Notes: generated by a model from the sequence alone, not told the origin. A stretch of DNA of 64,000 bases from Flavobacteriales bacterium (GCA_019638115.1 JAHBUK010000004.1:224794-288793); one strand, 5' to 3'; shown: positions 1-64,000, counted from the first letter of the stretch. Made by a program: numbers and translations.

Positions 1-293
1 CCACCAGCGCCAACTTGGTGGTACTGGTCAACGGCATCATCACCAACCTGTCCGATGCGCAGGCCGCCGACCTGCCACGCTTCTTCCTGCACCCCCACAC
101 ACGGCAGTTGCACTTGTTCGGTGGCCAGCAAGTACAAGCGCTCAGCATCGCGGACATGCAAGGGCGCGTGGTGCGTTACGGCACGCTCGGCGACCGCAAC
201 TGGGACCTTGCCGCCCTGCCCACCGGCGTATACCTGCTGCAGGCCCTGGTGGATGATGTGCCCGTGAGCACCCGCGTGCTGCTGGAGCATTGA
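1..293 (+). CDS. C-terminal fragment of a secreted protein with T9SS (Por) C-terminal sorting domain; 5' end lies outside the window
   Basis: Frame open from position 1. The tail GVYLLQALVDDVPVSTRVLLEH resembles the Por_Secre_tail beta-sandwich ends seen in other T9SS cargo proteins in this window. Confidence 0.45.
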   Translation, partial: TSANLVVLVNGIITNLSDAQAADLPRFFLHPHTRQLHLFGGQQVQALSIADMQGRVVRYGTLGDRNWDLAALPTGVYLLQALVDDVPVSTRVLLEH

Positions 294-555
294 GCGTGGG
301 GCGGACTTCCCCGGTCGCTGGGCGCATCGCGCAGGAGAAGGCTGCGGTCGGGTCGATCGCTGCGCTGGAGGAATTCTGCGGTGGATGAACCTTGGGGAAA
401 TGCAACCGCGGATGACGCAGATATCGCAGATGAACACAGGAGGATGGGATATCTGCGAGATGTGCGTCGTCTGCGACCAACACCTCGTCCACACCTACCT
501 GCTGCAGGTAACAGAAGCCTCTACGGATCCGCCCTGCCGACTACTTTCGCGAACC

Positions 556-2190
556 ATGGCCCACGACCTCGACTTCAACAAGAACGAAGACCACAACAAG
601 CTCGCCCTCAGCGACCTCAACAAGCGCCTGCGCAAGATCCACGAGGGCGGCGGCGAAAAGCGCATCGCCAAGCTCAAGGCCGACGGCAAGATGACCGCCC
701 GCGAGCGCATCGATGCCCTGCTCGACCCCAAGAGCCCGCGCATCGAGATCGGCGCCTTCGCGGCCGACGGCATGTACAAGGAGCACGGAGGTGCCCCCTG
801 CGCCGGTGTGGTGGTGGTGATCGGCTATGTGAGCAAGCGCCAGTGCATCGTGGTGGCCAACGACGCCACCGTGAAGGCCGGCGCCTGGTTCCCCATGACC
901 GGCAAGAAGAACCTGCGCGCCCAGGAGATCGCCATCGAGAACCGGCTGCCCATCATCTACCTGGTGGACAGCGCCGGCGTGTACCTGCCCATGCAGGACG
1001 AGATCTTCCCCGACAAGGAGCACTTCGGCCGGATCTTCCGCAACAACGCCGTGATGAGCTCCATGGGCATCACGCAGATCGCCGCTGTGATGGGCAGCTG
1101 CGTGGCCGGTGGCGCCTACCTGCCCATCATGAGCGACGAGGCCCTCATCGTGGAGAAGACCGGCAGCATCTTCCTCGCCGGCAGCTACCTGGTGAAGGCC
1201 GCCATCGGTGAGGACATCGACAACGAGACCCTCGGCGGCGCCACCACCCACAGCGAGATCAGCGGCGTTACCGACTACAAGTGCAAAGACGATGCGGATT
1301 GCCTCAAAAAGATCCGCGCCATCATGGACAAGCTCGGCAAGCCGAAGGACGCGGGCTTCAGTCGCGAGAAACCCGCAGCGCCCAAGGCCGATCCGAAAGA
1401 GATCTACGGCATCCTGCCGAGCGAGCGCGCCAAGCCCTACGACATGCGCGAGGTGATCGCGCGGCTGGTGGACGACAGCGACTACACCGAGTACAAGGAA
1501 GGCTTTGGCCAGAGCATCATCACCGCCTACGCCCGCATCGACGGCTGGGCCGTGGGCATCGTGGCCAACCAGCGCAAGGTGGTGAAGAGCAAAAAGGGCG
1601 AGATGCAGTTCGGCGGCGTCATCTACAGCGACAGCGCCGACAAGGCCACGCGCTTCATCGCCAACTGCAACCAGAAGAACATCCCGCTGGTCTTCCTGCA
1701 GGACGTCACCGGCTTCATGGTGGGCAGCCGCAGCGAGCACGGCGGCATCATCAAGGACGGCGCGAAGCTGGTGAACGCCGTGAGCAACAGCGTGGTGCCC
1801 AAGTTCACCGTGATCGTGGGCAACAGCTACGGCGCCGGCAACTACGCCATGTGCGGCAAGGCCTACGACCCGCGCCTGATCGTGGGCTGGCCCAGCGCCC
1901 AGGTGGCCGTGATGGGCGGCGACCAGGCCGCCAAGGTGCTGCTGCAGATCGAAGTGGCGGCGCTGAAAGGGCGGGGCGAGGAGATCACCAAGGAGCGCGA
2001 GGCCGAGATCCTCGGCAAGATCCGTGCGAAGTACGAGGAGAGCATGAGCCCGTATTACGCGGCGGCAAGGTTGTGGCTGGATGCGATCATCGATCCGTTG
2101 GAGACGAGGACGTGGATCAGTTTGGGGATAGAGGCGGCCAGCCAGAGCCCGGCGACGCGGGAGTTTAATATGGGGGTGTTGCAGACGTAG
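556..2190 (+). CDS. acyl-CoA carboxylase carboxyltransferase subunit (propionyl-CoA carboxylase beta / methylmalonyl-CoA decarboxylase alpha-like)
   Basis: 544 aa. The N-terminus KLKADGKMTARERIDALLDPKSPRIEIG and the later KTGSIFLAGSYLVKAAIGE and GGVIYSDSADKATRFIANCNQKNIPLVFLQDVTGFMVG segments match carboxyltransferase-domain proteins. Start chosen at the ATG at 556 (MAHDLDF...) inside the longer track ORF. Confidence 0.85.
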   Translation: MAHDLDFNKNEDHNKLALSDLNKRLRKIHEGGGEKRIAKLKADGKMTARERIDALLDPKSPRIEIGAFAADGMYKEHGGAPCAGVVVVIGYVSKRQCIVVANDATVKAGAWFPMTGKKNLRAQEIAIENRLPIIYLVDSAGVYLPMQDEIFPDKEHFGRIFRNNAVMSSMGITQIAAVMGSCVAGGAYLPIMSDEALIVEKTGSIFLAGSYLVKAAIGEDIDNETLGGATTHSEISGVTDYKCKDDADCLKKIRAIMDKLGKPKDAGFSREKPAAPKADPKEIYGILPSERAKPYDMREVIARLVDDSDYTEYKEGFGQSIITAYARIDGWAVGIVANQRKVVKSKKGEMQFGGVIYSDSADKATRFIANCNQKNIPLVFLQDVTGFMVGSRSEHGGIIKDGAKLVNAVSNSVVPKFTVIVGNSYGAGNYAMCGKAYDPRLIVGWPSAQVAVMGGDQAAKVLLQIEVAALKGRGEEITKEREAEILGKIRAKYEESMSPYYAAARLWLDAIIDPLETRTWISLGIEAASQSPATREFNMGVLQT

Positions 2191-3039
2191 GTCGTTTGGG
2201 CGTGTCGGCTCGAAGACTCGCCGTCGCGCTTTCCGCTCATACTCCTCGCGTGGATTACCACGCTGCGGGGTATCCGCTCCAATCGCTCACGCGGTAAGAA
2301 TCTCGTGTTCGAATAACCAAGTCGATAAATCTTGAACATCTTTAGGCTGTGAATACCGGAATTTTCATCTTCACACGTGATAGTCCAAGACGCGTTGCCA
2401 AGTGTTTGGAGGGAATCTCCGCAACTCCACATCGCAGGTTTGTCGTAGACGATTCTTCCGAACCGCAGCATCGAGACGAAGTCAAAGAATTGTGTGTTAC
2501 CCTAGGTCACGAATACCTCGGCGGAATCGAGTATGAGAGATTTCTGAATGAACGACGTATCTCTAAGGCCGACTTCTCCTTCCTTGTTCGTGAACCCGGC
2601 TTTCCGGAATGGAATCTCGGATTCGCTCGGAACTATGCGCTCCTCAAGGCACACTCAATTGGACTTGACCGGGTCTTGTTTATGGACGATGACATTCAGG
2701 TCCCTGCAATCTCCCTCATCGATGAGTTCTTTCAGCGGGTGGGAAGTACTTCGTTCGTTGGAGCCAAAGTCGATGGCGCTGTGGACCTTTCTCTGTTGGG
2801 GCACATTGCCGCTGAGGCTGGCATGACGAACCCGGAAATGCTCTCAGGTGGCTTCCTGGCTTTTAACCCCGCAACGGTCACGGAACATTTCGTCAATGTC
2901 TACAACGAAGATTGGATCTGGCTCCTTCTCCAAGTCAATCGGCAAAACTTCACTCAGCATGGCTCGGTTATACAGGACTATACTGTAAGCTTCCCCTGTT
3001 TTCGGGCCGATCATAACTAGAGGCTCCAGGGGCATCGGG

Positions 3040-3813
3040 TTAGGGTTGGATCAGCGCTGGTGGCCGGTAGCCTAGCGACTTGTGTGGGCGGTGATGGTTA
3101 TAGTCGTTCATCCACTCATCGGCTTTCTCACGCACCTCGTCCAAGGTACGGAACACGTAGGCGCTGAGCAGTTCGCGACGCATGCTGCCATTGAGGCGTT
3201 CCACGTAGGCGTTCTGTGTGGGCTTTCCAGGCTGGATGTAGGTCAAGGTGATGCCGTTTGCGCGGCACCAGTGGTCGAGCTTTGCGCTGATGAATTCCGG
3301 GCCGTTGTCCACGCGGATCATCTTTGGCAGCGGACGCACTGCTTTGATGCGTTCCAGCACACGTATCACGCGCAGGGCGGGCAAGGAGGTATCCACCTCG
3401 ATGGCAAGCACCTCCCGGTTGTAGTCGTCGATCACATTAAGCAAGCGGTACGAGCGTCCATCCCAGAGGCTGTCATGCATGAAGTCGATGCTGTAGACCT
3501 GGTCCGGACCCTCGGGACGGAACAGGGCCTGCTTTACCCGTGCAGGCAGCCGTTTCTTGGCCCTGCGCCGGATGTTCAGGCCCAGGCTGGTGTAGACCCG
3601 GTATACCCGCTTGAAGTTCCATAGGTGGCCCATCAAGCGCATCCGATGATGGCTTTGCCATACCCCGATGGCAGGGTGTTTCTGGGTGAGCTGCTCCAAG
3701 GCCTGGATAATGGGCGTGTCATCCGGTGGTGTCTTGCGGTACTGCGCGGTGCTACGCGCCAAGCCCACGCTATTGCAGGCCTGGCGCTCGGAGATGCTGT
3801 GCTCCTGTATCAT
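3040..3813 (-). CDS. IS3-family transposase OrfB (rve integrase core, DDE)
   Basis: 257 aa with ...[34 protein letters not shown]...[11 protein letters not shown]...[23 protein letters not shown]. The upstream frame stays open for ~10 codons into the orfA 3' end. Confidence 0.85.
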
Positions 3814-3838
3814 CGCCTGAACGATCTCGCGCTTCTCG

Positions 3839-4174
3839 TCAGGCGCCCCACTTCTTTTCCACCACGCTCTTCAAGGCGTCATGGACCATGCTCAGCTCCG
3901 CATACATGCGCTTCAAGCGGCTGTTCTCCTCTTGAAGGTCCTTCAGTTGCTTGAGCTGGCTTGCGTCCAGGCCGCCATACTTCGCCTTCCACTGGTAGAA
4001 GGTCGCGTTGCTGATCTCGTGCTCTCGGCAGAGGTCGGCCACCTTCACGCCCGCTTCATGCTGCTTAAGGATGCCGACGATCTGGTGTTCGGTGAACTTG
4101 CTCTTTCTCATGGCTACTTGGTGTTGAAAGTAACCCCTGGCCGGCCAAAGTGATCCTTGGCCCCGCGGGGCCAA
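3839..4174 (-). CDS. IS3-family transposase OrfA (helix-turn-helix/leucine-zipper part)
   Basis: 111 aa: [47 protein letters not shown]...[22 protein letters not shown]. This is a classic IS3/IS911 OrfA signature. Confidence 0.85.
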
Positions 4175-4575
4175 GGATCACTTCACCTCCAGTAATGAGT
4201 GGCCGAACTTTGGGAAAGCTTACAATACCGATCCGTTCGATGGCTTCCAATCAAAGGTCCTCTTTCAGGAACACGGTGAACTTCTTGTCGACGGGCTTCT
4301 GGATGTCTATGAAACCGATTCGTATGACAGATTGAGAGATGTTGACTTTTGGAAGCGCGTGCTGGTCGAGCGAGCCAACTACCTTGAGGAGCTATTCAAC
4401 CAGTGTCTTGCTCATCAACACACCAAAGGAATCGAAATCCTTAACTACTTGGCAGAGAAAAAACCCTCGATCAGGGCCGAAGAACTTGTGCTTCAATTCA
4501 CGACATATATACATGACGTCGAAGCCTTCAGAACGCTCTTCGCATCAATGCGAGAACCACTATCCACACCAAAGT

Positions 4576-4800
4576 CTACTTGAAACGTTCATTGATGGCC
4601 TTCATGGTAGTGTACAGCATAATCTCATCGTCCTGCAAAACCACTCCATATTCCCTTTCCAGTACCCCAATTATGGCCACATGATTGAGGCTGTCCCAAC
4701 TTGCGTGAACCCCCATGCCAGACTCATCGCTGAGCGTATTCGCATCGACCTTGAGCAACTCTGCGATAATATCTCTAGGTGATCGTGGTGTCTTGGTCAT
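4576..4800 (-). CDS. stand-alone acyl/aminoacyl carrier protein (phosphopantetheine-binding)
   Basis: 74 aa. The GVHASWDSLNHVAIIGVLEREYGV stretch has the DSL serine motif of ACP/PCP/DltC-type carriers. It overlaps the upstream adenylation gene by 4 nt. Confidence 0.7.
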   Translation of the reverse strand: MTKTPRSPRDIIAELLKVDANTLSDESGMGVHASWDSLNHVAIIGVLEREYGVVLQDDEIMLYTTMKAINERFK

Positions 4801-6248
4801 GGTTGGTGCTTCTCTAAGGCGGTGTAGTCAATCTTCATATTGATGTTCCTGGGCAAAGACGGAAGCGATACGAAGGCACGAGGTTGCTTGAAGTCTTCGA
4901 GCTTCTGCTTTAGCAACTCTCTGAGGCTCGCCTCCTCAACGGGCTTGTCACTTTCGATGAAGGAATAAAGCCCATCAGAAATCTTGACCGTGGCACTTGC
5001 AAGTCCCGTATGCTTTGTAATCCAGTAGTCAATCTCAGCAGGTTCAACGCGATAACCGCGAATCTTGGTCTGGCGATCCTTCCGTCCTTGGAAATAGACA
5101 TTGTCGCCTTGCTCAGCAATGAGGTCACCGGTAACAAATGTTCGCTGCTCAATGCCGCCGATCTCCTGGGTACCGAATCCGTTGTTCTCAGGCAGGCCCA
5201 GGTATCCCTTGCCGATATGATCACCGTAGAGGATCACATCCAAAAGGCCTGACTCGTCGCTAGGTCTCGTAAGTATATTCCATCCGGGTATAGGTTTACC
5301 AATGCTTGCGGTTGTTCTACAATGGTTCTTGTAGGTTTCCACACCAAGCTCTTGCCAGGTGCAAAACAGCGTCCCCTCCGTTGGGCCGTATGTGTTGAAG
5401 ACTGTAACAGCCGGGTTTCTCTCGAATACAAAGTCAAGTTGATGCATCTTCAGAGCCTCGCCACAAAAGCTCATTAGCCTGAGGGAACTGAGATCAACAG
5501 ACTTGGTTTGGTTCCGAGTGATCATGAACTCCACGACGCTTGGGACCGAGTGCCAAATGGTAAGCCTATGCTTCTCAACCAAAGACCAAGGCACTCCTTT
5601 ATTCGCTTGAGCGTACGCAACCAACGTTGCCCCAGAACCAAGACATGTAAAGATGTCGACTATGCTCAAGTCAAAGCTCAGCAACGAAAACTGGGCCCAA
5701 AGGTCTGCCTCAGTAGCGCCATAGGTTGGTATCGACCACTCCAGAAACTTGTTCAAGCCCCGTCTGTAGATCTCCACGCCCTTGGGAGTTCCCATAGATC
5801 CAGAAGTGAATATGACATACGCACTTGCCTCTGGTTCAACTGTGACCCTGTCCACAATTGGTTCAGTCTTGGCGGACCTAAGTGTGCCGATGTATGTTGC
5901 ACGTCGACTAGAATAGTCCTCGGCCACCCTGTCTTCGCTCAATACCAATACGTCAGCCCCAAATGCCTCAATCATTTGATTCTTCCTCTCGATAGGTGCG
6001 AGTGGGTTCAGTGGACAGAACACCCCGCCGACGTATAACACGGCAATCTCCAGAGCGTATGCATCAACCCCCTGTAGCAGGTCGAAGGCAACCTTTGGCC
6101 TTGGGCCATACTTGGACAAGCCTGAGGCAAGCTCCAATACGAGGCCATGTAGCTCCGAATAGCTGACAGAGCGATCTCCTTCTATAACTGCAAGCGCAGA
6201 TGGCTTCGCCTCGACGGTCTCAATGAAATGGTCCAGGCAGTCCTTCAT
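4797..6248 (-). CDS. stand-alone AMP-dependent adenylation enzyme (ANL superfamily; DltA / amino-acid or aryl-acid adenylation type)
   Basis: 483 aa with the core motifs FTSGSMGTPKGV, YGPTEGT, GDL..., and RKDRQTKIRGYRVEPAEID. It has no condensation or thiolation domain of its own. Confidence 0.85.
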   Translation of the reverse strand: MKDCLDHFIETVEAKPSALAVIEGDRSVSYSELHGLVLELASGLSKYGPRPKVAFDLLQGVDAYALEIAVLYVGGVFCPLNPLAPIERKNQMIEAFGADVLVLSEDRVAEDYSSRRATYIGTLRSAKTEPIVDRVTVEPEASAYVIFTSGSMGTPKGVEIYRRGLNKFLEWSIPTYGATEADLWAQFSLLSFDLSIVDIFTCLGSGATLVAYAQANKGVPWSLVEKHRLTIWHSVPSVVEFMITRNQTKSVDLSSLRLMSFCGEALKMHQLDFVFERNPAVTVFNTYGPTEGTLFCTWQELGVETYKNHCRTTASIGKPIPGWNILTRPSDESGLLDVILYGDHIGKGYLGLPENNGFGTQEIGGIEQRTFVTGDLIAEQGDNVYFQGRKDRQTKIRGYRVEPAEIDYWITKHTGLASATVKISDGLYSFIESDKPVEEASLRELLKQKLEDFKQPRAFVSLPSLPRNINMKIDYTALEKHQP

Positions 6249-7411
6249 TGCTCACGCTCAATTGGAAATATCCAGTCCTCTTTGATATCGGGACACATCA
6301 CATCTTGCTCATGCACGTTTACCTCAAAGAAGCACTCGAAGGCGGCTTGTCGGACATCATCAAGATTGAACTTCCTCAACACCTTCCGAATGTTGCTTTG
6401 TGCGGAAGGATGGTCTGAGAACGCCTTTGCCGCGCCTAATACACCGAAGGTGTGAAGTCCATTGATGAGAACAACTGAACTCTTAGGATTGAAAGGATTC
6501 GGATAGCGCGCGAAGTATCCCCAATCCTTAACCGTCTTGTTACCCTCTCTCGTGGCCACGTACTTGCTTCCGCCAAAAAGCAGTTCCTCGCAATCGTCTG
6601 AGTAACTCACTCTCCCGTTCATTCTCTCCATCATAGTCTTACAAATCCTATTGCCATCTCCCCCCTCTTCACCGGGTCCGCCAATGACAACTAAGTTCCC
6701 TTCTATTGATGCGGAGAATGCATCAGCAGCGTACATGGGCGTTTCTATGCTGCGATAGTTTCGATGCATGAATGTCATCACCCACAATAGTGCGTCGCGA
6801 TCACCTAAGCTTTCAAGGAGCATCCAGTTCTCAGACTTAGGATCGGCATACTGCATTCGCTTCTCCGATTCAGAGGAAGTCACCACATGAACTAACCCCA
6901 CACCTGCAGGAAACCACAGCTTATTGAGGTATATGCTGTAGAGAGCATCGCCTTCAATCAGCTTCTTGAAGTGAGTCGCGAGTTCTTCCACAGTTGCCTC
7001 GACTAGTGCGTCCATGGTTTTGTACACTACGGGTAATCGATCCTTGATGTCTGCAGGAATTGGGAAGGTCACCATCGACGCTTCTGCCTTCATCAAGACG
7101 ACGGGTTTGTTCAGTCCATATAACAAACCGTACTCAAAGAAGATGTTTGGTTTACTCTCTGTGATATCTACCAGAGCCACGTGTGCCTTCCTTATCTGTG
7201 CTTCAATTTGCTGAGGTAGCCCCTGAAACACATCGCTGAAAGTGTATGTCGTTTCAATCTCGAAGTCTTGATAGTCCCTTCGCACCAAGCTCTCTGCTTT
7301 GGTAATGAGCAACTCCACCTTCGTTCTGAACGTGTCCAAATCATACGTCGGGTTCTTCGGCTCGAATGGGTGCGATACGAAGATGTTGATCTGTCTATAA
7401 CTTTTACTCAT
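6245..7411 (-). CDS. hypothetical two-domain protein; N-terminal ~130 aa resembles the nucleoside 2-deoxyribosyltransferase / TIR-like (SLOG-type) fold; C-terminal domain unassigned
   Basis: 388 aa. NIFVSHPF...AHVALVDITESKPNIFFEYGLLYGLNKPVVLM resembles the D...N...FE(L/Y)G...G.KPV signature of deoxyribosyltransferase-like domains. It is translationally coupled on both sides (4-nt overlaps) and low in GC. Confidence 0.5.
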   Translation of the reverse strand: MSKSYRQINIFVSHPFEPKNPTYDLDTFRTKVELLITKAESLVRRDYQDFEIETTYTFSDVFQGLPQQIEAQIRKAHVALVDITESKPNIFFEYGLLYGLNKPVVLMKAEASMVTFPIPADIKDRLPVVYKTMDALVEATVEELATHFKKLIEGDALYSIYLNKLWFPAGVGLVHVVTSSESEKRMQYADPKSENWMLLESLGDRDALLWVMTFMHRNYRSIETPMYAADAFSASIEGNLVVIGGPGEEGGDGNRICKTMMERMNGRVSYSDDCEELLFGGSKYVATREGNKTVKDWGYFARYPNPFNPKSSVVLINGLHTFGVLGAAKAFSDHPSAQSNIRKVLRKFNLDDVRQAAFECFFEVNVHEQDVMCPDIKEDWIFPIEREQ

Positions 7412-8023
7412 CTAACACCTCGTTTTGAACATCCCGCGATACTTCGCCAAAGGCTGAATCTGACCGCCTACCAATATCATTCCCTCTCCGACATCTGTGC
7501 GCACTGTCTCGCCTGCGCCAACATATGCACATGGACCAATCTTCCTTGGGCCGATTATCAGGGCATTCACTCCGACAAAGCTCCCACGATACACCACTGG
7601 GGACTCTTCTTCCGTCTCGTCCCAATCGAGAGTTGCGTTGTGATGACTATGAGCTATCTCGCCCATGTAGGTGACATTGTCTTCTATTACGGTGCGGTCC
7701 GCCACATGACCACCGATAATGCAGTGAGCGCCGATCTGAGCATCCTCGGATACGTGCTTGGCATAGAGGACGCGCGTCTTCATTCCCACCTGCGCGCCTC
7801 GACAGACTTTGGAATAGTCGTCTAGGATAACGCCGGTGCGTAGCGTTGCTCCAAGATGCACTGTGCAGAACGCGCCGATAATCACCCCATCCTCGATAAC
7901 CGTTGGCTCGTCTGACTGGTCGCCATAGCCAACGATTGAGCCATGACCTATGGTCACGTCTTTTCCAATCTTGACGTTTGGATGGACATAAATCCCAGAT
8001 CCGATCATACGGTACTCGCTCAT
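7412..8023 (-). CDS. left-handed beta-helix (hexapeptide-repeat) acyl/acetyltransferase
   Basis: 203 aa with repeated [LIV]-G-x-x-x-x hexapeptides: VKIGKDVTIGHGSIVGYG, IIGAFCTVHLGATL, IGAHCIIGGHV, YVGAGETV. Confidence 0.8.
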   Translation of the reverse strand: MSEYRMIGSGIYVHPNVKIGKDVTIGHGSIVGYGDQSDEPTVIEDGVIIGAFCTVHLGATLRTGVILDDYSKVCRGAQVGMKTRVLYAKHVSEDAQIGAHCIIGGHVADRTVIEDNVTYMGEIAHSHHNATLDWDETEEESPVVYRGSFVGVNALIIGPRKIGPCAYVGAGETVRTDVGEGMILVGGQIQPLAKYRGMFKTRC

Positions 8024-8832
8024 AGCGACTCTTCAATGATGCCCAGAGCCGTCTTGTAAATCCCGCGATGGATGAGCTTCGTCTCTGGATGGTTGAGATC
8101 TTCGTCAATCTCAATTCCAAAGCCATGCCCCACCCCTTTTATGATCTCTAGGCGTGTCTTCGGTGACTTGTGCTTCTTCGACGAAGTCAGCGGCACATCT
8201 TCGTCATCACTTCCATGAAAAATGACCACGCGCGAACCAAGATTCGACAGAGCCTGGATTCCGTTCACGTAGGGCAGTTCATTGATTAACGCACGGCCGA
8301 AACGTATCCCCGATGACTTAAGAAATCCGTGTTTGTCTAGCTGGCGGACGGCTGCCGGGGTTAAGCCCTTCTCCGTTACCAACTTGTTCCGTTCAAGGAC
8401 ATCGTTCTGGTAGTTGAGCACTGGCGCGTTGAGAATCACCTTCCTGATCTGCTCCTGCCGAGTGGTGTCCACCCAGTAAGCCGCGAGCCCCCCTCCGAAA
8501 CTGGTACCCACCAGGAAGAACCGCTTCGTACTTCGCTTGACACCTTCAGCCAGGGCGGTGTACGCAGCGGAAACGTCATTCACTATACCACTCAGCGTAA
8601 GCTCTTCAAGAGTGGTTTCGTGAACACCGTGAAAGCGATAGTCGAACCTGAAAGACGATACTCCATTTTCGGCCAGGTAGTTCGCATAGTCCGAGTGAAA
8701 GCCCAATTCATCACGCGAGGACGTAATACCATGCACAAAAAGAAGTGCCGCCTTTTCTTTGGCCGCTCTTTGCATGGTGCCTTCCAGCTTGTATCCATCG
8801 TAGCTACTGAACTTGATGGTCTCTTCGGTCAT
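8020..8832 (-). CDS. alpha/beta-fold hydrolase (serine hydrolase)
   Basis: 270 aa with an HG oxyanion motif (LLFVHGITSS), the nucleophile elbow GTSFGG, and a C-terminal GVGHGF histidine. Confidence 0.8.
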   Translation of the reverse strand: MTEETIKFSSYDGYKLEGTMQRAAKEKAALLFVHGITSSRDELGFHSDYANYLAENGVSSFRFDYRFHGVHETTLEELTLSGIVNDVSAAYTALAEGVKRSTKRFFLVGTSFGGGLAAYWVDTTRQEQIRKVILNAPVLNYQNDVLERNKLVTEKGLTPAAVRQLDKHGFLKSSGIRFGRALINELPYVNGIQALSNLGSRVVIFHGSDDEDVPLTSSKKHKSPKTRLEIIKGVGHGFGIEIDEDLNHPETKLIHRGIYKTALGIIEESL

Positions 8833-9130
8833 GGGATTCGCCTTTCATTAAGGGTTGACGGCCGATGCTGACTAACGCATGCCGGAAAATCCGTCAAGCG
8901 CCTCAGCTCCAAACATAGTCACTAACACGCAATCTTTGGCGCTATAGCCTCGGTGCTCCGCAGCCCCCCCTCCCGCGGATCTGCGATCCCTGGTTTCGAG
9001 CATGGCACACCCCCTGAACCGGTCCTTTCCCCAATTGGCAGAGTTCTCGCGCGCTGGTGCATTGATCCTATCTTGCTGTCGATAACCTTGCCAGCAAAAC
9101 CGTCGAGACCGGGTTCCAATTTCAACCTTT

Positions 9131-9337
9131 GTGCAAACTGCTGTGGCCGACATCGCTTACATAACCCCGAAGGTCCTTAAGTGGGCACGCACCACGGCCA
9201 GGATGTCGCTGGAGACGGCTGCGGCCAAGGTGAAAGTGACCCCGGAACGCCTGGAGGCTTGGGAGGATCCTGATAGCGCGGACAGGCCGACCATTCGGCA
9301 GGCAGAGAAGCTCGCCTGTTATCGCGAATATCAGTAA
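9131..9337 (+). pseudogene. N-terminal fragment of an HTH (XRE-like) domain of the type fused to ImmA/IrrE-family regulators; the ORF stops after ~68 codons where the conserved continuation is missing
   Basis: ITPKVLKWARTTARMSLETAAAKVKVTPERLEAWEDPDSADRPTIRQAEKLA matches the typical N-terminus I(T/N)PExLKWARE..GLS.EELA....PE.LE.WE.GE..PT..QLEKLA. The normally following (K)(L/V)Y(R/K)RPL...FFL and peptidase domain are absent. Confidence 0.4.
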
Positions 9338-9385
9338 CCCTATCCCCCCGATCGAACCCCTTCCCCCACGCCGTGTACAGGCCGG

Positions 9386-9835
9386 GTGATGCGACTACTG
9401 AACGCCCTCCTACCGCTGCTTCTGTTCGTCCCCTCCCTGCCCGCCACTGCCCAATGGTATGGACAGGGTGATCCCGCGTACCTCTTCCAACGCCTGGCAG
9501 GGCAGATGCAACAGAGTACGGCCGACAGCGCGGCCTTCGCTCGGTTCGGTGAAGCCATGGCGCAGACCACGCTGGACAAGGACCCGCTGCCCGAGCTACG
9601 GGAATACCGAATGGTGTGGGAGGTGAGCTGCGAAGGACGCACGGGGCTACTGCGCGGCGATGGCACCGACCTGATGAGTTTCCTCATGGACCCGCCCGAA
9701 AAGCGCTTCGGTGTGCCGGTGTGCTGTCCACAATTTTATGGCGGGCGCTATGCGGTGGTGCAATGGGCGCCCCCCACAGGCTTGGTGCGCTACCGGTACT
9801 GGTTCTTCGAGCGCACACCACAAAACGATCACTGA
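9386..9835 (+). CDS. hypothetical secreted protein (signal peptide)
   Basis: 149 aa with a hydrophobic N-terminus MMRLLNALLPLLLFVPSLPATAQ. High GC. No recognisable domain. Confidence 0.5.
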   Translation: MMRLLNALLPLLLFVPSLPATAQWYGQGDPAYLFQRLAGQMQQSTADSAAFARFGEAMAQTTLDKDPLPELREYRMVWEVSCEGRTGLLRGDGTDLMSFLMDPPEKRFGVPVCCPQFYGGRYAVVQWAPPTGLVRYRYWFFERTPQNDH

Positions 9836-9851
9836 ACGAAAACAGGAAGCC

Positions 9852-10274
9852 ATGCGCTCCATCCTTCCCCTCGGCTTGTTGCTCCTGGCCAACACCGTCC
9901 AAGCCCAGGACCAGCCCACCCTCCCCGACCCACAGCACGGTTACTTCGGAAGGCCATACTTCGAGAACTCTTCCGATAGCGCGGAATTCATGGATTTCCA
10001 TGCAGGCCTGCAATGGAACGAGACCGTCACTGCCTTGGACACTACGAGCAGAACCTACAAGCTGGTGTGGCGCGAGAACCAGCATGGCGGCCTTAGGATG
10101 GTGTCCCGTGGTAATGGAAGCACGCTGGTACGTTCAACGGGGACCGTGCGCGTAGGCCCCATGCACGATGAAGGCCACTTCCGCACCGCCAGCGGCAAGC
10201 ACGGCATCCTGATCGCTTGGGAAACACCCTGCGGTATGATCTGCCGGACGGCGAGCTATTACGTGGAGGAATGA
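9852..10274 (+). CDS. hypothetical secreted protein (signal peptide)
   Basis: Internal ATG at 9852 gives MRSILPLGLLLLANTVQAQDQ... (140 aa). No recognisable domain. Confidence 0.5.
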   Translation: MRSILPLGLLLLANTVQAQDQPTLPDPQHGYFGRPYFENSSDSAEFMDFHAGLQWNETVTALDTTSRTYKLVWRENQHGGLRMVSRGNGSTLVRSTGTVRVGPMHDEGHFRTASGKHGILIAWETPCGMICRTASYYVEE

Positions 10275-10328
10275 GCGGAATGAGCGCTCCATCGCGTGGC
10301 CGGCAAAGCCGTGGACTAATTTCGGGGC

Positions 10329-10766
10329 ATGGCCAGCAGATCAAGTAAACAAGCGGATGGTACACCCATCACCCTGCTCTCCGGCGGCAACCCACAAATA
10401 CCGAAAGGTCACGGCGATGCCGTGGTGCAGGCCTACATCAATGCCATGCCCGGCTGGAAGCAGGAAGTGGGTATCTGGCTGGACGAGGTGATCATGCGCA
10501 CCCTACCCGGCGTGCGGAAGATGGTGAAGTGGAACACGCCTTTCTATGGACTGGACGGGGAGACCTGGTTCCTGGGCTTCCACTGCCTGAACAAGTACGT
10601 GAAGGTGGCTTTCCTGAAGGGCGCGCACCTGAAGCCGATGCCACCGGGCACCAGCAAGCAGAAGGACCCGCGCTACCTGGACATTTACGAGAACGCCCTG
10701 CCGGATGAGGAGCAGTTCGTGAGCTGGGTGAAGCAAGCGGCGAAGCTGCCGGGGGAGAAGTTGTAG
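10329..10766 (+). CDS. DUF1801 (YdhG-like) domain protein
   Basis: 145 aa. The ...GWKQEVGIWLDEVIMRTLPGVRKMVKWNTPFYGLDGETWFLGFHCLNKYVKVAF pattern is typical of the family. Confidence 0.65.
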   Translation: MASRSSKQADGTPITLLSGGNPQIPKGHGDAVVQAYINAMPGWKQEVGIWLDEVIMRTLPGVRKMVKWNTPFYGLDGETWFLGFHCLNKYVKVAFLKGAHLKPMPPGTSKQKDPRYLDIYENALPDEEQFVSWVKQAAKLPGEKL

Positions 10767-10776
10767 GCCGGACCTT

Positions 10777-10837
10777 GCGGAGAATAGCGGATTTATTCTC
10801 CGCACCTTTTGCGGAGAATATCCGTACCTTTCTCCGC
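10777..10837 (+). terminator. two tandem GC-rich hairpins (GCGGAGAATA-loop-TATTCTCCGC, then GCGGAGA-loop-TCTCCGC), the first followed by CCTTTT; putative intrinsic terminator or operator upstream of the Fic gene
   Basis: A perfect 10-bp stem at 10777..10803 is followed by ACCTTTT. A second 7-bp stem lies at 10811..10837. Both sit between the DUF1801 gene stop (10766) and the Fic start (10854). Confidence 0.45.
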
Positions 10838-10853
10838 AGAAAGCACGACCGTC

Positions 10854-11957
10854 ATGCCCCGCTATGTCCACGAACTGCCCGACTGGCCTGCGTTCCATTG
10901 GGATGCGGAAGCCCTGGCTCCTGCGTTGGCGGCGGTGCATGAGCAGCAGGGCCGCTTGCTGGGGCGCATGACCGCTGTAGGCTTCGACCTGCGCACGGAA
11001 GCCGACTTCCAGACCATGACCACGGACGTATTGCGCACCAGCGAAATAGAGGGCGAGGTGCTGGACCCTGCACAAGTGCGTTCATCCTTGGCCAGGCGGC
11101 TGGGGCTGGATGTTTCCGGCGCTGCACATGTGGACCGCCATGTGGACGGCGTGGTGGAGATGCTGCTGGACGCCACCCGCAACTGCTACGAAAAACTCAC
11201 ACTGGAGCGGCTGTTCGGTTGGCACTCGGCGTTGTTCCCTGCTGGTAGAAGCGGAATGTTGAAGGTGCTCGTGGGCCAACTCCGCGACGATTCCACTGGT
11301 CCAATGCAGGTGGTCAGTGGACCGATGGGACGTGAGAAGGTACACTACCAGGCACCGGCTGCGAAGGGCTTGAAGAAGGATATGACGGCCTTCTTGAAAT
11401 GGGTGAATGGCAAGACAGTGATGGATCCGTTGCTCAAGGCCGGACTTGGGCACTTCTGGTTCGTGACGCTCCACCCGTTCGAGGACGGCAATGGCCGCAT
11501 GGCCCGTGCGGTAGCCGACCTGCTCTTGGCCCGTGCCGATGGAAGCCCACAGCGCTTCTACAGCATGAGCGCGCAGATCAGGAACGAGCGGAAGAAGTAC
11601 TACGACATACTGGAGCGATCACAGCGCAGCAGTTTGGACGTGACCGAATGGCTCGCGTGGTTCCTGGCTTGCCTGGGTCGTACCATGGCCGCTTCGGAAG
11701 CAATGCTCGCCGACGTGCTCAATAAGCACCGCTTCTGGCAAACCCATGCGAAGACGGTATTGAACGCACGTCAAGTGAAGGTGTTGAACAAGCTCTTCCA
11801 GGGCTTCGATGGCAACCTCAGCTCCGGCAAATACGCCAAGCTGGCCAAGACCTCGCAAGACAGTGCCGCGCGCGACCTGGCCGACCTGGTGGCGAAGAAG
11901 GTGATGAAGAAAGCCAAGGCCGGTGGTCGAAGCACGCATTACGTGTTGGTGCGCTGA
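10854..11957 (+). CDS. Fic family protein (filamentation induced by cAMP / AMPylation-type)
   Basis: Fic motif HPFEDGNGRMARAV. N-terminal region of the Fic-N/DUF4172 type. Start taken at the ATG at 10854 (MPRYVHELPDW). Confidence 0.85.
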   Translation: MPRYVHELPDWPAFHWDAEALAPALAAVHEQQGRLLGRMTAVGFDLRTEADFQTMTTDVLRTSEIEGEVLDPAQVRSSLARRLGLDVSGAAHVDRHVDGVVEMLLDATRNCYEKLTLERLFGWHSALFPAGRSGMLKVLVGQLRDDSTGPMQVVSGPMGREKVHYQAPAAKGLKKDMTAFLKWVNGKTVMDPLLKAGLGHFWFVTLHPFEDGNGRMARAVADLLLARADGSPQRFYSMSAQIRNERKKYYDILERSQRSSLDVTEWLAWFLACLGRTMAASEAMLADVLNKHRFWQTHAKTVLNARQVKVLNKLFQGFDGNLSSGKYAKLAKTSQDSAARDLADLVAKKVMKKAKAGGRSTHYVLVR

Positions 11958-11961
11958 TGTC

Positions 11962-12396
11962 ATGGAACCCTACCCGAAGGCATACCTCTACAAGCGCATC
12001 GTGCAGGCCAAACTGCTGATGGACGAACGCTTCATGGAGCGCATTGATGGAGAACTGATCAGCAATGAAGCGGCCTTCTCCCACTCGCATTTCATCCGGT
12101 TGTTCAAGCAGGTGTATGGTGTGGTGCCACGTGTTTACCTGAGCAACTTGCGACTGGACCGAGCGCAACAACTGCTGGACGAAGGATGCTCCGTTGCCGA
12201 TGCCTGCTTGCGTGTGGGGTTCGAGAGCGTGCCCACATTCAGCCGGGCGTTCAAGCGGCGTACCGGCACCACGCCAGCGGCCTACCGCAAGGTCCGCGAG
12301 GAACGGGCGCGGAACATGCAAGAGGAGCCACTGGAGCACATTCCAAACTGTTATGCGATGTGGCTGGGTTGGCCGCAAAAGCGCGATCCAGGATAA
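11962..12396 (+). CDS. AraC-family transcriptional regulator (HTH_18 domain only, ~144 aa)
   Basis: ISNEAAFSHSHFIRLFKQVYGVVPRVYLSNLRLDRAQQLL...VADACLRVGFESVPTFSRAFKRRTGTTPAAYR. Starts 5 nt after the Fic stop. Confidence 0.7.
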   Translation: MEPYPKAYLYKRIVQAKLLMDERFMERIDGELISNEAAFSHSHFIRLFKQVYGVVPRVYLSNLRLDRAQQLLDEGCSVADACLRVGFESVPTFSRAFKRRTGTTPAAYRKVREERARNMQEEPLEHIPNCYAMWLGWPQKRDPG

Positions 12397-12429
12397 GTGT
12401 CCGAACGGCGGTCGGCCTTCCTTTGTGCC

Positions 12430-12861
12430 ATGATCGCTCGCATCACACACCTTTCGGTCTACGTGCTGGACCAGGACCGCGCGCTGGACTTCTACACACA
12501 GAAGCTCGGATTCAAGAAGCACACCGACATCCCCATGCACGGCGGCGGGCGCTGGCTTACGGTAACGCCACCCGAGCAGCCTGAACTGGAAGTGGCGCTG
12601 ATGCCAACTTCGCCCTGGGGGCCTTGGAACGCGGAGAACGCCGCTGCCATGCGCAAGTTGGTGGAGCAAGGCATGTTCGGCTTTGCCGCCTTCAAGTGCA
12701 AGGACGTGCGCGCCACCTATGAGGAGTTGCATGCCAAGGGCGTGGAATTCACCATGCCGCCGACCCAACAACCCTTTGGCATCATCGCTGTGTTGAAGGA
12801 CGACAGCGGCAATACCTTCAGTCTATCGGAGCTGGAACCGAAGAAGGGTAAAAGGAAGTGA
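12430..12861 (+). CDS. VOC-family (glyoxalase/bleomycin-resistance fold) protein
   Basis: ITHLSVYVLDQDRALDFYTQKLGFKK...GGRWLTV is a typical VOC N-terminus. 143 aa. Confidence 0.7.
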   Translation: MIARITHLSVYVLDQDRALDFYTQKLGFKKHTDIPMHGGGRWLTVTPPEQPELEVALMPTSPWGPWNAENAAAMRKLVEQGMFGFAAFKCKDVRATYEELHAKGVEFTMPPTQQPFGIIAVLKDDSGNTFSLSELEPKKGKRK

Positions 12862-12867
12862 ATGGGG

Positions 12868-12956
12868 TTGGAGAGTTGAAGAGTTGAGGAGTTGAAGAGT
12901 TGGAGAGTTGAGGAGTTGAGGAGTTGGAGAGTTGAAGAGTTGAAGGGTTGAAGGGT
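12868..12956. repeat. tandem octamer repeat (AGTTGRRG)x11, intergenic
   Basis: ggttggagagttgaagagttgaggagttgaagagttggagagttgaggagttgaggagttggagagttgaagagttgaagggttgaagggtg. It lies between the VOC gene and the DoxX gene. The opposite-strand ORFs (STLQLLNSSTLQL...) are translation artefacts of the repeat. Confidence 0.85.
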
Positions 12957-13036
12957 GCGAGAGCACGAACCCACTGTTCCACCTCGGCACCCTTGGACTT
13001 TTGCACGCTCGCACAAGAAAACACAAGCACCCGACC

Positions 13037-13438
13037 ATGAACAAGCGCAACAGGATCATCTATTGGATCGCCACGGTATGGCTCACACTGGGCATGGTGG
13101 CCACTGGAATACAGCAACTCATGCACTTACCCATTGAAGAGGCCTTGGCACCACCGGGCACGCACGGTATGGCGGCACTGGGTTATCCGGCCTACCTGCT
13201 CACCATCATCGGCATCTGGAAACTGCTCGGCACGGTGGTGCTATTCCTTCCGCGCACACCACTGCTTAAGGAATGGGCCTATGTCGGCTTCTTCTTCCTG
13301 CTTTCAGGAGCGTTGTTCTCGCACATCGCCGTGGGACATGGCGCTGGCGATCTCTTTCCTGCCGGGTTCTTACTGGTGATGCTGGCGCTGTCGTGGTGGC
13401 TGCGCCCGCAGGATAAGAAGTGCGCTCAAGCCATTTAA
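13037..13438 (+). CDS. DoxX-family membrane protein
   Basis: 133 aa with four predicted TM helices. IIYWIATVWLTLGMVATGIQQL and LLGTVVLFLPRTPLLKEWAYVGFFFLLSGALFSHI are typical of DoxX. Confidence 0.65.
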   Translation: MNKRNRIIYWIATVWLTLGMVATGIQQLMHLPIEEALAPPGTHGMAALGYPAYLLTIIGIWKLLGTVVLFLPRTPLLKEWAYVGFFFLLSGALFSHIAVGHGAGDLFPAGFLLVMLALSWWLRPQDKKCAQAI

Positions 13439-13446
13439 TTCGCAGG

Positions 13447-14025
13447 ATGAACCCGAAAGTCGACTGGTTCTTCGCAAAGGACTCCAAGTGGCAGGAAGCC
13501 TTTCAACTGCTGCGTGACATCGCCTTGGACAGCGGCCTCACCGAGGAACTCAAGTGGGGCCACCCCTGCTACACGCTGAAGGGCAAGAACGTGTTCCTGA
13601 TGCACGGCTTCAAGGACTATTGCGCGTTGCTCTTCCATAAGGGCGCGTTGTTGAAGGACGATCACGGCATCCTGGTCCAGCAGACGGCCAACGTGCAAAG
13701 CGCGCGGCAGATCCGCTTCACCGGCCTGAAGCAGATCAAGGACATGGTGCCGGTGATATGCAGCATCATGCAGCAGGCCATAGCGATCGAACAAAGTGGA
13801 GCCAAAGTGCCCTTGAAGAAGACCGCGGAGTTCGAGATGCCGGAGGAATTCGCCACGGCCTTGAAGCAGATGCCCGAACTGAAGAAGGCCTTCAACGCGC
13901 TGACACCGGGACGGCAACGCGGCTATCTGTTACACTTTGCAGGTGCCAAACAGGCCAAGACACGCGAGGCACGGATCGAGAAGAACGTGGAGCGGATACT
14001 TGCTGGCAAGGGGCTCGATGACTGA
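13447..14025 (+). CDS. YdeI/OmpD-associated-like (DUF1801-related) protein
   Basis: 192 aa: FFAKDSKWQEAFQLLRDIALDSGLTEELKWGHPCYTLKGKNVFLMHGFKDYCALLF and the C-terminal ...PGRQRGYLLHFAGAKQAKTREARIEK motif. Confidence 0.6.
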   Translation: MNPKVDWFFAKDSKWQEAFQLLRDIALDSGLTEELKWGHPCYTLKGKNVFLMHGFKDYCALLFHKGALLKDDHGILVQQTANVQSARQIRFTGLKQIKDMVPVICSIMQQAIAIEQSGAKVPLKKTAEFEMPEEFATALKQMPELKKAFNALTPGRQRGYLLHFAGAKQAKTREARIEKNVERILAGKGLDD

Positions 14026-14440
14026 ACCCATGCTCTCCGGTGGCCGGCGCTTCAGCTCCGTGCAGGATATGCTGGACTTCCTACCTACGGAAGAACGCGA
14101 ACTGACCGAACAACTGCGGGAGCTGATCATCTCGGAGGCGCCGGACCTGAAGGAACGCATGAGCTTCAACGTGCCGTTCTACAAGGCACAGCGTGATGTG
14201 TGTTTCATCTGGCCGGCATCCGTGCTGTGGGGCAAGCGCAAGACCTACGAAGGTGTACGCTTCGGACTGAGCTATGGCAGCCTTGTACCGGGCAGCGAGC
14301 CTTACCTCCAACGCGGTCCACGCAAACAAATGCTCTGGCGCGACCTGACGACACTTTCGGACACCGACATGCGCCAGATCCGCACCTTGTTACAAGCTGC
14401 CTTAGCAGTTGATCGGGAACGCGCCCTTGGCTTACGGTGA
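14018..14440 (+). CDS. DUF1801 domain protein (paralogous to 10329..10766)
   Basis: 141 aa with ...ELIISEAPDLKERMSFNVPFYKAQRDVCFIWPAS.... Overlaps the previous gene by 8 nt. Confidence 0.6.
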   Translation: MTEPMLSGGRRFSSVQDMLDFLPTEERELTEQLRELIISEAPDLKERMSFNVPFYKAQRDVCFIWPASVLWGKRKTYEGVRFGLSYGSLVPGSEPYLQRGPRKQMLWRDLTTLSDTDMRQIRTLLQAALAVDRERALGLR

Positions 14441-14460
14441 AGCCTGAACTTCGCACACCC

Positions 14461-15153
14461 ATGCCGAAGTCCAACAACCCTGTGATCCTGCCCGGTACGC
14501 TCCGGTTCCTCCACGAGTTGGAGGCGCACAATGAGAAGCCTTGGTTCGAGGCCAACAAGCAGCGCTACCTCCTTGCCCATGCGAACATGGTGGCCTTCGC
14601 CGATGCCCTGCTGGAACGCATGCAGGCCCACGATAATCTGAGCACGCCGAGCGGTGCCAAGAGCCTGATGCGCATCTACACCGACCAGCGCTTCCACAAG
14701 GACAAGCCGCCCTATGCACCACGTTTCGGTGGAAGGTTGGTGCGCGTGAAACCGGCCCTGCGCGGCGGCTATTTCTATCGCATCCAGCCCGGCGATCGAT
14801 CGCACGTCACCTGCGGTTTCATGGGCCCCGAGGCCAGCGATCTGCGGCTTATCCGTCAGGACATCGACTACGACCATACCACCTGGCGGAAGATCCTGCG
14901 CGGCAAGAACCTGCGGGCGCACTTCGGAGAGCTGTTCGGTGAGGAAGTGGCTACCATTCCACGGGGATATCCGTTAGATCATCCAGCGGCGGACCTCCTG
15001 CGCAAACGGCAGTTCCTACTGCGTCGCACCTTCACCGACAAGGAAGTGCAAGCCCCGGAGTTCCTCGATGAAGTGGTGAAGACCTTCCGTGCGGTGCGCC
15101 CGTGGTTCGACCATATGACCGAAGTGCTGACCAGCGATGGCAATGGGGCGTGA
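14461..15153 (+). CDS. DUF2461 (TIGR02453) family protein
   Basis: 230 aa: LRFLHELEAHNEKPWFEANKQRYL...YFYRIQPGDRSHVTCGFMGPEASDLRLIRQDID is typical of this conserved hypothetical family. Confidence 0.65.
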   Translation: MPKSNNPVILPGTLRFLHELEAHNEKPWFEANKQRYLLAHANMVAFADALLERMQAHDNLSTPSGAKSLMRIYTDQRFHKDKPPYAPRFGGRLVRVKPALRGGYFYRIQPGDRSHVTCGFMGPEASDLRLIRQDIDYDHTTWRKILRGKNLRAHFGELFGEEVATIPRGYPLDHPAADLLRKRQFLLRRTFTDKEVQAPEFLDEVVKTFRAVRPWFDHMTEVLTSDGNGA

Positions 15154-15166
15154 GTGTGCAGGAATG

Positions 15167-15211
15167 CGGGAAAAGGAAGGAAAGGGAGGAAAGGGAGGAA
15201 AGGGAGGTAAT
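15167..15211. repeat. purine-rich tandem nonamer repeat (GGAAAGGGA)x3-4 immediately after the DUF2461 stop
   Basis: gggaaaaggaaggaaagggaggaaagggaggaaagggaggtaatgg. The antisense ORFs with PFPPFPPFP are artefacts. Confidence 0.6.
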
Positions 15212-15303
15212 GGACGCGATGGTGGTGGGCGCAGTACTATTCGCCAATCGCCATCGACCATTCACCTTTTGCCGCATTCGCTCATCGAAGCGTCTGGCAA
15301 GGC

Positions 15304-15642
15304 CTACGCCTTCTTCACGAACTCGCTCTTGAGGCCCATAGCCCCGAAGCCATCCACCTTGCAGTCGATGTTGTGATCGCCGTCGGTGAGGCGGATGCCA
15401 CGCACCTTGGTACCTGCCTTAATGGCCTTGGATGCGCCTTTCACGGGCAGGTCCTTGATCACGATCACATCGTCGCCGTCGTGCAGCACGTTGCCGTTGG
15501 CATCCTTCACCACCGGTCCGGCCTCATCGGCGGCCACTTCATCGGGGTTCCATTCATGCCCGCACTCGCCACACATCCACGAGGTGCCTGTGGGATAGGT
15601 GATGGTGGAACGGCATTCGGGGCAGGGTTTGGTATCTGGCAT
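15304..15642 (-). CDS. PhnA-family protein (zinc-ribbon + PhnA domain)
   Basis: [31 protein letters not shown] zinc ribbon, then ...[39 protein letters not shown]. Internal start at 15642. Confidence 0.8.
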
Positions 15643-15931
15643 GACGGCCGCGAAAGTACCCGTCTCGATGGAGTGGCAAGTGACAGCGCTCATGCAATTG
15701 GACGATCGCTGCAACATGCGTCCGACACACTGCACACCAAAAGTGGGATGGAACGCGTTCGCACATCATGCGCCGCATCTTGTCACTTCTGCTCATCGCC
15801 TTGTTACTGGTATCGTGCAGCACCGGCGAGCGCGTTCATAAGTGCAACGGGAAGCGCGGCGAGCGGGTACCCATGGGCATCCTCTGAAGGTGCTTCAGCA
15901 TTACTGGCCTTCCTCGTGCGATCTTCAGCCC

Positions 15932-16441
15932 ATGGAACGCCACCAACTCTTCGAGCAATTGGAACGCCATGCACAGGTGTTCCGCGCCCTACTCGCCGGG
16001 CTCTCCCCTGCCGAGATCCGCTGGAAACAAGCACCCGATAAGTGGTGCCCATTGGAAGTGATATGCCATCTGTATGATGAGGAGCGCGAAGATTTTCGGG
16101 CACGGCTAAGATCCACGCTGGAGACGCCGGATGCGCCCTGGCCCAAGATCGACCCGGCGGCATGGGTGGCTGAGCGCAAGTACATGGAGCAGGACTTCGG
16201 CAATACGCTGAACGGATTCCTGGAGGAACGGCAACGCTCGCTGGAGTGGCTGCGCGGGCAGGACCATGCAACCTGGGGCAATGCGTACATCCATCCGAAA
16301 GTGGGGCCGGTGAGTTGCGATCTGCTGCTGACCAACTGGGTGGCGCACGACCTGCACCACATCCGCCAGCTGATCAACCTGCGTTACGCCTACCTGCAAG
16401 CGCATAGCACCGTGCCGCTCGACTACGCAGGCAACTGGTAG
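15932..16441 (+). CDS. DinB/YfiT-like (DinB_2) putative metal-dependent hydrolase
   Basis: 169 aa: ...WCPLEVICHLYDEEREDF...NWVAHDLHHIRQL. The conserved His residues are characteristic of the DinB superfamily. Confidence 0.65.
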   Translation: MERHQLFEQLERHAQVFRALLAGLSPAEIRWKQAPDKWCPLEVICHLYDEEREDFRARLRSTLETPDAPWPKIDPAAWVAERKYMEQDFGNTLNGFLEERQRSLEWLRGQDHATWGNAYIHPKVGPVSCDLLLTNWVAHDLHHIRQLINLRYAYLQAHSTVPLDYAGNW

Positions 16442-16459
16442 CCGCGTACCTTTCCCCAC

Positions 16460-17290
16460 ATGATCCTCACCGGCCGCATCCAAGACCTGCCCATTCTGCG
16501 GAACACTGCTGATGGCATGTACCTCGGCGATGCTGAAGACGCTGTGCTGCTCCCTGCGGTTGAAGCGCAAGGACTTGCCGCTGACCGCGGTCCTATCAGC
16601 GTGTTCGTATACCGCGAAAAAAGCGGGCAACGACTGGCCACCACCACACTGCCCAAGGCGCAAGCGGGCGAGTTCACCAACCTGCGCGTGGTGGCCATAC
16701 GCGGCGGCGTTGCGCAGCTGGAATTGGCACCCGGCATATTGGTGTTGGTGCCGCACGAAGAGCAGAAGAAGCCCATGGAGCAAGGGCGTTGGTACGTGGT
16801 GCGCATAGCGGTGGACCAGGACAACGACATGCTCTTTGCCAGCACGCGCATCGAGCAATACCTGGACAACCGTGAACTGAGCGTGAAGCGCGGCGACGAA
16901 CTCGACCTGCTGGTCTACAGCAAGAGCGAGCTTGGTTGGTCGGTGATCGTGAACAACAAGCACCAAGGGCTGATCCACGCGAACGAAGTGTACAAGCCGA
17001 TCTCCATCGGCAACCGGATCACTGGCTACGTGAAGCAGGTGCGCGAGGACAACAAACTGGACATCGTGCTGCAGCCGATCGGTTACCGGCAGTACATCGA
17101 TGTACACACCGCTTCCCTTGCGAAACGCTTGGAAGCACGCGGCTTCCTGCCCCTCACCGACAAGAGTTCAGCCGAAGAGATCCACGCCGAGTTCGGCATC
17201 AGCAAGAAGGCTTTCAAGAAAGCACTGGGGGCGCTGTACAAGGAGCGGCTGGTGCGCATCGGTGAGGATGGTATCGTGTGGATGGGCTGA
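16460..17290 (+). CDS. CvfB-family protein (three S1-like domains + C-terminal winged helix)
   Basis: 276 aa. N-terminus ...GMYLGDAEDAVLLP... with repeated S1-like segments. The tail SAEEIHAEFGISKKAFKKALGALYKERLVRI is characteristic. Confidence 0.75.
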   Translation: MILTGRIQDLPILRNTADGMYLGDAEDAVLLPAVEAQGLAADRGPISVFVYREKSGQRLATTTLPKAQAGEFTNLRVVAIRGGVAQLELAPGILVLVPHEEQKKPMEQGRWYVVRIAVDQDNDMLFASTRIEQYLDNRELSVKRGDELDLLVYSKSELGWSVIVNNKHQGLIHANEVYKPISIGNRITGYVKQVREDNKLDIVLQPIGYRQYIDVHTASLAKRLEARGFLPLTDKSSAEEIHAEFGISKKAFKKALGALYKERLVRIGEDGIVWMG

Positions 17291-17323
17291 ATTCCCTGAA
17301 TTGCATAACTACGACCAACACCC

Positions 17324-17725
17324 ATGAACCCTACGCTTCGGAACGTTTTGGCAGTGCTCGTTGGAGCAGTCGTTTGCATCGTGTTGAACGGACTGCTGCT
17401 CGAGGTCCTGATGTCGCTCAACCCGCCACCGGATGGCTTCGACCCGAACAAGCTTGATACGTTCGGACTACTGCGCGCCAAACACCTGATGAACGCCTTC
17501 GCGGCGCACGCGTTACCCACTGTCTTCGGTGGTCTGCTGGCGGCATTGATCGCGGCACGGCGCCACCGGGCCATGTCGATCATCGTGGGTGTACTGCACC
17601 TGGTGGGCGGCATCATTGCAGCGGCCCGGATACCTGCGCCGTTCTGGTTCATTGCGCTGGACCTGGTGATGGCCTATCTGCCCATGGCGTGGCTGGGCTG
17701 GAAACTGAGCCGCAAGCCGGTATGA
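17324..17725 (+). CDS. hypothetical membrane protein
   Basis: 133 aa with four hydrophobic segments and good coding periodicity. No recognisable domain. Confidence 0.45.
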   Translation: MNPTLRNVLAVLVGAVVCIVLNGLLLEVLMSLNPPPDGFDPNKLDTFGLLRAKHLMNAFAAHALPTVFGGLLAALIAARRHRAMSIIVGVLHLVGGIIAAARIPAPFWFIALDLVMAYLPMAWLGWKLSRKPV

Positions 17726-18375
17726 TCGATCGACCGGATGATCATTTCGACCGTGTGGCTCGCGTGTTCGGTGCAGGAGCGCAGGACTACGTGAATGCGT
17801 TCATGGATCTCACCGCCTATGACCAAGGCCTGCTCGCATTCCTCAACGGACTGCCAGCCAATGCCCGCGTCCTCGATGTGGGTTGCGGTCCGGGCAACAT
17901 CAGCCGATACCTACTGGAGCACTCACCGGAGCTCCGGATCAAAGGGATCGATATCGCCGAAGGCATGCTCGAACAAGCACGGATGCTCTGCCGTGGAGCA
18001 CATTTTGAGCATATGGATGTACGGGATCTTTCGCTCTGGAAGAATGAGCGGTTCGATGCTGCCGTCTGTGGATTCATCCTCCCCTACTTGCATCCACTTG
18101 AAGCCGAACAGCTGATCGCTGACCTATCGCGCTTGGTCCATCAAGGTGGCAAAGTCTACCTGAGCACCATGGAGGAGGCCCCTACCCAAAGCGGCCTCAA
18201 AGCATCAAGCAACGGCAAGTACGAGCCGCTCCATCAAAACTTCTATTTGGCCGATATGCTGAGTAGCATGCTGACCGTGAACGGCTTCACGATAACGCAT
18301 ACCAGCCGAGTCGTTCAACCGGATAAAAATGGCATTCCCGCAACGGACTTGGTACTCGTTGCACAACTGACCTGA
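17722..18375 (+). CDS. class I SAM-dependent methyltransferase
   Basis: Motif I VLDVGCGPGNIS. Overlaps the upstream stop by 4 nt. 217 aa. Confidence 0.8.
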   Translation: MIDRPDDHFDRVARVFGAGAQDYVNAFMDLTAYDQGLLAFLNGLPANARVLDVGCGPGNISRYLLEHSPELRIKGIDIAEGMLEQARMLCRGAHFEHMDVRDLSLWKNERFDAAVCGFILPYLHPLEAEQLIADLSRLVHQGGKVYLSTMEEAPTQSGLKASSNGKYEPLHQNFYLADMLSSMLTVNGFTITHTSRVVQPDKNGIPATDLVLVAQLT

Positions 18376-18381
18376 AACCTC

Positions 18382-18729
18382 ATGGAACCCCAACTCATTC
18401 GCCCCATGGCCCTGGACCTGCCCGGTGCTTTGGAGCAGGAGCACTTCGGAAAACCGGCCTTCAGTGTGAAGAAGAAGCTCTTCTGCACCTGGTGGGTGAT
18501 GGAGGATCGCGCAGTGCTCAAGCTCACTCCCGCACAACAAATGGAATGGTGTGCCGAGCTACCCGACGCCTTCTCCCCCGTGCCCAACAAATGGGGAAAA
18601 CACGGTTGGACGAACGTTTCACTACCGCACATCAGCGAACGCACCATGCGCTACGCGCTGGACCTGGCGTGGCGGAACGTGTGCCCGAAGTGGTTGTTGC
18701 CTACGAGACAGGTGCCGCCAAAGGGTTAG
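18382..18729 (+). CDS. MmcQ/YjbR-family DNA-binding protein
   Basis: 115 aa. MALDLPGALEQEHFGKPAFSVKKKLFCTWW is typical of YjbR. Confidence 0.65.
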   Translation: MEPQLIRPMALDLPGALEQEHFGKPAFSVKKKLFCTWWVMEDRAVLKLTPAQQMEWCAELPDAFSPVPNKWGKHGWTNVSLPHISERTMRYALDLAWRNVCPKWLLPTRQVPPKG

Positions 18730-18834
18730 GGTGAATGGTGAATGGGAATTGGTGAATGGGGCCGAGCCGATCACGCCGGTGGTGATCGATGTGCCTCCAT
18801 TCGCCATTCACCAACTCCTATTCACCTCCTCCTG

Positions 18835-20772
18835 CTACTCCAACACCACCATCCTATCCTTGGGCACCTTCACGCTGTAGCCGAAGCGTAGTTGCTTGCT
18901 GGTGCGGGGCTCCACGCGTTCCTTCCAGGTGAGGAAGCCTTTTTCGGTGTTCACGGAAGCGCCGCCGTTGTCGTCGAGCTTCACTTCGATCTCGCTGCGC
19001 ACGGCCACGGGGAATTGATCGCTGATGACAAGCTCGATGGGCTGTGCCTTGTTGTTGCGCACGCTGATCTCCCAACCGACGCTCTCGGTGCGCTTGTTGC
19101 CCACCACCTGCCGCTGGCTGTAGTCCTTGCGTTTGGTGCGCTGCACGGTAACGCCCTTGTCACGCCCGAGGCTGATGTCCAGCGTATCGTTCACACCGGC
19201 CAGGTCCAGCAGGCTCTCGCCCACATAGGTGCCCTCGAAGTAAATGAAGGCCGGGCCTGCCAGCAGATTCAGGCCCTCCCACCCCGTTACCTGCGCGAAG
19301 AGGAAGGCATCGAGATCAAGTTTGGGAATGCAGAAGTACTTGTAGCTGCTCACCAACTCCTGCTCCTTAACGCCCACTTGGTGGTTCTTGCCATCGCTGG
19401 GAATGGTGTATGGCACACTGATGGAGAACTCGAAACTGGTGGCACGCTCGGTGACGCTTTCGGCGAGCGAGGTGTTCGCCACTTCCACCCGGTCGAACAA
19501 TCCGTACATATCAACAGTATCCGAACGGCTTCCGCGGATGCGCTGCTTGCTTTTCATTTGAACGCCATCCATGTAACGGTAGCTGGCAGGCACTCCACCT
19601 GTTATGATAGCAACCTCGCTCAGCTGAATTGAACTCTCCGCCAGGTTCACGTTCATGGTCCCGTTGGAGATGGCCAGCTGCTGGGCGGTATAGCCTACGT
19701 AGGTGAATTGCAACGCACGGCCGTTCGCAGGGATCGCGATCGCATAGTAGCCGTCGATGTTGCTGGTGGTGCCATTGATCATCTGGCCATTGGCATCGGA
19801 GAGCACCACGTTCACGAAAGGCAGCGGCTCACCGGTCTTCGCATCGCGGATGATGCCGCGCACATCGCGTACGTTGGGGTTGTAGCCGGGCTGAACGTTC
19901 GCCACCGGCGCCGGCTTTGGCCTACCGAAGTCCAAGCGCCAGGGATACAAAGTGGGCATGATGGCGTCCTTGTTCGGTTCGCCGCTGCTGAGCGCGAGTT
20001 GCACCTTGTCCCAATCCTCGCCGGTGCTTTGGTACACCTGCGCCTTGTAGGTGAGTTGCATCGGTTTGGTGATGTCGGCAACACGGATGTCGTAGCTGGG
20101 GCTCCAGCCGGCACTGCTCACCATGTACTTCAGCGTAAGTGTGGCGCTCACCGTGGTGTTTGCGCTCACCTCCACCACCACTTCACTGGTGGGTCGTGTC
20201 TTCTTGCCTTGTACCTGGGCCAGTTGCAGTTTCACCTTGGCCAGTTGCTCGTTCAATGAATCGACCGTCCGTTTGATCTCCAGTCGCTTCATGGCCAGGG
20301 CCTCCTGCCTGCCACGCAGGTATTCGTTGATGCTTTGCAATTGTGTGAGCGTGAGCCCCTGTTCGCCGCCCACCACCTCGTTCTTGCCCAGGCGCGCATC
20401 CTCCTTCTCCACCACGGCAAGCAGGCTGTTCTCGCGCTCGATGTCGGCTTCCAAGGTCTTTATGCGGTCCTTCAGCACCAGTACCTCGGCACGGTCCTGC
20501 TTTTCCTCCAGGTAGTTCAGGCGGTGCTGTACGCCCAGAATGGTAAAGGCACCCGTGCCACTCACCTGTATGTTGGAAGGATCCACCTCTTCGCTCAACC
20601 CGGCAAAGACCAGCGTGGAGGTCCCCTTGGGCAGTTCCACTTTTCCGTTGCGCGTTACTTCGGCCCCACTGAGGAAGACCTTGACAGCGCTGATGGTGGT
20701 GGTGACAGGCTTTTCGGCGGCCTGTGCGCCAAGGGTGAACAATACGAGGGCGGTGAGCAGGGAACGCGTCAT
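18835..20772 (-). CDS. secreted DUF4139/DUF4140-type (mucoidy-inhibitor MuiA-like) protein with a carboxypeptidase-regulatory-like insertion and coiled coil
   Basis: Signal peptide MTRSLLTALVLFTLGAQA. A long coiled-coil segment (KDRIKTLEADIERENSLLAVVEKE...). VRGIIRDAKTGEPLPFVNVVLSDANGQMINGTTSNIDGYYAI is a CarbopepD_reg-like motif. Confidence 0.6.
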   Translation of the reverse strand: MTRSLLTALVLFTLGAQAAEKPVTTTISAVKVFLSGAEVTRNGKVELPKGTSTLVFAGLSEEVDPSNIQVSGTGAFTILGVQHRLNYLEEKQDRAEVLVLKDRIKTLEADIERENSLLAVVEKEDARLGKNEVVGGEQGLTLTQLQSINEYLRGRQEALAMKRLEIKRTVDSLNEQLAKVKLQLAQVQGKKTRPTSEVVVEVSANTTVSATLTLKYMVSSAGWSPSYDIRVADITKPMQLTYKAQVYQSTGEDWDKVQLALSSGEPNKDAIMPTLYPWRLDFGRPKPAPVANVQPGYNPNVRDVRGIIRDAKTGEPLPFVNVVLSDANGQMINGTTSNIDGYYAIAIPANGRALQFTYVGYTAQQLAISNGTMNVNLAESSIQLSEVAIITGGVPASYRYMDGVQMKSKQRIRGSRSDTVDMYGLFDRVEVANTSLAESVTERATSFEFSISVPYTIPSDGKNHQVGVKEQELVSSYKYFCIPKLDLDAFLFAQVTGWEGLNLLAGPAFIYFEGTYVGESLLDLAGVNDTLDISLGRDKGVTVQRTKRKDYSQRQVVGNKRTESVGWEISVRNNKAQPIELVISDQFPVAVRSEIEVKLDDNGGASVNTEKGFLTWKERVEPRTSKQLRFGYSVKVPKDRMVVLE

Positions 20773-20865
20773 GGGTCGGGGTATATGGCAGTAGGATGCA
20801 TGAACGCGGCAGATCGCATAAACGTGCATGCACCTGGCATGGACCGCGAACCTACGTACCCGACG

Positions 20866-21264
20866 CTACCCGAACTCCTTGGCCAATTCCTCCGTGATCC
20901 AAGCCCGCGCTTCCTGCCTACTCCTGAAAATGCGCGTGGGAAAGGTCTGCGGATTGTAGCTGTAGTAGACCCCTGCCATGGCCTCGCCGAGGTTGTCCTC
21001 GGTAACGATGGCAAGCGCTACCAACTGGGCATTCGCGTTGGTCTTGCCGAAGTAGTCCACGCTCATCACGGAAATGTCGGCCAAGGTGTTGGGGTGGAAG
21101 AAGGCGATCATGGCACAACGCTCGGTGGTAAGCTCACCACGGCGCAGCTGCACTTCCATCAGGCCCTCATCATCCAGATCGAGCCCTTCGCGGTAGTGCA
21201 CTTCGATGAGGCGGCCTTCGCTGGAGAGCCGCATCGTTGCCAGTTTGGTCTCGATGACGTTCAT
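20866..21264 (-). CDS. hypothetical protein (possibly SpoIIAA/STAS-like)
   Basis: 132 aa, high GC, good codon periodicity. Assignment is weak. Confidence 0.4.
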   Translation of the reverse strand: MNVIETKLATMRLSSEGRLIEVHYREGLDLDDEGLMEVQLRRGELTTERCAMIAFFHPNTLADISVMSVDYFGKTNANAQLVALAIVTEDNLGEAMAGVYYSYNPQTFPTRIFRSRQEARAWITEELAKEFG

Positions 21265-21323
21265 GCGTGTATGATGGATCGACCACTACCGCTCGTCCTC
21301 ACCAAATACAGGGAACAAGGTAC

Positions 21324-22205
21324 TCACAGGGACCTTTCAGCGGCTTTCAAGGTGTTCAGCAACAGGCTGGTGATCGTCATCGGCCCCACGCCACCGGGTA
21401 CCGGGCTGATCGCACTGCACTTGGGCCCCACTTCATCGGCATTCACATCGCCCAACAAGCGGAAGCCGCTCTTGCGCGTGGCATCATCCACCCGGTGGAT
21501 GCCGACATCGACCACCACTGCTCCCTCCTTCACCATGTCCGCAGTGATGAACTCGGGTTTACCCAACGCAACGATGAGGATATCCGCCTGCCGAGTGACG
21601 GCCGCCAGATCCCTGGTGCGGCTGTGCGCGAGGGTGACCGTGCAATTGCCCGGCTCGCTGTTGCGGCTCATGAGGATGCTCATGGGCGTACCCACGATGT
21701 TGCTGCGGCCCACCACAACACAATGCTTACCGCTGGTGGCCACACCGTAATGCCTGAGCAGTTCCACGATGCCTGCCGGTGTTGCGGGCAGGAAGCCGGG
21801 CAAGCCCAACACCATGTTCCCCACGTTCACCGGATGGAACCCGTCCACGTCCTTGCGCGGGTCGATGGCAAGCGTGATGCGGTCCGCATCGATGTGCTTG
21901 GGCAGTGGCAATTGCACGATGAAGCCATCCAACGCGGTATCGTTGTTGAGCGCGTGTACCAGTTCCAGCAGTTCCGCTTCGGTGGTCTCCGCTGGCTTGC
22001 GGATCAAAGTGCTTCGGAAGCCGACACTTTCGCAGGCTTTCACCTTGCTTTCCACATAAGTGCGGCTTGCACCATCGTTGCCCACCAGCACGGCGGCCAG
22101 GTGTGGCGGCCTACCAAGGCGTTCCTTCAGCGTCTGTGCTTTGACCGCGATCTCTCCGCGTATGGCCGCCGAGGCGATACGACCATCGAGCTTTTCGGTA
22201 GGCAT
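21324..22205 (-). CDS. folD: bifunctional 5,10-methylene-tetrahydrofolate dehydrogenase / 5,10-methenyl-tetrahydrofolate cyclohydrolase
   Basis: 293 aa. [15 protein letters not shown]...[16 protein letters not shown]...FIVQLPLP...[17 protein letters not shown]...[11 protein letters not shown] gives full-length FolD architecture. Confidence 0.9.
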
Positions 22206-22277
22206 GTGGGCGAAGATAACCGCCCATGGGAAAGCAGGAAATGACGGAAGAGCAGGTCCGATCAGCCCCCGATGCGA

Positions 22278-24161
22278 TCAACGAATGAGCATCACCCGTT
22301 CAGCAAAGCGCTCCGCGCCCACATGCAGGAGCAGCGTGTAGGAACCTGCATCAAGGCCGTTCAGTTCCAACCAATGCCCCTGCCCTTCGCAATTGGGCAC
22401 AAGACCCTTTGCGACCACTTGGCCCGATGCCGCGAGCACTTGGTAGAACGCGCCATCCGGCAATTCATCGTGGCATCGGATGAACACACCCTCGGTGGCT
22501 GGATTCGGATACACGGTGAATGGATCGTTCCCGAGACGCAATACCTCCACTACCGCAACATGCGATGTGGTACTGCTGCCATCGAGGTCCACCTGGCGCA
22601 AGCGGTAGTAGTTGGTTCCGCGCAGGGGCAGGTCATCGATGGCATCGTACTGCACCAAGGCGTTGCTGTGGCCCACAGCGTCCACACGACCGATTACGGT
22701 CCAGTTGCTTACATCATCGGAACGTTCCACATCGAAATACAAGTTGTCCCACTCGCTCGCGGTAGCCCACTCAAGTTGAACGGTACCATTTCGTTCCGAG
22801 CGAGCGGTGAAGCTCACCAGTTCGATCGGCAAGGGGGTGATGGCGATGTTGGTGGTGCCCAAGGTGAAGCGGACACCATCCTCCAGTGCGGTGACGGCCG
22901 AGAAACGATACAGATCACCGCCAATATGCGTGGCACCGGAGATCGGTATCTCGTTCGCCATAGATCCGTCCTGATCGGTATCCACCACCAAGCGGAGGTG
23001 CGTGGGATCCACGTTGCCCAGGCCGGAAAGGTCGAAGGTGATGTCCACCGCGCCCACATCCACGGCCGAAGCCCCGGTGGTGTTGCGCTCGGAAACGCGC
23101 CATACACGCTCCAAACGGCCTTGCAGTCCATCGGGCACATCGTCCACGCCCCAAGCACCGAGCATGCCGTTATTGTGCCCCCAGAAGAGGAACTCGTTGT
23201 TACCAAGCCCGGTGGGGTTCGAGATGCGCACGATGCCGCTGCCTTGTGCATCGTTGTGGATGTTGGAAGCATTGATGCGACCGATACCCGCCACTTCGTG
23301 ATCGAAATTGCCGCGTGCCGCATTGTCCTCGCGGTATACGTCGTTCGCTGACAGCGTGAGCCCATACTTGGCAGCCAGGTAATTGGCGATGATGATGCGC
23401 TGGGCATCGTTCACAGCAACGTTGTATGCCACCACTTCGGCAATGTCGCCGTTCCAGCTTTCACCCCCCGCCTGGCAACCGATGGCCATGTCCGTCCAAG
23501 AGCTCAGCGTTCCATCGGTGGCCACCGAACCGGCAGTGCCATGGTCCACGTACTGATCGATGCTGGCGGCCCTGTACATGGTATTCAGGACATAGGCCTG
23601 CCCATTGGCCAATGCAGTGGCCATGGTAACGTTGCGCTGTGTGCCATCACTTTGGATGCCGCGCCCCCATACTTGCGTGGTGGCCGAGGAGACCCACATG
23701 CCGATGTTCTTTTCCGCAGGTGTTGCTGAGTAGGCATTGCCTGAAGCAGCACCTTGAATGAGTCCGGGATTGGAGGAAGGCAGCGAGGTGTAGCGGGCCA
23801 CCACCCAGACCGAAGCATGATCGGCGGTGCTGAGGCCCGTGGAGAGCATTCTGTCGTTGTTGGCAGCCGTGTAGCGCACCACAGGGTAGCCGTTCAGCAC
23901 ATTGGTCTGGAGGTTCGGCCGATTGCCGGCAGTGGCCTGTGTGGCATGACGTCCGTTGCCCGAACGGTCGTTCCATTGCTGCACGTTCTCGGTGTTGGCT
24001 GCCGGAGTGGTGCCAGCGTTGTTGAACACGCCGTTCTCAGCGCTCAACCAAAGCGCATTGTTCGTGCTGTTGCCCACCCCACCCGGACCTGTCTGGCCCA
24101 CGGAAAGAAGCGGAAAAAGAAGTGCCACGAGCAGACCGGGAGAGTATGTCTTGCGTTCCAT
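22278..24161 (-). CDS. secreted protein with LamG/concanavalin-like region and T9SS C-terminal sorting domain
   Basis: Signal peptide MERKTYSPGLLVALLFPLLSVGQ. The C-terminus ...FTVYPNPATEGVFIRC...GSYTLLLHVGAERFAERVMLIR is a type A Por sorting domain. Confidence 0.7.
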   Translation of the reverse strand: MERKTYSPGLLVALLFPLLSVGQTGPGGVGNSTNNALWLSAENGVFNNAGTTPAANTENVQQWNDRSGNGRHATQATAGNRPNLQTNVLNGYPVVRYTAANNDRMLSTGLSTADHASVWVVARYTSLPSSNPGLIQGAASGNAYSATPAEKNIGMWVSSATTQVWGRGIQSDGTQRNVTMATALANGQAYVLNTMYRAASIDQYVDHGTAGSVATDGTLSSWTDMAIGCQAGGESWNGDIAEVVAYNVAVNDAQRIIIANYLAAKYGLTLSANDVYREDNAARGNFDHEVAGIGRINASNIHNDAQGSGIVRISNPTGLGNNEFLFWGHNNGMLGAWGVDDVPDGLQGRLERVWRVSERNTTGASAVDVGAVDITFDLSGLGNVDPTHLRLVVDTDQDGSMANEIPISGATHIGGDLYRFSAVTALEDGVRFTLGTTNIAITPLPIELVSFTARSERNGTVQLEWATASEWDNLYFDVERSDDVSNWTVIGRVDAVGHSNALVQYDAIDDLPLRGTNYYRLRQVDLDGSSTTSHVAVVEVLRLGNDPFTVYPNPATEGVFIRCHDELPDGAFYQVLAASGQVVAKGLVPNCEGQGHWLELNGLDAGSYTLLLHVGAERFAERVMLIR

Positions 24162-24200
24162 GGGGCCTTGGAACGCACTGGGAACGTGAAGGTTACCAGC

Positions 24201-24656
24201 TCATTTCCGACCCTTGCCCACAACCTCCTTCAGCAGGAACTGCTCCGCATCCATCACCGGTATGTCCGCGAAGTGGAAGTCCTTGCGGTCGTAGGTGATG
24301 ATGAACCCGCATTTCGCCTCAATGGCAGAATGGTACTGTAGACCATCCTCGATGTCGCTTATGCGCTTATCGGCGAGGGTGCGATCCATGGCCACCTGGC
24401 CCACACTGGTCATGCGTATTTTCTCACCCAGCAGTGCGATCTTCTTGCGAGCCAGTTTCTTGCCTCCCGCAGTGTTGCGCGACTTCTTCTCTGCGAAGTA
24501 TGCTCCGATGGCCATGCACAAGGGTGAGGTGTAGACCTCGAAGCGCGGGTCATCCACCAAGCTCAACACACGCGAACACGGACCGAAGCGCGGGTACTCG
24601 TTGCAAAGCACTGTGACCAGGATGTTGGCGTCGAGGAATATGCGGATGCGTGCCAT
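24201..24656 (-). CDS. PIN-domain protein (VapC-like toxin)
   Basis: RIFLDANILV N-terminus with acidic residues spaced as in PIN domains. 151 aa. Confidence 0.75.
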   Translation of the reverse strand: MARIRIFLDANILVTVLCNEYPRFGPCSRVLSLVDDPRFEVYTSPLCMAIGAYFAEKKSRNTAGGKKLARKKIALLGEKIRMTSVGQVAMDRTLADKRISDIEDGLQYHSAIEAKCGFIITYDRKDFHFADIPVMDAEQFLLKEVVGKGRK

Positions 24657-24779
24657 GGTTTACAAGAGAATGCAGCTCACACGGAGGCACGGAGCGCCCC
24701 CCTGTACTTGGGTGAGGGGTACGGGTGAAGGCGCATTCCCTCCGTGCCTCCGTGTCTCCGTGTGAGATAAGGTGCATGC

Positions 24780-25046
24780 TCAGCGTGACCGGCGCCGGCT
24801 CGCCAAGTAATCCTTCTTCACGTTCCGCTCGGATGCATTCTTCCGCACGTACTCCACCTCCCCTTCCGCAACGGCACTTACCCAATCGCTTACCGGCAGC
24901 TCATCAATGCTGCGGTAGCGCTTGTCGGTAACCTTGCTGAGCATGAACTCCACCAAGCGCGACAGGCTGATGTTGTTGGCTTCGGCGAAAGCCTTGGCCT
25001 TATCGGCCACGGTGGCATCGAAGCTGAGGGTGATCTTGGCGTCCAT
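24780..25046 (-). CDS. small protein upstream of the PIN gene; possible antitoxin
   Basis: 88 aa: MDAKITLSFDATVADKAKAFAEANNISLSRLVEFML.... Same strand as the PIN gene, 123 bp upstream of it. Confidence 0.4.
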   Translation of the reverse strand: MDAKITLSFDATVADKAKAFAEANNISLSRLVEFMLSKVTDKRYRSIDELPVSDWVSAVAEGEVEYVRKNASERNVKKDYLASRRRSR

Positions 25047-25100
25047 GGCTCGGAATGTTAATACGACAAATGTAAAACACTCATACGTATGAACAACCGA

Positions 25101-25481
25101 TCATCCTTTGGGACTGATGAACAACAGGCGGCCAAAGCCCAGTCCACAAAGCAGTAGGAGAACAGCCATGATGACCACCACAGGATGACCGGCCAGTTCA
25201 GCCGGTGCTTTGAGCAGGGCCAGTCCTGAGCTGAAGAAGGCGAGCAAGTTGGCCATCAACAGCGGACGGCCGTAGATGCCACCGATCGCTGCACCACGCG
25301 CCAGCCAGTTGTTGAAGCCAAGGGCCATGGCAAATCCGCCTGCGATCTGCGCAAGCAGCGTGGCGGCTGGCTCAGCGGAGCCATCCATTGCGAGCAATAC
25401 TTGATCCGGGGCGAAAAGCAGGAGTGCCCCAGGCGCTCCAAGTACCAGCGCAGCTATGGAAAGCAGGACCTTGGTAGACAT
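25101..25481 (-). CDS. hypothetical membrane protein (four hydrophobic segments)
   Basis: 126 aa, hydrophobic throughout. Confidence 0.45.
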   Translation of the reverse strand: MSTKVLLSIAALVLGAPGALLLFAPDQVLLAMDGSAEPAATLLAQIAGGFAMALGFNNWLARGAAIGGIYGRPLLMANLLAFFSSGLALLKAPAELAGHPVVVIMAVLLLLCGLGFGRLLFISPKG

Positions 25482-25545
25482 TGCATCGTGGTATGGTCAC
25501 GCAAAGGTCATCGCCATCAGATCCACCACCAACGCGGCAGTCTTT

Positions 25546-25863
25546 TCAATTCTTGGGCCTGCGTAGCACAGCCACGTTCATGGCGGGCTCAAGCTTCACC
25601 AGTTCCCAACCCTTGGCCTCGAACTCCTGCACGGTGGCGAATACCGCATTGACCATCCTGGTGGTTGCTCTAACGGTCAAGCCCTTCCTACGCTCCCGCT
25701 CCACAGGTACCAACTTGGACTGTGCAGTATCCGTTGCGATGACCATTACCTGCGCGTTCACCGGGTTGTATTGGATCCAGACGTATTCATGGATGCCGCC
25801 GCTTTGTGCGGATGAACGTGTGGTGGCGAGTATGAGGAAGAGGAAAAGGAGGAGCTTCTTCAT
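25546..25863 (-). CDS. small secreted protein, paralogous to 26627..26926
   Basis: MKKLLLFLFLILATTRSSAQ signal peptide. Shares HEYV...EGWELV...LRRPK with the paralogue. Confidence 0.5.
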   Translation of the reverse strand: MKKLLLFLFLILATTRSSAQSGGIHEYVWIQYNPVNAQVMVIATDTAQSKLVPVERERRKGLTVRATTRMVNAVFATVQEFEAKGWELVKLEPAMNVAVLRRPKN

Positions 25864-25895
25864 GGTCCGACCAGCCCTTGCTGTTGCAAACAGTT

Positions 25896-26462
25896 TTAGT
25901 GCTTCAAGTCGAAAGTTACATAGCTGCCCCCTGGTTCCGACCACCGCACACCCTTCGCCACGCTGGTGACCAGCTCCACAAAAGCATAGTGAGGACCCGG
26001 ACCGCCCATGCAGTCGTGATCAAATCGCTTCAGAACACTACCCTGACGAACTTCCACCCAGCATCTGCCACCATCCGCACAATCCGGACAGCCGATCTTC
26101 CGAATGCTGAACTCCGACCACAGACTTGTGGTATCCACTGCGTGAAGTATGGCTCGATACTTCTCCACGGATATGGGAACAACTTGCCGTTGCCTTGGAT
26201 AGGCGGTGGTGTCCCACCCAACGCGCTTGCATTCCAGCCCCCATGAATGGATCCTGAACTCCGACTTGCAATATCCATAACACATCCCTGCCGACCATCC
26301 AAAACTGATCGCGATGCTGTCCGGCTCTTCGATCACTATTGGCCGAGCTTCAATGGGTTCCACCGGAACGCCGGCTTCTTCACTCGGGGCAAAGTCAGTG
26401 CCCATACAGCCCGCTAACGCCAAAGCGACCAGACCAATGCTCGTTCGCAGATGGCGCCCCAT
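25896..26462 (-). CDS. hypothetical lipoprotein
   Basis: LALAGC lipobox after a signal peptide. 188 aa, Cys-rich. Confidence 0.5.
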   Translation of the reverse strand: MGRHLRTSIGLVALALAGCMGTDFAPSEEAGVPVEPIEARPIVIEEPDSIAISFGWSAGMCYGYCKSEFRIHSWGLECKRVGWDTTAYPRQRQVVPISVEKYRAILHAVDTTSLWSEFSIRKIGCPDCADGGRCWVEVRQGSVLKRFDHDCMGGPGPHYAFVELVTSVAKGVRWSEPGGSYVTFDLKH

Positions 26463-26526
26463 TATCTGATCTTCTTCCGGGTCTTCGGCACCTCATCTCC
26501 ACAGGCAAGATGCCTGTGGGACTAAC

Positions 26527-26598
26527 GCCTCATCCCCTGCACCTGCTGCATCCGCTGCATCATCGCCTGCATCTTGGTCTTGTCGCCCATCATCTTCC
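26527..26598. repeat. 72-bp near-identical direct copy (2 mismatches) of the ffh 3' end
   Basis: cctcatcccctgcacctgctgcatccgctgcatcatcgcctgcatcttggtcttgtcgcccatcatctt matches 26979..27050 inside ffh. The short flanking similarity is rearranged. Confidence 0.8.
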
Positions 26599-26626
26599 GC
26601 ATCGCCGCGAACTGCGATCAGCCTGT

Positions 26627-26926
26627 TCATCTCTTCGGCCTGCGCATCAGGAACGAACCCGGTACATGATTGACCATGACCAGTTCCCACCCCTCCCGTT
26701 CATGCTGCTGAACAAGCTGCATGACTTTCCTATAAGCAAGGTGGGAATCCTGCTTGAGCTCGGTTGAAGTGAGTTCAATCTTTTGCGTGACCTCATCCGG
26801 TGACACGATGTAAATGAGAGCGTGATTGACGTGCTGGAGCAGCACGTACTCGTGCTCGCCCTTTACTTGAGCAACTGCCATCATTGCAAACAAGCACCAC
26901 GACAAGCTCAAGATGATCCTCTTCAT
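26627..26926 (-). CDS. small secreted protein (paralogue of 25546..25863) located between the two ffh-3'-end repeat copies
   Basis: MKRIILSLSWCLFAMMAVAQ signal peptide. HEYVLLQH...EREGWELVMVNHVPGSFLMRRPKR. Confidence 0.55.
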   Translation of the reverse strand: MKRIILSLSWCLFAMMAVAQVKGEHEYVLLQHVNHALIYIVSPDEVTQKIELTSTELKQDSHLAYRKVMQLVQQHEREGWELVMVNHVPGSFLMRRPKR

Positions 26927-26972
26927 GGTATCGGGAATTTCCGTTCGCTTATGCTGTTGACATCGAAAGCAC

Positions 26973-28313
26973 TCACCTCCTCATCCCCTGCGCCTGCTGC
27001 ATCCGCTGCATCATCGCCTGCATCTTGCTCTTGTCGCCCATCATCTTCATCATCTTCCGGGTCTCGTCGAACTGCTTCAGCAGCTTGTTCACCTCGGGGA
27101 TGTCGCGGCCACTGCCTTTGGCGATGCGCTGACGACGGCTGCCGTTGATCAGGGCCGGGTTCTGGCGCTCCTCGGGCGTCATGCTGCGGATGATGGCTTC
27201 GATGTGCTTGAAGGCGTCGTCCGGGATATCGAGGTTCTTCATGGCCTTGCCCACGCCGGGGATCATGCCCATGAGGTCCTTCATGTTGCCCATCTTCTTG
27301 ATCTGCTGGATCTGCTCCAGGAAATCATCGAAGCCGAACTGGTCCTTGGCGATCTTCTTCTGCAGTTCACGCGCCTGCTTCTCATCGAACTGCTCCTGTG
27401 CGCGCTCCACCAGGCTCACCACGTCGCCCATGCCCAGTATGCGGCCGGCCATACGATCGGGATGGAACTCGTCCAGCGCCTCCATCTTCTCGCCGGTGCC
27501 GATGAACTTGATCGGCTTGTCCACCACGCTGCGGATGGTGAGCGCCGCACCACCGCGGGTATCGCCGTCGAGTTTAGTGAGCACCACGCCGTCGATGTCC
27601 AAGCGGTCGTTGAAGGCCTTGGCGGTATTCACGGCATCCTGGCCGGTCATGGCATCCACCACGAAGAGGGTCTCCTGCGGCTGGCTGGCCTTCTTCACCC
27701 GGGTTATCTCGTCCATCATCGCCTCGTCAACCGCCAGGCGTCCGGCGGTATCGATGATCACGGCCGTGAAGCCGTGGGCCTTGGCGTGGGCGATACCTTT
27801 CTGGGCGATGGCCACCGGGTCCTTGCTGTCGCGATCGCTGAAGACCGTGATGTCCAGCTGTTTGCCGAGCGTTTCAAGCTGGTCTATGGCCGCAGGGCGG
27901 TACACGTCGCAGGCCACCAGCAGGGGCTTCTTGCCTTTCTTGCGCAGGTAGGCCGCTAGTTTTCCACTGAAAGTGGTCTTACCCGAACCCTGCAGACCGC
28001 TCATCAGGACCACCGTGGGGTTGCCACTGAGGTTGATGGCCTGGTTGCGGCCGCCCATCAGTTCGGCCAGTTCGTCGTGCGCGATCTTCACCAGCACCTG
28101 GCCGGGGCTAACGGCCGTAAGCACGTTGGCACCCAGCGCCTTGGCCTTCACACGATCGGTGAATTCCTTGGCGGTCTTGAAGTTCACGTCGGCATCCAGC
28201 AAGGCGCGACGTACCTCCTTCATGGTCTCGGCCACGTTGATCTCGGTGATCTGGCCTTGTCCTTTCAGGACTTTGAACGCTCTTTCGAGCTTGTCGTTGA
28301 GATTCTCGAACAT
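26973..28313 (-). CDS. ffh: signal recognition particle protein Ffh (NG domain + Met-rich M domain)
   Basis: 446 aa with GLQGSGKTT P-loop, DTAGR, TKLDGDTRGG and a C-terminal Met-rich tail MMKMMGDKSKMQAMMQRMQQAQGMRR. Confidence 0.95.
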   Translation of the reverse strand: MFENLNDKLERAFKVLKGQGQITEINVAETMKEVRRALLDADVNFKTAKEFTDRVKAKALGANVLTAVSPGQVLVKIAHDELAELMGGRNQAINLSGNPTVVLMSGLQGSGKTTFSGKLAAYLRKKGKKPLLVACDVYRPAAIDQLETLGKQLDITVFSDRDSKDPVAIAQKGIAHAKAHGFTAVIIDTAGRLAVDEAMMDEITRVKKASQPQETLFVVDAMTGQDAVNTAKAFNDRLDIDGVVLTKLDGDTRGGAALTIRSVVDKPIKFIGTGEKMEALDEFHPDRMAGRILGMGDVVSLVERAQEQFDEKQARELQKKIAKDQFGFDDFLEQIQQIKKMGNMKDLMGMIPGVGKAMKNLDIPDDAFKHIEAIIRSMTPEERQNPALINGSRRQRIAKGSGRDIPEVNKLLKQFDETRKMMKMMGDKSKMQAMMQRMQQAQGMRR

Positions 28314-28589
28314 GTCTGGCTCTTTCTACAGGGACCGCGAAGGTAGTGGGGAGGTGTGAGGTGGCCTCCTTCACAGATCACACCTAACACTTCACACATC
28401 ACATTTCTTTCGGGGGCGTGCCCCTCGCTAAGCCTCGGGTCGGGTCCTCTGCTGTAGCCGACTTGTAAGGGCCAGCGGCTGCGGCGCTGCGGTGGCTTCC
28501 TCCGGTCGCCTCCTCGCTCGCGCCACACCTGCGCTTCGTCAGCGGCAGGCTGCCGCTTCAATCCCTCACGCTGTTAATTTCGTCAACGA

Positions 28590-29981
28590 ATGAAGATCAA
28601 AGCTCCTTTCGAAGGGTACTTCCATGTTCACGAACCTGAAACAGTCCAGGTTGCTGGACGAATCGAGTTCGACGTGATGACAGGTATTCGCCTTACCACA
28701 ATTGGCTCGTTTCATAAAGAGTTCATTCGATCAGGGGGTGAACAACGGTGGAGTTGTATTCATGGCTTCTCAACTAATGGACGGAAACTAACCCTGCTTG
28801 ACTGCAGAGGTCATGAGAACAGCAGTATCCCAGGCATTCCGAAGGGTTCCTACAGCTCGAAGTGTTTACTCGCCGGGCATCAACACTACGACCCTCAAAC
28901 GCCTCAAATCAAGAGCATAGCTTTCCGGATAACATACTTCGATGAATGGCTGAACCGATCCGGGGTTTCCTACGAAGCCAGCAATGAACTTTTCGGAGCC
29001 TTCACCGCAACTCATAAACATCAAGGGGCTATTCAACTCCATTTCGGGCCTCGCTTGAATGTCAGTATCTGGCATCACACGAATACACCCATGTTCGCTG
29101 AACATGATGTGTTGCGCAAGTTCAGTGAACAGGCGTACTTCAATGTTCAGTACTCCGAGCTAAGTACCATCGATCAGGCAATGGAAGACATGTTGATGAT
29201 CAGAGACCTCTTCAGTCTCCTCATGTCCGCACCAATCGTCATCGAGGATGCCGTCGCATTCATCGACGGTGAAAAGGAAGATGATGGTCGACGATTCGAA
29301 CTCTACTTCCCCTTAGGCTATGGATACCCTACCCGAGAGTCACAGCCAAGGCATTACATGCTCTATCCCTACGACGACATCGAGTCATTCATCGGGACGA
29401 CCTTGGAAAAATGGATTGAACTATATCCATCGATAAAGCGTGGGATAGCCTTCTACCACGAATCATATTTCAGCCGATCGCGCCACGCCTTTCAAAAGTT
29501 CATCGACTACGTCTTTAGTTACGAATCAACGAACAGATCGCTACATCCTTTGGAGCGATTCCCAGAGCAGGAGTACACTGCGTTATGCGCCGACCTTCTA
29601 GAGGGATTATCACCAACTCATGGAAACTTTGTTAGAGACATCCTCAAGCACGCTAATCAAGCCTCGCTGCGGCAACGACTCAAAGGCACATTCGAGCGGA
29701 CGGGTCTGGATGAAATATTTGATAGGAAGTCCATAAAGCTTCATACCGACCGGATTGTGAATGCGAGGAACAACATAGTTCACTTTGCGGAGGTGAACAA
29801 TGAAGAGACTGTATCAGAAGAAAACGTGGTCGACTACAATACCCTGGTCCGTATGTTGATCATTGGAGATCTGCTCTTGGCTATCGGCATCCCCAAGGAG
29901 GATATTGCAACTCGGCTGAAACGAGACCCAAATTTCGGCTTCTTGCTTATTGGAAGAAAGCTGAGCACTCTCAGCATTTAG
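28590..29981 (+). CDS. low-GC orphan protein with C-terminal HEPN-type Rx4H motif; candidate abortive-infection/RNase-type defence protein
   Basis: 463 aa, GC clearly below neighbours. The C-terminal KLHTDRIVNARNNIVHFAE contains R-x4-H. No other recognisable domain. Confidence 0.5.
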   Translation: MKIKAPFEGYFHVHEPETVQVAGRIEFDVMTGIRLTTIGSFHKEFIRSGGEQRWSCIHGFSTNGRKLTLLDCRGHENSSIPGIPKGSYSSKCLLAGHQHYDPQTPQIKSIAFRITYFDEWLNRSGVSYEASNELFGAFTATHKHQGAIQLHFGPRLNVSIWHHTNTPMFAEHDVLRKFSEQAYFNVQYSELSTIDQAMEDMLMIRDLFSLLMSAPIVIEDAVAFIDGEKEDDGRRFELYFPLGYGYPTRESQPRHYMLYPYDDIESFIGTTLEKWIELYPSIKRGIAFYHESYFSRSRHAFQKFIDYVFSYESTNRSLHPLERFPEQEYTALCADLLEGLSPTHGNFVRDILKHANQASLRQRLKGTFERTGLDEIFDRKSIKLHTDRIVNARNNIVHFAEVNNEETVSEENVVDYNTLVRMLIIGDLLLAIGIPKEDIATRLKRDPNFGFLLIGRKLSTLSI

Positions 29982-30264
29982 ACCCGAGACCACGTCCAAT
30001 TGCAGCACCCAATCCACCCCGCCCCTCCCGCCCTTCAACCGCTCAACAGTTCCCGCTTCCACCATCACTCGCGTCCCCTTCATTCGCAGCATAAAAGCCA
30101 TCGTCTGCTCGCGTTACGGGCCATCCGAGCAACTGCAAGTCCGAGACGTGCCCTAACCTGCGGCAGGCTTTCGCTTCACCCACACACCGCAAAAGGAGGT
30201 CAAAGACTACAAACTGCCTCGCTTCGATCATTGTCGCGTTCGCCACTTTGCGCACCTTCGCCCC

Positions 30265-30990
30265 ATGCGCCCTGCCCTGCTCCTGCTGTTCATACTTCTT
30301 ACCAAGCTCCTACCCGCCCAAGCCCCCGAGCTGCACTCTTGGTACGACAGCCTGCACAGCCGCGAGATACCCGTGGCCATCTACCAACCTAAGGGCGAAC
30401 TGAAGGGCCTACCGATCGTGATCTTCAGCCACGGATATGGCGCCAACGAGCCGGGGTCTTACGTGGACTACGCCTACCTGAACGAGGCCCTGGCCGCTGC
30501 GGGCTATTTCGTGGTGAGCATCCAGCACGAATTGCCTGGCGATGACCTGCTCATTTTCGACGGTCCGGCGCGGGTGGTGCGCATGCCCAACTGGGAGCGT
30601 GGGGCGGCGAACATCCACTTCGTGTTGCAGGAACTGGAGCGCCTTTACCCGCAACTGGACCATGGCCGTACCACCGTTGCCGGGCATTCCAACGGCGGCG
30701 ATATGAGCGTGCTGTACAGCCATCAGCATCCGGAACGCGTGCAGCAGGTGATCACCCTCGACCACCGCCGCATGCCCATCCTGCGTGCCAGCCAACCGCG
30801 CACCAGCACGCTCCGCAGCAGCGACCAACCGGCCGACGCGGAAGTCCTGCCCACGGATGCCGAGGCAGCGGCCTTTGGGATACGTGTGGTCTTTCTGCCT
30901 GACACGCCGCACAACAATATGGATAGCAACGCCGATCCCCGACAGCGCGCGGAGATCATTGAACTGATGCTCCGCTTCCTTCAGGAATGA
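30265..30990 (+). CDS. secreted alpha/beta hydrolase (dienelactone hydrolase / PAF-acetylhydrolase-like)
   Basis: Signal peptide, then PIVIFSHGYGANE and the nucleophile elbow VAGHSNGG. Confidence 0.7.
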   Translation: MRPALLLLFILLTKLLPAQAPELHSWYDSLHSREIPVAIYQPKGELKGLPIVIFSHGYGANEPGSYVDYAYLNEALAAAGYFVVSIQHELPGDDLLIFDGPARVVRMPNWERGAANIHFVLQELERLYPQLDHGRTTVAGHSNGGDMSVLYSHQHPERVQQVITLDHRRMPILRASQPRTSTLRSSDQPADAEVLPTDAEAAAFGIRVVFLPDTPHNNMDSNADPRQRAEIIELMLRFLQE

Positions 30991-31502
30991 TCACTTCCAC
31001 CGTTCTCCAACGCGCGATCCGCTCCTTATCCAGCGGGTTGATCCTGCTGGCAGCTTGTGGTAACCCATCCACACCTGAGCCAGCGCACGAGGATCCTTCA
31101 AGCACAACCGCAAACCCGGACATGATTGCGACCATCACCGCGTTGGACAGCGCGATGTTCGCCGCCTTCAACGCCCACGACGACGCCGCGCTGGGCACTT
31201 GGTTCACACCCGATCTGGAGTTCTACCACGACAAGGGAGGCCTCGCAGGCTATGACAGTACGATGGCTGGTTTCACGCGGCTCTTCAACCAACCCGCCTC
31301 CGCAGACATGCGCCGCGAGATCGTGCCTGGTTCCATGGAGGTATACCCGCTAGGCGACTTTGGCCTGTTGGAGATCTGCCAGCACCGCTTCTGCCACACA
31401 GAGAACGGGCAGGAGGAGTGCGGGACCTTCAAGAACATCATGATCTGGCGGAAGGAAGGCGCGAGCTACAAGGTGAGCCGCGTGATCAGCTTCGATCATT
31501 GA
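30987..31502 (+). CDS. NTF2-like (DUF4440/SnoaL-like) lipoprotein
   Basis: LLAACGN lipobox. ...ITALDSAMFAAFNAHDDAALGTWFTPDLEFYHDKGGL... is typical of the NTF2-like fold. Confidence 0.55.
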   Translation: MITSTVLQRAIRSLSSGLILLAACGNPSTPEPAHEDPSSTTANPDMIATITALDSAMFAAFNAHDDAALGTWFTPDLEFYHDKGGLAGYDSTMAGFTRLFNQPASADMRREIVPGSMEVYPLGDFGLLEICQHRFCHTENGQEECGTFKNIMIWRKEGASYKVSRVISFDH

Positions 31503-31651
31503 ACGAGGACTGAAGAACGACAACTACTTGAACGCATATCTGTTCCCTCCAGCAAGGATGGCTTCCATTGGTGAACGATGAAACGTACTCGGGACGTTCC
31601 GTTCGCGATAAGGCACTTTCACTCTTGCAAGATCGTCTTCCTCACCTACTC

Positions 31652-32143
31652 ATGACCACCCGGATCCGAGAAGCCACAACCGACCGCGACTGGGAGCAGG
31701 CCACAGCCTTGTTGCAGCGGGTGTATGTGGACGGTGGATTCACGGCGGCCGATACTGCCAAGCAATTCATGACACGCGCCAACCTGGAACCGGCCGGGGT
31801 GCTCTTGGTAGCCTTTGATGCTGCGGATATGGTGTTGGGCACCGTGTTGCTCCTGCATCCCGAAAGCGCGTTGCGACAGTTGGCCGGTGCAAGTGAGCGG
31901 GAATTCCGGATGCTTGGGGTGGAGAATGGCACCCGCGGATCGGGCATCGGCGCGCAACTCGTGGAAGCTTGTGTTGCGCGAGCATTTGCGGAAGGTGCGC
32001 AAGCCGTTGTGCTGTGGACACAACCCAGCATGCACAGCGCGCAGCGGCTCTATGCACGGCTCGGTTTCCAACGCGCACCGGAGCGGGACCAGGAGGATGC
32101 ACGGGGCTTCACGCGCTTGGTGTACCTGCGGGAAAGCCGCTGA
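31652..32143 (+). CDS. GNAT-family N-acetyltransferase
   Basis: RMLGVENGTRGSGIGAQLVEACVARAF...RLYARLGF is the acetyl-CoA binding motif A region. The start is uncertain (the ORF is open from 31568). Confidence 0.65.
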   Translation: MTTRIREATTDRDWEQATALLQRVYVDGGFTAADTAKQFMTRANLEPAGVLLVAFDAADMVLGTVLLLHPESALRQLAGASEREFRMLGVENGTRGSGIGAQLVEACVARAFAEGAQAVVLWTQPSMHSAQRLYARLGFQRAPERDQEDARGFTRLVYLRESR

Positions 32144-32192
32144 ACAACGGTGCCTTGGCCAACTCCGGCACGCGCCGCACATACCTTCGTGC

Positions 32193-32738
32193 ATGGCCAA
32201 ATTTCTCCCTGCACTGGATGAGCGGCTGATGGCCTTCATCCGCGCCCAGCACATCTTCTTCACGGGTAGCGCACCAGCGAACGGAAGGGTGAACATCTCT
32301 CCCAAGGGCCTCAACTCCTTCCGCATTCTTTCCCCAAGCCAAGTGGGCTACCTGGATCTTACCGGCAGCGGCAATGAAACGGCCGCGCACCTGCTGGAGA
32401 ATGGCCGAATGACCTTCATGTTCTGTGCGTTCGAAGGCCCACCGCTGATCCTGCGGCTATACGGGAAGGGGCGTTCCGTGCAGAAACAGCACCCCGAATG
32501 GCCTGCGCTGCGCGCGCATTTCGGACCACCTGTTCCGGGCGAACGCCAGCTGATCATCTGCGACATCAACAGTGTGCAGACCTCCTGCGGTTATGGAGTT
32601 CCCGAGCTTGGATTCCGGTCGGACCGCAGCCAACTGCTGGACTGGGCCGAGCGAAAGGGTCCGGAGGCCGTGGATGCCTACCGGATGGAGAAAAATCGCA
32701 GCAGCATCGACGGGGCGTCCACCGGGTGGGAAGGCTGA
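32193..32738 (+). CDS. pyridoxamine 5'-phosphate oxidase-like FMN-binding protein
   Basis: 181 aa. ...FFTGSAPANGRVNISPKG...GRMTFMFCAFEGPPLILRLYGKG is a typical PNPOx-like split barrel. Confidence 0.65.
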   Translation: MAKFLPALDERLMAFIRAQHIFFTGSAPANGRVNISPKGLNSFRILSPSQVGYLDLTGSGNETAAHLLENGRMTFMFCAFEGPPLILRLYGKGRSVQKQHPEWPALRAHFGPPVPGERQLIICDINSVQTSCGYGVPELGFRSDRSQLLDWAERKGPEAVDAYRMEKNRSSIDGASTGWEG

Positions 32739-32876
32739 GGTCGTCGGCCATTTTCGCGGTTTCGGCGAGGCCTCAGTGCTTACGCGAGAGGTTGTCTGAA
32801 CGGAAGATCAGGAAACCCGCAGCGAGAAGTTGCGTAGGACATGGGCACGGGATGTACCGGCACCCGTTCCCACGCC

Positions 32877-35800
32877 ATGCGAAAACTCCTACTCATCAGC
32901 CTGTTCCTAGGGCTTTTCGCCAGCACTGCCTCTGCCACCCACATGAGCGGTGGCGAGATCTACTGGGAGTGCATCGGACCGAACCAATACCGGATCACCA
33001 TGGTGATCTACCGCGATTGCTTCGGCATCAACGTGGACCCCAGCTACACCCTGCAAGTGCAGAGCCCCTGTGGCAACACCACCCTTACGGTGACCACGCC
33101 GGGCGGTGTGGAGATCAGCCAATTGTGCGACATCGAACTGCCCAACAGTACCTGCAATGGTGGTACGCTGCCCGGCATCCAGCAGTACATCTACACCGGC
33201 ACCATCACGCTGCCACCCTGCAATTTCTGGACGATCTCCTACACGAACATCTACCGGAACGCGGCGATCGTGAACCTGACCAACCCGGGTGCCCAGCGTA
33301 CCTACATCAGGGCCACCATCAACACCGCTGCATCACCCTGCAATGATTCGCCGCAGTTCACCAACACGGCGATCCCCTACGTGTGCCTTGGCTACCCCAT
33401 CACCTACAGCTTCGGCGCGTTCGACCCCGAGAGCGACTCGCTGAGCTACGAGTTGATCCCCGCCATGGGCATCGCGGGCGCTCCCCTCAACTACGTGAAC
33501 CCGCACAGCGGTGCGCTGCCGATCCCCGGATTAACGCTGAACCCCGCAACCGGTGAAGTGAATTTCACCCTTACGCAGATGGGCAACTGGGTGGTGGCCG
33601 TGCGTGTGAACCACTGGGTGAACGGCGTGATCGTGGGCACGGTGATGCGCGACATGCAATTCGTGGCATACCCCTGCGACAACATTCCGCCCGACCCCAC
33701 CACCGGGTTGGTGCAGGACCTCAACGGCATGGCCACGGCCACTGGCCCACGCGCCATCGAGGTGTGCGAATCCGGAAGCTTCTGCTTTGACATGGTGATC
33801 TCCGACCCCAACGCCACCAACGTGCTTACCGCGTTCAGCAACGTGCAGCAGAACCTGCCCGGGGCCACCTTCACGTACACGGGAACCAACCCGATCACCG
33901 CAACGGTCTGTTGGACCGCAGCGCCCGGCACTTCCGGTTTCTATCCGTTCATCGTGAACGTGAGTGACGGGGCATGTCCCATCCCGGCCTTCCAGACCTA
34001 CATCTACGCGATCACCGTGCTGCCCGGTCTGGGCGCCACACTGACGGTGGTGGATGAGAACTGCGTGGGTTCCGGTGACGGCAGCATCACGGCCGTGGTG
34101 AACACAGGTACATCACCTTACACCTACACGTGGAGCAATGGCAGCAGTGAGGCCAGCGTAAGCGGTGGTCCGGGCGACTACAGCGTGGTGATCGAGGACA
34201 GCAACGGATGCATCTCAGCCTCCCTCTCGGGCACCATTGGAAGTGCTGCTGAACCCAACGAGGCGGATGCAGGCCCCAATAGCACGGCCTGTGTGGATGT
34301 GCCATTCACGCTGCAAGGCAGTGTGGTGAACGCAACCGGGGGTGTGTGGAGCGGCGGACAAGGCACTTTCAACGGCACCTGGCCGAACGTGAGCTACACC
34401 CCTTCCGAGGCCGACCTGCTGGCCGGAGGTGCGATGCTTACCCTGACCACCACCGGGAACACCGGATGCCCACCTGCATCAGCAGAGGTCTTCATCGCAC
34501 TGGTGAACAGCTTCGAGAACGTGTCCGTGACCGCCACCGATGCCACCTGCAACAACACAGCGAACGGCAGCGCCAGCGCAGTACCCGACTCCCCCGAGTT
34601 CACTTACCTCTGGAACGACGGTGCAGCACAGACCACCGCCACTGCAAGCAACCTGGCGGCCGGTACCTACCAAGTGCTGATCACCGATGGCTTCGGATGC
34701 AGCACTTCGCTGGAAGCCATTGTTGGTCCTACCGACGCGATCTCCATTGCCGACCTGAGCGCCACGGACGAAGGCTGCTTCGGTGATGGCAATGGCACGG
34801 CCACCGTGGTCGCTACAGGAGGCACTGCGCCATACACCTACTTGTGGAACACGGGCGCCACCACGGCGACCATCACGGCCGGCAATGGTGACTACAGTGT
34901 GAGCGTGACCGATGCCAACGGATGCGCACCAGCACAGGGGCTGATCACCATTGCCGCACAAGGGCTGCCCAACGAGGCCAACGCAGGCCCCGACCAGGTG
35001 GCTTGTTTGAACACGAGCATTGCCCTGAACGGCTCCGTTACCAACGCCACCGGTGGCACATGGAGCGGCGGATCCGGCACGTTCCAAGGCAGCGGTCTCA
35101 GTGTTGGCTACACACCTTCCGCGGCTGAGATCGCAAGTGGTGCCGTGGAACTGACCCTGACCACTACTGGCAATACCGTGTGCCCTCCCGCATCGGATGT
35201 GGTGAGCATCAGCCTGTCCAACAGCTTCCTGCAAGCCGCCATCACCAGCGTGGATGCAACCTGCAGCGATAACGCCAACGGCAGCGCATCCTTCACTCCC
35301 GACGCGCCGGGCCTTAGCTATCTGTGGAACGATGCCGCCGCGCAGAGCACCGCCACCGCTGTGGGTTTGGCCCCTGGCAACTACCAGATCACCGTTACCG
35401 ATGCCCTGGGCTGCGACACCACCATGAGCGCCTTCATCGGCCCACAGGAAGCCATTACCATCGCCAGCCTGAGCGCCACCGATGAAGGCTGCCTGGGCGA
35501 TGGCAACGGTACTGCCACGGCACTGGGTGCAGGCGGCACAGCGCCTTACTCCTACCTGTGGAACACCGGCGAGACCACGGCGAGCATAACGGCCGGCAGC
35601 GGCACTTACAGCGTGAGCATCACCGACGCCAACGGCTGCACGCCCGCACAGGGCAGCATCACCATTGCCGCGCAAGGGCTGCCCAATGCAGCCAATGCCG
35701 GACCCGACCTGGTAGGCTGCCTGAACGCGCTTCCGATCACCTTGAACGGCACGGTGACCAACGCCACCGGTGGTACCTGGAGCGGTGGCAGCGGCACCTT

Positions 35801-37667
35801 CCTGGGCAGCGGGCTCAACGTGCAGTACATGCCCACGCCAGCAGAGATCCAAGCAGGCTCCGTAAGCCTTACGCTCACCACCACCGGCAATAGCGTGTGC
35901 CCCACCGCGAGCGATGCGCTCACCATCCAATTGTCCAACAGCTTCCTCCAGGCTGCACTGAGCGCTTCCAACGTGAGCTGCAACGGCCTGGCCAACGGCA
36001 CGCTGGCCTTCAGCCCCGACCTGCCCGGCAACAGCTACCTCTGGAACGACCCACAAGCGCAAAGCACCGCCACGGCCATCGGCCTACCGGCAGGCACCTG
36101 GAGCATAACCGTGAGCGATGCGCTCGGATGCGACACCACGCTGAGCGCCACCATCACCGAACCACCAACGCTTGCCATCGCGAGCCTGATGGAGAACCCC
36201 GTGCAGTGCAACGGTGGTACCACGGGATCCGCGGTGCTTGCTGTGCAGGGAGGTACCCCGGGCTACACGGTGCTCTGGAGCAACGGCACCACCGGCATGA
36301 TCCTGAACAACCTGGCCGCAGGTAGCTACAGCGCCACGGTCACCGACGCGTTGGGGTGCAGCACGCAGGCCACGGCCAACATCACTGAACCCGCGCCCAT
36401 CCTGCTCACCGCGCAAGTGCCTGACACCGTATGCGTGAACGCACCACACGTGCTTACGGCACAGGCAAGCGGAGGCACCGGCAACCTCACCGTGAATTGG
36501 AGCGGACTGGGCACCGGATCGCCGCTAACCGCGAGCTTCAGCGCATCACAACAAGTCTTCGTAACGGTGAGCGACCAAGTGGGCTGCACCGGCCCCACCT
36601 TGAGCTTCCCCGTTACCGTGCTCGACCTGTTCAGCGCCACGCTGAGCACCAGCGGCGGAGGCACCTTCTGCCCCGGTGCGAGCACTACCGTAAGCGCCAA
36701 CCTGTCCGGCTATCCCGGCAGCTACAGCATCCAATGGCCCACCTTGGGCACCACCGGCCCCGGTCCTTTCACAGTGCCCGTGACCGGCAGCCAACAAGTG
36801 GTGGCCATGGTGACCGATGCCTGCGGCAACAGCATCGAAAGCCCGGTGAACATCGTGTTGGACGTGCCCCCCAGCGTTCAACTTCCGCCGATCATAGCGG
36901 AAGGATGCGCGCCCTTGACGGTGACCATGCCCGACCTGCAGCTGCCCAGCGGCATCACCTACGCGTGGGACCTGGGGAACGGCAGTACCTCGGGCAGCGC
37001 ACAACCCACGGCTACCTATCCGGTTGGCACATACGCCATCGGGCTTGTGGTGACCACGGCAGCAGGCTGCAGCACCAGCAGCAACACCAACGGTCAAGTG
37101 ATCGCGCACGCTTCACCCAGTGCCGCCTTCACGGCCAATACGTGGAGCACCAACATCGACAATGCGAGCATCAGCTTCACCGACCAGAGCAGCGGCGGTG
37201 TAACGGCCTGGTCCTGGACCTTCGGCGATGGCGGCTCCAGCAGCGTGAACAACCCGCTCTACACCTACTTGGAGATCGGCACCTTCGAGGTGGAGTTGTG
37301 GGTGCAGAACAGCCATGGCTGCGCGGACAGCGTACTGCACACCATCGAGATCACTCCGGTGTACGATGTGACCATCCCGACCGCCTTCACACCCAATCCC
37401 AACGGGCAGGGAAATGGAGGCTGGATACCGGGAGACCTGAGCAACGACGTGTTCTACCCCTTCATCCGCTTCGTGGACGAGTTCCGCATGCGCATCTACA
37501 ACCGTTGGGGTGAACTGATCTTCGAGAGCAACGACCTGTCCATTGGCTGGGACGGTTGGTACCGTGGCCAATTGAGCCCACAGGATGTGTACGTGGTGCA
37601 GACCTGGGTGCGCTTCCTGGATGGAAAAGAAGTGCAGAAACTAAGCGACCTCACCCTGTTCCGATGA
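32877..37667 (+). CDS. giant SprB-repeat cell-surface adhesin with gliding-motility-associated (T9SS type B) C-terminal domain; SprB-like
   Basis: Signal peptide MRKLLLISLFLGLFASTASA. It has many SprB repeats (C.G..NG.A.....GGT.PYTYLWNTG) and three ~240-aa near-identical tandem blocks. The C-terminal domain ...TAFTPNPNGQGNGGWIP...FRMRIYNRWGELIFES...WDGWYRGQ... matches the CHU_C/type-B sorting domain. Confidence 0.8.
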   Translation: MRKLLLISLFLGLFASTASATHMSGGEIYWECIGPNQYRITMVIYRDCFGINVDPSYTLQVQSPCGNTTLTVTTPGGVEISQLCDIELPNSTCNGGTLPGIQQYIYTGTITLPPCNFWTISYTNIYRNAAIVNLTNPGAQRTYIRATINTAASPCNDSPQFTNTAIPYVCLGYPITYSFGAFDPESDSLSYELIPAMGIAGAPLNYVNPHSGALPIPGLTLNPATGEVNFTLTQMGNWVVAVRVNHWVNGVIVGTVMRDMQFVAYPCDNIPPDPTTGLVQDLNGMATATGPRAIEVCESGSFCFDMVISDPNATNVLTAFSNVQQNLPGATFTYTGTNPITATVCWTAAPGTSGFYPFIVNVSDGACPIPAFQTYIYAITVLPGLGATLTVVDENCVGSGDGSITAVVNTGTSPYTYTWSNGSSEASVSGGPGDYSVVIEDSNGCISASLSGTIGSAAEPNEADAGPNSTACVDVPFTLQGSVVNATGGVWSGGQGTFNGTWPNVSYTPSEADLLAGGAMLTLTTTGNTGCPPASAEVFIALVNSFENVSVTATDATCNNTANGSASAVPDSPEFTYLWNDGAAQTTATASNLAAGTYQVLITDGFGCSTSLEAIVGPTDAISIADLSATDEGCFGDGNGTATVVATGGTAPYTYLWNTGATTATITAGNGDYSVSVTDANGCAPAQGLITIAAQGLPNEANAGPDQVACLNTSIALNGSVTNATGGTWSGGSGTFQGSGLSVGYTPSAAEIASGAVELTLTTTGNTVCPPASDVVSISLSNSFLQAAITSVDATCSDNANGSASFTPDAPGLSYLWNDAAAQSTATAVGLAPGNYQITVTDALGCDTTMSAFIGPQEAITIASLSATDEGCLGDGNGTATALGAGGTAPYSYLWNTGETTASITAGSGTYSVSITDANGCTPAQGSITIAAQGLPNAANAGPDLVGCLNALPITLNGTVTNATGGTWSGGSGTFLGSGLNVQYMPTPAEIQAGSVSLTLTTTGNSVCPTASDALTIQLSNSFLQAALSASNVSCNGLANGTLAFSPDLPGNSYLWNDPQAQSTATAIGLPAGTWSITVSDALGCDTTLSATITEPPTLAIASLMENPVQCNGGTTGSAVLAVQGGTPGYTVLWSNGTTGMILNNLAAGSYSATVTDALGCSTQATANITEPAPILLTAQVPDTVCVNAPHVLTAQASGGTGNLTVNWSGLGTGSPLTASFSASQQVFVTVSDQVGCTGPTLSFPVTVLDLFSATLSTSGGGTFCPGASTTVSANLSGYPGSYSIQWPTLGTTGPGPFTVPVTGSQQVVAMVTDACGNSIESPVNIVLDVPPSVQLPPIIAEGCAPLTVTMPDLQLPSGITYAWDLGNGSTSGSAQPTATYPVGTYAIGLVVTTAAGCSTSSNTNGQVIAHASPSAAFTANTWSTNIDNASISFTDQSSGGVTAWSWTFGDGGSSSVNNPLYTYLEIGTFEVELWVQNSHGCADSVLHTIEITPVYDVTIPTAFTPNPNGQGNGGWIPGDLSNDVFYPFIRFVDEFRMRIYNRWGELIFESNDLSIGWDGWYRGQLSPQDVYVVQTWVRFLDGKEVQKLSDLTLFR

Positions 37668-38668
37668 AAAGAGCCCTACTCATCCTGACCCTGCTCGCAG
37701 GTCCGGCGGCAGTGCTCACCAGCACGGCACAGGACCCGCAGTTCTCGCAGTTCTATGCGGCATCGCAGTACCTGAACCCGGCTCTCACCGGCAACACTTA
37801 CCAAGACCGCGTAGCGCTGAACTATCGCCTGCAGTGGCCCGGCATTCAGCCCGGATACGAGACCTACTCCTTTGCGTACGACCACCGTTTCGCAGATGCA
37901 GGCAGTGGGCTGGGCGGTTATGTGCTGCGCGATAAGGCAGGCAGCAACGGCCTCACCTTCACCAAGATCGCCATGGCCTACAGCTACGAGGCCCGCTTGA
38001 ACCGCCGCAAGGCACTGCGCTTCGGTGTGCGCACCGGCTACACCATGCGCGGCGTGGACCCCAGTGGATATCTCTTCGCCGACCAAGTGATCCGCGACAA
38101 TGCGGCCACCAGCATAGAAGCCAACCTGGTGGAGCAGGTGAGCTACCTGGACCTGGCCGGTGGAGCCATGTACTACAGCGAGCAATTCTGGGGTGGCATC
38201 TCCTTGAACCACCTGAACCGGCCCAACCAAAGCCTGATGATGGAAGGTAATGCCCGGCTTGCCATGCGCACCAGCGTACATACCGGCTACCGCTTCGCCA
38301 TCGACGGGCGCTCCTTCAATCGCAGCGAGACCAAAATGACCCTTGCCGCGCACTACAAGATGCAGGGCAAGTGGGACCAGTTCGACATCGGCGGGTACAT
38401 CGACCACAACCGGATCAGTGCTGGACTGTGGTACCGCGGCCTGCCACTTGTAAAGGCCTACCAGCCCGGCTATGGGAACAGTGAAGCCATGATCCTGATG
38501 GTGGGTTTCGAGACCGAACAGCAACTGCGTTTCACCTACAGTTTCGATGTGACCATCAGCAAACTGAGCATGCGCAGCGCTGGTGCCCACGAGATCAGTG
38601 TGATCTACGAGTGGCCCAAACGCGCCAAGAACAAGAAGCACAAGGTGGTGCCTTGTCCGAAGTTCTGA
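37664..38668 (+). CDS. PorP/SprF-family type IX secretion system outer-membrane protein (cognate partner of the upstream type-B cargo)
   Basis: MKRALLILTLLAGPAAVLTSTAQDPQFSQFYAASQYLNPALTGN matches the PorP/SprF N-terminal signature QD..FSQY...NPA..G. The start overlaps the upstream stop (ATGA). Confidence 0.85.
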   Translation: MKRALLILTLLAGPAAVLTSTAQDPQFSQFYAASQYLNPALTGNTYQDRVALNYRLQWPGIQPGYETYSFAYDHRFADAGSGLGGYVLRDKAGSNGLTFTKIAMAYSYEARLNRRKALRFGVRTGYTMRGVDPSGYLFADQVIRDNAATSIEANLVEQVSYLDLAGGAMYYSEQFWGGISLNHLNRPNQSLMMEGNARLAMRTSVHTGYRFAIDGRSFNRSETKMTLAAHYKMQGKWDQFDIGGYIDHNRISAGLWYRGLPLVKAYQPGYGNSEAMILMVGFETEQQLRFTYSFDVTISKLSMRSAGAHEISVIYEWPKRAKNKKHKVVPCPKF

Positions 38669-38684
38669 TCGGAAGGAACAGGGA

Positions 38685-38800
38685 CGCTTCGCCCCTCGAC
38701 CAACCCTTCGACTCCGCTCAGGGTTTGGGAAGAGAGGGGCGCTTCGCCCTTGTACCATCGCTTCGACTCCGCTCAGGGTGAGGGAGCAGAAGTAGGTGCG
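38685..38800. repeat. two tandem ~45-bp direct repeats (cgcttcgccc...cttcgactccgctcagggt) in the sprF-transporter intergenic region
   Basis: gacgcttcgcccctcgaccaacccttcgactccgctcagggtttggg / gcgcttcgcccttgtaccatcgcttcgactccgctcagggtgaggg. Confidence 0.6.
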
Positions 38801-38844
38801 TACCTGCAACGCTTCAACAAGACCTTCCGTGTTGGCTGAGTACC

Positions 38845-39906
38845 TTGGTCCGCATGGACCTGCAACGCATTGCATACGGGCTGCTGGTGGTGATCGGCAC
38901 GGCGGTCATTCTCTCCTACACCAAGGCCGTGCTATTGCCTTTCGTACTGGCGTTCATGATCTGGTTCCTGATCCGGCAGGTGCAACAGCTCATGAGCAAG
39001 GTGCGCATCGGTGGCAAACAAGTACCGCTCTGGCTGCGCGGGTCGCTGGCTTTCCTCACCATCTTCCTCACCCTGGGCCTGGTCGCCACGTTGCTGATGA
39101 ACAATATCAAAGGCGTGACCGAGCTGCTGCCCCACTATGAGCGCAACGTGCTGCTCATAAAGGAACAGTTGGAGGGAGCCACCGGGCTCAACTTCGGGTC
39201 GCTTACGGGCAAGCTTTCCAAAGACCTTGAACTGGGCAAGCTCATCACACTTCTGGTGAACGCCCTTACCGGCGTGCTCGGCGATGCGGTGATGGTACTG
39301 ATCTACGTGGGTTTCCTGATGCTGGAGGAACGGCACGCCAGGGCGAAGTTCCAAGCCCTGTACAGCGATGGGCCCAAGCGCGAAAAGGCCTTGGCCATGC
39401 TCGCGCACATGGACCACGCCCTTAGCCAATACGTGGTGTTGAAGACCATTGTAAGCCTTACCACCGGTGGTCTCAGCTACATCGCACTGCGCATCATCGG
39501 TGTGGACTTCGCGTTCTTTTGGGCCTTCACCATTTTCATCCTCAACTACATCCCCACCATCGGCTCGCTGCTCGCAACGGTGTTCCCGGCCTTCATTGCT
39601 GCGCTGCAGTTCGCTTCCATTGGTCCTGCCTTGTGGGTCCTGGGCAGCGTCGGGGTCATTCAAGTGATCGTGGGCAACATCATAGACCCGCGCCTGATGG
39701 GCAGTTCACTGAACGTGAGCGGTGTGGTGGTGATCCTCTCCCTGGCCTTCTGGGGCAGCATCTGGGGTGTCACCGGCATGATCCTCTCGGTGCCCATAAC
39801 GGTGATGCTGGTGATCGTGCTGGCGCAGTTCGACAACACCCGTTGGCTGGCCGTGCTACTGAGCGACAAAGGCAAAGTGAACGGCGCAACGGAACAGAAG
39901 GCCTGA
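38845..39906 (+). CDS. AI-2E family transporter (PerM/YhhT-like permease)
   Basis: 353 aa with eight hydrophobic segments. ...NYIPTIGSLLATVFPAFIAALQFASIGPALWVLGSVGVIQVIVGNIIDPRLMG... is a typical AI-2E core. Confidence 0.8.
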   Translation: MVRMDLQRIAYGLLVVIGTAVILSYTKAVLLPFVLAFMIWFLIRQVQQLMSKVRIGGKQVPLWLRGSLAFLTIFLTLGLVATLLMNNIKGVTELLPHYERNVLLIKEQLEGATGLNFGSLTGKLSKDLELGKLITLLVNALTGVLGDAVMVLIYVGFLMLEERHARAKFQALYSDGPKREKALAMLAHMDHALSQYVVLKTIVSLTTGGLSYIALRIIGVDFAFFWAFTIFILNYIPTIGSLLATVFPAFIAALQFASIGPALWVLGSVGVIQVIVGNIIDPRLMGSSLNVSGVVVILSLAFWGSIWGVTGMILSVPITVMLVIVLAQFDNTRWLAVLLSDKGKVNGATEQKA

Positions 39907-39913
39907 GCTTCGT

Positions 39914-40126
39914 TCAAACGAACACGAGCAGTACGAGCGCTACCAGTAGCGTGTGGAACGCGCAACCGAGCAGGAACAGCAGCAGGCCGTTACGCTGCTT
40001 CAACACCTCCCGGAACGAGCCCTTGAAGCCCTTCGTGGCCCAGAACACGAATGCGCCAGGGTACGTGAAAAGCCTGATGATGATGGCATCCGATAGCGCT
40101 TCGGCAAACAGGTCTTGAAGAGGCAT
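39914..40126 (-). CDS. hypothetical small membrane protein (weak call)
   Basis: ~70 aa hydrophobic ORF between the transporter and argS. May not be expressed. Confidence 0.25.
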   Translation of the reverse strand: MPLQDLFAEALSDAIIIRLFTYPGAFVFWATKGFKGSFREVLKQRNGLLLFLLGCAFHTLLVALVLLVFV

Positions 40127-40128
40127 GA

Positions 40129-41967
40129 TCACATCCGCTCCGGCACCTTGATGCCGAGGCACCACATGGCCTTGCTGGTGGCATCGGCAACGGCAGCACT
40201 CAGACCCAGACGGAAACCGCGAATGGCCGCATCCTCCTCCTTCAGCACGGGCACGCTTTGGTAGAAGCTGTTGTAGGCCTTCACCAATTCGTAAACGTGG
40301 TTGGCGAGCGCCGAGGGATCAAGCTTGGTGGCGGCATCGTTGAGCACGGCAGGGCACTGGTGCAGGAGCTTGATGACGGTGCGTTCTTCGGGGAGAAGTT
40401 GATGGTTGTCCGTTGTCCGTTGTCCGGCCGGCACCGACAATTGAGGACTTACAACTGACACCTGTGATCCGACAACCGACAACTCCTCAGCTTTCCGCAG
40501 CAGGCTTTTGATCCGAGCGTAGGTGTACTGGATGAACGGGCCGGTGTGCCCCTGTAGGTCGATGCTGGCGGTGGGATCGAAAAGCATGCGCTTCTTCGGG
40601 TCCACCTTCAACAGGAAATACTTCAAGGCAGCAAGGCCGATCATCTCATAGAGTTCGCTCTTCTCTGCTTCGCTGAAGCCATCCAGCTTGCTCAGCTCCT
40701 CCCCTGCTTTGCGCGCTTCATGCACCACCTCCTCCATCAACTCATCGGCATCCACCACGGTGCCTTCGCGGCTCTTCATCCTGCCGCTGGGCAGGTCCAC
40801 CATGCCGTAGCTCAGGTGGTGCAGGCCATCCGCCCAGGTGAAGCCGAGCTTCTTCAGGATGATGAACAGCACCTTGAAGTGGTAGTCCTGCTCGTTGCCT
40901 ACGGTGTAGATCAGCTTGCTGAGCCCGGGATATTCCTCGAAACGCTTGATGGCAGTACCGATGTCCTGGGTCATGTACAGGCTGGTGCCGTCACCGCGCA
41001 GCAGCACCTTCTCATCCAAGCCTTCGGCCGTGTTGTCCACCCACACGCTACCGTCCTCCTTCTTGTAGAACACGCCTTTGTCCAGGCCCTTCAACACATC
41101 GTCCTTCCCCAGCACATAGGTCCGGCTCTCGTAGTAGAGCTTGTCGAACTCCACGCCCATGCGGGTGTAGGTGGCGTTGAAGCCATCGTAGACCCAGCCG
41201 TTCATTTTCTCCCAGAGCGCGCGGACCTCCGTGTCGTTGGCTTCCCATTGCAGGAGCATGGCCTGCGCCTCCTTCATCAGCGGCGCCTCCTTTTCCGCCT
41301 GGTCCTTGGGAATGCCACCGGCTTCCAACTCCTGCACCTGCTGTTTGTAGGCCTTGTCGAACTCAACGTAGTACTTGCCCACCAGTTTGTCGCCTTTCAA
41401 CCCACTGCTCTCGGGGGTCTCGCCATTACCGAAGCGCTGCCAGGCCACCATGCTCTTGCAGATGTGGATGCCCCGGTCGTTGATGATCTGCACGCGCACC
41501 ACCTCGTTGCCCGCTGCCTGCAGGATGCGGCTGACACTGTGCCCCAGGAAGTTGTTGCGCAGGTGGCCCAGGTGCAGTGGCTTGTTGGTGTTGGGCGAGC
41601 TGTACTCCACCATCACCTGCTGGCCCGTGGCAGGGAATTGCAGGATGTCTCGATCACCCGCATCCCGCAGGAATTCCAGCCAGTAAGCGTCGGCGATCAC
41701 GATGTTGAGAAAGCCTTTCACCACATTGAAGCGCTCCACGATGGGCAGTGCTCCCAGCAGGTATTCGCCGATCGCAGTGGCGGTAGGCTCCGGTCCTTTG
41801 CCACTCACCTTCAGGAAGGGAAAAACGTTGATGGTCACATCGCCCTCGAACTCGGGTCGGGTGGGCTGGAAGGCGATCGCCTTCGCTTCGATATCGTTGC
41901 CGAAAAGTTCCCGAAAAGCCTGCTGAACGGCGGATCGGAGCTTGGCGTGGAGGGGATCTTGGTACAT
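40129..41967 (-). CDS. argS: arginine--tRNA ligase
   Basis: 612 aa with class I HIGH-type motif PNTNKPLHLGHLRNN, a KMKSR-like SGRMKSREG, and a DALR anticodon-binding C-terminus. It carries an extra ~27-aa segment encoded by a palindromic repeat (see repeat 40404..40486). Confidence 0.95.
   Translation of the reverse strand: MYQDPLHAKLRSAVQQAFRELFGNDIEAKAIAFQPTRPEFEGDVTINVFPFLKVSGKGPEPTATAIGEYLLGALPIVERFNVVKGFLNIVIADAYWLEFLRDAGDRDILQFPATGQQVMVEYSSPNTNKPLHLGHLRNNFLGHSVSRILQAAGNEVVRVQIINDRGIHICKSMVAWQRFGNGETPESSGLKGDKLVGKYYVEFDKAYKQQVQELEAGGIPKDQAEKEAPLMKEAQAMLLQWEANDTEVRALWEKMNGWVYDGFNATYTRMGVEFDKLYYESRTYVLGKDDVLKGLDKGVFYKKEDGSVWVDNTAEGLDEKVLLRGDGTSLYMTQDIGTAIKRFEEYPGLSKLIYTVGNEQDYHFKVLFIILKKLGFTWADGLHHLSYGMVDLPSGRMKSREGTVVDADELMEEVVHEARKAGEELSKLDGFSEAEKSELYEMIGLAALKYFLLKVDPKKRMLFDPTASIDLQGHTGPFIQYTYARIKSLLRKAEELSVVGSQVSVVSPQLSVPAGQRTTDNHQLLPEERTVIKLLHQCPAVLNDAATKLDPSALANHVYELVKAYNSFYQSVPVLKEEDAAIRGFRLGLSAAVADATSKAMWCLGIKVPERM
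40404..40486. repeat. imperfect palindromic element (GTTGTCC-type arms) lying in-frame inside the argS coding sequence
   Basis: ggttgtccgttgtccgttgtccggccggcaccgacaattgaggacttacaactgacacctgtgatccgacaaccgacaactcc. It encodes ...QVSVVSPQLSVPAGQRTTDNHQ... in ArgS. Confidence 0.6.
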
Positions 41968-42006
41968 GGTGCGGGGTGCAAAGGAATGCAGTTCCGAGTA
42001 GTCAGT

Positions 42007-42047
42007 TGTCCGTTGTCAGTTCCGATGGGACGGACAACGGACAACCG
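42007..42047. repeat. perfect 13-bp-stem hairpin GTTGTCCGTTGTC-(15 nt)-GACAACGGACAAC between argS and the downstream convergent/divergent gene; same repeat family as the argS-internal element
   Basis: cagttgtccgttgtcagttccgatgggacggacaacggacaacc. It lies 40 nt upstream of the argS start and just 3' of the 42052..43017 gene. Confidence 0.7.
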
Positions 42048-42051
42048 AAAA

Positions 42052-43017
42052 CTATTTACTGCCCAGGAAGTTCTCCGCCAACATGCAGCGCACGCTTCCA
42101 CCGCCAACGGCCTCTATGGTGGGGATGGGCACGGGAACCAGTTCGGTGTAGCGTTGCAGGGCTTGGCGTTGAAAGGGTGCCAGCGCAAGGAAAGCCGTTT
42201 CGCTGAGTAATAGGTACTCCACACCTTGATCGGTAGCGGGTGCATGGTGGCTACGGATGCGGCCCGGTGCGGGCGTTCCACGCAGTTCCAGCATGTTGCC
42301 CACGTATTGGTGCATCTGCTCCAGCGTAATGGGGATCACCTCCTTGCCGGCCTTGGCCAATTCCTCTTCCAGTTCGGTACGTTCGGCGGGATAAGGAAGC
42401 GCATCGAAGCAGACCACCGCGAAGCGGGTACCGATGCTCATCACCACATTGGTGTGGTACACCGGCTGGCCTGTGAGCGTGCCATCCATGGTGGCGGTGA
42501 AGGTGATCGGCACGTATCCAAGGGCCTCACACCAGGCATTCACGGCAATCTCGGAAGTGCGAGGCGAAAGGCAGGCATAGGCGAAGCGAGCCACCCGATC
42601 CAGCACCAGGCTGCCGGTTCCTTCGAGTATGAGACCCTGCTGTTCCCAGGCGTGCAGATCGATCACCTGCCGTACGCTGAAGCCTTCGCGTTGCATGGTG
42701 GCCTGCATGTCCGGGTCGCGTTCCGAGCGGCGGCTCAGGGTATGCATGGGGTAGATCACCACCGTGCCATCCGCGTGGGTGCTGAACCAATTGTTGGGGA
42801 ACACGGCGTTGGGCGCCTTGGGGTCCACGGGATCCAGCACGGTGGTCCGGATGCCGCAGTTGCGCAGCGCATCCAGCAAACCATCGAATTCCTCTTCCGC
42901 CTGGCGGGTGATCCGCGGATCGTTGCGCTGCTGCTGAAAGCCGTTGCTCTCGGCCGTCTCCGGATCGTAACCGAAACCCGTGGGCCGTATCAGAATGACG
43001 GAGGAAGCGTTTTGCAT
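42052..43017 (-). CDS. amidinotransferase-superfamily enzyme (arginine deiminase / DDAH / citrulline-utilisation CtlX-like)
   Basis: 321 aa. The C-terminal GGGSVRCMLAE contains the catalytic-Cys motif of guanidino-group modifying enzymes. Confidence 0.7.
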   Translation of the reverse strand: MQNASSVILIRPTGFGYDPETAESNGFQQQRNDPRITRQAEEEFDGLLDALRNCGIRTTVLDPVDPKAPNAVFPNNWFSTHADGTVVIYPMHTLSRRSERDPDMQATMQREGFSVRQVIDLHAWEQQGLILEGTGSLVLDRVARFAYACLSPRTSEIAVNAWCEALGYVPITFTATMDGTLTGQPVYHTNVVMSIGTRFAVVCFDALPYPAERTELEEELAKAGKEVIPITLEQMHQYVGNMLELRGTPAPGRIRSHHAPATDQGVEYLLLSETAFLALAPFQRQALQRYTELVPVPIPTIEAVGGGSVRCMLAENFLGSK

Positions 43018-43050
43018 GGAGGCTTCGGAACGTTACCGGGCACTCCCCGC

Positions 43051-43989
43051 TCAGCGGTTGCGCAGAATGGGGAACAAGGGCTCCATGATGCTCAGCGCAG
43101 CCTCGGCCATGGCGTTCTTGTCGTCCAGTGCCGGGTTGATCTCCACCACGTCGAGGGTGGCCGTTCGAACGTCGCGGCAAAGGCCCTGAAGGAGCAGTGC
43201 CGCTTCTTCCACGGTAAGGCCACCGGGCACGGGGGTGCCGGTGCCCACGGAAATGGAGGGATCGAGGCTGTCCACATCAAAGCTCACGTGGATCCGTTTG
43301 CAAGCGCTCAGGTGCTTCAGGGTCTCCTGCACCGTTGCCATGGCGCCTTTGGCACGCAGGTCTTCCACGGTGATCACCTTGATGCCATGCTCCTCGATGA
43401 TGGCGCGCTCTTCCGGCTCGTAGTCGCGCAGGCCGATGAAGACCAGGTCCGCCGGGGCCAGCTTGGGGCCGTTCACACCGATCTTGCGCAGGCGGTCCCA
43501 GGTGGCCATGGTGTAGACCTGGGGTTTGTTGCGGCCCTTTTTCTCGATCTGCATCAGCAGGGCCAGGGGCATGCCGTGCACGTTGCCGCTGGGGGTGGTC
43601 CAAGGCGTGTGCAGGTCGGCATGCGCATCGATCCACACCACGCCCAGCCGCTCCTTGGGGAAGGCCATCTTGGTGCCGCTCACCGAGCCGATGGCGATGG
43701 AATGATCGCCGCCCACCACGATGGGGAACACCCCGTTGCGGATGTATTTGAACACCTCGTAGGCCAGGTCGCTCTCGAAGCGGATCAGTCCATCGATGTG
43801 GTGTGCGTTGGGCGATTTGTCATCCTCGTAGAGCACGTCGTTCTCATCGCGCAGGATGCTCTCCTCCGCATGTCCGAACAGTTCACTGCCCAATTTCCAG
43901 GCGGCCACGCGCAGGGCCGCCATGCCCATACTGGTGCCTCGGGTGCCTGCCCCGATCTCCGATGCCGCTTCGATCAATCGTACTTCCAT
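43051..43989 (-). CDS. arginase/agmatinase-family ureohydrolase (most likely arginase)
   Basis: GGDHSIAIGSV, DAHADL and SFDVDSLDP Mn-binding motifs. Start taken at MEVRLIEAASEIGAG. Confidence 0.85.
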   Translation of the reverse strand: MEVRLIEAASEIGAGTRGTSMGMAALRVAAWKLGSELFGHAEESILRDENDVLYEDDKSPNAHHIDGLIRFESDLAYEVFKYIRNGVFPIVVGGDHSIAIGSVSGTKMAFPKERLGVVWIDAHADLHTPWTTPSGNVHGMPLALLMQIEKKGRNKPQVYTMATWDRLRKIGVNGPKLAPADLVFIGLRDYEPEERAIIEEHGIKVITVEDLRAKGAMATVQETLKHLSACKRIHVSFDVDSLDPSISVGTGTPVPGGLTVEEAALLLQGLCRDVRTATLDVVEINPALDDKNAMAEAALSIMEPLFPILRNR

Positions 43990-44098
43990 GGTGTGCCGAA
44001 CTAAGGTCGTGGCGAAGGTATGCCGGAGCGCCCCGGCCCCGGAATGCAACGCGCCGGGGCCGATCGCCGTAACAGGCCCACCTTCAGACCGGAAAAAC

Positions 44099-44803
44099 AT
44101 GCGGAAACACCTACATATGTCGCTGCTGGCCATAGGCTTAGGAGCCATACTGAACAGCTGCAACACCGACCTTTTGACCCTCCGGATGGACGAGGGAGAA
44201 GTGGAATACGCGCTCACTTTCCCGGATTACGACCCCTCGGGGATCATGGCCGGCATGCTGCCCGAGCGCACCACCCTGAGCTTCATGAACGACAAACAAG
44301 TGGCGGAGGTGAGCGCCGGCATGGGCATCTTCCGGACCACGCTGGTGAGCGACAACAAGGCGCGCTTCATGGACTACCACATGAGCATGATGAGCAAGAA
44401 GCTCGTCTCTTCCGTGCAGCAACGCGACCTGGCCTTGTTCAACGATGGCTGGGGGGTGCCCACCATCCTGCACACCGGCCATGTGGACAGCATAGCCGGC
44501 GTGCCCTGCAAGCGTGCCATCGCCATTTTCGACGGCATCGATCAGCCGGAGATCGAACTCTGGTTCACGGATGCTTTCGCGATCGATTCCCCCAACTGGT
44601 ACACGCCGTTCGGCGAGATCCCCGGCCTGCTGATGCGTTACGACGTGGTGCAATACGGCATGCGCATGCGCCTGGAGGCCATCAACGTGAAGCCCGGCAA
44701 GCCCGACCCCGCCAAGTTCCAGCGCAAGGACGAGTTCCAGGCCGTGCCCGCCTCCGTGCTACAACATGAGATGGCCGAAGTAATGGGCGCTTTCAGCATG
44801 TAG
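44099..44803 (+). CDS. hypothetical lipoprotein
   Basis: MRKHLHMSLLAIGLGAILNSC lipobox. 234 aa, no recognised domain. Confidence 0.5.
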   Translation: MRKHLHMSLLAIGLGAILNSCNTDLLTLRMDEGEVEYALTFPDYDPSGIMAGMLPERTTLSFMNDKQVAEVSAGMGIFRTTLVSDNKARFMDYHMSMMSKKLVSSVQQRDLALFNDGWGVPTILHTGHVDSIAGVPCKRAIAIFDGIDQPEIELWFTDAFAIDSPNWYTPFGEIPGLLMRYDVVQYGMRMRLEAINVKPGKPDPAKFQRKDEFQAVPASVLQHEMAEVMGAFSM

Positions 44804-44834
44804 TCCACCACCATCTTGTTGATAATAGCCGCGG

Positions 44835-47483
44835 GTGCCGGGACGTTGTCCTCTGGCACCCCGGTACTTTTGGAGTGCATCGTGCGCCCGCGCGCACCCA
44901 TCCCGCATTCCCGCTTTGGCCAGCAAGAAGAACAAGATCCGCGAGACCGCGGAAGAGACCGAGACCGCACCCAAACGGCGCAAACGTGCCGCTTCGGATG
45001 CCGGTGGCGATAGCCGTTGGGCACGTTTCAAGCGCTTCCTGGGCGATGAGCGCACGCACAAGGTCGGCGGCCTTCTGCTGGTGCTCTGCTCCGCCTACCT
45101 GTTGGTCTCCTTCCTCAGCTACCTCTTCACCTGGCGCATGGACCAAGACCTCATGGGGCGGCCCTGGGGCGAGATCTTCGACCCCGAGGTGCGCGTGGAG
45201 AACTGGCTCGGCAAGCTCGGCGCCATCACCGCGCATCGCTTCATCCACATCTGGTTCGGGCTCGCCGCCTTCGTGCTGCCCGTTTGGGCCTTCCTGGGCG
45301 GCATCCGGGTGCTGCTCGATACCTGGCTGCTGCCCCCGCGCCGCACCCTGGGCTGGAGCGCCATGGCCTTGATCTGGATGCCCACCGTGCTCGGCTTCGT
45401 GTTCCGCGGCGAATACACCTTCCTGGGTGGCGGGCTGGGGTATCGGCTCAACCACCACCTCATCGGCTTGCTCGGAAACTTCGGCACCGGCGCACTGATC
45501 GTGTTCAGCCTGGGCGCCTTCGTGGTCTTCACCTTCAACCTCTCCTTCCAATGGGCCAATGATCTGCTGGAACGCCTCAGCGCCGGCAGGAACACCGCCG
45601 ATGCGGAAGAGGAAGAAGAGGTTCCCGCCCCCGCTCCCATCCGCAACAACGTGAGCAAGCGTGCCGAAGCCGCACCGTGGGAAGCACCGGCCGCCGGCGT
45701 GGAGGCCGAAGCGGAAGAAGAGCAGGAAGAAGAGCTTGCGGAGGAGGAAGCCGTGGAGGCGGAGTTGGAGGAAGCACCGGAAGAAGAACTGGAATTGGCG
45801 CTGGAAGGTCCTGTGGCCGAATTGGCACCGGAGCCCGTGCTTGCCGTTCCACAAGCGCTGGCCATGGACAGCGAGGAGAACGGCTTCAGCGTGCAGGTGG
45901 CCAAGCCCGAGGAAGTGCTGCTCACCGAGGAACAGTTGGACGAGAAACTGCAGGAGTTCGGCGAGTACGACCCCACCCTGGACCTGAGCAGCTATGAGCC
46001 GCCGCCCATCGACCTGCTGGTGGACCACGGCACCGGCGAAGTGACCGTGACCAAGGAGGAGCTGGAGGCCAACAAGGACCGCATCGTGGAGACCTTGGGC
46101 CACTACAACATCGGCATCGACAAGATCAAGGCGACGATCGGGCCCACCGTTACGCTGTACGAGATCATCCCCAAGGCCGGGGTGCGCATCAGCAAGATCA
46201 AGAACCTGGAGGACGACATCGCCCTGAGCCTTGCTGCGCTTGGCATCCGCATCATCGCGCCCATCCCCGGCAAAGGCACCATCGGTATCGAAGTGCCCAA
46301 CAGCAAGCCCCAGGTGGTGGGCATGCGCGCCGTGGTGGCCAGCGAGAAGTTCCAGAACAGCGGCATGGACCTGCCCATCGTACTGGGCAAGACCATCAGC
46401 AACGAGACCTTCGTCACCGACCTGGCCAAGATGCCCCACCTGCTGATGGCCGGTGCCACGGGCCAGGGTAAGTCGGTGGGCTTGAACGCCATCCTCGTAA
46501 GCCTGCTCTACAAGAAGCACCCCAGCCAGATCAAGTTCGTGCTGGTGGACCCGAAGAAGGTGGAACTCACCCTCTTCAACAAGATCGAGCGGCACTTCCT
46601 GGCCAAGCTGCCCGGCAGCGAGGAGGCCATCATCACCGACACCAAGAAGGTGGTGGCCACGCTCAACAGCCTGTGCATCGAGATGGACGAGCGCTACGAG
46701 CTGTTGAAGGATGCCCAGGTGCGCAACATCAAGGAGTACAACGCCAAGTTCATCAAGCGCCGCCTGAACCCGGAGAACGGCCACCGCTTCCTCCCCTACA
46801 TCGTGCTGGTGGTGGACGAGTTCGCCGACCTGATCATGACCGCGGGCCGCGAGGTGGAAACGCCCATCGCCCGCCTGGCCCAGCTGGCGCGCGCCATCGG
46901 CATCCACCTCATCATCGCCACGCAGCGCCCCAGCGTCAACATCATCACCGGTACCATCAAGGCCAACTTCCCGGCGCGCATCGCCTTCCGCGTAACCAGC
47001 AAGATCGACAGCCGCACCATCCTCGATGCCGGCGGCGCCGAGCAGCTCATCGGCCGTGGCGACATGCTGCTGAGCACCGGCAACGACCTCATCCGCATCC
47101 AGTGCGCATTCGTGGACACGCCCGAGGTGGACGAGATCACCGCCTTCATCGGCGGGCAGCGCGGCTACCCCGAAGCCCTGCTCCTACCCGAAGTGCCCAC
47201 CGAAGAGGGCGAAGGCGTGGAGTTGGACAGCGGCGACCGCGACAGCATGTTCGAGGATGCCGCACGCCTGGTGGTGATGACCCAGCAGGGCAGCACCTCC
47301 CTCATCCAGCGCAAGCTGAAGCTGGGCTACAACCGCGCCGGCCGCATCGTGGACCAACTGGAAGCAGCCGGTGTGCTGGGCCCCTTCGAGGGCAGCAAAG
47401 CACGGCGGGTGATGATACCCAACGAGGCTGCGCTGGACGCGCACTTGAATCAGGGAGTGGAGGCTGGGCAGGGGGGATTTTGA
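44835..47483 (+). CDS. ftsK: DNA translocase FtsK/SpoIIIE
   Basis: Lys/Arg-rich N-terminus, four TM segments, an acidic linker, and a motor domain with Walker A GATGQGKSVGLNAI plus a C-terminal gamma (winged-helix) domain. The true start is uncertain: the first ATG (44835) is far upstream of the KKNK region, and a TTG at 44916 is possible. Confidence 0.9.
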   Translation: MPGRCPLAPRYFWSASCARAHPSRIPALASKKNKIRETAEETETAPKRRKRAASDAGGDSRWARFKRFLGDERTHKVGGLLLVLCSAYLLVSFLSYLFTWRMDQDLMGRPWGEIFDPEVRVENWLGKLGAITAHRFIHIWFGLAAFVLPVWAFLGGIRVLLDTWLLPPRRTLGWSAMALIWMPTVLGFVFRGEYTFLGGGLGYRLNHHLIGLLGNFGTGALIVFSLGAFVVFTFNLSFQWANDLLERLSAGRNTADAEEEEEVPAPAPIRNNVSKRAEAAPWEAPAAGVEAEAEEEQEEELAEEEAVEAELEEAPEEELELALEGPVAELAPEPVLAVPQALAMDSEENGFSVQVAKPEEVLLTEEQLDEKLQEFGEYDPTLDLSSYEPPPIDLLVDHGTGEVTVTKEELEANKDRIVETLGHYNIGIDKIKATIGPTVTLYEIIPKAGVRISKIKNLEDDIALSLAALGIRIIAPIPGKGTIGIEVPNSKPQVVGMRAVVASEKFQNSGMDLPIVLGKTISNETFVTDLAKMPHLLMAGATGQGKSVGLNAILVSLLYKKHPSQIKFVLVDPKKVELTLFNKIERHFLAKLPGSEEAIITDTKKVVATLNSLCIEMDERYELLKDAQVRNIKEYNAKFIKRRLNPENGHRFLPYIVLVVDEFADLIMTAGREVETPIARLAQLARAIGIHLIIATQRPSVNIITGTIKANFPARIAFRVTSKIDSRTILDAGGAEQLIGRGDMLLSTGNDLIRIQCAFVDTPEVDEITAFIGGQRGYPEALLLPEVPTEEGEGVELDSGDRDSMFEDAARLVVMTQQGSTSLIQRKLKLGYNRAGRIVDQLEAAGVLGPFEGSKARRVMIPNEAALDAHLNQGVEAGQGGF

Positions 47484-47504
47484 GGCCTTACTGATCATCT
47501 ATAT

Positions 47505-49214
47505 TTGATCATGCAGTCCTGCTCACATACCCGATATTCATGGCGATTCTGTTTCCTATTCGCCTCCTCTATCCATGGTGTAATTGGTTACGGACAGATC
47601 GAGTACAACAGACATCACGCTTTCTCGATATCAGAATCGACCGGTGCCTTTAATTGTGAACCGGATGGACGCGGAGGTGGGTACTATGAGGTCGTGAATT
47701 ATGGATGCATGGATCTTGCGTATGGGAATGCCTTGCACACGGTTTGTCAAAGCTCCAACTACGTCAACCCATTTCGCACACTGATCCACTATGACCAGAA
47801 CGACGCACTGGTATGGACGCTTGACAGTTTACGTGTGCATGATATGGAGCACGACGAAACAGGTGGGATCGTCTTTGTTGGCGATGCACATATTCACGCC
47901 GATCTAGACCCAGGTCCAGGTGTGACAACCGTGGCCGGTGGACTGAAGGTCATTGCAAGCTATCGAGCTGATGGGACGCTAAGGTTCGCCCATCGGCTCC
48001 CTACCGGGTCCTCCTACTTTCAACGGGTCGCGTTAGCGAAGGATGGCAGTGTAGTGGCCGTGGGCGAATTCCAGCAACCATTCGACTTGGACCCAACGAG
48101 TGAAATAGCTTGGATCGAGCCGATCTTCACCACTGAGTCCTCAACCTTTCTGGCCCGATATGATTCATTGGGCACCCTCGTAGACCATCAGGTGTTCGAC
48201 TCCAGGAATATGTCTTCAATTGAGCACGTTGTGCTATCTGATAACCATGTTTACCTGCTGTGCGGTTCCTTCAACGCAACAGGGGAACCAATGGTCGCTG
48301 CTATCCGAACACTGACTGACAGCATTGTGGTTCAGCGGAACGAGCCCTATGCATTCGTTCTACTCTGTTTTAATGTCCAACTGGATCTGGAATTCGCACA
48401 TGTCGTGGATTGTAATAGTGGCAGTGTCGGGTCGCGATTGTTCAAACTTGGCCAGGATAGGATGTTGTTATATGGCCAAGGAAGTATGCCTTATGACCTG
48501 GACCCAGGGCCTGCCACGGTAGGTACGGCTAGCGGAGGCCGTTTCATGGCAGAATATGGGCAGGAATGGGCATACCACTGGAATGGAACCTTTCCGATCG
48601 GTGTGGTCAATGTCCAAGGTGCTGTGTTGGATGGCCTTAACCGGCTGTACATCGCGGGCAACATTCAAGGCACAGCTGATATTGACCCTACGGATGGAGA
48701 GGTTCTCGGATCTACAACAACGAACAGTCTGATGTATGTTGTCAAACTCAATAGCGTCCGTTTGACCGAATGGGCAATACCCTTCGGTTCCGAGGTATAT
48801 AGTAACTTAAGGGGTATTTACTTGGATGATGAATTAGTGCTGTATTTTTCTGCAAATGGTATGATGGACGTACAGCCGGGTCCATCATCCATGTACGTTG
48901 GTTGTCCGGATCCTGGAGTAGGAGCAGTAATCGCACACTATACCGTCAATGAGTTGAGCACGTCCCTATCGGGATCTCCAATTCCGACCGACCTACGGAT
49001 ATTGCCAAATCCGGCATCGGACGTGGTGCAGATTGAAGCACCCGCTCCGTTCGACCTAACACTCTTCGATGCGAACGGGCGCCTGATCATCTCCAAGGCT
49101 TACACCGATCCGCGCTCAATTATTCAAGTTGCCGATCTAGCCGAGGGTCTCTACGTGGTCCAAGTGCGTACGGCGAACTCGGTCGTCTCTCGTACCCTTG
49201 TCATCCAACACTAG
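47505..49214 (+). CDS. lower-GC secreted protein with T9SS type A C-terminal sorting domain
   Basis: 569 aa. The C-terminus LRILPNPASDVVQIEAPAPFDLTLFDANGRLII...GLYVVQVRTANSVVSRTLVIQH is a Por sorting domain. Confidence 0.6.
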   Translation: MIMQSCSHTRYSWRFCFLFASSIHGVIGYGQIEYNRHHAFSISESTGAFNCEPDGRGGGYYEVVNYGCMDLAYGNALHTVCQSSNYVNPFRTLIHYDQNDALVWTLDSLRVHDMEHDETGGIVFVGDAHIHADLDPGPGVTTVAGGLKVIASYRADGTLRFAHRLPTGSSYFQRVALAKDGSVVAVGEFQQPFDLDPTSEIAWIEPIFTTESSTFLARYDSLGTLVDHQVFDSRNMSSIEHVVLSDNHVYLLCGSFNATGEPMVAAIRTLTDSIVVQRNEPYAFVLLCFNVQLDLEFAHVVDCNSGSVGSRLFKLGQDRMLLYGQGSMPYDLDPGPATVGTASGGRFMAEYGQEWAYHWNGTFPIGVVNVQGAVLDGLNRLYIAGNIQGTADIDPTDGEVLGSTTTNSLMYVVKLNSVRLTEWAIPFGSEVYSNLRGIYLDDELVLYFSANGMMDVQPGPSSMYVGCPDPGVGAVIAHYTVNELSTSLSGSPIPTDLRILPNPASDVVQIEAPAPFDLTLFDANGRLIISKAYTDPRSIIQVADLAEGLYVVQVRTANSVVSRTLVIQH

Positions 49215-49217
49215 GAC

Positions 49218-49312
49218 AAGCTCGAACTTGCGTAGGGCTTCCTGAGGCACGAAGGGGCCCTGCGCTTTAGGACGTGGCCGCAGGGTCCCGAAGACGGAGA
49301 CCCTTCGGAGAT
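49218..49312. repeat. REP-like palindromic repeat element (family copy 1) at a convergent gene end
   Basis: ...cttcctgaggcacgaaggggccctgcgctttaggacgtggccgcagggtcccgaagacggagacccttcggag. The GGGRCCCTGCG / CGCAGGGTCCC arms form a stem. Confidence 0.75.
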
Positions 49313-49340
49313 TATGTGATCATGAAGAAACTATAATGAC

Positions 49341-50486
49341 TCAGGTGTTTGCCCGGATGTACGCTCTGAGCTTGCCTTCCTTCCGCATCTTGAGCAACTT
49401 CTCCAAGTCTTTGTTCTTACCCAGGTCGGTCAGGTTGTTCTCGTAGAACTCCAGTACATGCTCGGTGGCATAGATGTTCGCATCCACTGGGTTGTCGTTC
49501 ATGCGCAAAACGTGTGTGGTGTAGCCTCCCAGGTAGATCATCAAGCATTCATGCTGTTCGGTGTAGGGTACGATCGCTTCCTTGATCTCAATGCTTACCA
49601 GCGGTGAGCCCATGATCCATTGCAGCAGAAATGCGCTCAAGTCTTTGCGTTTTGCAGGCTCAGCACTCACGGGCGTGCTGTAGAGCCATTCATAGGCTAG
49701 AAGCACTTCAGGCACAAGCGCGGTATAGTCATCGGCAGATCGAGGAGTGTCCTTTCCAGCACCCTCTGTTCCAAGAACCTTCTTCGCCACTTCCTGATGG
49801 ATCCTGGCTCCAAGGTCCTTCGCCTTAATGATATACGGACGGGCCTCATCATATCGATTCGCATGATAATGCACCAATCCGACCAGGTGATAGCCATCCA
49901 TCAGGTGTGCATCGCCCGAGGCCTCGTAGATCGCCAATGCCTTGAGCGCATTCTCCAACGCTGCATCCAACTGCTTCTCTTGCAGCTGCATATTAGCCAG
50001 GCCGAAGTATCCTTCAGCGTTATCCGGCAGCATCTCGATAAGCGACTCGTACATCCTTACGGCATTGACCCGGTCTCCAGTTATGCTGTAGACCAACGCC
50101 AGATTTTGGCGAGCCATTTGTCCTTGCGGGTAGATCTCCAAGGATCGTTGGTAGTTCTTTATCGCAAGGTCGTACTCACCAGCTTGCCGATGCACTTGGC
50201 CCAGGTTGTCATAAGCCTCCACGAATTGCGGATCCTCCTTGATCGCCTTGGCGTAGGACTTTTTGGCTGCAGCAAGCTCGCCGGCTCGGTGTTCGCGCAA
50301 ACCTTGACGGTAAGCCACCATGGCCTTTTCCGAAGTGCTTCCATTGTACATTTCGGTTGATGTCCCCTTCAACTGCATATCACCGGCTCCCTTGGCTTTC
50401 ACCAACTCGTTCCGGGTATCGTTCTGGGCATATGAGGACGATGCCAGCAAAACGGTGGTGGCGAGGATAAAGGCGTGAAGATCCAT
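49341..50486 (-). CDS. secreted tetratricopeptide-repeat protein
   Basis: Signal peptide MDLHAFILATTVLLASSSYAQ, then several TPR units (AYDNLGQVHRQAGEYDLAIKNYQRSLEIYP...). Confidence 0.7.
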   Translation of the reverse strand: MDLHAFILATTVLLASSSYAQNDTRNELVKAKGAGDMQLKGTSTEMYNGSTSEKAMVAYRQGLREHRAGELAAAKKSYAKAIKEDPQFVEAYDNLGQVHRQAGEYDLAIKNYQRSLEIYPQGQMARQNLALVYSITGDRVNAVRMYESLIEMLPDNAEGYFGLANMQLQEKQLDAALENALKALAIYEASGDAHLMDGYHLVGLVHYHANRYDEARPYIIKAKDLGARIHQEVAKKVLGTEGAGKDTPRSADDYTALVPEVLLAYEWLYSTPVSAEPAKRKDLSAFLLQWIMGSPLVSIEIKEAIVPYTEQHECLMIYLGGYTTHVLRMNDNPVDANIYATEHVLEFYENNLTDLGKNKDLEKLLKMRKEGKLRAYIRANT

Positions 50487-50715
50487 GCTCTGATGTGTTC
50501 GGCTGATGAAAGTAGTACATGATCCGTTCCTGTAATGAAGATCCAATGTTTCCAATTGCTCCTGATAAGTCCAATGAGCAATGAAGCTCTCAGGATAACT
50601 ACGAGCCAACCAATGCGCAGATGTTGGCAGCTTGGATCATCACCGCTGGGCATTCAGGCCGATCCGCATTACATTCACGGTCGTACAATTCCATCCACCT
50701 GTTAAATCGCGGTCC

Positions 50716-53556
50716 ATGGTGTTCCCCAGACTGTTATTGTTCATCATCCTTATGACCGGCTTTGGTGCTGAATGTTTCACCAACAGAGCTGTAGGCCAGG
50801 CTGGTGCCATCGATCACTCGTTCGCGCCCAGCGACTTTGGGCATGGCAACGGCGAAAGCAACCATACCATTGGTCGATTGCTTCCCTTGCCCGATGGCAA
50901 CATGTTGATCGCCGGCCAATTCACGCTTTTCCAAGGAAGAACCATGAACGGCTTGGCACTGCTGGATCCAGAAGGAAGGGCCGTACCGTGGTTCAATAGC
51001 GGAAGCAGCCCCAATAGTGGCATGAAAGCATTGGCACTGACCTCGGATAACAAGATCATGGTGGGTGGATCCAACTTCAGCTACGAGGGAGGTGCACCAA
51101 CATCTCTGGTACGCTTGCATATGGACGGCTCACGTGATACGAGCTTCAACGCCCCATGGAGCACATTCACAGAGGTCTTTGAGATAATCGCCATGGACGA
51201 TGGCCGCTACTTGGTCGGCGGCCGGTTCACTTCGACCAACTCCGTTCCCTACAATTGTTTGGTCCGACTGATGCCTGACGGCAGTATGGACCCATCCTTC
51301 ACCAATTCGATCGGATTCAATTCCTCCTCGGCCGATCCTGTCGCAGTAACAGCACTGCACATCTTACCGGACGGGCGCATTCTGGTGGGCGGGAATTTCT
51401 CGCAGTATGAAGGGCAGTGGGTATCCCGGCTTATCCGGCTGAATTCAGATGGTAGCAGGGACAACACGTTCGGTACCAACTTGAGCTTTACCAACTCCAT
51501 AACGAACTCCACCAATGTTTCATCGATCCAAACGGATGGTCTCGGCCGAATTCTGGTTACAGGGTTGTTCACACAAGTCAATTTGTCCTTGCGCAGCGGG
51601 CTGGCCCGGCTAACTGCTGACGGTTTCTTGGACGACTCATTCACCACTGGAAGCGGGTTGCACGGCAACAACTCGGGCAATTTTCCTTACAGCATAAGTC
51701 GCCCATGCATTTCATCCAATGGTCAAATACTCGTTATTGGTCGTTTCAACAGCTACAATGGTACCCCACGCGTGAATGCCGTGTTGTTGGATGAGCAAGG
51801 TGGAATGATACCTGACTTCGACATCAACATGAGCGATATCGGATCTTCGCGTATTTCCACTTGTCTCCAACAAGCAGATGGCCGGTTCATTCTTGCAGGA
51901 TATGTCCACCGTGTGCAGAACATCGGTCTCAAAGGACTGTTCCGAATTGGTGCCGATGGTGTCTTGGATATGACCTACAACCGATTCGGAACTGGCGTGA
52001 ACGGCCAGATCAGATCGATGGAGATCGACACCAACGGAAGGGTCTTGATAGCTGGTGATTTCACCAGTGTTGGGGGCCGACCTTATAACAACTTGGCACG
52101 ATTGGCACACAACGGCGAGTTGGATACGACCTTCAATATCGGCACTGGCTCCAATTTCAGAATTGATCATGCGTCCATTCATTCCTCAGGGAGAATAAGC
52201 GCGGCAGGTTGGTTCCATGATTTTAATGGTCAAGGAAGCCAACACATTGTGACCTTGGAGGAGGACGGTTCCAACTGGCCCTCGTTTCTATGTTCACCCG
52301 GACCGGGAAATATCACCTACGCAACATTGGCTCAGGACAGTGGCAAATTGGTGATCGGTGGAAACTACATCGACGTTAACAACGTTCCGTTCCACCGCAT
52401 CGCCAGGATCCTTGAGAATGGAGACCTCGATGAAACGTTCAATATCACAGGGACCTCGATCCGGGGAGCATCAGGAGCTGTGCATGCGCTACTCAAGGAC
52501 GGGGACGGGAACATATTGGCAGGCGGAGCATTCAGTAGCTACAACCAGCAAGTCGCGAGAAGAGTGGTGAAACTGGACCCGAACGGCTCTCTTGTCCCTG
52601 ATTTCCAATGTACCACCATCATGAATGGCGAAGTGCTTGCCATGGCCATACAAGACGATGGAAAGATCCTGGTCGGTGGTTCGTTCAGTTCCAACGGCAA
52701 ACTGATACGCCTCAACACGGATGGAAGCTTGGATTCGACGTTCTCGGTTGGTCTTGGTCCTACCGGACAGAGCAGCCAAATAAAGGCACTTGCTCTTGAT
52801 AACGAAGGACTCATCTACGCAGGCGGGCATTTCTCGGGATTCGATGGCCACTTGTACCGAAACCTCGTTCGCTTGCATCCGTGGGGCGAAGTGGATACCA
52901 CGTTCACGACAGGAACTGGATTCAATTCCTTTGTGAACGCTCTCGCGGTGCATGATCACAAGCTCTATGTCGCCGGCAATTTCACGGATTACAACGGCAC
53001 CGGCAGAAATAGGATCGCTCGTCTCAGATTGGAATGTTACGCCGCTGGTACGCCTTGCAACGATCACGACCCATGCACGGAGAACGACACCTACGACAAG
53101 CGTTGTGAATGCGTCGGCACACTGATCGATAGCGACGGTGATGGGGTTTGTGACCTATACGATGTATGCCCGGACCAGCCCGAACCGGGCACACCATGCG
53201 ATGACGGTGATCCGTTGACCATCAATGACGTTGTACAACCCGATTGTCAATGCATGGGCGAACTCGACACGGAGACGCATGTTGCACGCGACCATGGCCT
53301 CACGTTGTACTCGCTTTACCCGAATCCGTCCGAAGGAGGTCTTATCCACCTGCAGATACCTGTCGATGAAAAGGATCAGATCCAGAAGATATCGATCATC
53401 GATAGCAGGGGCGCACGTGTGTATGAGCGGATCGCACCGATCAATACGCACTCCGGTCTTCTCCAGATCCGGACAAATGGCATGTCCGCTGGTTATTACA
53501 CCCTATTGGTGCAGATGAGGGATCGAACAGTGCCGCTATCCTTCGCGATACAATAG
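50716..53556 (+). CDS. secreted delta-60-repeat (beta-propeller-type) protein with Cys/Asp-rich module and T9SS C-terminal sorting domain
   Basis: 946 aa. It has many ~55-60-aa repeats of the form ILVGGxFxxYNGxxxxRLxRLNxDGSLDxSF, then CxDxDGDGVCD-like modules, then the tail TLYSLYPNPSEGGLIHLQIP...GYYTLLVQMRDRTVPLSFAIQ. Confidence 0.7.
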   Translation: MVFPRLLLFIILMTGFGAECFTNRAVGQAGAIDHSFAPSDFGHGNGESNHTIGRLLPLPDGNMLIAGQFTLFQGRTMNGLALLDPEGRAVPWFNSGSSPNSGMKALALTSDNKIMVGGSNFSYEGGAPTSLVRLHMDGSRDTSFNAPWSTFTEVFEIIAMDDGRYLVGGRFTSTNSVPYNCLVRLMPDGSMDPSFTNSIGFNSSSADPVAVTALHILPDGRILVGGNFSQYEGQWVSRLIRLNSDGSRDNTFGTNLSFTNSITNSTNVSSIQTDGLGRILVTGLFTQVNLSLRSGLARLTADGFLDDSFTTGSGLHGNNSGNFPYSISRPCISSNGQILVIGRFNSYNGTPRVNAVLLDEQGGMIPDFDINMSDIGSSRISTCLQQADGRFILAGYVHRVQNIGLKGLFRIGADGVLDMTYNRFGTGVNGQIRSMEIDTNGRVLIAGDFTSVGGRPYNNLARLAHNGELDTTFNIGTGSNFRIDHASIHSSGRISAAGWFHDFNGQGSQHIVTLEEDGSNWPSFLCSPGPGNITYATLAQDSGKLVIGGNYIDVNNVPFHRIARILENGDLDETFNITGTSIRGASGAVHALLKDGDGNILAGGAFSSYNQQVARRVVKLDPNGSLVPDFQCTTIMNGEVLAMAIQDDGKILVGGSFSSNGKLIRLNTDGSLDSTFSVGLGPTGQSSQIKALALDNEGLIYAGGHFSGFDGHLYRNLVRLHPWGEVDTTFTTGTGFNSFVNALAVHDHKLYVAGNFTDYNGTGRNRIARLRLECYAAGTPCNDHDPCTENDTYDKRCECVGTLIDSDGDGVCDLYDVCPDQPEPGTPCDDGDPLTINDVVQPDCQCMGELDTETHVARDHGLTLYSLYPNPSEGGLIHLQIPVDEKDQIQKISIIDSRGARVYERIAPINTHSGLLQIRTNGMSAGYYTLLVQMRDRTVPLSFAIQ

Positions 53557-53644
53557 CACCCAGAGATTAGCGCACCCCACGGGATCACGGATCACGAACT
53601 GAGGAGCGTTTGTGTTGGTCCTACTCTTTGGGCCAAGTGTATGG

Positions 53645-53795
53645 AGTTCAAACCTGCGCAGAGTCTCCTGAGGTTCGAAGGGACCCTGCGCTTTAGGCCT
53701 TCAAACCTGCGCAGAGTCTCCTGAGGCACGAAGGGACCCTGCGCTTTATGCCTTGACCACAGGGGCTCGAAGACGGAGACACTGTGGAGGTATAT
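53645..53795. repeat. REP-like palindromic repeat element (family copy 2; two tandem ~57-bp units plus a partial unit)
   Basis: tcaaacctgcgcagagtctcctgaggttcgaagggaccctgcgctttaggcct is repeated with 3 substitutions, then ...gaccacaggggctcgaagacggagacactgtggagg. Confidence 0.8.
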
Positions 53796-53809
53796 GTTCC
53801 TGCCAAGGA

Positions 53810-54445
53810 CTAAGACAAACCATCCTCGTCCTCTTCCTCCTTCGGCCGGTGTGCAGCCACAAAGGCCCGTCGTTCCGCGCGCAGTGTGTCGAAGAACGCT
53901 GCTATGGCTGCTTCCGGCACCACCAGCTCAAGCGTGATGTAGCCCCACCCCGTATGCCGCATGCCGGTGGGGCAGATGCACACCTGCAGTAAGAAACGGT
54001 CATCGTCCTCCAGTGGTCGTCGGTGGTTCGGGTCGGGCAGTTCGTTGCCGTAAGCGCCGTTGGCCCGTTGCAGAAAGCCCTGCCTGAGGTCCTTCGCCAA
54101 CTCGGGCCAGGTATCATCCCATGGTATGCTGCTGCCAGGGTGGATGGCGATGCGGTAGGCGGGTGGGTAAAGCAGGATGTGGGCGCGGTGCTCCAGATCA
54201 TGCCACGCCCGGGGCATGCGGTCCTCCATAGCGGGCCGCAGCAGCGCCACCAGGTCGATCTCTTCGTTGGCCGAGTCGTCCGTCCATACGAAGCCGGGTG
54301 CGAGCAAGCCATTATGGCGGTTGCTCACCTCCTGCAACAAGGGAACGCCGTTGCAGAACAGACCCAGGGCCATGCACACGTCCTCATCCGGTTCATCGAA
54401 GTGATCGATCACCAGGGATAGGGAACCGTCTTGCAGGGTGGCCAT
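53810..54445 (-). CDS. hypothetical protein (acidic, no recognised domain)
   Basis: 211 aa, high GC, good periodicity. It ends in a poly-acidic tail EEEDEDGLS. Confidence 0.45.
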   Translation of the reverse strand: MATLQDGSLSLVIDHFDEPDEDVCMALGLFCNGVPLLQEVSNRHNGLLAPGFVWTDDSANEEIDLVALLRPAMEDRMPRAWHDLEHRAHILLYPPAYRIAIHPGSSIPWDDTWPELAKDLRQGFLQRANGAYGNELPDPNHRRPLEDDDRFLLQVCICPTGMRHTGWGYITLELVVPEAAIAAFFDTLRAERRAFVAAHRPKEEEDEDGLS

Positions 54446-54603
54446 GGGCTCAGGTGCGTATCGTGGTGGTGGCGATCATGACAGGCTGTAGGGAAGGCAT
54501 CGGCAAGGTATTGTGGGCGAGCTGGAACGCCAGAGTTCTGAGGGAACTTTCGTGCGAGCTGGGGCTTTTAATTCCAACGCCTTGCGACAGTACGGAGGGC
54601 GTT

Positions 54604-56373
54604 CTAAGCACTGGGAATCTCGAAGACCTTAAGTGGATAGTTCTTCGAGTTCATTTCTCGCACACTCTGCACTAGTGAGAACTTAGCAATATTGGACTGA
54701 ATGCTGTCAAGGTTGTGGAATATGGACTTCCCATCCCGCCGGTCTGAACTGAAGGCCATGACATACACAATTTTCTTCGCCTTGAACTTGGCATAGAAAC
54801 TCTCCTCTAACACTGGTTCCGAACGTCCTTGGTTGTATCTAAGGAGTGTGCCCCGGAGGAATTCAAAGGATCCCGATTTCAGGTCACTCCATAGTCTCTG
54901 TGAGGAAATCAAAATCTGGTTTGATAGGTCGCGAATCTTCGCATTGAATCCCTTTTTCACGTGGATGAGGTAAATGTTGTACTCATCCTCGTAGAGGAGG
55001 TCACACAACTCAATGTTTTGAGATAGCTTGCGATCGAACACCATGAAGCCTGGTTGTGCTGAGTACTGAGCATTGTAGGCCTCTTCATCCAAATTTCCAT
55101 GTGGCCAAGGAATGTTCACACAAAGCTCTGGTATCCCATGGGCGCGAATCATTGCTTTACATTCGTCTGTGAGCGTTTCGACAAAGTCGCCCTTAACCCG
55201 ATACCATTTATCGTCGAGCAGGAACAGTGGTCTACTTCCAAACTCGAGTTCACAGGATAGGTGTTGTGTGAACATTGCATGCGTACACTGTGCGCCGTTT
55301 CTATAACCATAGACGCGTATGCCCGAGATGATAGCCTTGAAATTGTAAGGTGTGTTCTCCTCGATATTTTCGTAGATATACTGAAGCGCGGCTCTGTATA
55401 GGCCATGACGGTCACCGGAAGTATGAAAGGGAATTTCAGCATTGCGCGCAAAGAGTCGGTAGGTATCACACTCGTAGAACTCGTCCCATTTAGAAGGGTG
55501 GGTGAAGTCGTAGTCAAGGCCTTTTGCGTTTGGATCAGATCCTGGAGGGATCTTAAGCATCATGTCGTCTCGAAGTCGAGAATAGAGACCCAGTCGGTGG
55601 TTGTTTTCAATCAATCCTACATCTCGTTCTCTGACGAAAAGACTCAGGGGCTTGGGCTGTTGAATTTGAAGAATTTCATCAAGTCTTTGTAGTAGAGCAT
55701 GAGTTTCGTCGAAGGTCATTCGGTGCTTGATGAAGAAGGATGAGCATACTTCGGCCACAACTTTGGTCATGTCTTCGACAGCGAGGAAATCGAATACATC
55801 TGCCACTAGTACGTCACGGAGTAATAACCGCATATGTACCGGGATCCGACCGAACTGAAGAGAATCAATGAGCCGTTGTTCGTTTCGGTATGTCTCCTTG
55901 GTTAACGAGAGGTTTCCGGTTATGCCTCTGGAGTCAATCGAATAGACGATGTCATTCGCGGGATCAGCTATTCTCTCAAAGAGGTCGATACCGAAGGTGT
56001 GGTTAAGGTATCGCTTGATCACTTGCATTCCTGATCCGCCGATGATTGCAAAGAGCGTATTGTTGACAGAGGAGAAAAGAACGAAGGAAACCGTCTGAAT
56101 TGTGAAGTCGTCAGGGTTGATGATTTCTTGCGGTAAGAACGCTGTCCATGCCGACTCCACCTCATCTTGATTGAATGTGTATATGAAATAGTCCGTATTG
56201 TCAATCTTTATATTGTTGACGGGTTTTCCACAAGAATCCTCTCTATTGGTTGCCTTTCGGTGCTTGTCAACGATATGTTGGATCACCTTGGAATGCTCCG
56301 AATAGTCTCTGATTTCATAGAAAAGAGTGTCAATTTGATAGACTTTGATATGGCGAGTAACGCTGTAATCCAT
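54604..56373 (-). CDS. low-GC 589-aa protein of unknown function adjacent to the Type IIL RM gene (possibly of the sporadically distributed TIGR04141/DUF6119-type family; assignment from memory only)
   Basis: Long AT-rich ORF (~42% GC) with strong coding periodicity. No P-loop or classical nuclease motif recognised. Same strand as, and downstream of, the MmeI-like gene. Confidence 0.45.
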   Translation of the reverse strand: MDYSVTRHIKVYQIDTLFYEIRDYSEHSKVIQHIVDKHRKATNREDSCGKPVNNIKIDNTDYFIYTFNQDEVESAWTAFLPQEIINPDDFTIQTVSFVLFSSVNNTLFAIIGGSGMQVIKRYLNHTFGIDLFERIADPANDIVYSIDSRGITGNLSLTKETYRNEQRLIDSLQFGRIPVHMRLLLRDVLVADVFDFLAVEDMTKVVAEVCSSFFIKHRMTFDETHALLQRLDEILQIQQPKPLSLFVRERDVGLIENNHRLGLYSRLRDDMMLKIPPGSDPNAKGLDYDFTHPSKWDEFYECDTYRLFARNAEIPFHTSGDRHGLYRAALQYIYENIEENTPYNFKAIISGIRVYGYRNGAQCTHAMFTQHLSCELEFGSRPLFLLDDKWYRVKGDFVETLTDECKAMIRAHGIPELCVNIPWPHGNLDEEAYNAQYSAQPGFMVFDRKLSQNIELCDLLYEDEYNIYLIHVKKGFNAKIRDLSNQILISSQRLWSDLKSGSFEFLRGTLLRYNQGRSEPVLEESFYAKFKAKKIVYVMAFSSDRRDGKSIFHNLDSIQSNIAKFSLVQSVREMNSKNYPLKVFEIPSA

Positions 56374-56445
56374 TCGTATAGTTTAATTAATTATTTATGT
56401 GGTTTGAAAAGACCGAGCCCCGGCGAAGGTTCATCACTTCAGCGA

Positions 56446-56835
56446 CTAACTGTTGAAGAGCGCCACGATCGAAATGATCAAGGACGCTGCTGCCACTAAA
56501 AGGGCAAGCTTGTCGTAACGAAAAGAGCGAAGTGTCCCTTGTTTTATGGCTTTGTCCAGGGACAGTTCTTCCTGTGCGGATACATAACCGCCTCGCTGAA
56601 TATGGGCCATGCCCGTGCTTGTGATAATATGTGGCTCTCCCATTGGATCGAAGCGGTTTCGAGCCATGTAGCCATCGTCTAAGAGTCGTTTGATGATCAG
56701 ATCGACCTCCCACTTCTCCTCTGTCGAAGCCACGGTACGGACCAGATCTCCGATCCGCATGCGTTTACTAGCTGGATCACTTTCTCGGTGCAGAAGTCCG
56801 CGCAGCACCTGGTCCAATTGCTCGTGATGGGTCAT
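56446..56835 (-). CDS. small protein with C-terminal transmembrane anchor, between the RM enzyme and the 589-aa protein
   Basis: 130 aa. A soluble N-terminal part (MTHHEQLDQVLRGLLHRESD...) is followed by the single C-terminal TM helix KLALLVAAASLIISIVALF. Starts 5 nt after the RM gene stop. Confidence 0.45.
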   Translation of the reverse strand: MTHHEQLDQVLRGLLHRESDPASKRMRIGDLVRTVASTEEKWEVDLIIKRLLDDGYMARNRFDPMGEPHIITSTGMAHIQRGGYVSAQEELSLDKAIKQGTLRSFRYDKLALLVAAASLIISIVALFNS

Positions 56836-56839
56836 CGTA

Positions 56840-59629
56840 TCAAGATTTGCGCGTTGAATTTGCCATCCCACCCCCCAACACCCCACCCACCACCTCCTCA
56901 TACCGCTCAAACAGGTACCCCACCCGTTCGCTCTCACTCTCGAACGGCTTACTCCGGTAGCACTTATCCACCGCGCGGTCCAGCGCCTGGTGGGCTTTCA
57001 CCAAATCGGCGGGCATGGTGAGGGGATCGTACAGGTCCGCCAAACTGCTGCCGGGATGGTTTGCACGCGCATCCAGCACCCCTTGCGCGGCGGCCTCCAC
57101 CGCTGCCCGTTGCGCGGCCGTGGGGGAGCTGGGCCAGGGGAAGTTGTTGTAGACGATCTTGTTGGAGTAGCGGTAACGGCTTTCGAGCCTGCCAGCTACG
57201 GCACGCATCCATGCATTGTGCATTGCACTGGCCAGGATCCCGAAGTGAAACAGTTTGGCGCCTGGGACAACGAGGCAAAGATTACTTGCGATGACATCCT
57301 TGGGCATGAAGCCTATTGGTACGTACGGCCGTTTCTCCGAAGAGACACTGGGAATGATGATGTAGCTGGAATTGGGTTGTCGGTCCTCGCCGAATAGTGT
57401 TGGGGTCGATGCTAGTTTCTGGGTAGCGCCTCGCTTACTGCTTGACCGGTGCGCCTTGACCTTAGTGACACGTTCAAGCACGAGGGGCATCGCCTTCAAC
57501 TCTTGTGGGGAAGCATGCTTGAGCCACAGGCACCATCGATCTAGTCCATTGATGAACTCTTCAGCACCAACAAAGCGGTGCACGAATTTCTTCGCTCCGG
57601 GTTCCTGTTTCAGAAACTCGCGTTTCGCATCATCCTCGATGATCAGATGGCCGCCATCGTTCGGCATGCTGCCGAACACGATCTCCGGCACATTGCAGAT
57701 CGGCTTGCTGCGGCTCGGGATGAGCACATCGCGGCCGGCCACCAGGTATGGGTTGATGTTGTCCACCACCTCCACCAACGGTTCCGCCTTGGGGTCGCTG
57801 TAGCTGTAAAGGCGCTTCTTCGGCGTGTCGTGGTCCGCGAAACCGATGATGACACAATGCACGGCCGCCACGCCGCGCGCCTCGTTGTTCCAACGGAAGG
57901 TGCGGTGCGCGAAGTGGATCTTGATGCCCTGCGCCAGCAGCGGCCCCCAGAGCGCTGCCACCTGCTCGCCCTGCGCGATGCTGTTGGTGCTTACGAAGGC
58001 GCATGTAGTGCTGCCCTGTCCGTGCAGTTGCATGTACCGCGCCCCCAGCCCGTACCACGCGCATACAAAGTCCAGAATGCCGCTGTTGGGCGCGTTGTCC
58101 ATGGCGGCCAACAGGTCGGTGCGCATCTCGGCCGTCATCAACTTGCTGCCCACGAAGGGCGGATTGCCCAGGATGTAGTCATAGCGTTTTCCCTTGGGCA
58201 GTGGTGCGGCCCAATCGGTGCGCAGGGCATTGGCATTCAATACCGTGGCGCTCTTCCGCAGCGGTATGCGCACCACGTATTCGCCAAAGGCCTGGCCGAT
58301 CTCCTGGTTCATCTGGTGGTCCGTAAGCCACAGCGCCACCTGCGCGATCTGCGCGGGGAAGTCCTCGATCTCTATGCCGTAGAACTGGTCCACGTTCAGC
58401 AGGATCAGCTGGTCCACGTTGGTCACCTGCTGACCCTTCATCAGCGCGCGGATCACCTCCATTTCCAAGCGCCGCAGCTCGCGGTAGGTGATCACAAGGA
58501 AGTTGCCGCAACCACAGGCGGGGTCGAGGAAGCGGAGTTCGCTCAGCTTCTTGTGGAACTTCTCCAGCGGAGTAGGCACACGGTTCTTTGCCATGCGCTG
58601 TTTGGTGGTGGGCGCGGTGCCCTTCACCCGGTTGAACTCCTCCCACAACTCATCGAGGAACAAGGGTTTGATGAGCTTGAGGATGTTGGCCTCGCTGGTG
58701 TAGTGCGCCCCCAGGTCGCGGCGGGCCTTGGGGTCCATCACGCTCTGGAACAGCGCGCCGAAGATGGCGGGGCTGATGCGGCTCCAATCCAGTTGGCTGG
58801 CCTCCAGCAAGGTGATGCGCATGGCCCCGTCCCAGTCGGCCATGGGCAGGCGTTCCTCGAAGAGCTTGCCGTTCACGTAGGGGAATTCAGCAAGGCGTTC
58901 GTCCAGGTTGCGCGAGCGCTGCGCTTTCTCGCTGTTCAACACCTGGAAGAGGCGCTCCAGCTTGGGGCCGAGGTCGCTGCCATCCTCGCTGGTGTGACCG
59001 TAGACCCAATCGGCAAAGGCGTTGTTCTCGAAGATGCCCGTATCGTCGGCAAAGAGGATGAAGAGCATCCGCACGAGGTACACCTCCAGCGCATGGCCTT
59101 CGTAGCCGGTGGCCTTCAGCTCGTCGTGCAGGCGGCCCATCAGCTCGGCCGCTCGGATGTTCACGGGGTCCTGCTCGCGCGGGGCGTGGCTGGTGTAGCC
59201 ACTGATGAAGTCGAAGCGGTCGATGTGCTTGGGTAGCTCGGCCAGCTTCAGCTCGAAGGCTGCACCCGTTTCCAAGTGGTGCAGGTGGATGCGCGCGAAA
59301 TCACTGACCACGATGTACTCGGGCAGTTCGGTGTCCTTCAAGCCATGCAGGTAATCGATCGCCTGCCCGTGCGCCTTGGCCAGGTCCTTGCCCCGGCTCT
59401 TGTGTTCCACCACCAGCTTGCCCGGCCAGTAGAGGTCTATGTAGCCTTGGCGGTCGTCCAGCTTCTTCACCAACTGCTCGAACACGGCCACGCGTTTGCG
59501 CGGCACACCGAACACGTTCAGGAAGCCATCCCAGAAGCTTTTGGCATCGGCATCCTCGTTGTGCGCATCACGCCATTCGTGGGCAAAGGCCGTGGCACGC
59601 TTGCGGATCTCGTTCTTGGATAGGGGCAT
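56840..59629 (-). CDS. MmeI-family Type IIL (Type IIG-like) bifunctional restriction endonuclease / N6-adenine DNA methyltransferase
   Basis: 929 aa. The N-terminus MPLSKNEIRKRATAFAHEWRDAHNEDADAKSFWDGFLNVFGV with DLYWPGKLVVEHKSRGKDL (PD-ExK) resembles the MmeI nuclease domain. The central region has SAM-binding LDPACGCGNFLV and the catalytic motif NPPF. A C-terminal target-recognition region follows. Confidence 0.85.
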   Translation of the reverse strand: MPLSKNEIRKRATAFAHEWRDAHNEDADAKSFWDGFLNVFGVPRKRVAVFEQLVKKLDDRQGYIDLYWPGKLVVEHKSRGKDLAKAHGQAIDYLHGLKDTELPEYIVVSDFARIHLHHLETGAAFELKLAELPKHIDRFDFISGYTSHAPREQDPVNIRAAELMGRLHDELKATGYEGHALEVYLVRMLFILFADDTGIFENNAFADWVYGHTSEDGSDLGPKLERLFQVLNSEKAQRSRNLDERLAEFPYVNGKLFEERLPMADWDGAMRITLLEASQLDWSRISPAIFGALFQSVMDPKARRDLGAHYTSEANILKLIKPLFLDELWEEFNRVKGTAPTTKQRMAKNRVPTPLEKFHKKLSELRFLDPACGCGNFLVITYRELRRLEMEVIRALMKGQQVTNVDQLILLNVDQFYGIEIEDFPAQIAQVALWLTDHQMNQEIGQAFGEYVVRIPLRKSATVLNANALRTDWAAPLPKGKRYDYILGNPPFVGSKLMTAEMRTDLLAAMDNAPNSGILDFVCAWYGLGARYMQLHGQGSTTCAFVSTNSIAQGEQVAALWGPLLAQGIKIHFAHRTFRWNNEARGVAAVHCVIIGFADHDTPKKRLYSYSDPKAEPLVEVVDNINPYLVAGRDVLIPSRSKPICNVPEIVFGSMPNDGGHLIIEDDAKREFLKQEPGAKKFVHRFVGAEEFINGLDRWCLWLKHASPQELKAMPLVLERVTKVKAHRSSSKRGATQKLASTPTLFGEDRQPNSSYIIIPSVSSEKRPYVPIGFMPKDVIASNLCLVVPGAKLFHFGILASAMHNAWMRAVAGRLESRYRYSNKIVYNNFPWPSSPTAAQRAAVEAAAQGVLDARANHPGSSLADLYDPLTMPADLVKAHQALDRAVDKCYRSKPFESESERVGYLFERYEEVVGGVLGGGMANSTRKS

Positions 59630-59733
59630 GATGCTGATGGAATACGCGTCAAATAGCTAAGCCCAAGAATAAGGATTGCGTAAGATGTGACCAACCCATA
59701 TGGGTAAATTCCAACTTTGACTTACTTAGCCCA

Positions 59734-60483
59734 ATGGCAGAATTCCTTACCGCCACCGATACGAGTGCCGCCATAGAGCGTGTGATACGAGAAGCCAAAA
59801 AAGAGCTGACCTTGATCAGCGCTTACGTCTACCCTCGATTCATCTACTTGGAGCGATTGCGTGATGCTGCTGCACGTGGAGTACAGATCACCTTGGTATT
59901 CGGCAAAAGAAAAATGGACAACCGTGTTAAATCGCAATTCGAGCAAGTGAGTGGACTGCGTATCCATTTCTTGGATGAGCTTCACGCCAAGTGCTATTGC
60001 AACGAAAAGCACGCTGTGGTTACCTCGCTCAACCTGTTGAACAGTTCGGAGGCCCGCAACCGGGAGATGGGCGTTCTTCTGGACGCTCAGAATGACGCTA
60101 AGGCCTATGCTGACTGCATGGCCGAAGTGCAAAGTATTCTGCAGGCATCCAACCTTGTCTATTCATCACGAACACTGGGAGAACGTCCATCGGTTCGTAC
60201 CAACTCCACATTCCCCAAGGCAGGTTTTTGTATTCGCTGCGGCAAGAACGAGCAGTGCGACCCGGACGCCCCCTTGTGCATGGATGATTTCAAGGTGTGG
60301 GTGCGCCATGAGGACCCGCAATTCCCTGAGCACTATTGCCATACTTGCGGCCAACGCGCACAGGTCTGTATGGCAAAGCCGATGTGTGCTGGCTGTATGG
60401 AACTATATCGCCCGGCGATCGATGCCTTGAACGCATCACGCAAGATCGTTCGCTCCTTCGGAAGGCGCACTTGGCGTGAGTAA
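59734..60483 (+). CDS. PLD-family (single HKD motif) nuclease-like protein with C-terminal Cys-rich putative zinc-binding module
   Basis: HAKCYCNEKHAVVTSLNLLNSSEARNREMG is an HxK...N..S...N.E.G (HKD) motif. The C-terminus CIRCGKNEQC...HYCHTCGQRAQVCMAKPMCAGC has at least 8 Cys. Intermediate GC. Divergent from the RM gene. Confidence 0.55.
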   Translation: MAEFLTATDTSAAIERVIREAKKELTLISAYVYPRFIYLERLRDAAARGVQITLVFGKRKMDNRVKSQFEQVSGLRIHFLDELHAKCYCNEKHAVVTSLNLLNSSEARNREMGVLLDAQNDAKAYADCMAEVQSILQASNLVYSSRTLGERPSVRTNSTFPKAGFCIRCGKNEQCDPDAPLCMDDFKVWVRHEDPQFPEHYCHTCGQRAQVCMAKPMCAGCMELYRPAIDALNASRKIVRSFGRRTWRE

Positions 60484-60499
60484 GTGACCATGCACCTCC

Positions 60500-60735
60500 C
60501 AAACCTTCGCAGCGTCTCAAACCTGCGTAGGGTCTCCTGAGGCACGATGGGACCCTGCGCTTTGTGCCTTGACCGCAGGGTCCCGAAGACGGAGACCCTT
60601 CGGAGGTTTGACCTTCGCAGCGTCTCCTGAGGCACGAAGGGACCCTGCGCTTTATGCCTTGACCGCAGGGTCCCGAAGACGGAGACCCTGCGGAGGTTCA
60701 GGGTCCCGAAGACGGAGACCCTGCGGAGGTTTAGG
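60500..60735. repeat. REP-like palindromic repeat element (family copy 3; ~3.5 tandem units)
   Basis: The ctcctgaggcacgaagggaccctgcgctttatgccttgaccgcagggtcccgaagacggagaccct[t/g]cggaggtt units share GGGACCCTGCG/CGCAGGGTCCC and GGAGACCCT.CGGAGG arms with copies 1 and 2. Confidence 0.8.
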
Positions 60736-60765
60736 TTCAGTAAACGAAAACGCCCGAACAGCCTC

Positions 60766-61539
60766 TCAGAACGCGTAGCCGATGCTGATACCACCGCGCA
60801 TGATGGGGAACAGCTTGTTGTTGAAGTCAGCCCACGCTTTGGTATCGGAGGAGCGGGCAATGGGATCGGTAAGGATGTCGCGCAGGATGAAGACCTCGAT
60901 GTTGGCGCGGTCCTCGTACTGTTCAATGTTGCGCTGAATGCTGCGGTAATCCTCCAGTTCCAGGTTGGGGTCGTTGGTTTCCAGATGGATGTTGCCCACG
61001 CCCATGCCGAAGCCCAGGTTCATGTCCAGGAATACGCGCGTGCCCAGTGGCACTTGTACGCCGAGCGCCAATCCGCCGCCCATGCCGGATGCGGTCCCAT
61101 CGAGGTTCGCGGCAATGGTGCGGCCATCCTTGTCGTAATCGTATGGAACGAGGAAGGAGTAGTTGAAGTAGCGCCCGAAGGCTTCCAGGTAAAAGCCATG
61201 GAAGGCCTTGTTGGGATAGTACCGGAAATAGGGGTTCACGAAGAGTCCGCGCGGCTCCACTTCGCCGGCGTACGTCTGGTTCTCGCCATCCAGATCACCA
61301 ATGGCACTGACCTTTATGACCGAGGGCAGTTTGTAGCCGCCGAGCAAGCCCACGCTGGTATGCCTGCCCACCTGCTGCTCGTAGTTGGCGCTCACCGCCA
61401 ACAGGGCGTATCCGGCCAGGTTCGTCTTTACGATCCGCTTCGGCGCGAATAGATCGGAAAGGGGTGCAGCGCTTTTTTGCGCCGATAGCGTGGTGCTTCC
61501 GATCATCAACAAGATCAGGGTGATGCTGGTGGTCCTCAT
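60766..61539 (-). CDS. DUF3575-type outer-membrane beta-barrel protein
   Basis: Signal peptide MRTTSITLILLMIGSTTLSAQ, alternating amphipathic beta-strand pattern, and a C-terminal ...GGISIGYAF aromatic terminus. Confidence 0.55.
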   Translation of the reverse strand: MRTTSITLILLMIGSTTLSAQKSAAPLSDLFAPKRIVKTNLAGYALLAVSANYEQQVGRHTSVGLLGGYKLPSVIKVSAIGDLDGENQTYAGEVEPRGLFVNPYFRYYPNKAFHGFYLEAFGRYFNYSFLVPYDYDKDGRTIAANLDGTASGMGGGLALGVQVPLGTRVFLDMNLGFGMGVGNIHLETNDPNLELEDYRSIQRNIEQYEDRANIEVFILRDILTDPIARSSDTKAWADFNNKLFPIMRGGISIGYAF

Positions 61540-61878
61540 AGCCGTTCGCTTTTGTGCGATGGCAAAACAAGGAGGCCACGGCCAGCGACTTCCGCGGGTT
61601 TTCACCGGAAAATGCGCTACCGTGGAAACACCTACCACAACAGCCCTAGAGACATTTCCGCCAAGCAGCAAGGTGGGTTGGTGCACGGCAGGGAGCGCAC
61701 TCACAGGCTCTCGACCAAGGCACTCGCTCACGCGCTCTCCCTCTCCCATCCTCCCCTTGTCCCCCCACTTGGTCACCACCTCACATTGGGGTCCATCGTT
61801 CAAGCGATGCTGAACAGGATCAAAAAGCAAAGGCCGGCACCTTACGGTATCGGCCTTCACCATGGTGTGCGATAAGGA

Positions 61879-62349
61879 TCACACGATCTTGATCGCTTTC
61901 TTGTCCGAAGGATCCAAGGCAGCGGCCTTCACGTCCACTTCCACCTCCACGAAATACTCGGACTTCTCCGCACTTGCAAAGGCGCCGAGTTTGCCGATGG
62001 CACCCAGGGCACCGCCCTTCTCCTTCAACTCATCGTTGTCCGACTTCAGGATCTTGAAGGGCACCGAAAAGGCCATGTCCTTGGTTTCGCCGGTCTTGAT
62101 GGCGAAGCCTGCGGGCAGGTTCATTTCTCCCAAAGTGAAGGTCTTCTCCTTCTTGTCATCGCCACGGCCCGTGGTGAACACTTCCAACACCTTGATGGTG
62201 ATGGTAACGATGTCCTGATCGCTTTTGGTGGTCAATACCACCGACCCGTTCACCACACCATCCGCTTTGGCCACCTGGCCCGGAATGCGGAGATCCACTT
62301 TCACTCCGCCAATGCCGAGCTTGTTCTTGAGGTTGCTGAAGAATCCCAT
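61879..62349 (-). CDS. Spo0M-like (SpoOM N-terminal domain) protein
   Basis: MGFFSNLKNKLGIGGVKVDLRIPGQV... resembles the Spo0M family N-terminus. 156 aa. Confidence 0.45.
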   Translation of the reverse strand: MGFFSNLKNKLGIGGVKVDLRIPGQVAKADGVVNGSVVLTTKSDQDIVTITIKVLEVFTTGRGDDKKEKTFTLGEMNLPAGFAIKTGETKDMAFSVPFKILKSDNDELKEKGGALGAIGKLGAFASAEKSEYFVEVEVDVKAAALDPSDKKAIKIV

Positions 62350-62396
62350 GCTGTTCTTGTTGTTCGTGAGTTGTTGGAGGTTTTCGGAAAGGCGTT

Positions 62397-63233
62397 CTAC
62401 TTGGGCGCTTGCTCCCCGTTGGGGTTCTTGCTGGCGTTGCGGTGTTCATCCATCACCAATTGGTAGTTGTTGATGATGGCCCCCACCAGCAGGTTGAGGA
62501 GCAGGAATACGGCAAGGATGAACCAGATGACGTGGAAGGCCGTGATGAGCCCGGGCGACGCTTGCACCAGGCCGATCTCGCTGGCGTAGTTCAGGTTGTA
62601 CCGCAGGTCGGTCCAGTCCTCGCCCGTAAGGATGCGGAAAAGCGTGAAGGCGGTCTCACTCAGATCGCGGTAGGGATCACCACCGATACCGGGTGCACCG
62701 GGTGCTTCGGTGTTGTACAGCTCCAGCAGCGCCAATTGATCGGGCGTGGCCGTGGCCGGGTCCGGAAGCCTGAACAGCGTTACCCCGATGATGCTGAAGA
62801 GGTACATGAAGATCAGGAAGAAGATGGCGTTGTAGGAGAGCGTGCTGAAGGAGCGGAACAGCACCGACACGATCAGCTTGATCTCGCGGGCGGTGCGCAG
62901 CAGGCGCAGGATCCGGAACACGCGCAGCACACGGAGCGCAGTGACCATGGAAGCATCAGCGAACCAGCTTTCGGGCACGAAGCTCACCGCCACGATGAAC
63001 GTATCGAACACGTTCCAAGCATCGCTGAAGAAGGCCTTCACACTGGTGCGCGCCAACCAACGCACAATGATCTCGAAGAGGAAGATCCACAGCGCAGTGT
63101 GCTGGATGGCGTGGATGAGCGGTGTGGTGGTGTGTGTTTCAACTCCGATCAGGACGCAGTTGATGACGATGACCCCAATGATGAAGAACTCGAAGATCCT
63201 GGAATGAGCAAGTGAACGCGCGAGGGAGAGCAT
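62397..63233 (-). CDS. voltage-gated ion channel (single 6-TM repeat, BacNaV/NaChBac-like) with unusual TGEDW pore motif
   Basis: S4 helix with regularly spaced Arg (RVLRVFRILRLLRTAR). Pore loop FTLFRILTGEDWTDL. Six hydrophobic segments. Confidence 0.7.
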   Translation of the reverse strand: MLSLARSLAHSRIFEFFIIGVIVINCVLIGVETHTTTPLIHAIQHTALWIFLFEIIVRWLARTSVKAFFSDAWNVFDTFIVAVSFVPESWFADASMVTALRVLRVFRILRLLRTAREIKLIVSVLFRSFSTLSYNAIFFLIFMYLFSIIGVTLFRLPDPATATPDQLALLELYNTEAPGAPGIGGDPYRDLSETAFTLFRILTGEDWTDLRYNLNYASEIGLVQASPGLITAFHVIWFILAVFLLLNLLVGAIINNYQLVMDEHRNASKNPNGEQAPK

Positions 63234-63433
63234 GAATGGTGGATGTAAGAGTTTACCACTACCCGCCGGGGGGCACATGGAGCGCCAAAAGAAGCGCTAC
63301 GGTCAAAGTAACGTGCCACCGATCCACGGATCACCGTTCTCAATGAGCAGAGCATGGCTATGAACGAGCGAAGGGATGAACGGTTAGGGTTCGACCCGGC
63401 AATTGGCCCGTACCGATCCCCATCTTCACCACC

Positions 63434-63979
63434 GTGCAAGGGCCGCTGGAGATCATCAACACCCGCAATAACCTGATCGCGTTCTACGCCGATCGCGGGC
63501 TGCTCAGCCCCTTCCGAAGCCGGGCCACGCTCCCCTACCGCAAAGCTTTCCTGTGGTCCATTCCCACCGCCGCATCGCTGATCGGCGCTTCGTTCGTCTG
63601 GCAGTCCGTGGCCTGGTTCTTCATGCTCGGGGCGGTGATGCTCTTGGGCGGTGTGTTGGCCATGCTCTACGCGATCGGACATGTGCTGAACACACGGCGC
63701 ATCGTGTATCGCTGGGCGGCGCAGCATGGCGACGGGAAACCCATCCAACTGTGGCTGGGGCATGAAGGCTACCGCTTGGTGGATAGCGACTCGGAGCGCT
63801 TGGTGCGCTGGAGTGCGGTACAGCGTGCCAACATCGAGCAGGACCATGTGTTCATCGTTGTGGACGTGGAACGGATCTTCCTCCGCAGGAGCATGCGGGA
63901 TGCGGACTTCCAGCTGTTGTGCGAAACGGTGCGGGAGCACGTGCTGCAGGAAAAGGACGAAAGCGATGAGCCGCAGTGA
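63434..63979 (+). CDS. YcxB-like membrane protein
   Basis: 181 aa with two central TM helices and a C-terminal ...VRWSAVQRANIEQDHVFIVVDVERIFL... bPH-like region. Confidence 0.45.
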   Translation: MQGPLEIINTRNNLIAFYADRGLLSPFRSRATLPYRKAFLWSIPTAASLIGASFVWQSVAWFFMLGAVMLLGGVLAMLYAIGHVLNTRRIVYRWAAQHGDGKPIQLWLGHEGYRLVDSDSERLVRWSAVQRANIEQDHVFIVVDVERIFLRRSMRDADFQLLCETVREHVLQEKDESDEPQ

Positions 63980-64000
63980 TGGCCCGGAGCAGGAACGTGG

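Follow-up and report, generated by a model that had tools for sequence, protein, structure and literature searches.

A defence islet of 6.7 kb occupies about 53.8-60.5 kb of a 64-kb stretch of DNA from a Flavobacteriales genome, which was analysed over its whole length and is hereafter called the window (Table 1). Its main genes encode an MmeI-family restriction-modification (RM) enzyme, a small membrane-anchored protein, a protein of the DUF6119 family and, reading divergently, a predicted PLD-family nuclease with a probable zinc-finger tail (PLD-ZnF). The preliminary description of the locus as one of defence type is borne out, and all four ORFs exist as it described them, with matching coordinates for the 589-, 929- and 249-aa products. 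Some of its figures had to be adjusted: the small ORF is present but encodes 129 rather than 130 aa, its start at the ATG at 56835 being preferred over a longer GTG ORF because homologues begin at the same MTH; the genes are indeed closely packed, but the spacers measure 4 nt (MmeI stop to small-gene ATG) and 72 nt (small-gene stop to DUF6119 ATG) instead of 5 and ~75 nt; and the DUF6119 gene lies far below the RM gene in GC, as had been noticed, but at 0.457 and not at ~0.42. The compositional mosaic among the genes was likewise recovered, with GC values of 0.457 for DUF6119, 0.521 for the small gene, 0.531 for PLD-ZnF and 0.609 for MmeI, compared with 0.578 for the window.

Table 1. Features of the islet and its boundaries, in window coordinates.
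Feature	Position	Strand	Basis
Left boundary repeat, two copies of a ~90-nt palindromic unit	53652..53800	+	Repeat search
Putative ORF of 211 aa, inside the repeat-bracketed islet, GC 0.62	53810..54445	-	ORF list
DUF6119/TIGR04141 protein, 589 aa	54604..56373	-	ORF list and profile matches
Small membrane-anchored protein (predicted), 129 aa	56446..56835	-	Sequence, homologue alignment, hydropathy
MmeI-family Type IIL (IIG) RM enzyme, 929 aa	56840..59629	-	Pfam, PADLOC, 5HR4 alignment
Target-recognition segment of MmeI, apparently exchanged, residues 651-800	57230..57679	-	Comparison with L088
Divergent intergenic region MmeI/PLD-ZnF, 104 nt	59630..59733	.	Sequence
PLD-ZnF nuclease (predicted), 249 aa	59734..60483	+	PLDc_2 match and motif
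Right boundary repeat, 2-3 copies of a ~90-nt palindromic unit	60503..60738	+	Repeat search

The boundary repeats (family D1) are in direct orientation and 83-89% identical between the two sides, and the full unit is found at two places only within the 64-kb window, namely the two ends of the islet. Its right-hand copies fold into nested hairpins (z = -8), and no Rfam family was matched. The 211-aa ORF gave zero matches to Pfam, PADLOC or NCBIfam, even at E <= 1, and a relative of it is absent from all fetched loci. As there are zero tRNA genes within the window, and no integrase or transposase domains were found by Pfam search among the ORFs of the islet and its flanks, a classical mobile element has left no signature here. 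Promoter and terminator scans performed no better than on shuffles, and no convincing sigma-70 site was seen in the MmeI/PLD-ZnF intergenic region, Bacteroidota promoters lying outside the models of these scans.

The 929-aa protein had been described as an MmeI-type N-terminal nuclease fused to an N6-adenine methyltransferase, and this assignment stands: all five MmeI Pfam domains (_N, _hel, _Mtase, _TRD and _C), which stand for an N-terminal nuclease, a helical spacer, a gamma-class N6A methyltransferase, the TRD and a C-terminal domain, are matched at E 1e-23 to 1e-87, the PADLOC Type IIG model at 1207 bits, and residues 1-913 are collinear over the full length with the MmeI of the crystal structure (5HR4; 1069 bits). 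In this alignment the nuclease residues D65, E75 and K77, located within YIDLYWPGKLVVEHKSRGKDL, form an intact D-X9-ExK motif and align with VDLFWPGILLIEMK of MmeI, whose PD-ExK catalytic residues have been defined as D70/E80/K82 (PMC2731913). SAM-binding motif I, FLDPACGCGNFLV, and motif IV, GNPPFVG, are conserved with MmeI, DPACGCGNF and NPPF being intact; the gene shows no inactivating change in these motifs, and a dN/dS of 0.10 relative to the L088 locus over residues 1-650 indicates purifying selection. Judged by its motifs, the protein is a complete MmeI-family enzyme and apparently active. Enzymes of this family bind an asymmetric site, use SAM to methylate a single adenine, in one strand only, and cut unmodified DNA about 20/18 nt away; by family likeness, an asymmetric site, one-strand SAM-dependent methylation and cleavage at ~20/18 nt would be expected here as well. 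Blocks over residues 1-650 are 84-100% identical to the L088 enzyme at the amino acid level, with a dS of 0.25, whereas residues 651-800 are 46-52% identical, with a saturated dS of 3.8, and a blastn homology gap between the two loci (57247-57528) falls inside the gene. This pattern points to a recent exchange of the recognition segment relative to the L088 enzyme, such that the TRDs of two otherwise near-identical enzymes differ.

The enzyme shares its five domains and its nuclease and methyltransferase motifs with the described MmeI family (Morgan et al. 2009, PMC2731913; Callahan et al. 2016, PMC4833311; PDB 5HR4), as well as the lack of a separate methyltransferase gene, none being present among the ORFs of 53.8-61.9 kb. 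The statement that nuclease-bearing MmeI enzymes are normally solitary agrees both with a published survey, in which such homologues have no consistently flanking gene (PMC2731913), and with 80 metagenomic relatives, and the MmeI gene on its own is ordinary. On the other hand, a PLD-ZnF neighbour sets this enzyme, together with the four closest relatives found, apart from the family.

The divergent gene was correctly taken for that of a single-HKD PLD-family nuclease with a Cys-rich tail: the 249-aa protein matches PLDc_2, contains one HKD-type motif (H84-x-K86...N90) and consists of a Nuc-like domain (residues 1-140), a linker and a Cys/His tail (residues ~165-222) with 8 Cys and 3 His. It is probably a homodimeric, metal-independent nuclease whose zinc-finger tail would bind DNA. 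A housekeeping function as cardiolipin synthase (ClsB) was rejected, as the score of 30.7 bits falls far below the cut-off of 281 and the 249 aa contain a single HKD motif where two are expected. Its best NCBIfam match is to DrmC models, to which 17 of 20 PADLOC matches also belong, the top PADLOC match being MkoB; assignment as a DrmC equivalog (NF038319) was rejected because its 49.3 bits fall short of the cut-off, which is 133. From Nuc (pKM101), NucT and the nuclease domains of BfiI, NgoAVII and SauUSI, which are likewise of the single-HKD type, the protein differs by its Cys/His zinc-finger tail, by Asn for Asp (H-x-K-x3-N) and by its repeated adjacency to adenine methyltransferases. No PLD-ZnF relatives were found in viral contigs, and in plasmids the PLD domain alone was matched, at 27-36% identity.

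The small protein appears to comprise a soluble N-terminal region of ~100 residues and a C-terminal transmembrane helix, in agreement with the membrane anchor proposed earlier, as the segment at residues 110-128 has a mean Kyte-Doolittle hydropathy of 2.5 while all other 19-residue windows starting before residue 86 reach at most 0.17. Its alignment contains the conserved motif ...DGY...GEP..IT..G..FIQ.GGY, and it has three close homologue clusters and 62 representatives of distant relatives in 1.84 billion proteins, with zero matches in PADLOC, Pfam and NCBIfam, even at E <= 1. The relatives of the gene form a narrow lineage and lie beside dead MmeI remnants, with DUF3800 rather than DUF6119 next in line; the small gene remains intact there though MmeI has decayed, and its dN/dS of 0.08-0.13 adds to the conclusion that it is not dependent on MmeI. 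The family is absent from every other MmeI and DUF6119 locus sampled.

For the 589-aa protein, a tentatively suggested likeness to DUF6119/TIGR04141 was confirmed by profile searches, which scored 97.2 bits against PF19614 (cut-off 27; residues 36-584) and 76.6 bits against TIGR04141 (cut-off 35), and nearly all of its 141 homologues carry PF19614. E430, D447, E455, D458, H471 and K473 are invariant, and the C-terminal domain is predicted to be a nuclease with a PD-(D/E)xK-like fold; its motif, D458...H471-V-K473, has His where the second acid is expected, and no activity can be inferred from it. The N-terminal ~430 residues have RdgC as best structural match (Foldseek E 0.026, unconvincing). 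Zero matches were obtained with PDB sequence profiles, with the models of PADLOC-DB v2.0.0 and, by tblastn, in plasmid and phage collections. HamA (Hachiman), SduA (Shedu), Cap4 and Upx, defence nucleases of the PD-(D/E)xK fold that are stand-alone or modular, show no sequence-level relation to the protein (PADLOC, PDB profiles), and its motif is D...HxK and not D...(D/E)xK. Nothing relevant on DUF6119/TIGR04141 was found in the literature, nor any published experiment on the DUF6119, small-protein or PLD-ZnF families.

The 80 DUF6119 loci sampled have hypervariable surroundings with many defence genes, and the top neighbour family is present in at most 7 of them; neighbours include Type IIG (three), AbiC (three), Abi_2, KAP/PifA, GajA, PtuA, AriA/AAA_15, YobI, PRTase-CE, Mrr, HNH and HTH-M78 (five), and 288 PADLOC families were matched among 135 DUF6119-adjacent genes compared with 93 among 101 distal genes. 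DUF6119 genes are low in GC in three hosts, and copies 80-84% identical to the present one have nothing but the DUF6119 gene in common with the window. The suggested tendency of the family to neighbour RM genes holds in part: full-length Type IIG genes occur in 3 of the 80 loci, all directly upstream and on the same strand, with DUF6119 directly behind them in L021, L022 and L027 (gaps of about 25-80 nt), but none of the 80 has an MmeI or small-protein neighbour. An obligate RM partnership is rejected, 72 of the 80 loci being devoid of an adenine methyltransferase. PLD-ZnF is found in three of these loci, always within two genes of DUF6119, and in Tenacibaculum crassostreae (L021) Type IIG, DUF6119 and PLD-ZnF genes form a tight co-directional array of non-orthologous parts. 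Since every Type IIG gene is directly upstream and every PLD-ZnF gene within two genes, unrelated residency in the same islands is unlikely, and this placement leaves room for a facultative functional link of DUF6119 with Type IIG and PLD-ZnF.

With regard to MmeI, PLD-ZnF genes lie within three genes of it in the window, L088, L090-92, L181 and L178, and the adjacency of the two recurs in four arrangements that are independent of each other. L088, in which MmeI and PLD are 87% and 68% identical to those of the window, has the same divergent layout; in L090-92, MmeI, SIR2-like and PLD genes are co-directional and overlapping; L181 has the order MmeI, HEPN_AbiU2, SIR2-like, PLD, and L178 the order fragmented MmeI, DUF559, PBECR2, HNH-like, PLD. 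PLD-ZnF neighbours MmeI in each of the four closest relatives found (87, 64, 61 and 55% identity), of which three have a SIR2-like gene too. MmeI is present in 4 of 7 independent PLD contexts, a small sample drawn mostly from short metagenomic contigs and related by descent, but in none of the 80 defence-island loci of DUF6119 (Fisher p = 1.6e-5). The repeated pairing of PLD-ZnF with the MmeI genes of this group is a new result of this analysis; literature searches on MmeI with phospholipase D and on type IIG with SIR2 and PLD returned nothing relevant. The suggested PLD/MmeI link is retained in this narrower form, not as a composite with the other two genes.

The slot 3' of MmeI usually holds a divergent SIR2-like gene in these relatives and the small and DUF6119 genes in the window, where no SIR2-like homologue was found by tblastn and HMM searches. 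The assignment of the 353-369-aa proteins as SIR2-like is tentative and is based on weak matches in PADLOC (E ~1e-4) and PDB (E 0.02) and on the motifs GAGAS, NYD and IIGYSF. The window and L088 cease to be homologous ~30 nt short of the MmeI stop, and the slot genes have a GC of 0.46-0.52, compared with an MmeI value of 0.61-0.62 in both loci. Other loci have further, unrelated genes inserted at this position, of the HEPN_AbiU2, DUF559, PBECR2 and HEPN_Apea-like types. The slot genes are variable and foreign.

Taken together, the reading we prefer, with slightly better than even confidence, is that MmeI and PLD-ZnF form a pair with a cargo slot of low GC whose content is replaceable, and that the DUF6119 gene is autonomous. 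The islet would be built around the MmeI-type enzyme and bracketed by the direct ~90-nt palindromic repeats, and the cargo slot 3' of MmeI would accommodate a SIR2-like gene in relatives and the lineage-specific small protein and DUF6119 here. PLD-ZnF may cooperate with MmeI as an accessory DNA-degrading nuclease, in a role comparable to that of DrmC in DISARM. DUF6119 would be an autonomous single-gene module moving between defence islands of Bacteroidota, and we infer that it acts by itself, independently of MmeI, as a defence or exclusion protein of the nuclease type; this family, of 580-600 aa in the clade sampled, is a concrete candidate for a defence protein of a new, single-gene kind. 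In class 1 DISARM, the MmeI-like adenine methyltransferase DrmMI is associated with a DrmA/DrmB helicase complex and with the PLD nuclease DrmC, which is accessory and dispensable (PMC9142583). The islet resembles this system in placing an MmeI-like methyltransferase module beside a small PLD nuclease, and the C-terminal half of the 929-aa protein matches DrmMI models (E 7.5e-31), but its methyltransferase keeps its own nuclease domain and its PLD protein has a zinc-finger tail. No DrmA, DrmB or DrmD/E is present in the islet and no helicase or DUF1998 genes occur in the islet or its flanks; both DISARM and MADS were rejected for the MmeI/PLD pair on account of sub-cut-off scores and missing core genes.

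It is conceivable, though on balance unlikely, that MmeI and PLD-ZnF are the constant parts of a modular system in which interchangeable effectors, SIR2-like in relatives and here DUF6119 either alone or together with the small membrane protein, occupy the 3' slot and are triggered when restriction fails or is inhibited. Such a system would fit the translational coupling suggested by the 4-nt overlap of MmeI and SIR2-like genes in L088 and L092 and by the mere 4 nt that separate MmeI from the small gene, the SIR2-like and PLD genes lying 3 nt apart in L092 and L181, and the L021 array and the Type IIG-DUF6119 pairs of L022 and L027, which are independent recurrences. PrrC guards EcoprrI as an effector embedded in the hsd locus, and the overlap of SIR2-like genes with the MmeI stop codon in relatives is reminiscent of this, although the likeness is one of gene layout alone and the window has no SIR2-like gene. 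Against the modular reading, an RM gene nearby is absent in >90% of the DUF6119 loci sampled, the closest DUF6119 relatives are in unrelated contexts, a 72-nt spacer and a strong GC difference set DUF6119 apart from the small gene, and the genes inserted in other loci resemble a hotspot rather than a designed slot. The T. crassostreae operon also suggests DUF6119 as an RM-coupled effector; the more specific proposal that this MmeI enzyme, like its closest relatives, is the sensing and marking arm and PLD-ZnF a constant component, with SIR2-like or DUF6119 as an interchangeable third part, is doubtful.

Pure co-location, in which all five genes are independent residents of a hotspot and the PLD-MmeI association reflects shared descent and hitch-hiking, is rather improbable. 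In its favour, PLD sequences form a star-like tree that does not follow that of MmeI, and between the window and L088 the PLD dS is saturated while that of the MmeI core is 0.25, more than 10-fold lower, and therefore the two genes have no single shared history. Moreover, PLD-ZnF is found without any methyltransferase in L176, adjoins DUF6119/AbiC in L026 and L028, and occurs in only 1 of 80 metagenomic MmeI relatives. However, the adjacency has been kept through rearrangement between divergent and co-directional layouts, through gene insertions, and despite MmeI allele exchange (L091 versus L092) and 40-45% protein divergence, and an HsdM-type adenine methyltransferase adjoins PLD at 3-4 nt in L089 and L175, which are closely related and count as one independent context. 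That MmeI, the small transmembrane protein, DUF6119 and PLD form one co-adapted and conserved four-gene system, as had been proposed, is highly improbable, since, in spite of three tightly spaced genes in a common orientation and four products that are all plausible nucleic-acid or defence proteins, the set occurs nowhere else among 183 fetched loci (0 of 80 DUF6119, 0 of 80 MmeI and 0 of ~20 PLD or small-gene loci), no other MmeI or DUF6119 locus carries a member of the small-gene family, the four genes vary in GC and relatives combine each part with other partners.

The established view of MmeI-type enzymes is that of single-chain RM systems which are sufficient in themselves and lack consistent neighbours (PMC2731913). 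Should one group of them retain a PLD nuclease, usually along with a SIR2-like gene, it would connect classical Type IIL restriction both with the multi-gene logic seen in DISARM and with RM-guarded abortive infection, and DUF6119 would, if the modular reading is true, be a new RM-coupled nuclease effector. DUF6119 is now placed in hypervariable defence islands of Bacteroidota, with a C-terminal domain that is nuclease-like by prediction. In conclusion, rather than a new four-gene machine, the islet is a lead to uncharacterised defence genes.

The islet at about 53.8-60.5 kb of the window, which derives from a Flavobacteriales metagenome-assembled genome, is best explained as a putatively functional MmeI-family Type IIL restriction-modification (RM) enzyme with a recurrent companion, the divergent single-HKD PLD nuclease with a zinc-finger tail (PLD-ZnF), together with a cargo slot at the MmeI 3' end, whose present occupants, a membrane-anchored protein specific to the lineage and DUF6119, would have replaced earlier ones. 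The uncharacterised DUF6119 is probably a defence-island gene that moves on its own, and its product has a nuclease-like domain; all activities are those that we infer. The four ORFs named in the preliminary description were recovered in the ORF list where it had placed them, and the 589-, 129- and 249-aa proteins each have NCBI entries at 100% identity. The preferred start of the small gene is the ATG at 56835 (giving 129 aa), 4 nt past the MmeI stop, and 72 nt separate its own stop from the DUF6119 start. Homology with L088, the comparison locus holding the closest MmeI relative, ends about 30 nt ahead of the MmeI stop codon and within the 3' part of the PLD gene, and both loci have a low GC content 3' of MmeI (0.505 in the SIR2-like gene of L088; 0.52 and 0.457 in the window, where the average is 0.578). 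The flanks consist of ordinary chromosomal genes (ArgRS, FtsK, T9SS-sorted proteins, a TPR protein, DUF3575, Spo0M and an ion channel); the 64-kb window has no tRNA gene, and a Pfam search of islet and flank ORFs found neither an integrase nor a transposase domain. Direct copies of a palindromic repeat of about 90 nt, which folds into nested hairpins (z = -8), bracket the islet; the full unit has no further copy in the window, matches no Rfam family and does not occur in any of the 183 fetched loci. These repeats may mark the place at which the islet was gained, or a site for its loss through recombination. The 211-aa ORF that they also enclose has no family match and no relative among the fetched loci.

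Coordinates of the islet features and of the genes and arrays compared with them
Feature	Locus	Position	Strand	Remarks
Sub-element of the repeat	window	49289-49313
Repeat, direct copies	window	53652-53800		brackets 53.8-60.5 kb; 83-89% identity
Putative gene, 211-aa ORF	window	53810-54445	-	GC 0.62
DUF6119 gene, 589 aa	window	54604-56373	-	GC 0.457
Small membrane-anchored protein gene, 129 aa	window	56446-56835	-	GC 0.521
MmeI gene, 929 aa	window	56840-59629	-	GC 0.609
MmeI residues 651-800	window	57230-57679	-	in target-recognition domain (TRD)
PLD-ZnF gene, 249 aa	window	59734-60483	+	GC 0.531
Repeat, direct copies	window	60503-60738		brackets 53.8-60.5 kb; 83-89% identity
SIR2-like gene	L088	3985-5094	-
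SIR2-like gene	L092	5781-6842	+
SIR2-like gene	L181	3447-4514	+
HTH-peptidase M78 regulator	L088	2696-3850
HTH-peptidase M78 regulator	L002	236-1513
Type IIG, DUF6119, PLD-ZnF, AAA_15 array	L021	6720-14490		co-directional
HsdM-like methyltransferase, PLD-ZnF	L089	6522-8774
HsdM-like methyltransferase, PLD-ZnF	L175	1-1378

In the 929-aa enzyme all five MmeI Pfam domains are detected, it scores 1207 bits against a PADLOC Type IIG model, and residues 1-913 can be aligned with crystallised MmeI (5HR4) at 1069 bits. Inactivating changes, which the preliminary description had considered as a possible objection, were not found: the nuclease triad D65/E75/K77 (D70/E80/K82 of crystallised MmeI), motif I (DPACGCGNF) and motif IV (NPPF) are intact. 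The L088 enzyme is 87% identical overall and 98-100% identical across most of residues 101-650 (dS 0.25 and dN/dS 0.10 for residues 1-650), while residues 651-800, in the TRD, reach only 46-52% identity with saturated dS. Here the TRD has recently been exchanged while the enzyme body was conserved, which implies a recent change of recognition specificity and is what is expected of an active RM enzyme in the course of altering its specificity. It was also observed that the protein matches two PADLOC models of the MADS system, mad2 (E 1e-44, residues 22-511) and mad5 (E 6e-7, residues 757-849), so that MADS may contain a split MmeI-like module.

The divergently encoded PLD-ZnF carries a single HKD motif with H84, K86, N90, S98 and N100 invariant, followed after a poorly conserved linker by a Cys/His tail (CxxC...C...CHxC...C..C). 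Relatives at 50-70% identity could be placed on contigs, few in number and mostly short, as was also the case for the small gene. L088 has the divergent MmeI/PLD pair seen in the window, with a 369-aa gene overlapping the MmeI stop; in L090-92 MmeI, a 353-aa gene and PLD are co-directional and overlapping; L181 has MmeI, HEPN_AbiU2, a 355-aa gene and PLD; and L178 has a fragmented MmeI, DUF559, PBECR2-like and HNH-like genes and PLD. The remaining contexts are an HNH-like gene followed by PLD at a contig end (L173), PLD downstream of DUF559 in an island also containing AAA_15, GmrSD and SocA (L176), and a Type I HsdM-like methyltransferase with PLD 3-4 nt after it (L089, L175). The latter two loci have no obvious HsdS or HsdR nearby and may represent a pair of RM-type methyltransferase and PLD nuclease. 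Counting the window and L088 as one context, an MmeI gene lies within three genes of PLD-ZnF in 4/7 independent contexts, against 0/80 DUF6119 defence-island loci (Fisher p = 1.6e-5), and this recurrence is the unexpected result of the analysis, though the link is a narrow one. Of the 80 MmeI relatives from metagenomes (43-60% identity; at least 2 kb available downstream in 41 and upstream in 38), a single one has PLD-ZnF or the SIR2-like gene, and it is the L092 contig again; the earlier statement that MmeI-like enzymes are normally solitary is thus borne out, in agreement with the report that nuclease-bearing MmeI homologues have no consistent neighbour (Morgan et al., PMC2731913). Between the window and L088 dS is saturated for PLD and 0.25 for the MmeI core. 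L091 and L092 have identical SIR2-like and PLD genes with MmeI alleles only 62% identical in their C-terminal half, a case of RM-gene allele replacement inside a fixed accessory context. MmeI and PLD-ZnF thus do not have one common history.

In L088, L090-92 and L181 the genes in the slot encode proteins of 353-369 aa with 44-46% mutual identity and the motifs GAGAS, NYD and IIGYSF. They match SIR2 models weakly, with Asn in place of the histidine expected in the LHG of that family, and are tentatively called SIR2-like. In three loci (L088, L092, L181) their gene shows translational coupling with MmeI, PLD-ZnF or both, and it is not present in the window. The small protein found in the slot instead has close homologues in no more than three clusters (74-77% identity), and all three (L081-86) adjoin MmeI remnants, namely an N-terminal stub of residues 1-129 (L081-84), scattered pseudogene pieces (L085), and the last MmeI residues with an inserted HEPN_Apea-like gene (L086). 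Intact beside these decayed genes, the small gene (wHTH-like/TM) is under purifying selection (dN/dS 0.08-0.13) and therefore survives without functional MmeI. It is followed by DUF3800 (L081-84, L086) or other small ORFs and never by DUF6119; in the L081-L086 group DUF3800 comes 10 nt after it. Searching 1.84 billion representatives with a profile gave 62 relatives of 97-312 aa (most 127-190). They have in common a soluble, conserved N-terminal portion together with a hydrophobic helix at about residue 110-130, and none lies among the other 160 MmeI or DUF6119 loci.

The DUF6119/TIGR04141 identity suggested for the 589-aa protein proved correct (Pfam 97 bits, cut-off 27; TIGR04141 76.6 bits, cut-off 35); the searchable literature yielded nothing on DUF6119, and it matches none of the PADLOC v2 models. 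Residues E430, D447, E455, D458, H471 and K473 are invariant and all fall within a C-terminal domain that weakly resembles PD-(D/E)xK nucleases, and because its motif is D...HxK, catalytic competence is plausible yet not assured. The N-terminal ~430 residues gave a single lead, RdgC, which Foldseek matches marginally (E 0.026). Scanning one genome for each species gave 80 loci with flanks of up to 10 kb, mostly from Flavobacteriia, Cytophagia and Saprospiria; in these, as in the other fetched loci, neighbouring genes are our own longest-ORF calls. None of the 80 contains an MmeI-family gene or a small-protein relative, and clustering of neighbours within four genes on either side found every family in at most 7/80 loci. 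In L001 and L002, from related MAGs with DUF6119 80-84% identical, the DNA-level match to the window is the DUF6119 gene alone, and in these loci as in the window its GC is 10-13 points under that of its surroundings. Judged by these 80 loci, DUF6119 is not tied to MmeI. The composite four-gene defence system of the preliminary description, in which the small gene would precede DUF6119, is not supported.

The immediate neighbours of DUF6119 are typical of defence islands: Type IIG (3), AbiC (3), Abi_2, KAP/PifA (2), GajA (2), PtuA (2), AriA/AAA_15 (3), YobI, PRTase-CE, Mrr, HNH and HTH-peptidase M78 regulators (5). For rough comparison, the 135 genes adjacent to DUF6119 matched 288 PADLOC families, and 101 genes of these loci lying at a distance of more than 6.5 kb matched 93. 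The fused HTH-peptidase M78 regulators (ImmA/IrrE, CapP-like), adjoining DUF6119 in 5/80 loci, also adjoin, together with DUF4411, the MmeI/SIR2-like pair of L088, a hint of damage- or phage-responsive control of both. Genes for adenine methyltransferases or Type IIG enzymes were seen in 8/80 loci, upstream of DUF6119 in 8/8 and on the same strand in 7/8; the Type IIG genes of full length, three in number (L021, L022, L027), each lie immediately 5' of it. PLD-ZnF-architecture genes occur in 3/80, always within two genes of DUF6119. From these placements a facultative DUF6119 link is conceivable. That the slot gene serves as an exchangeable effector of a modular system is unlikely, and the strongest argument for it is the L021 array of the cultured strain Tenacibaculum crassostreae JO-1 (NZ_CAZELE010000003.1, about 224.5-233.3 kb), where an Eco57I-type Type IIG gene, DUF6119, PLD-ZnF and AAA_15 follow one another at gaps of ~45-80 nt, 3' of a DUF5906/VapE-like gene. 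This array is the window's trio (Type IIG/MmeI, DUF6119, PLD-ZnF) rebuilt out of non-orthologous parts.

For the preferred reading, an MmeI and PLD-ZnF pair beside a refilled slot and an independent DUF6119, the closest known analogue of the pairing is DISARM class 1, in which an MmeI-like methyltransferase stands alongside the accessory PLD nuclease DrmC (PMC9142583). Unlike DISARM, the islet is without the DISARM core genes, and PLD-ZnF falls below the DrmC cut-off. MmeI, the SIR2-like gene and PLD-ZnF would together make an undescribed trio.
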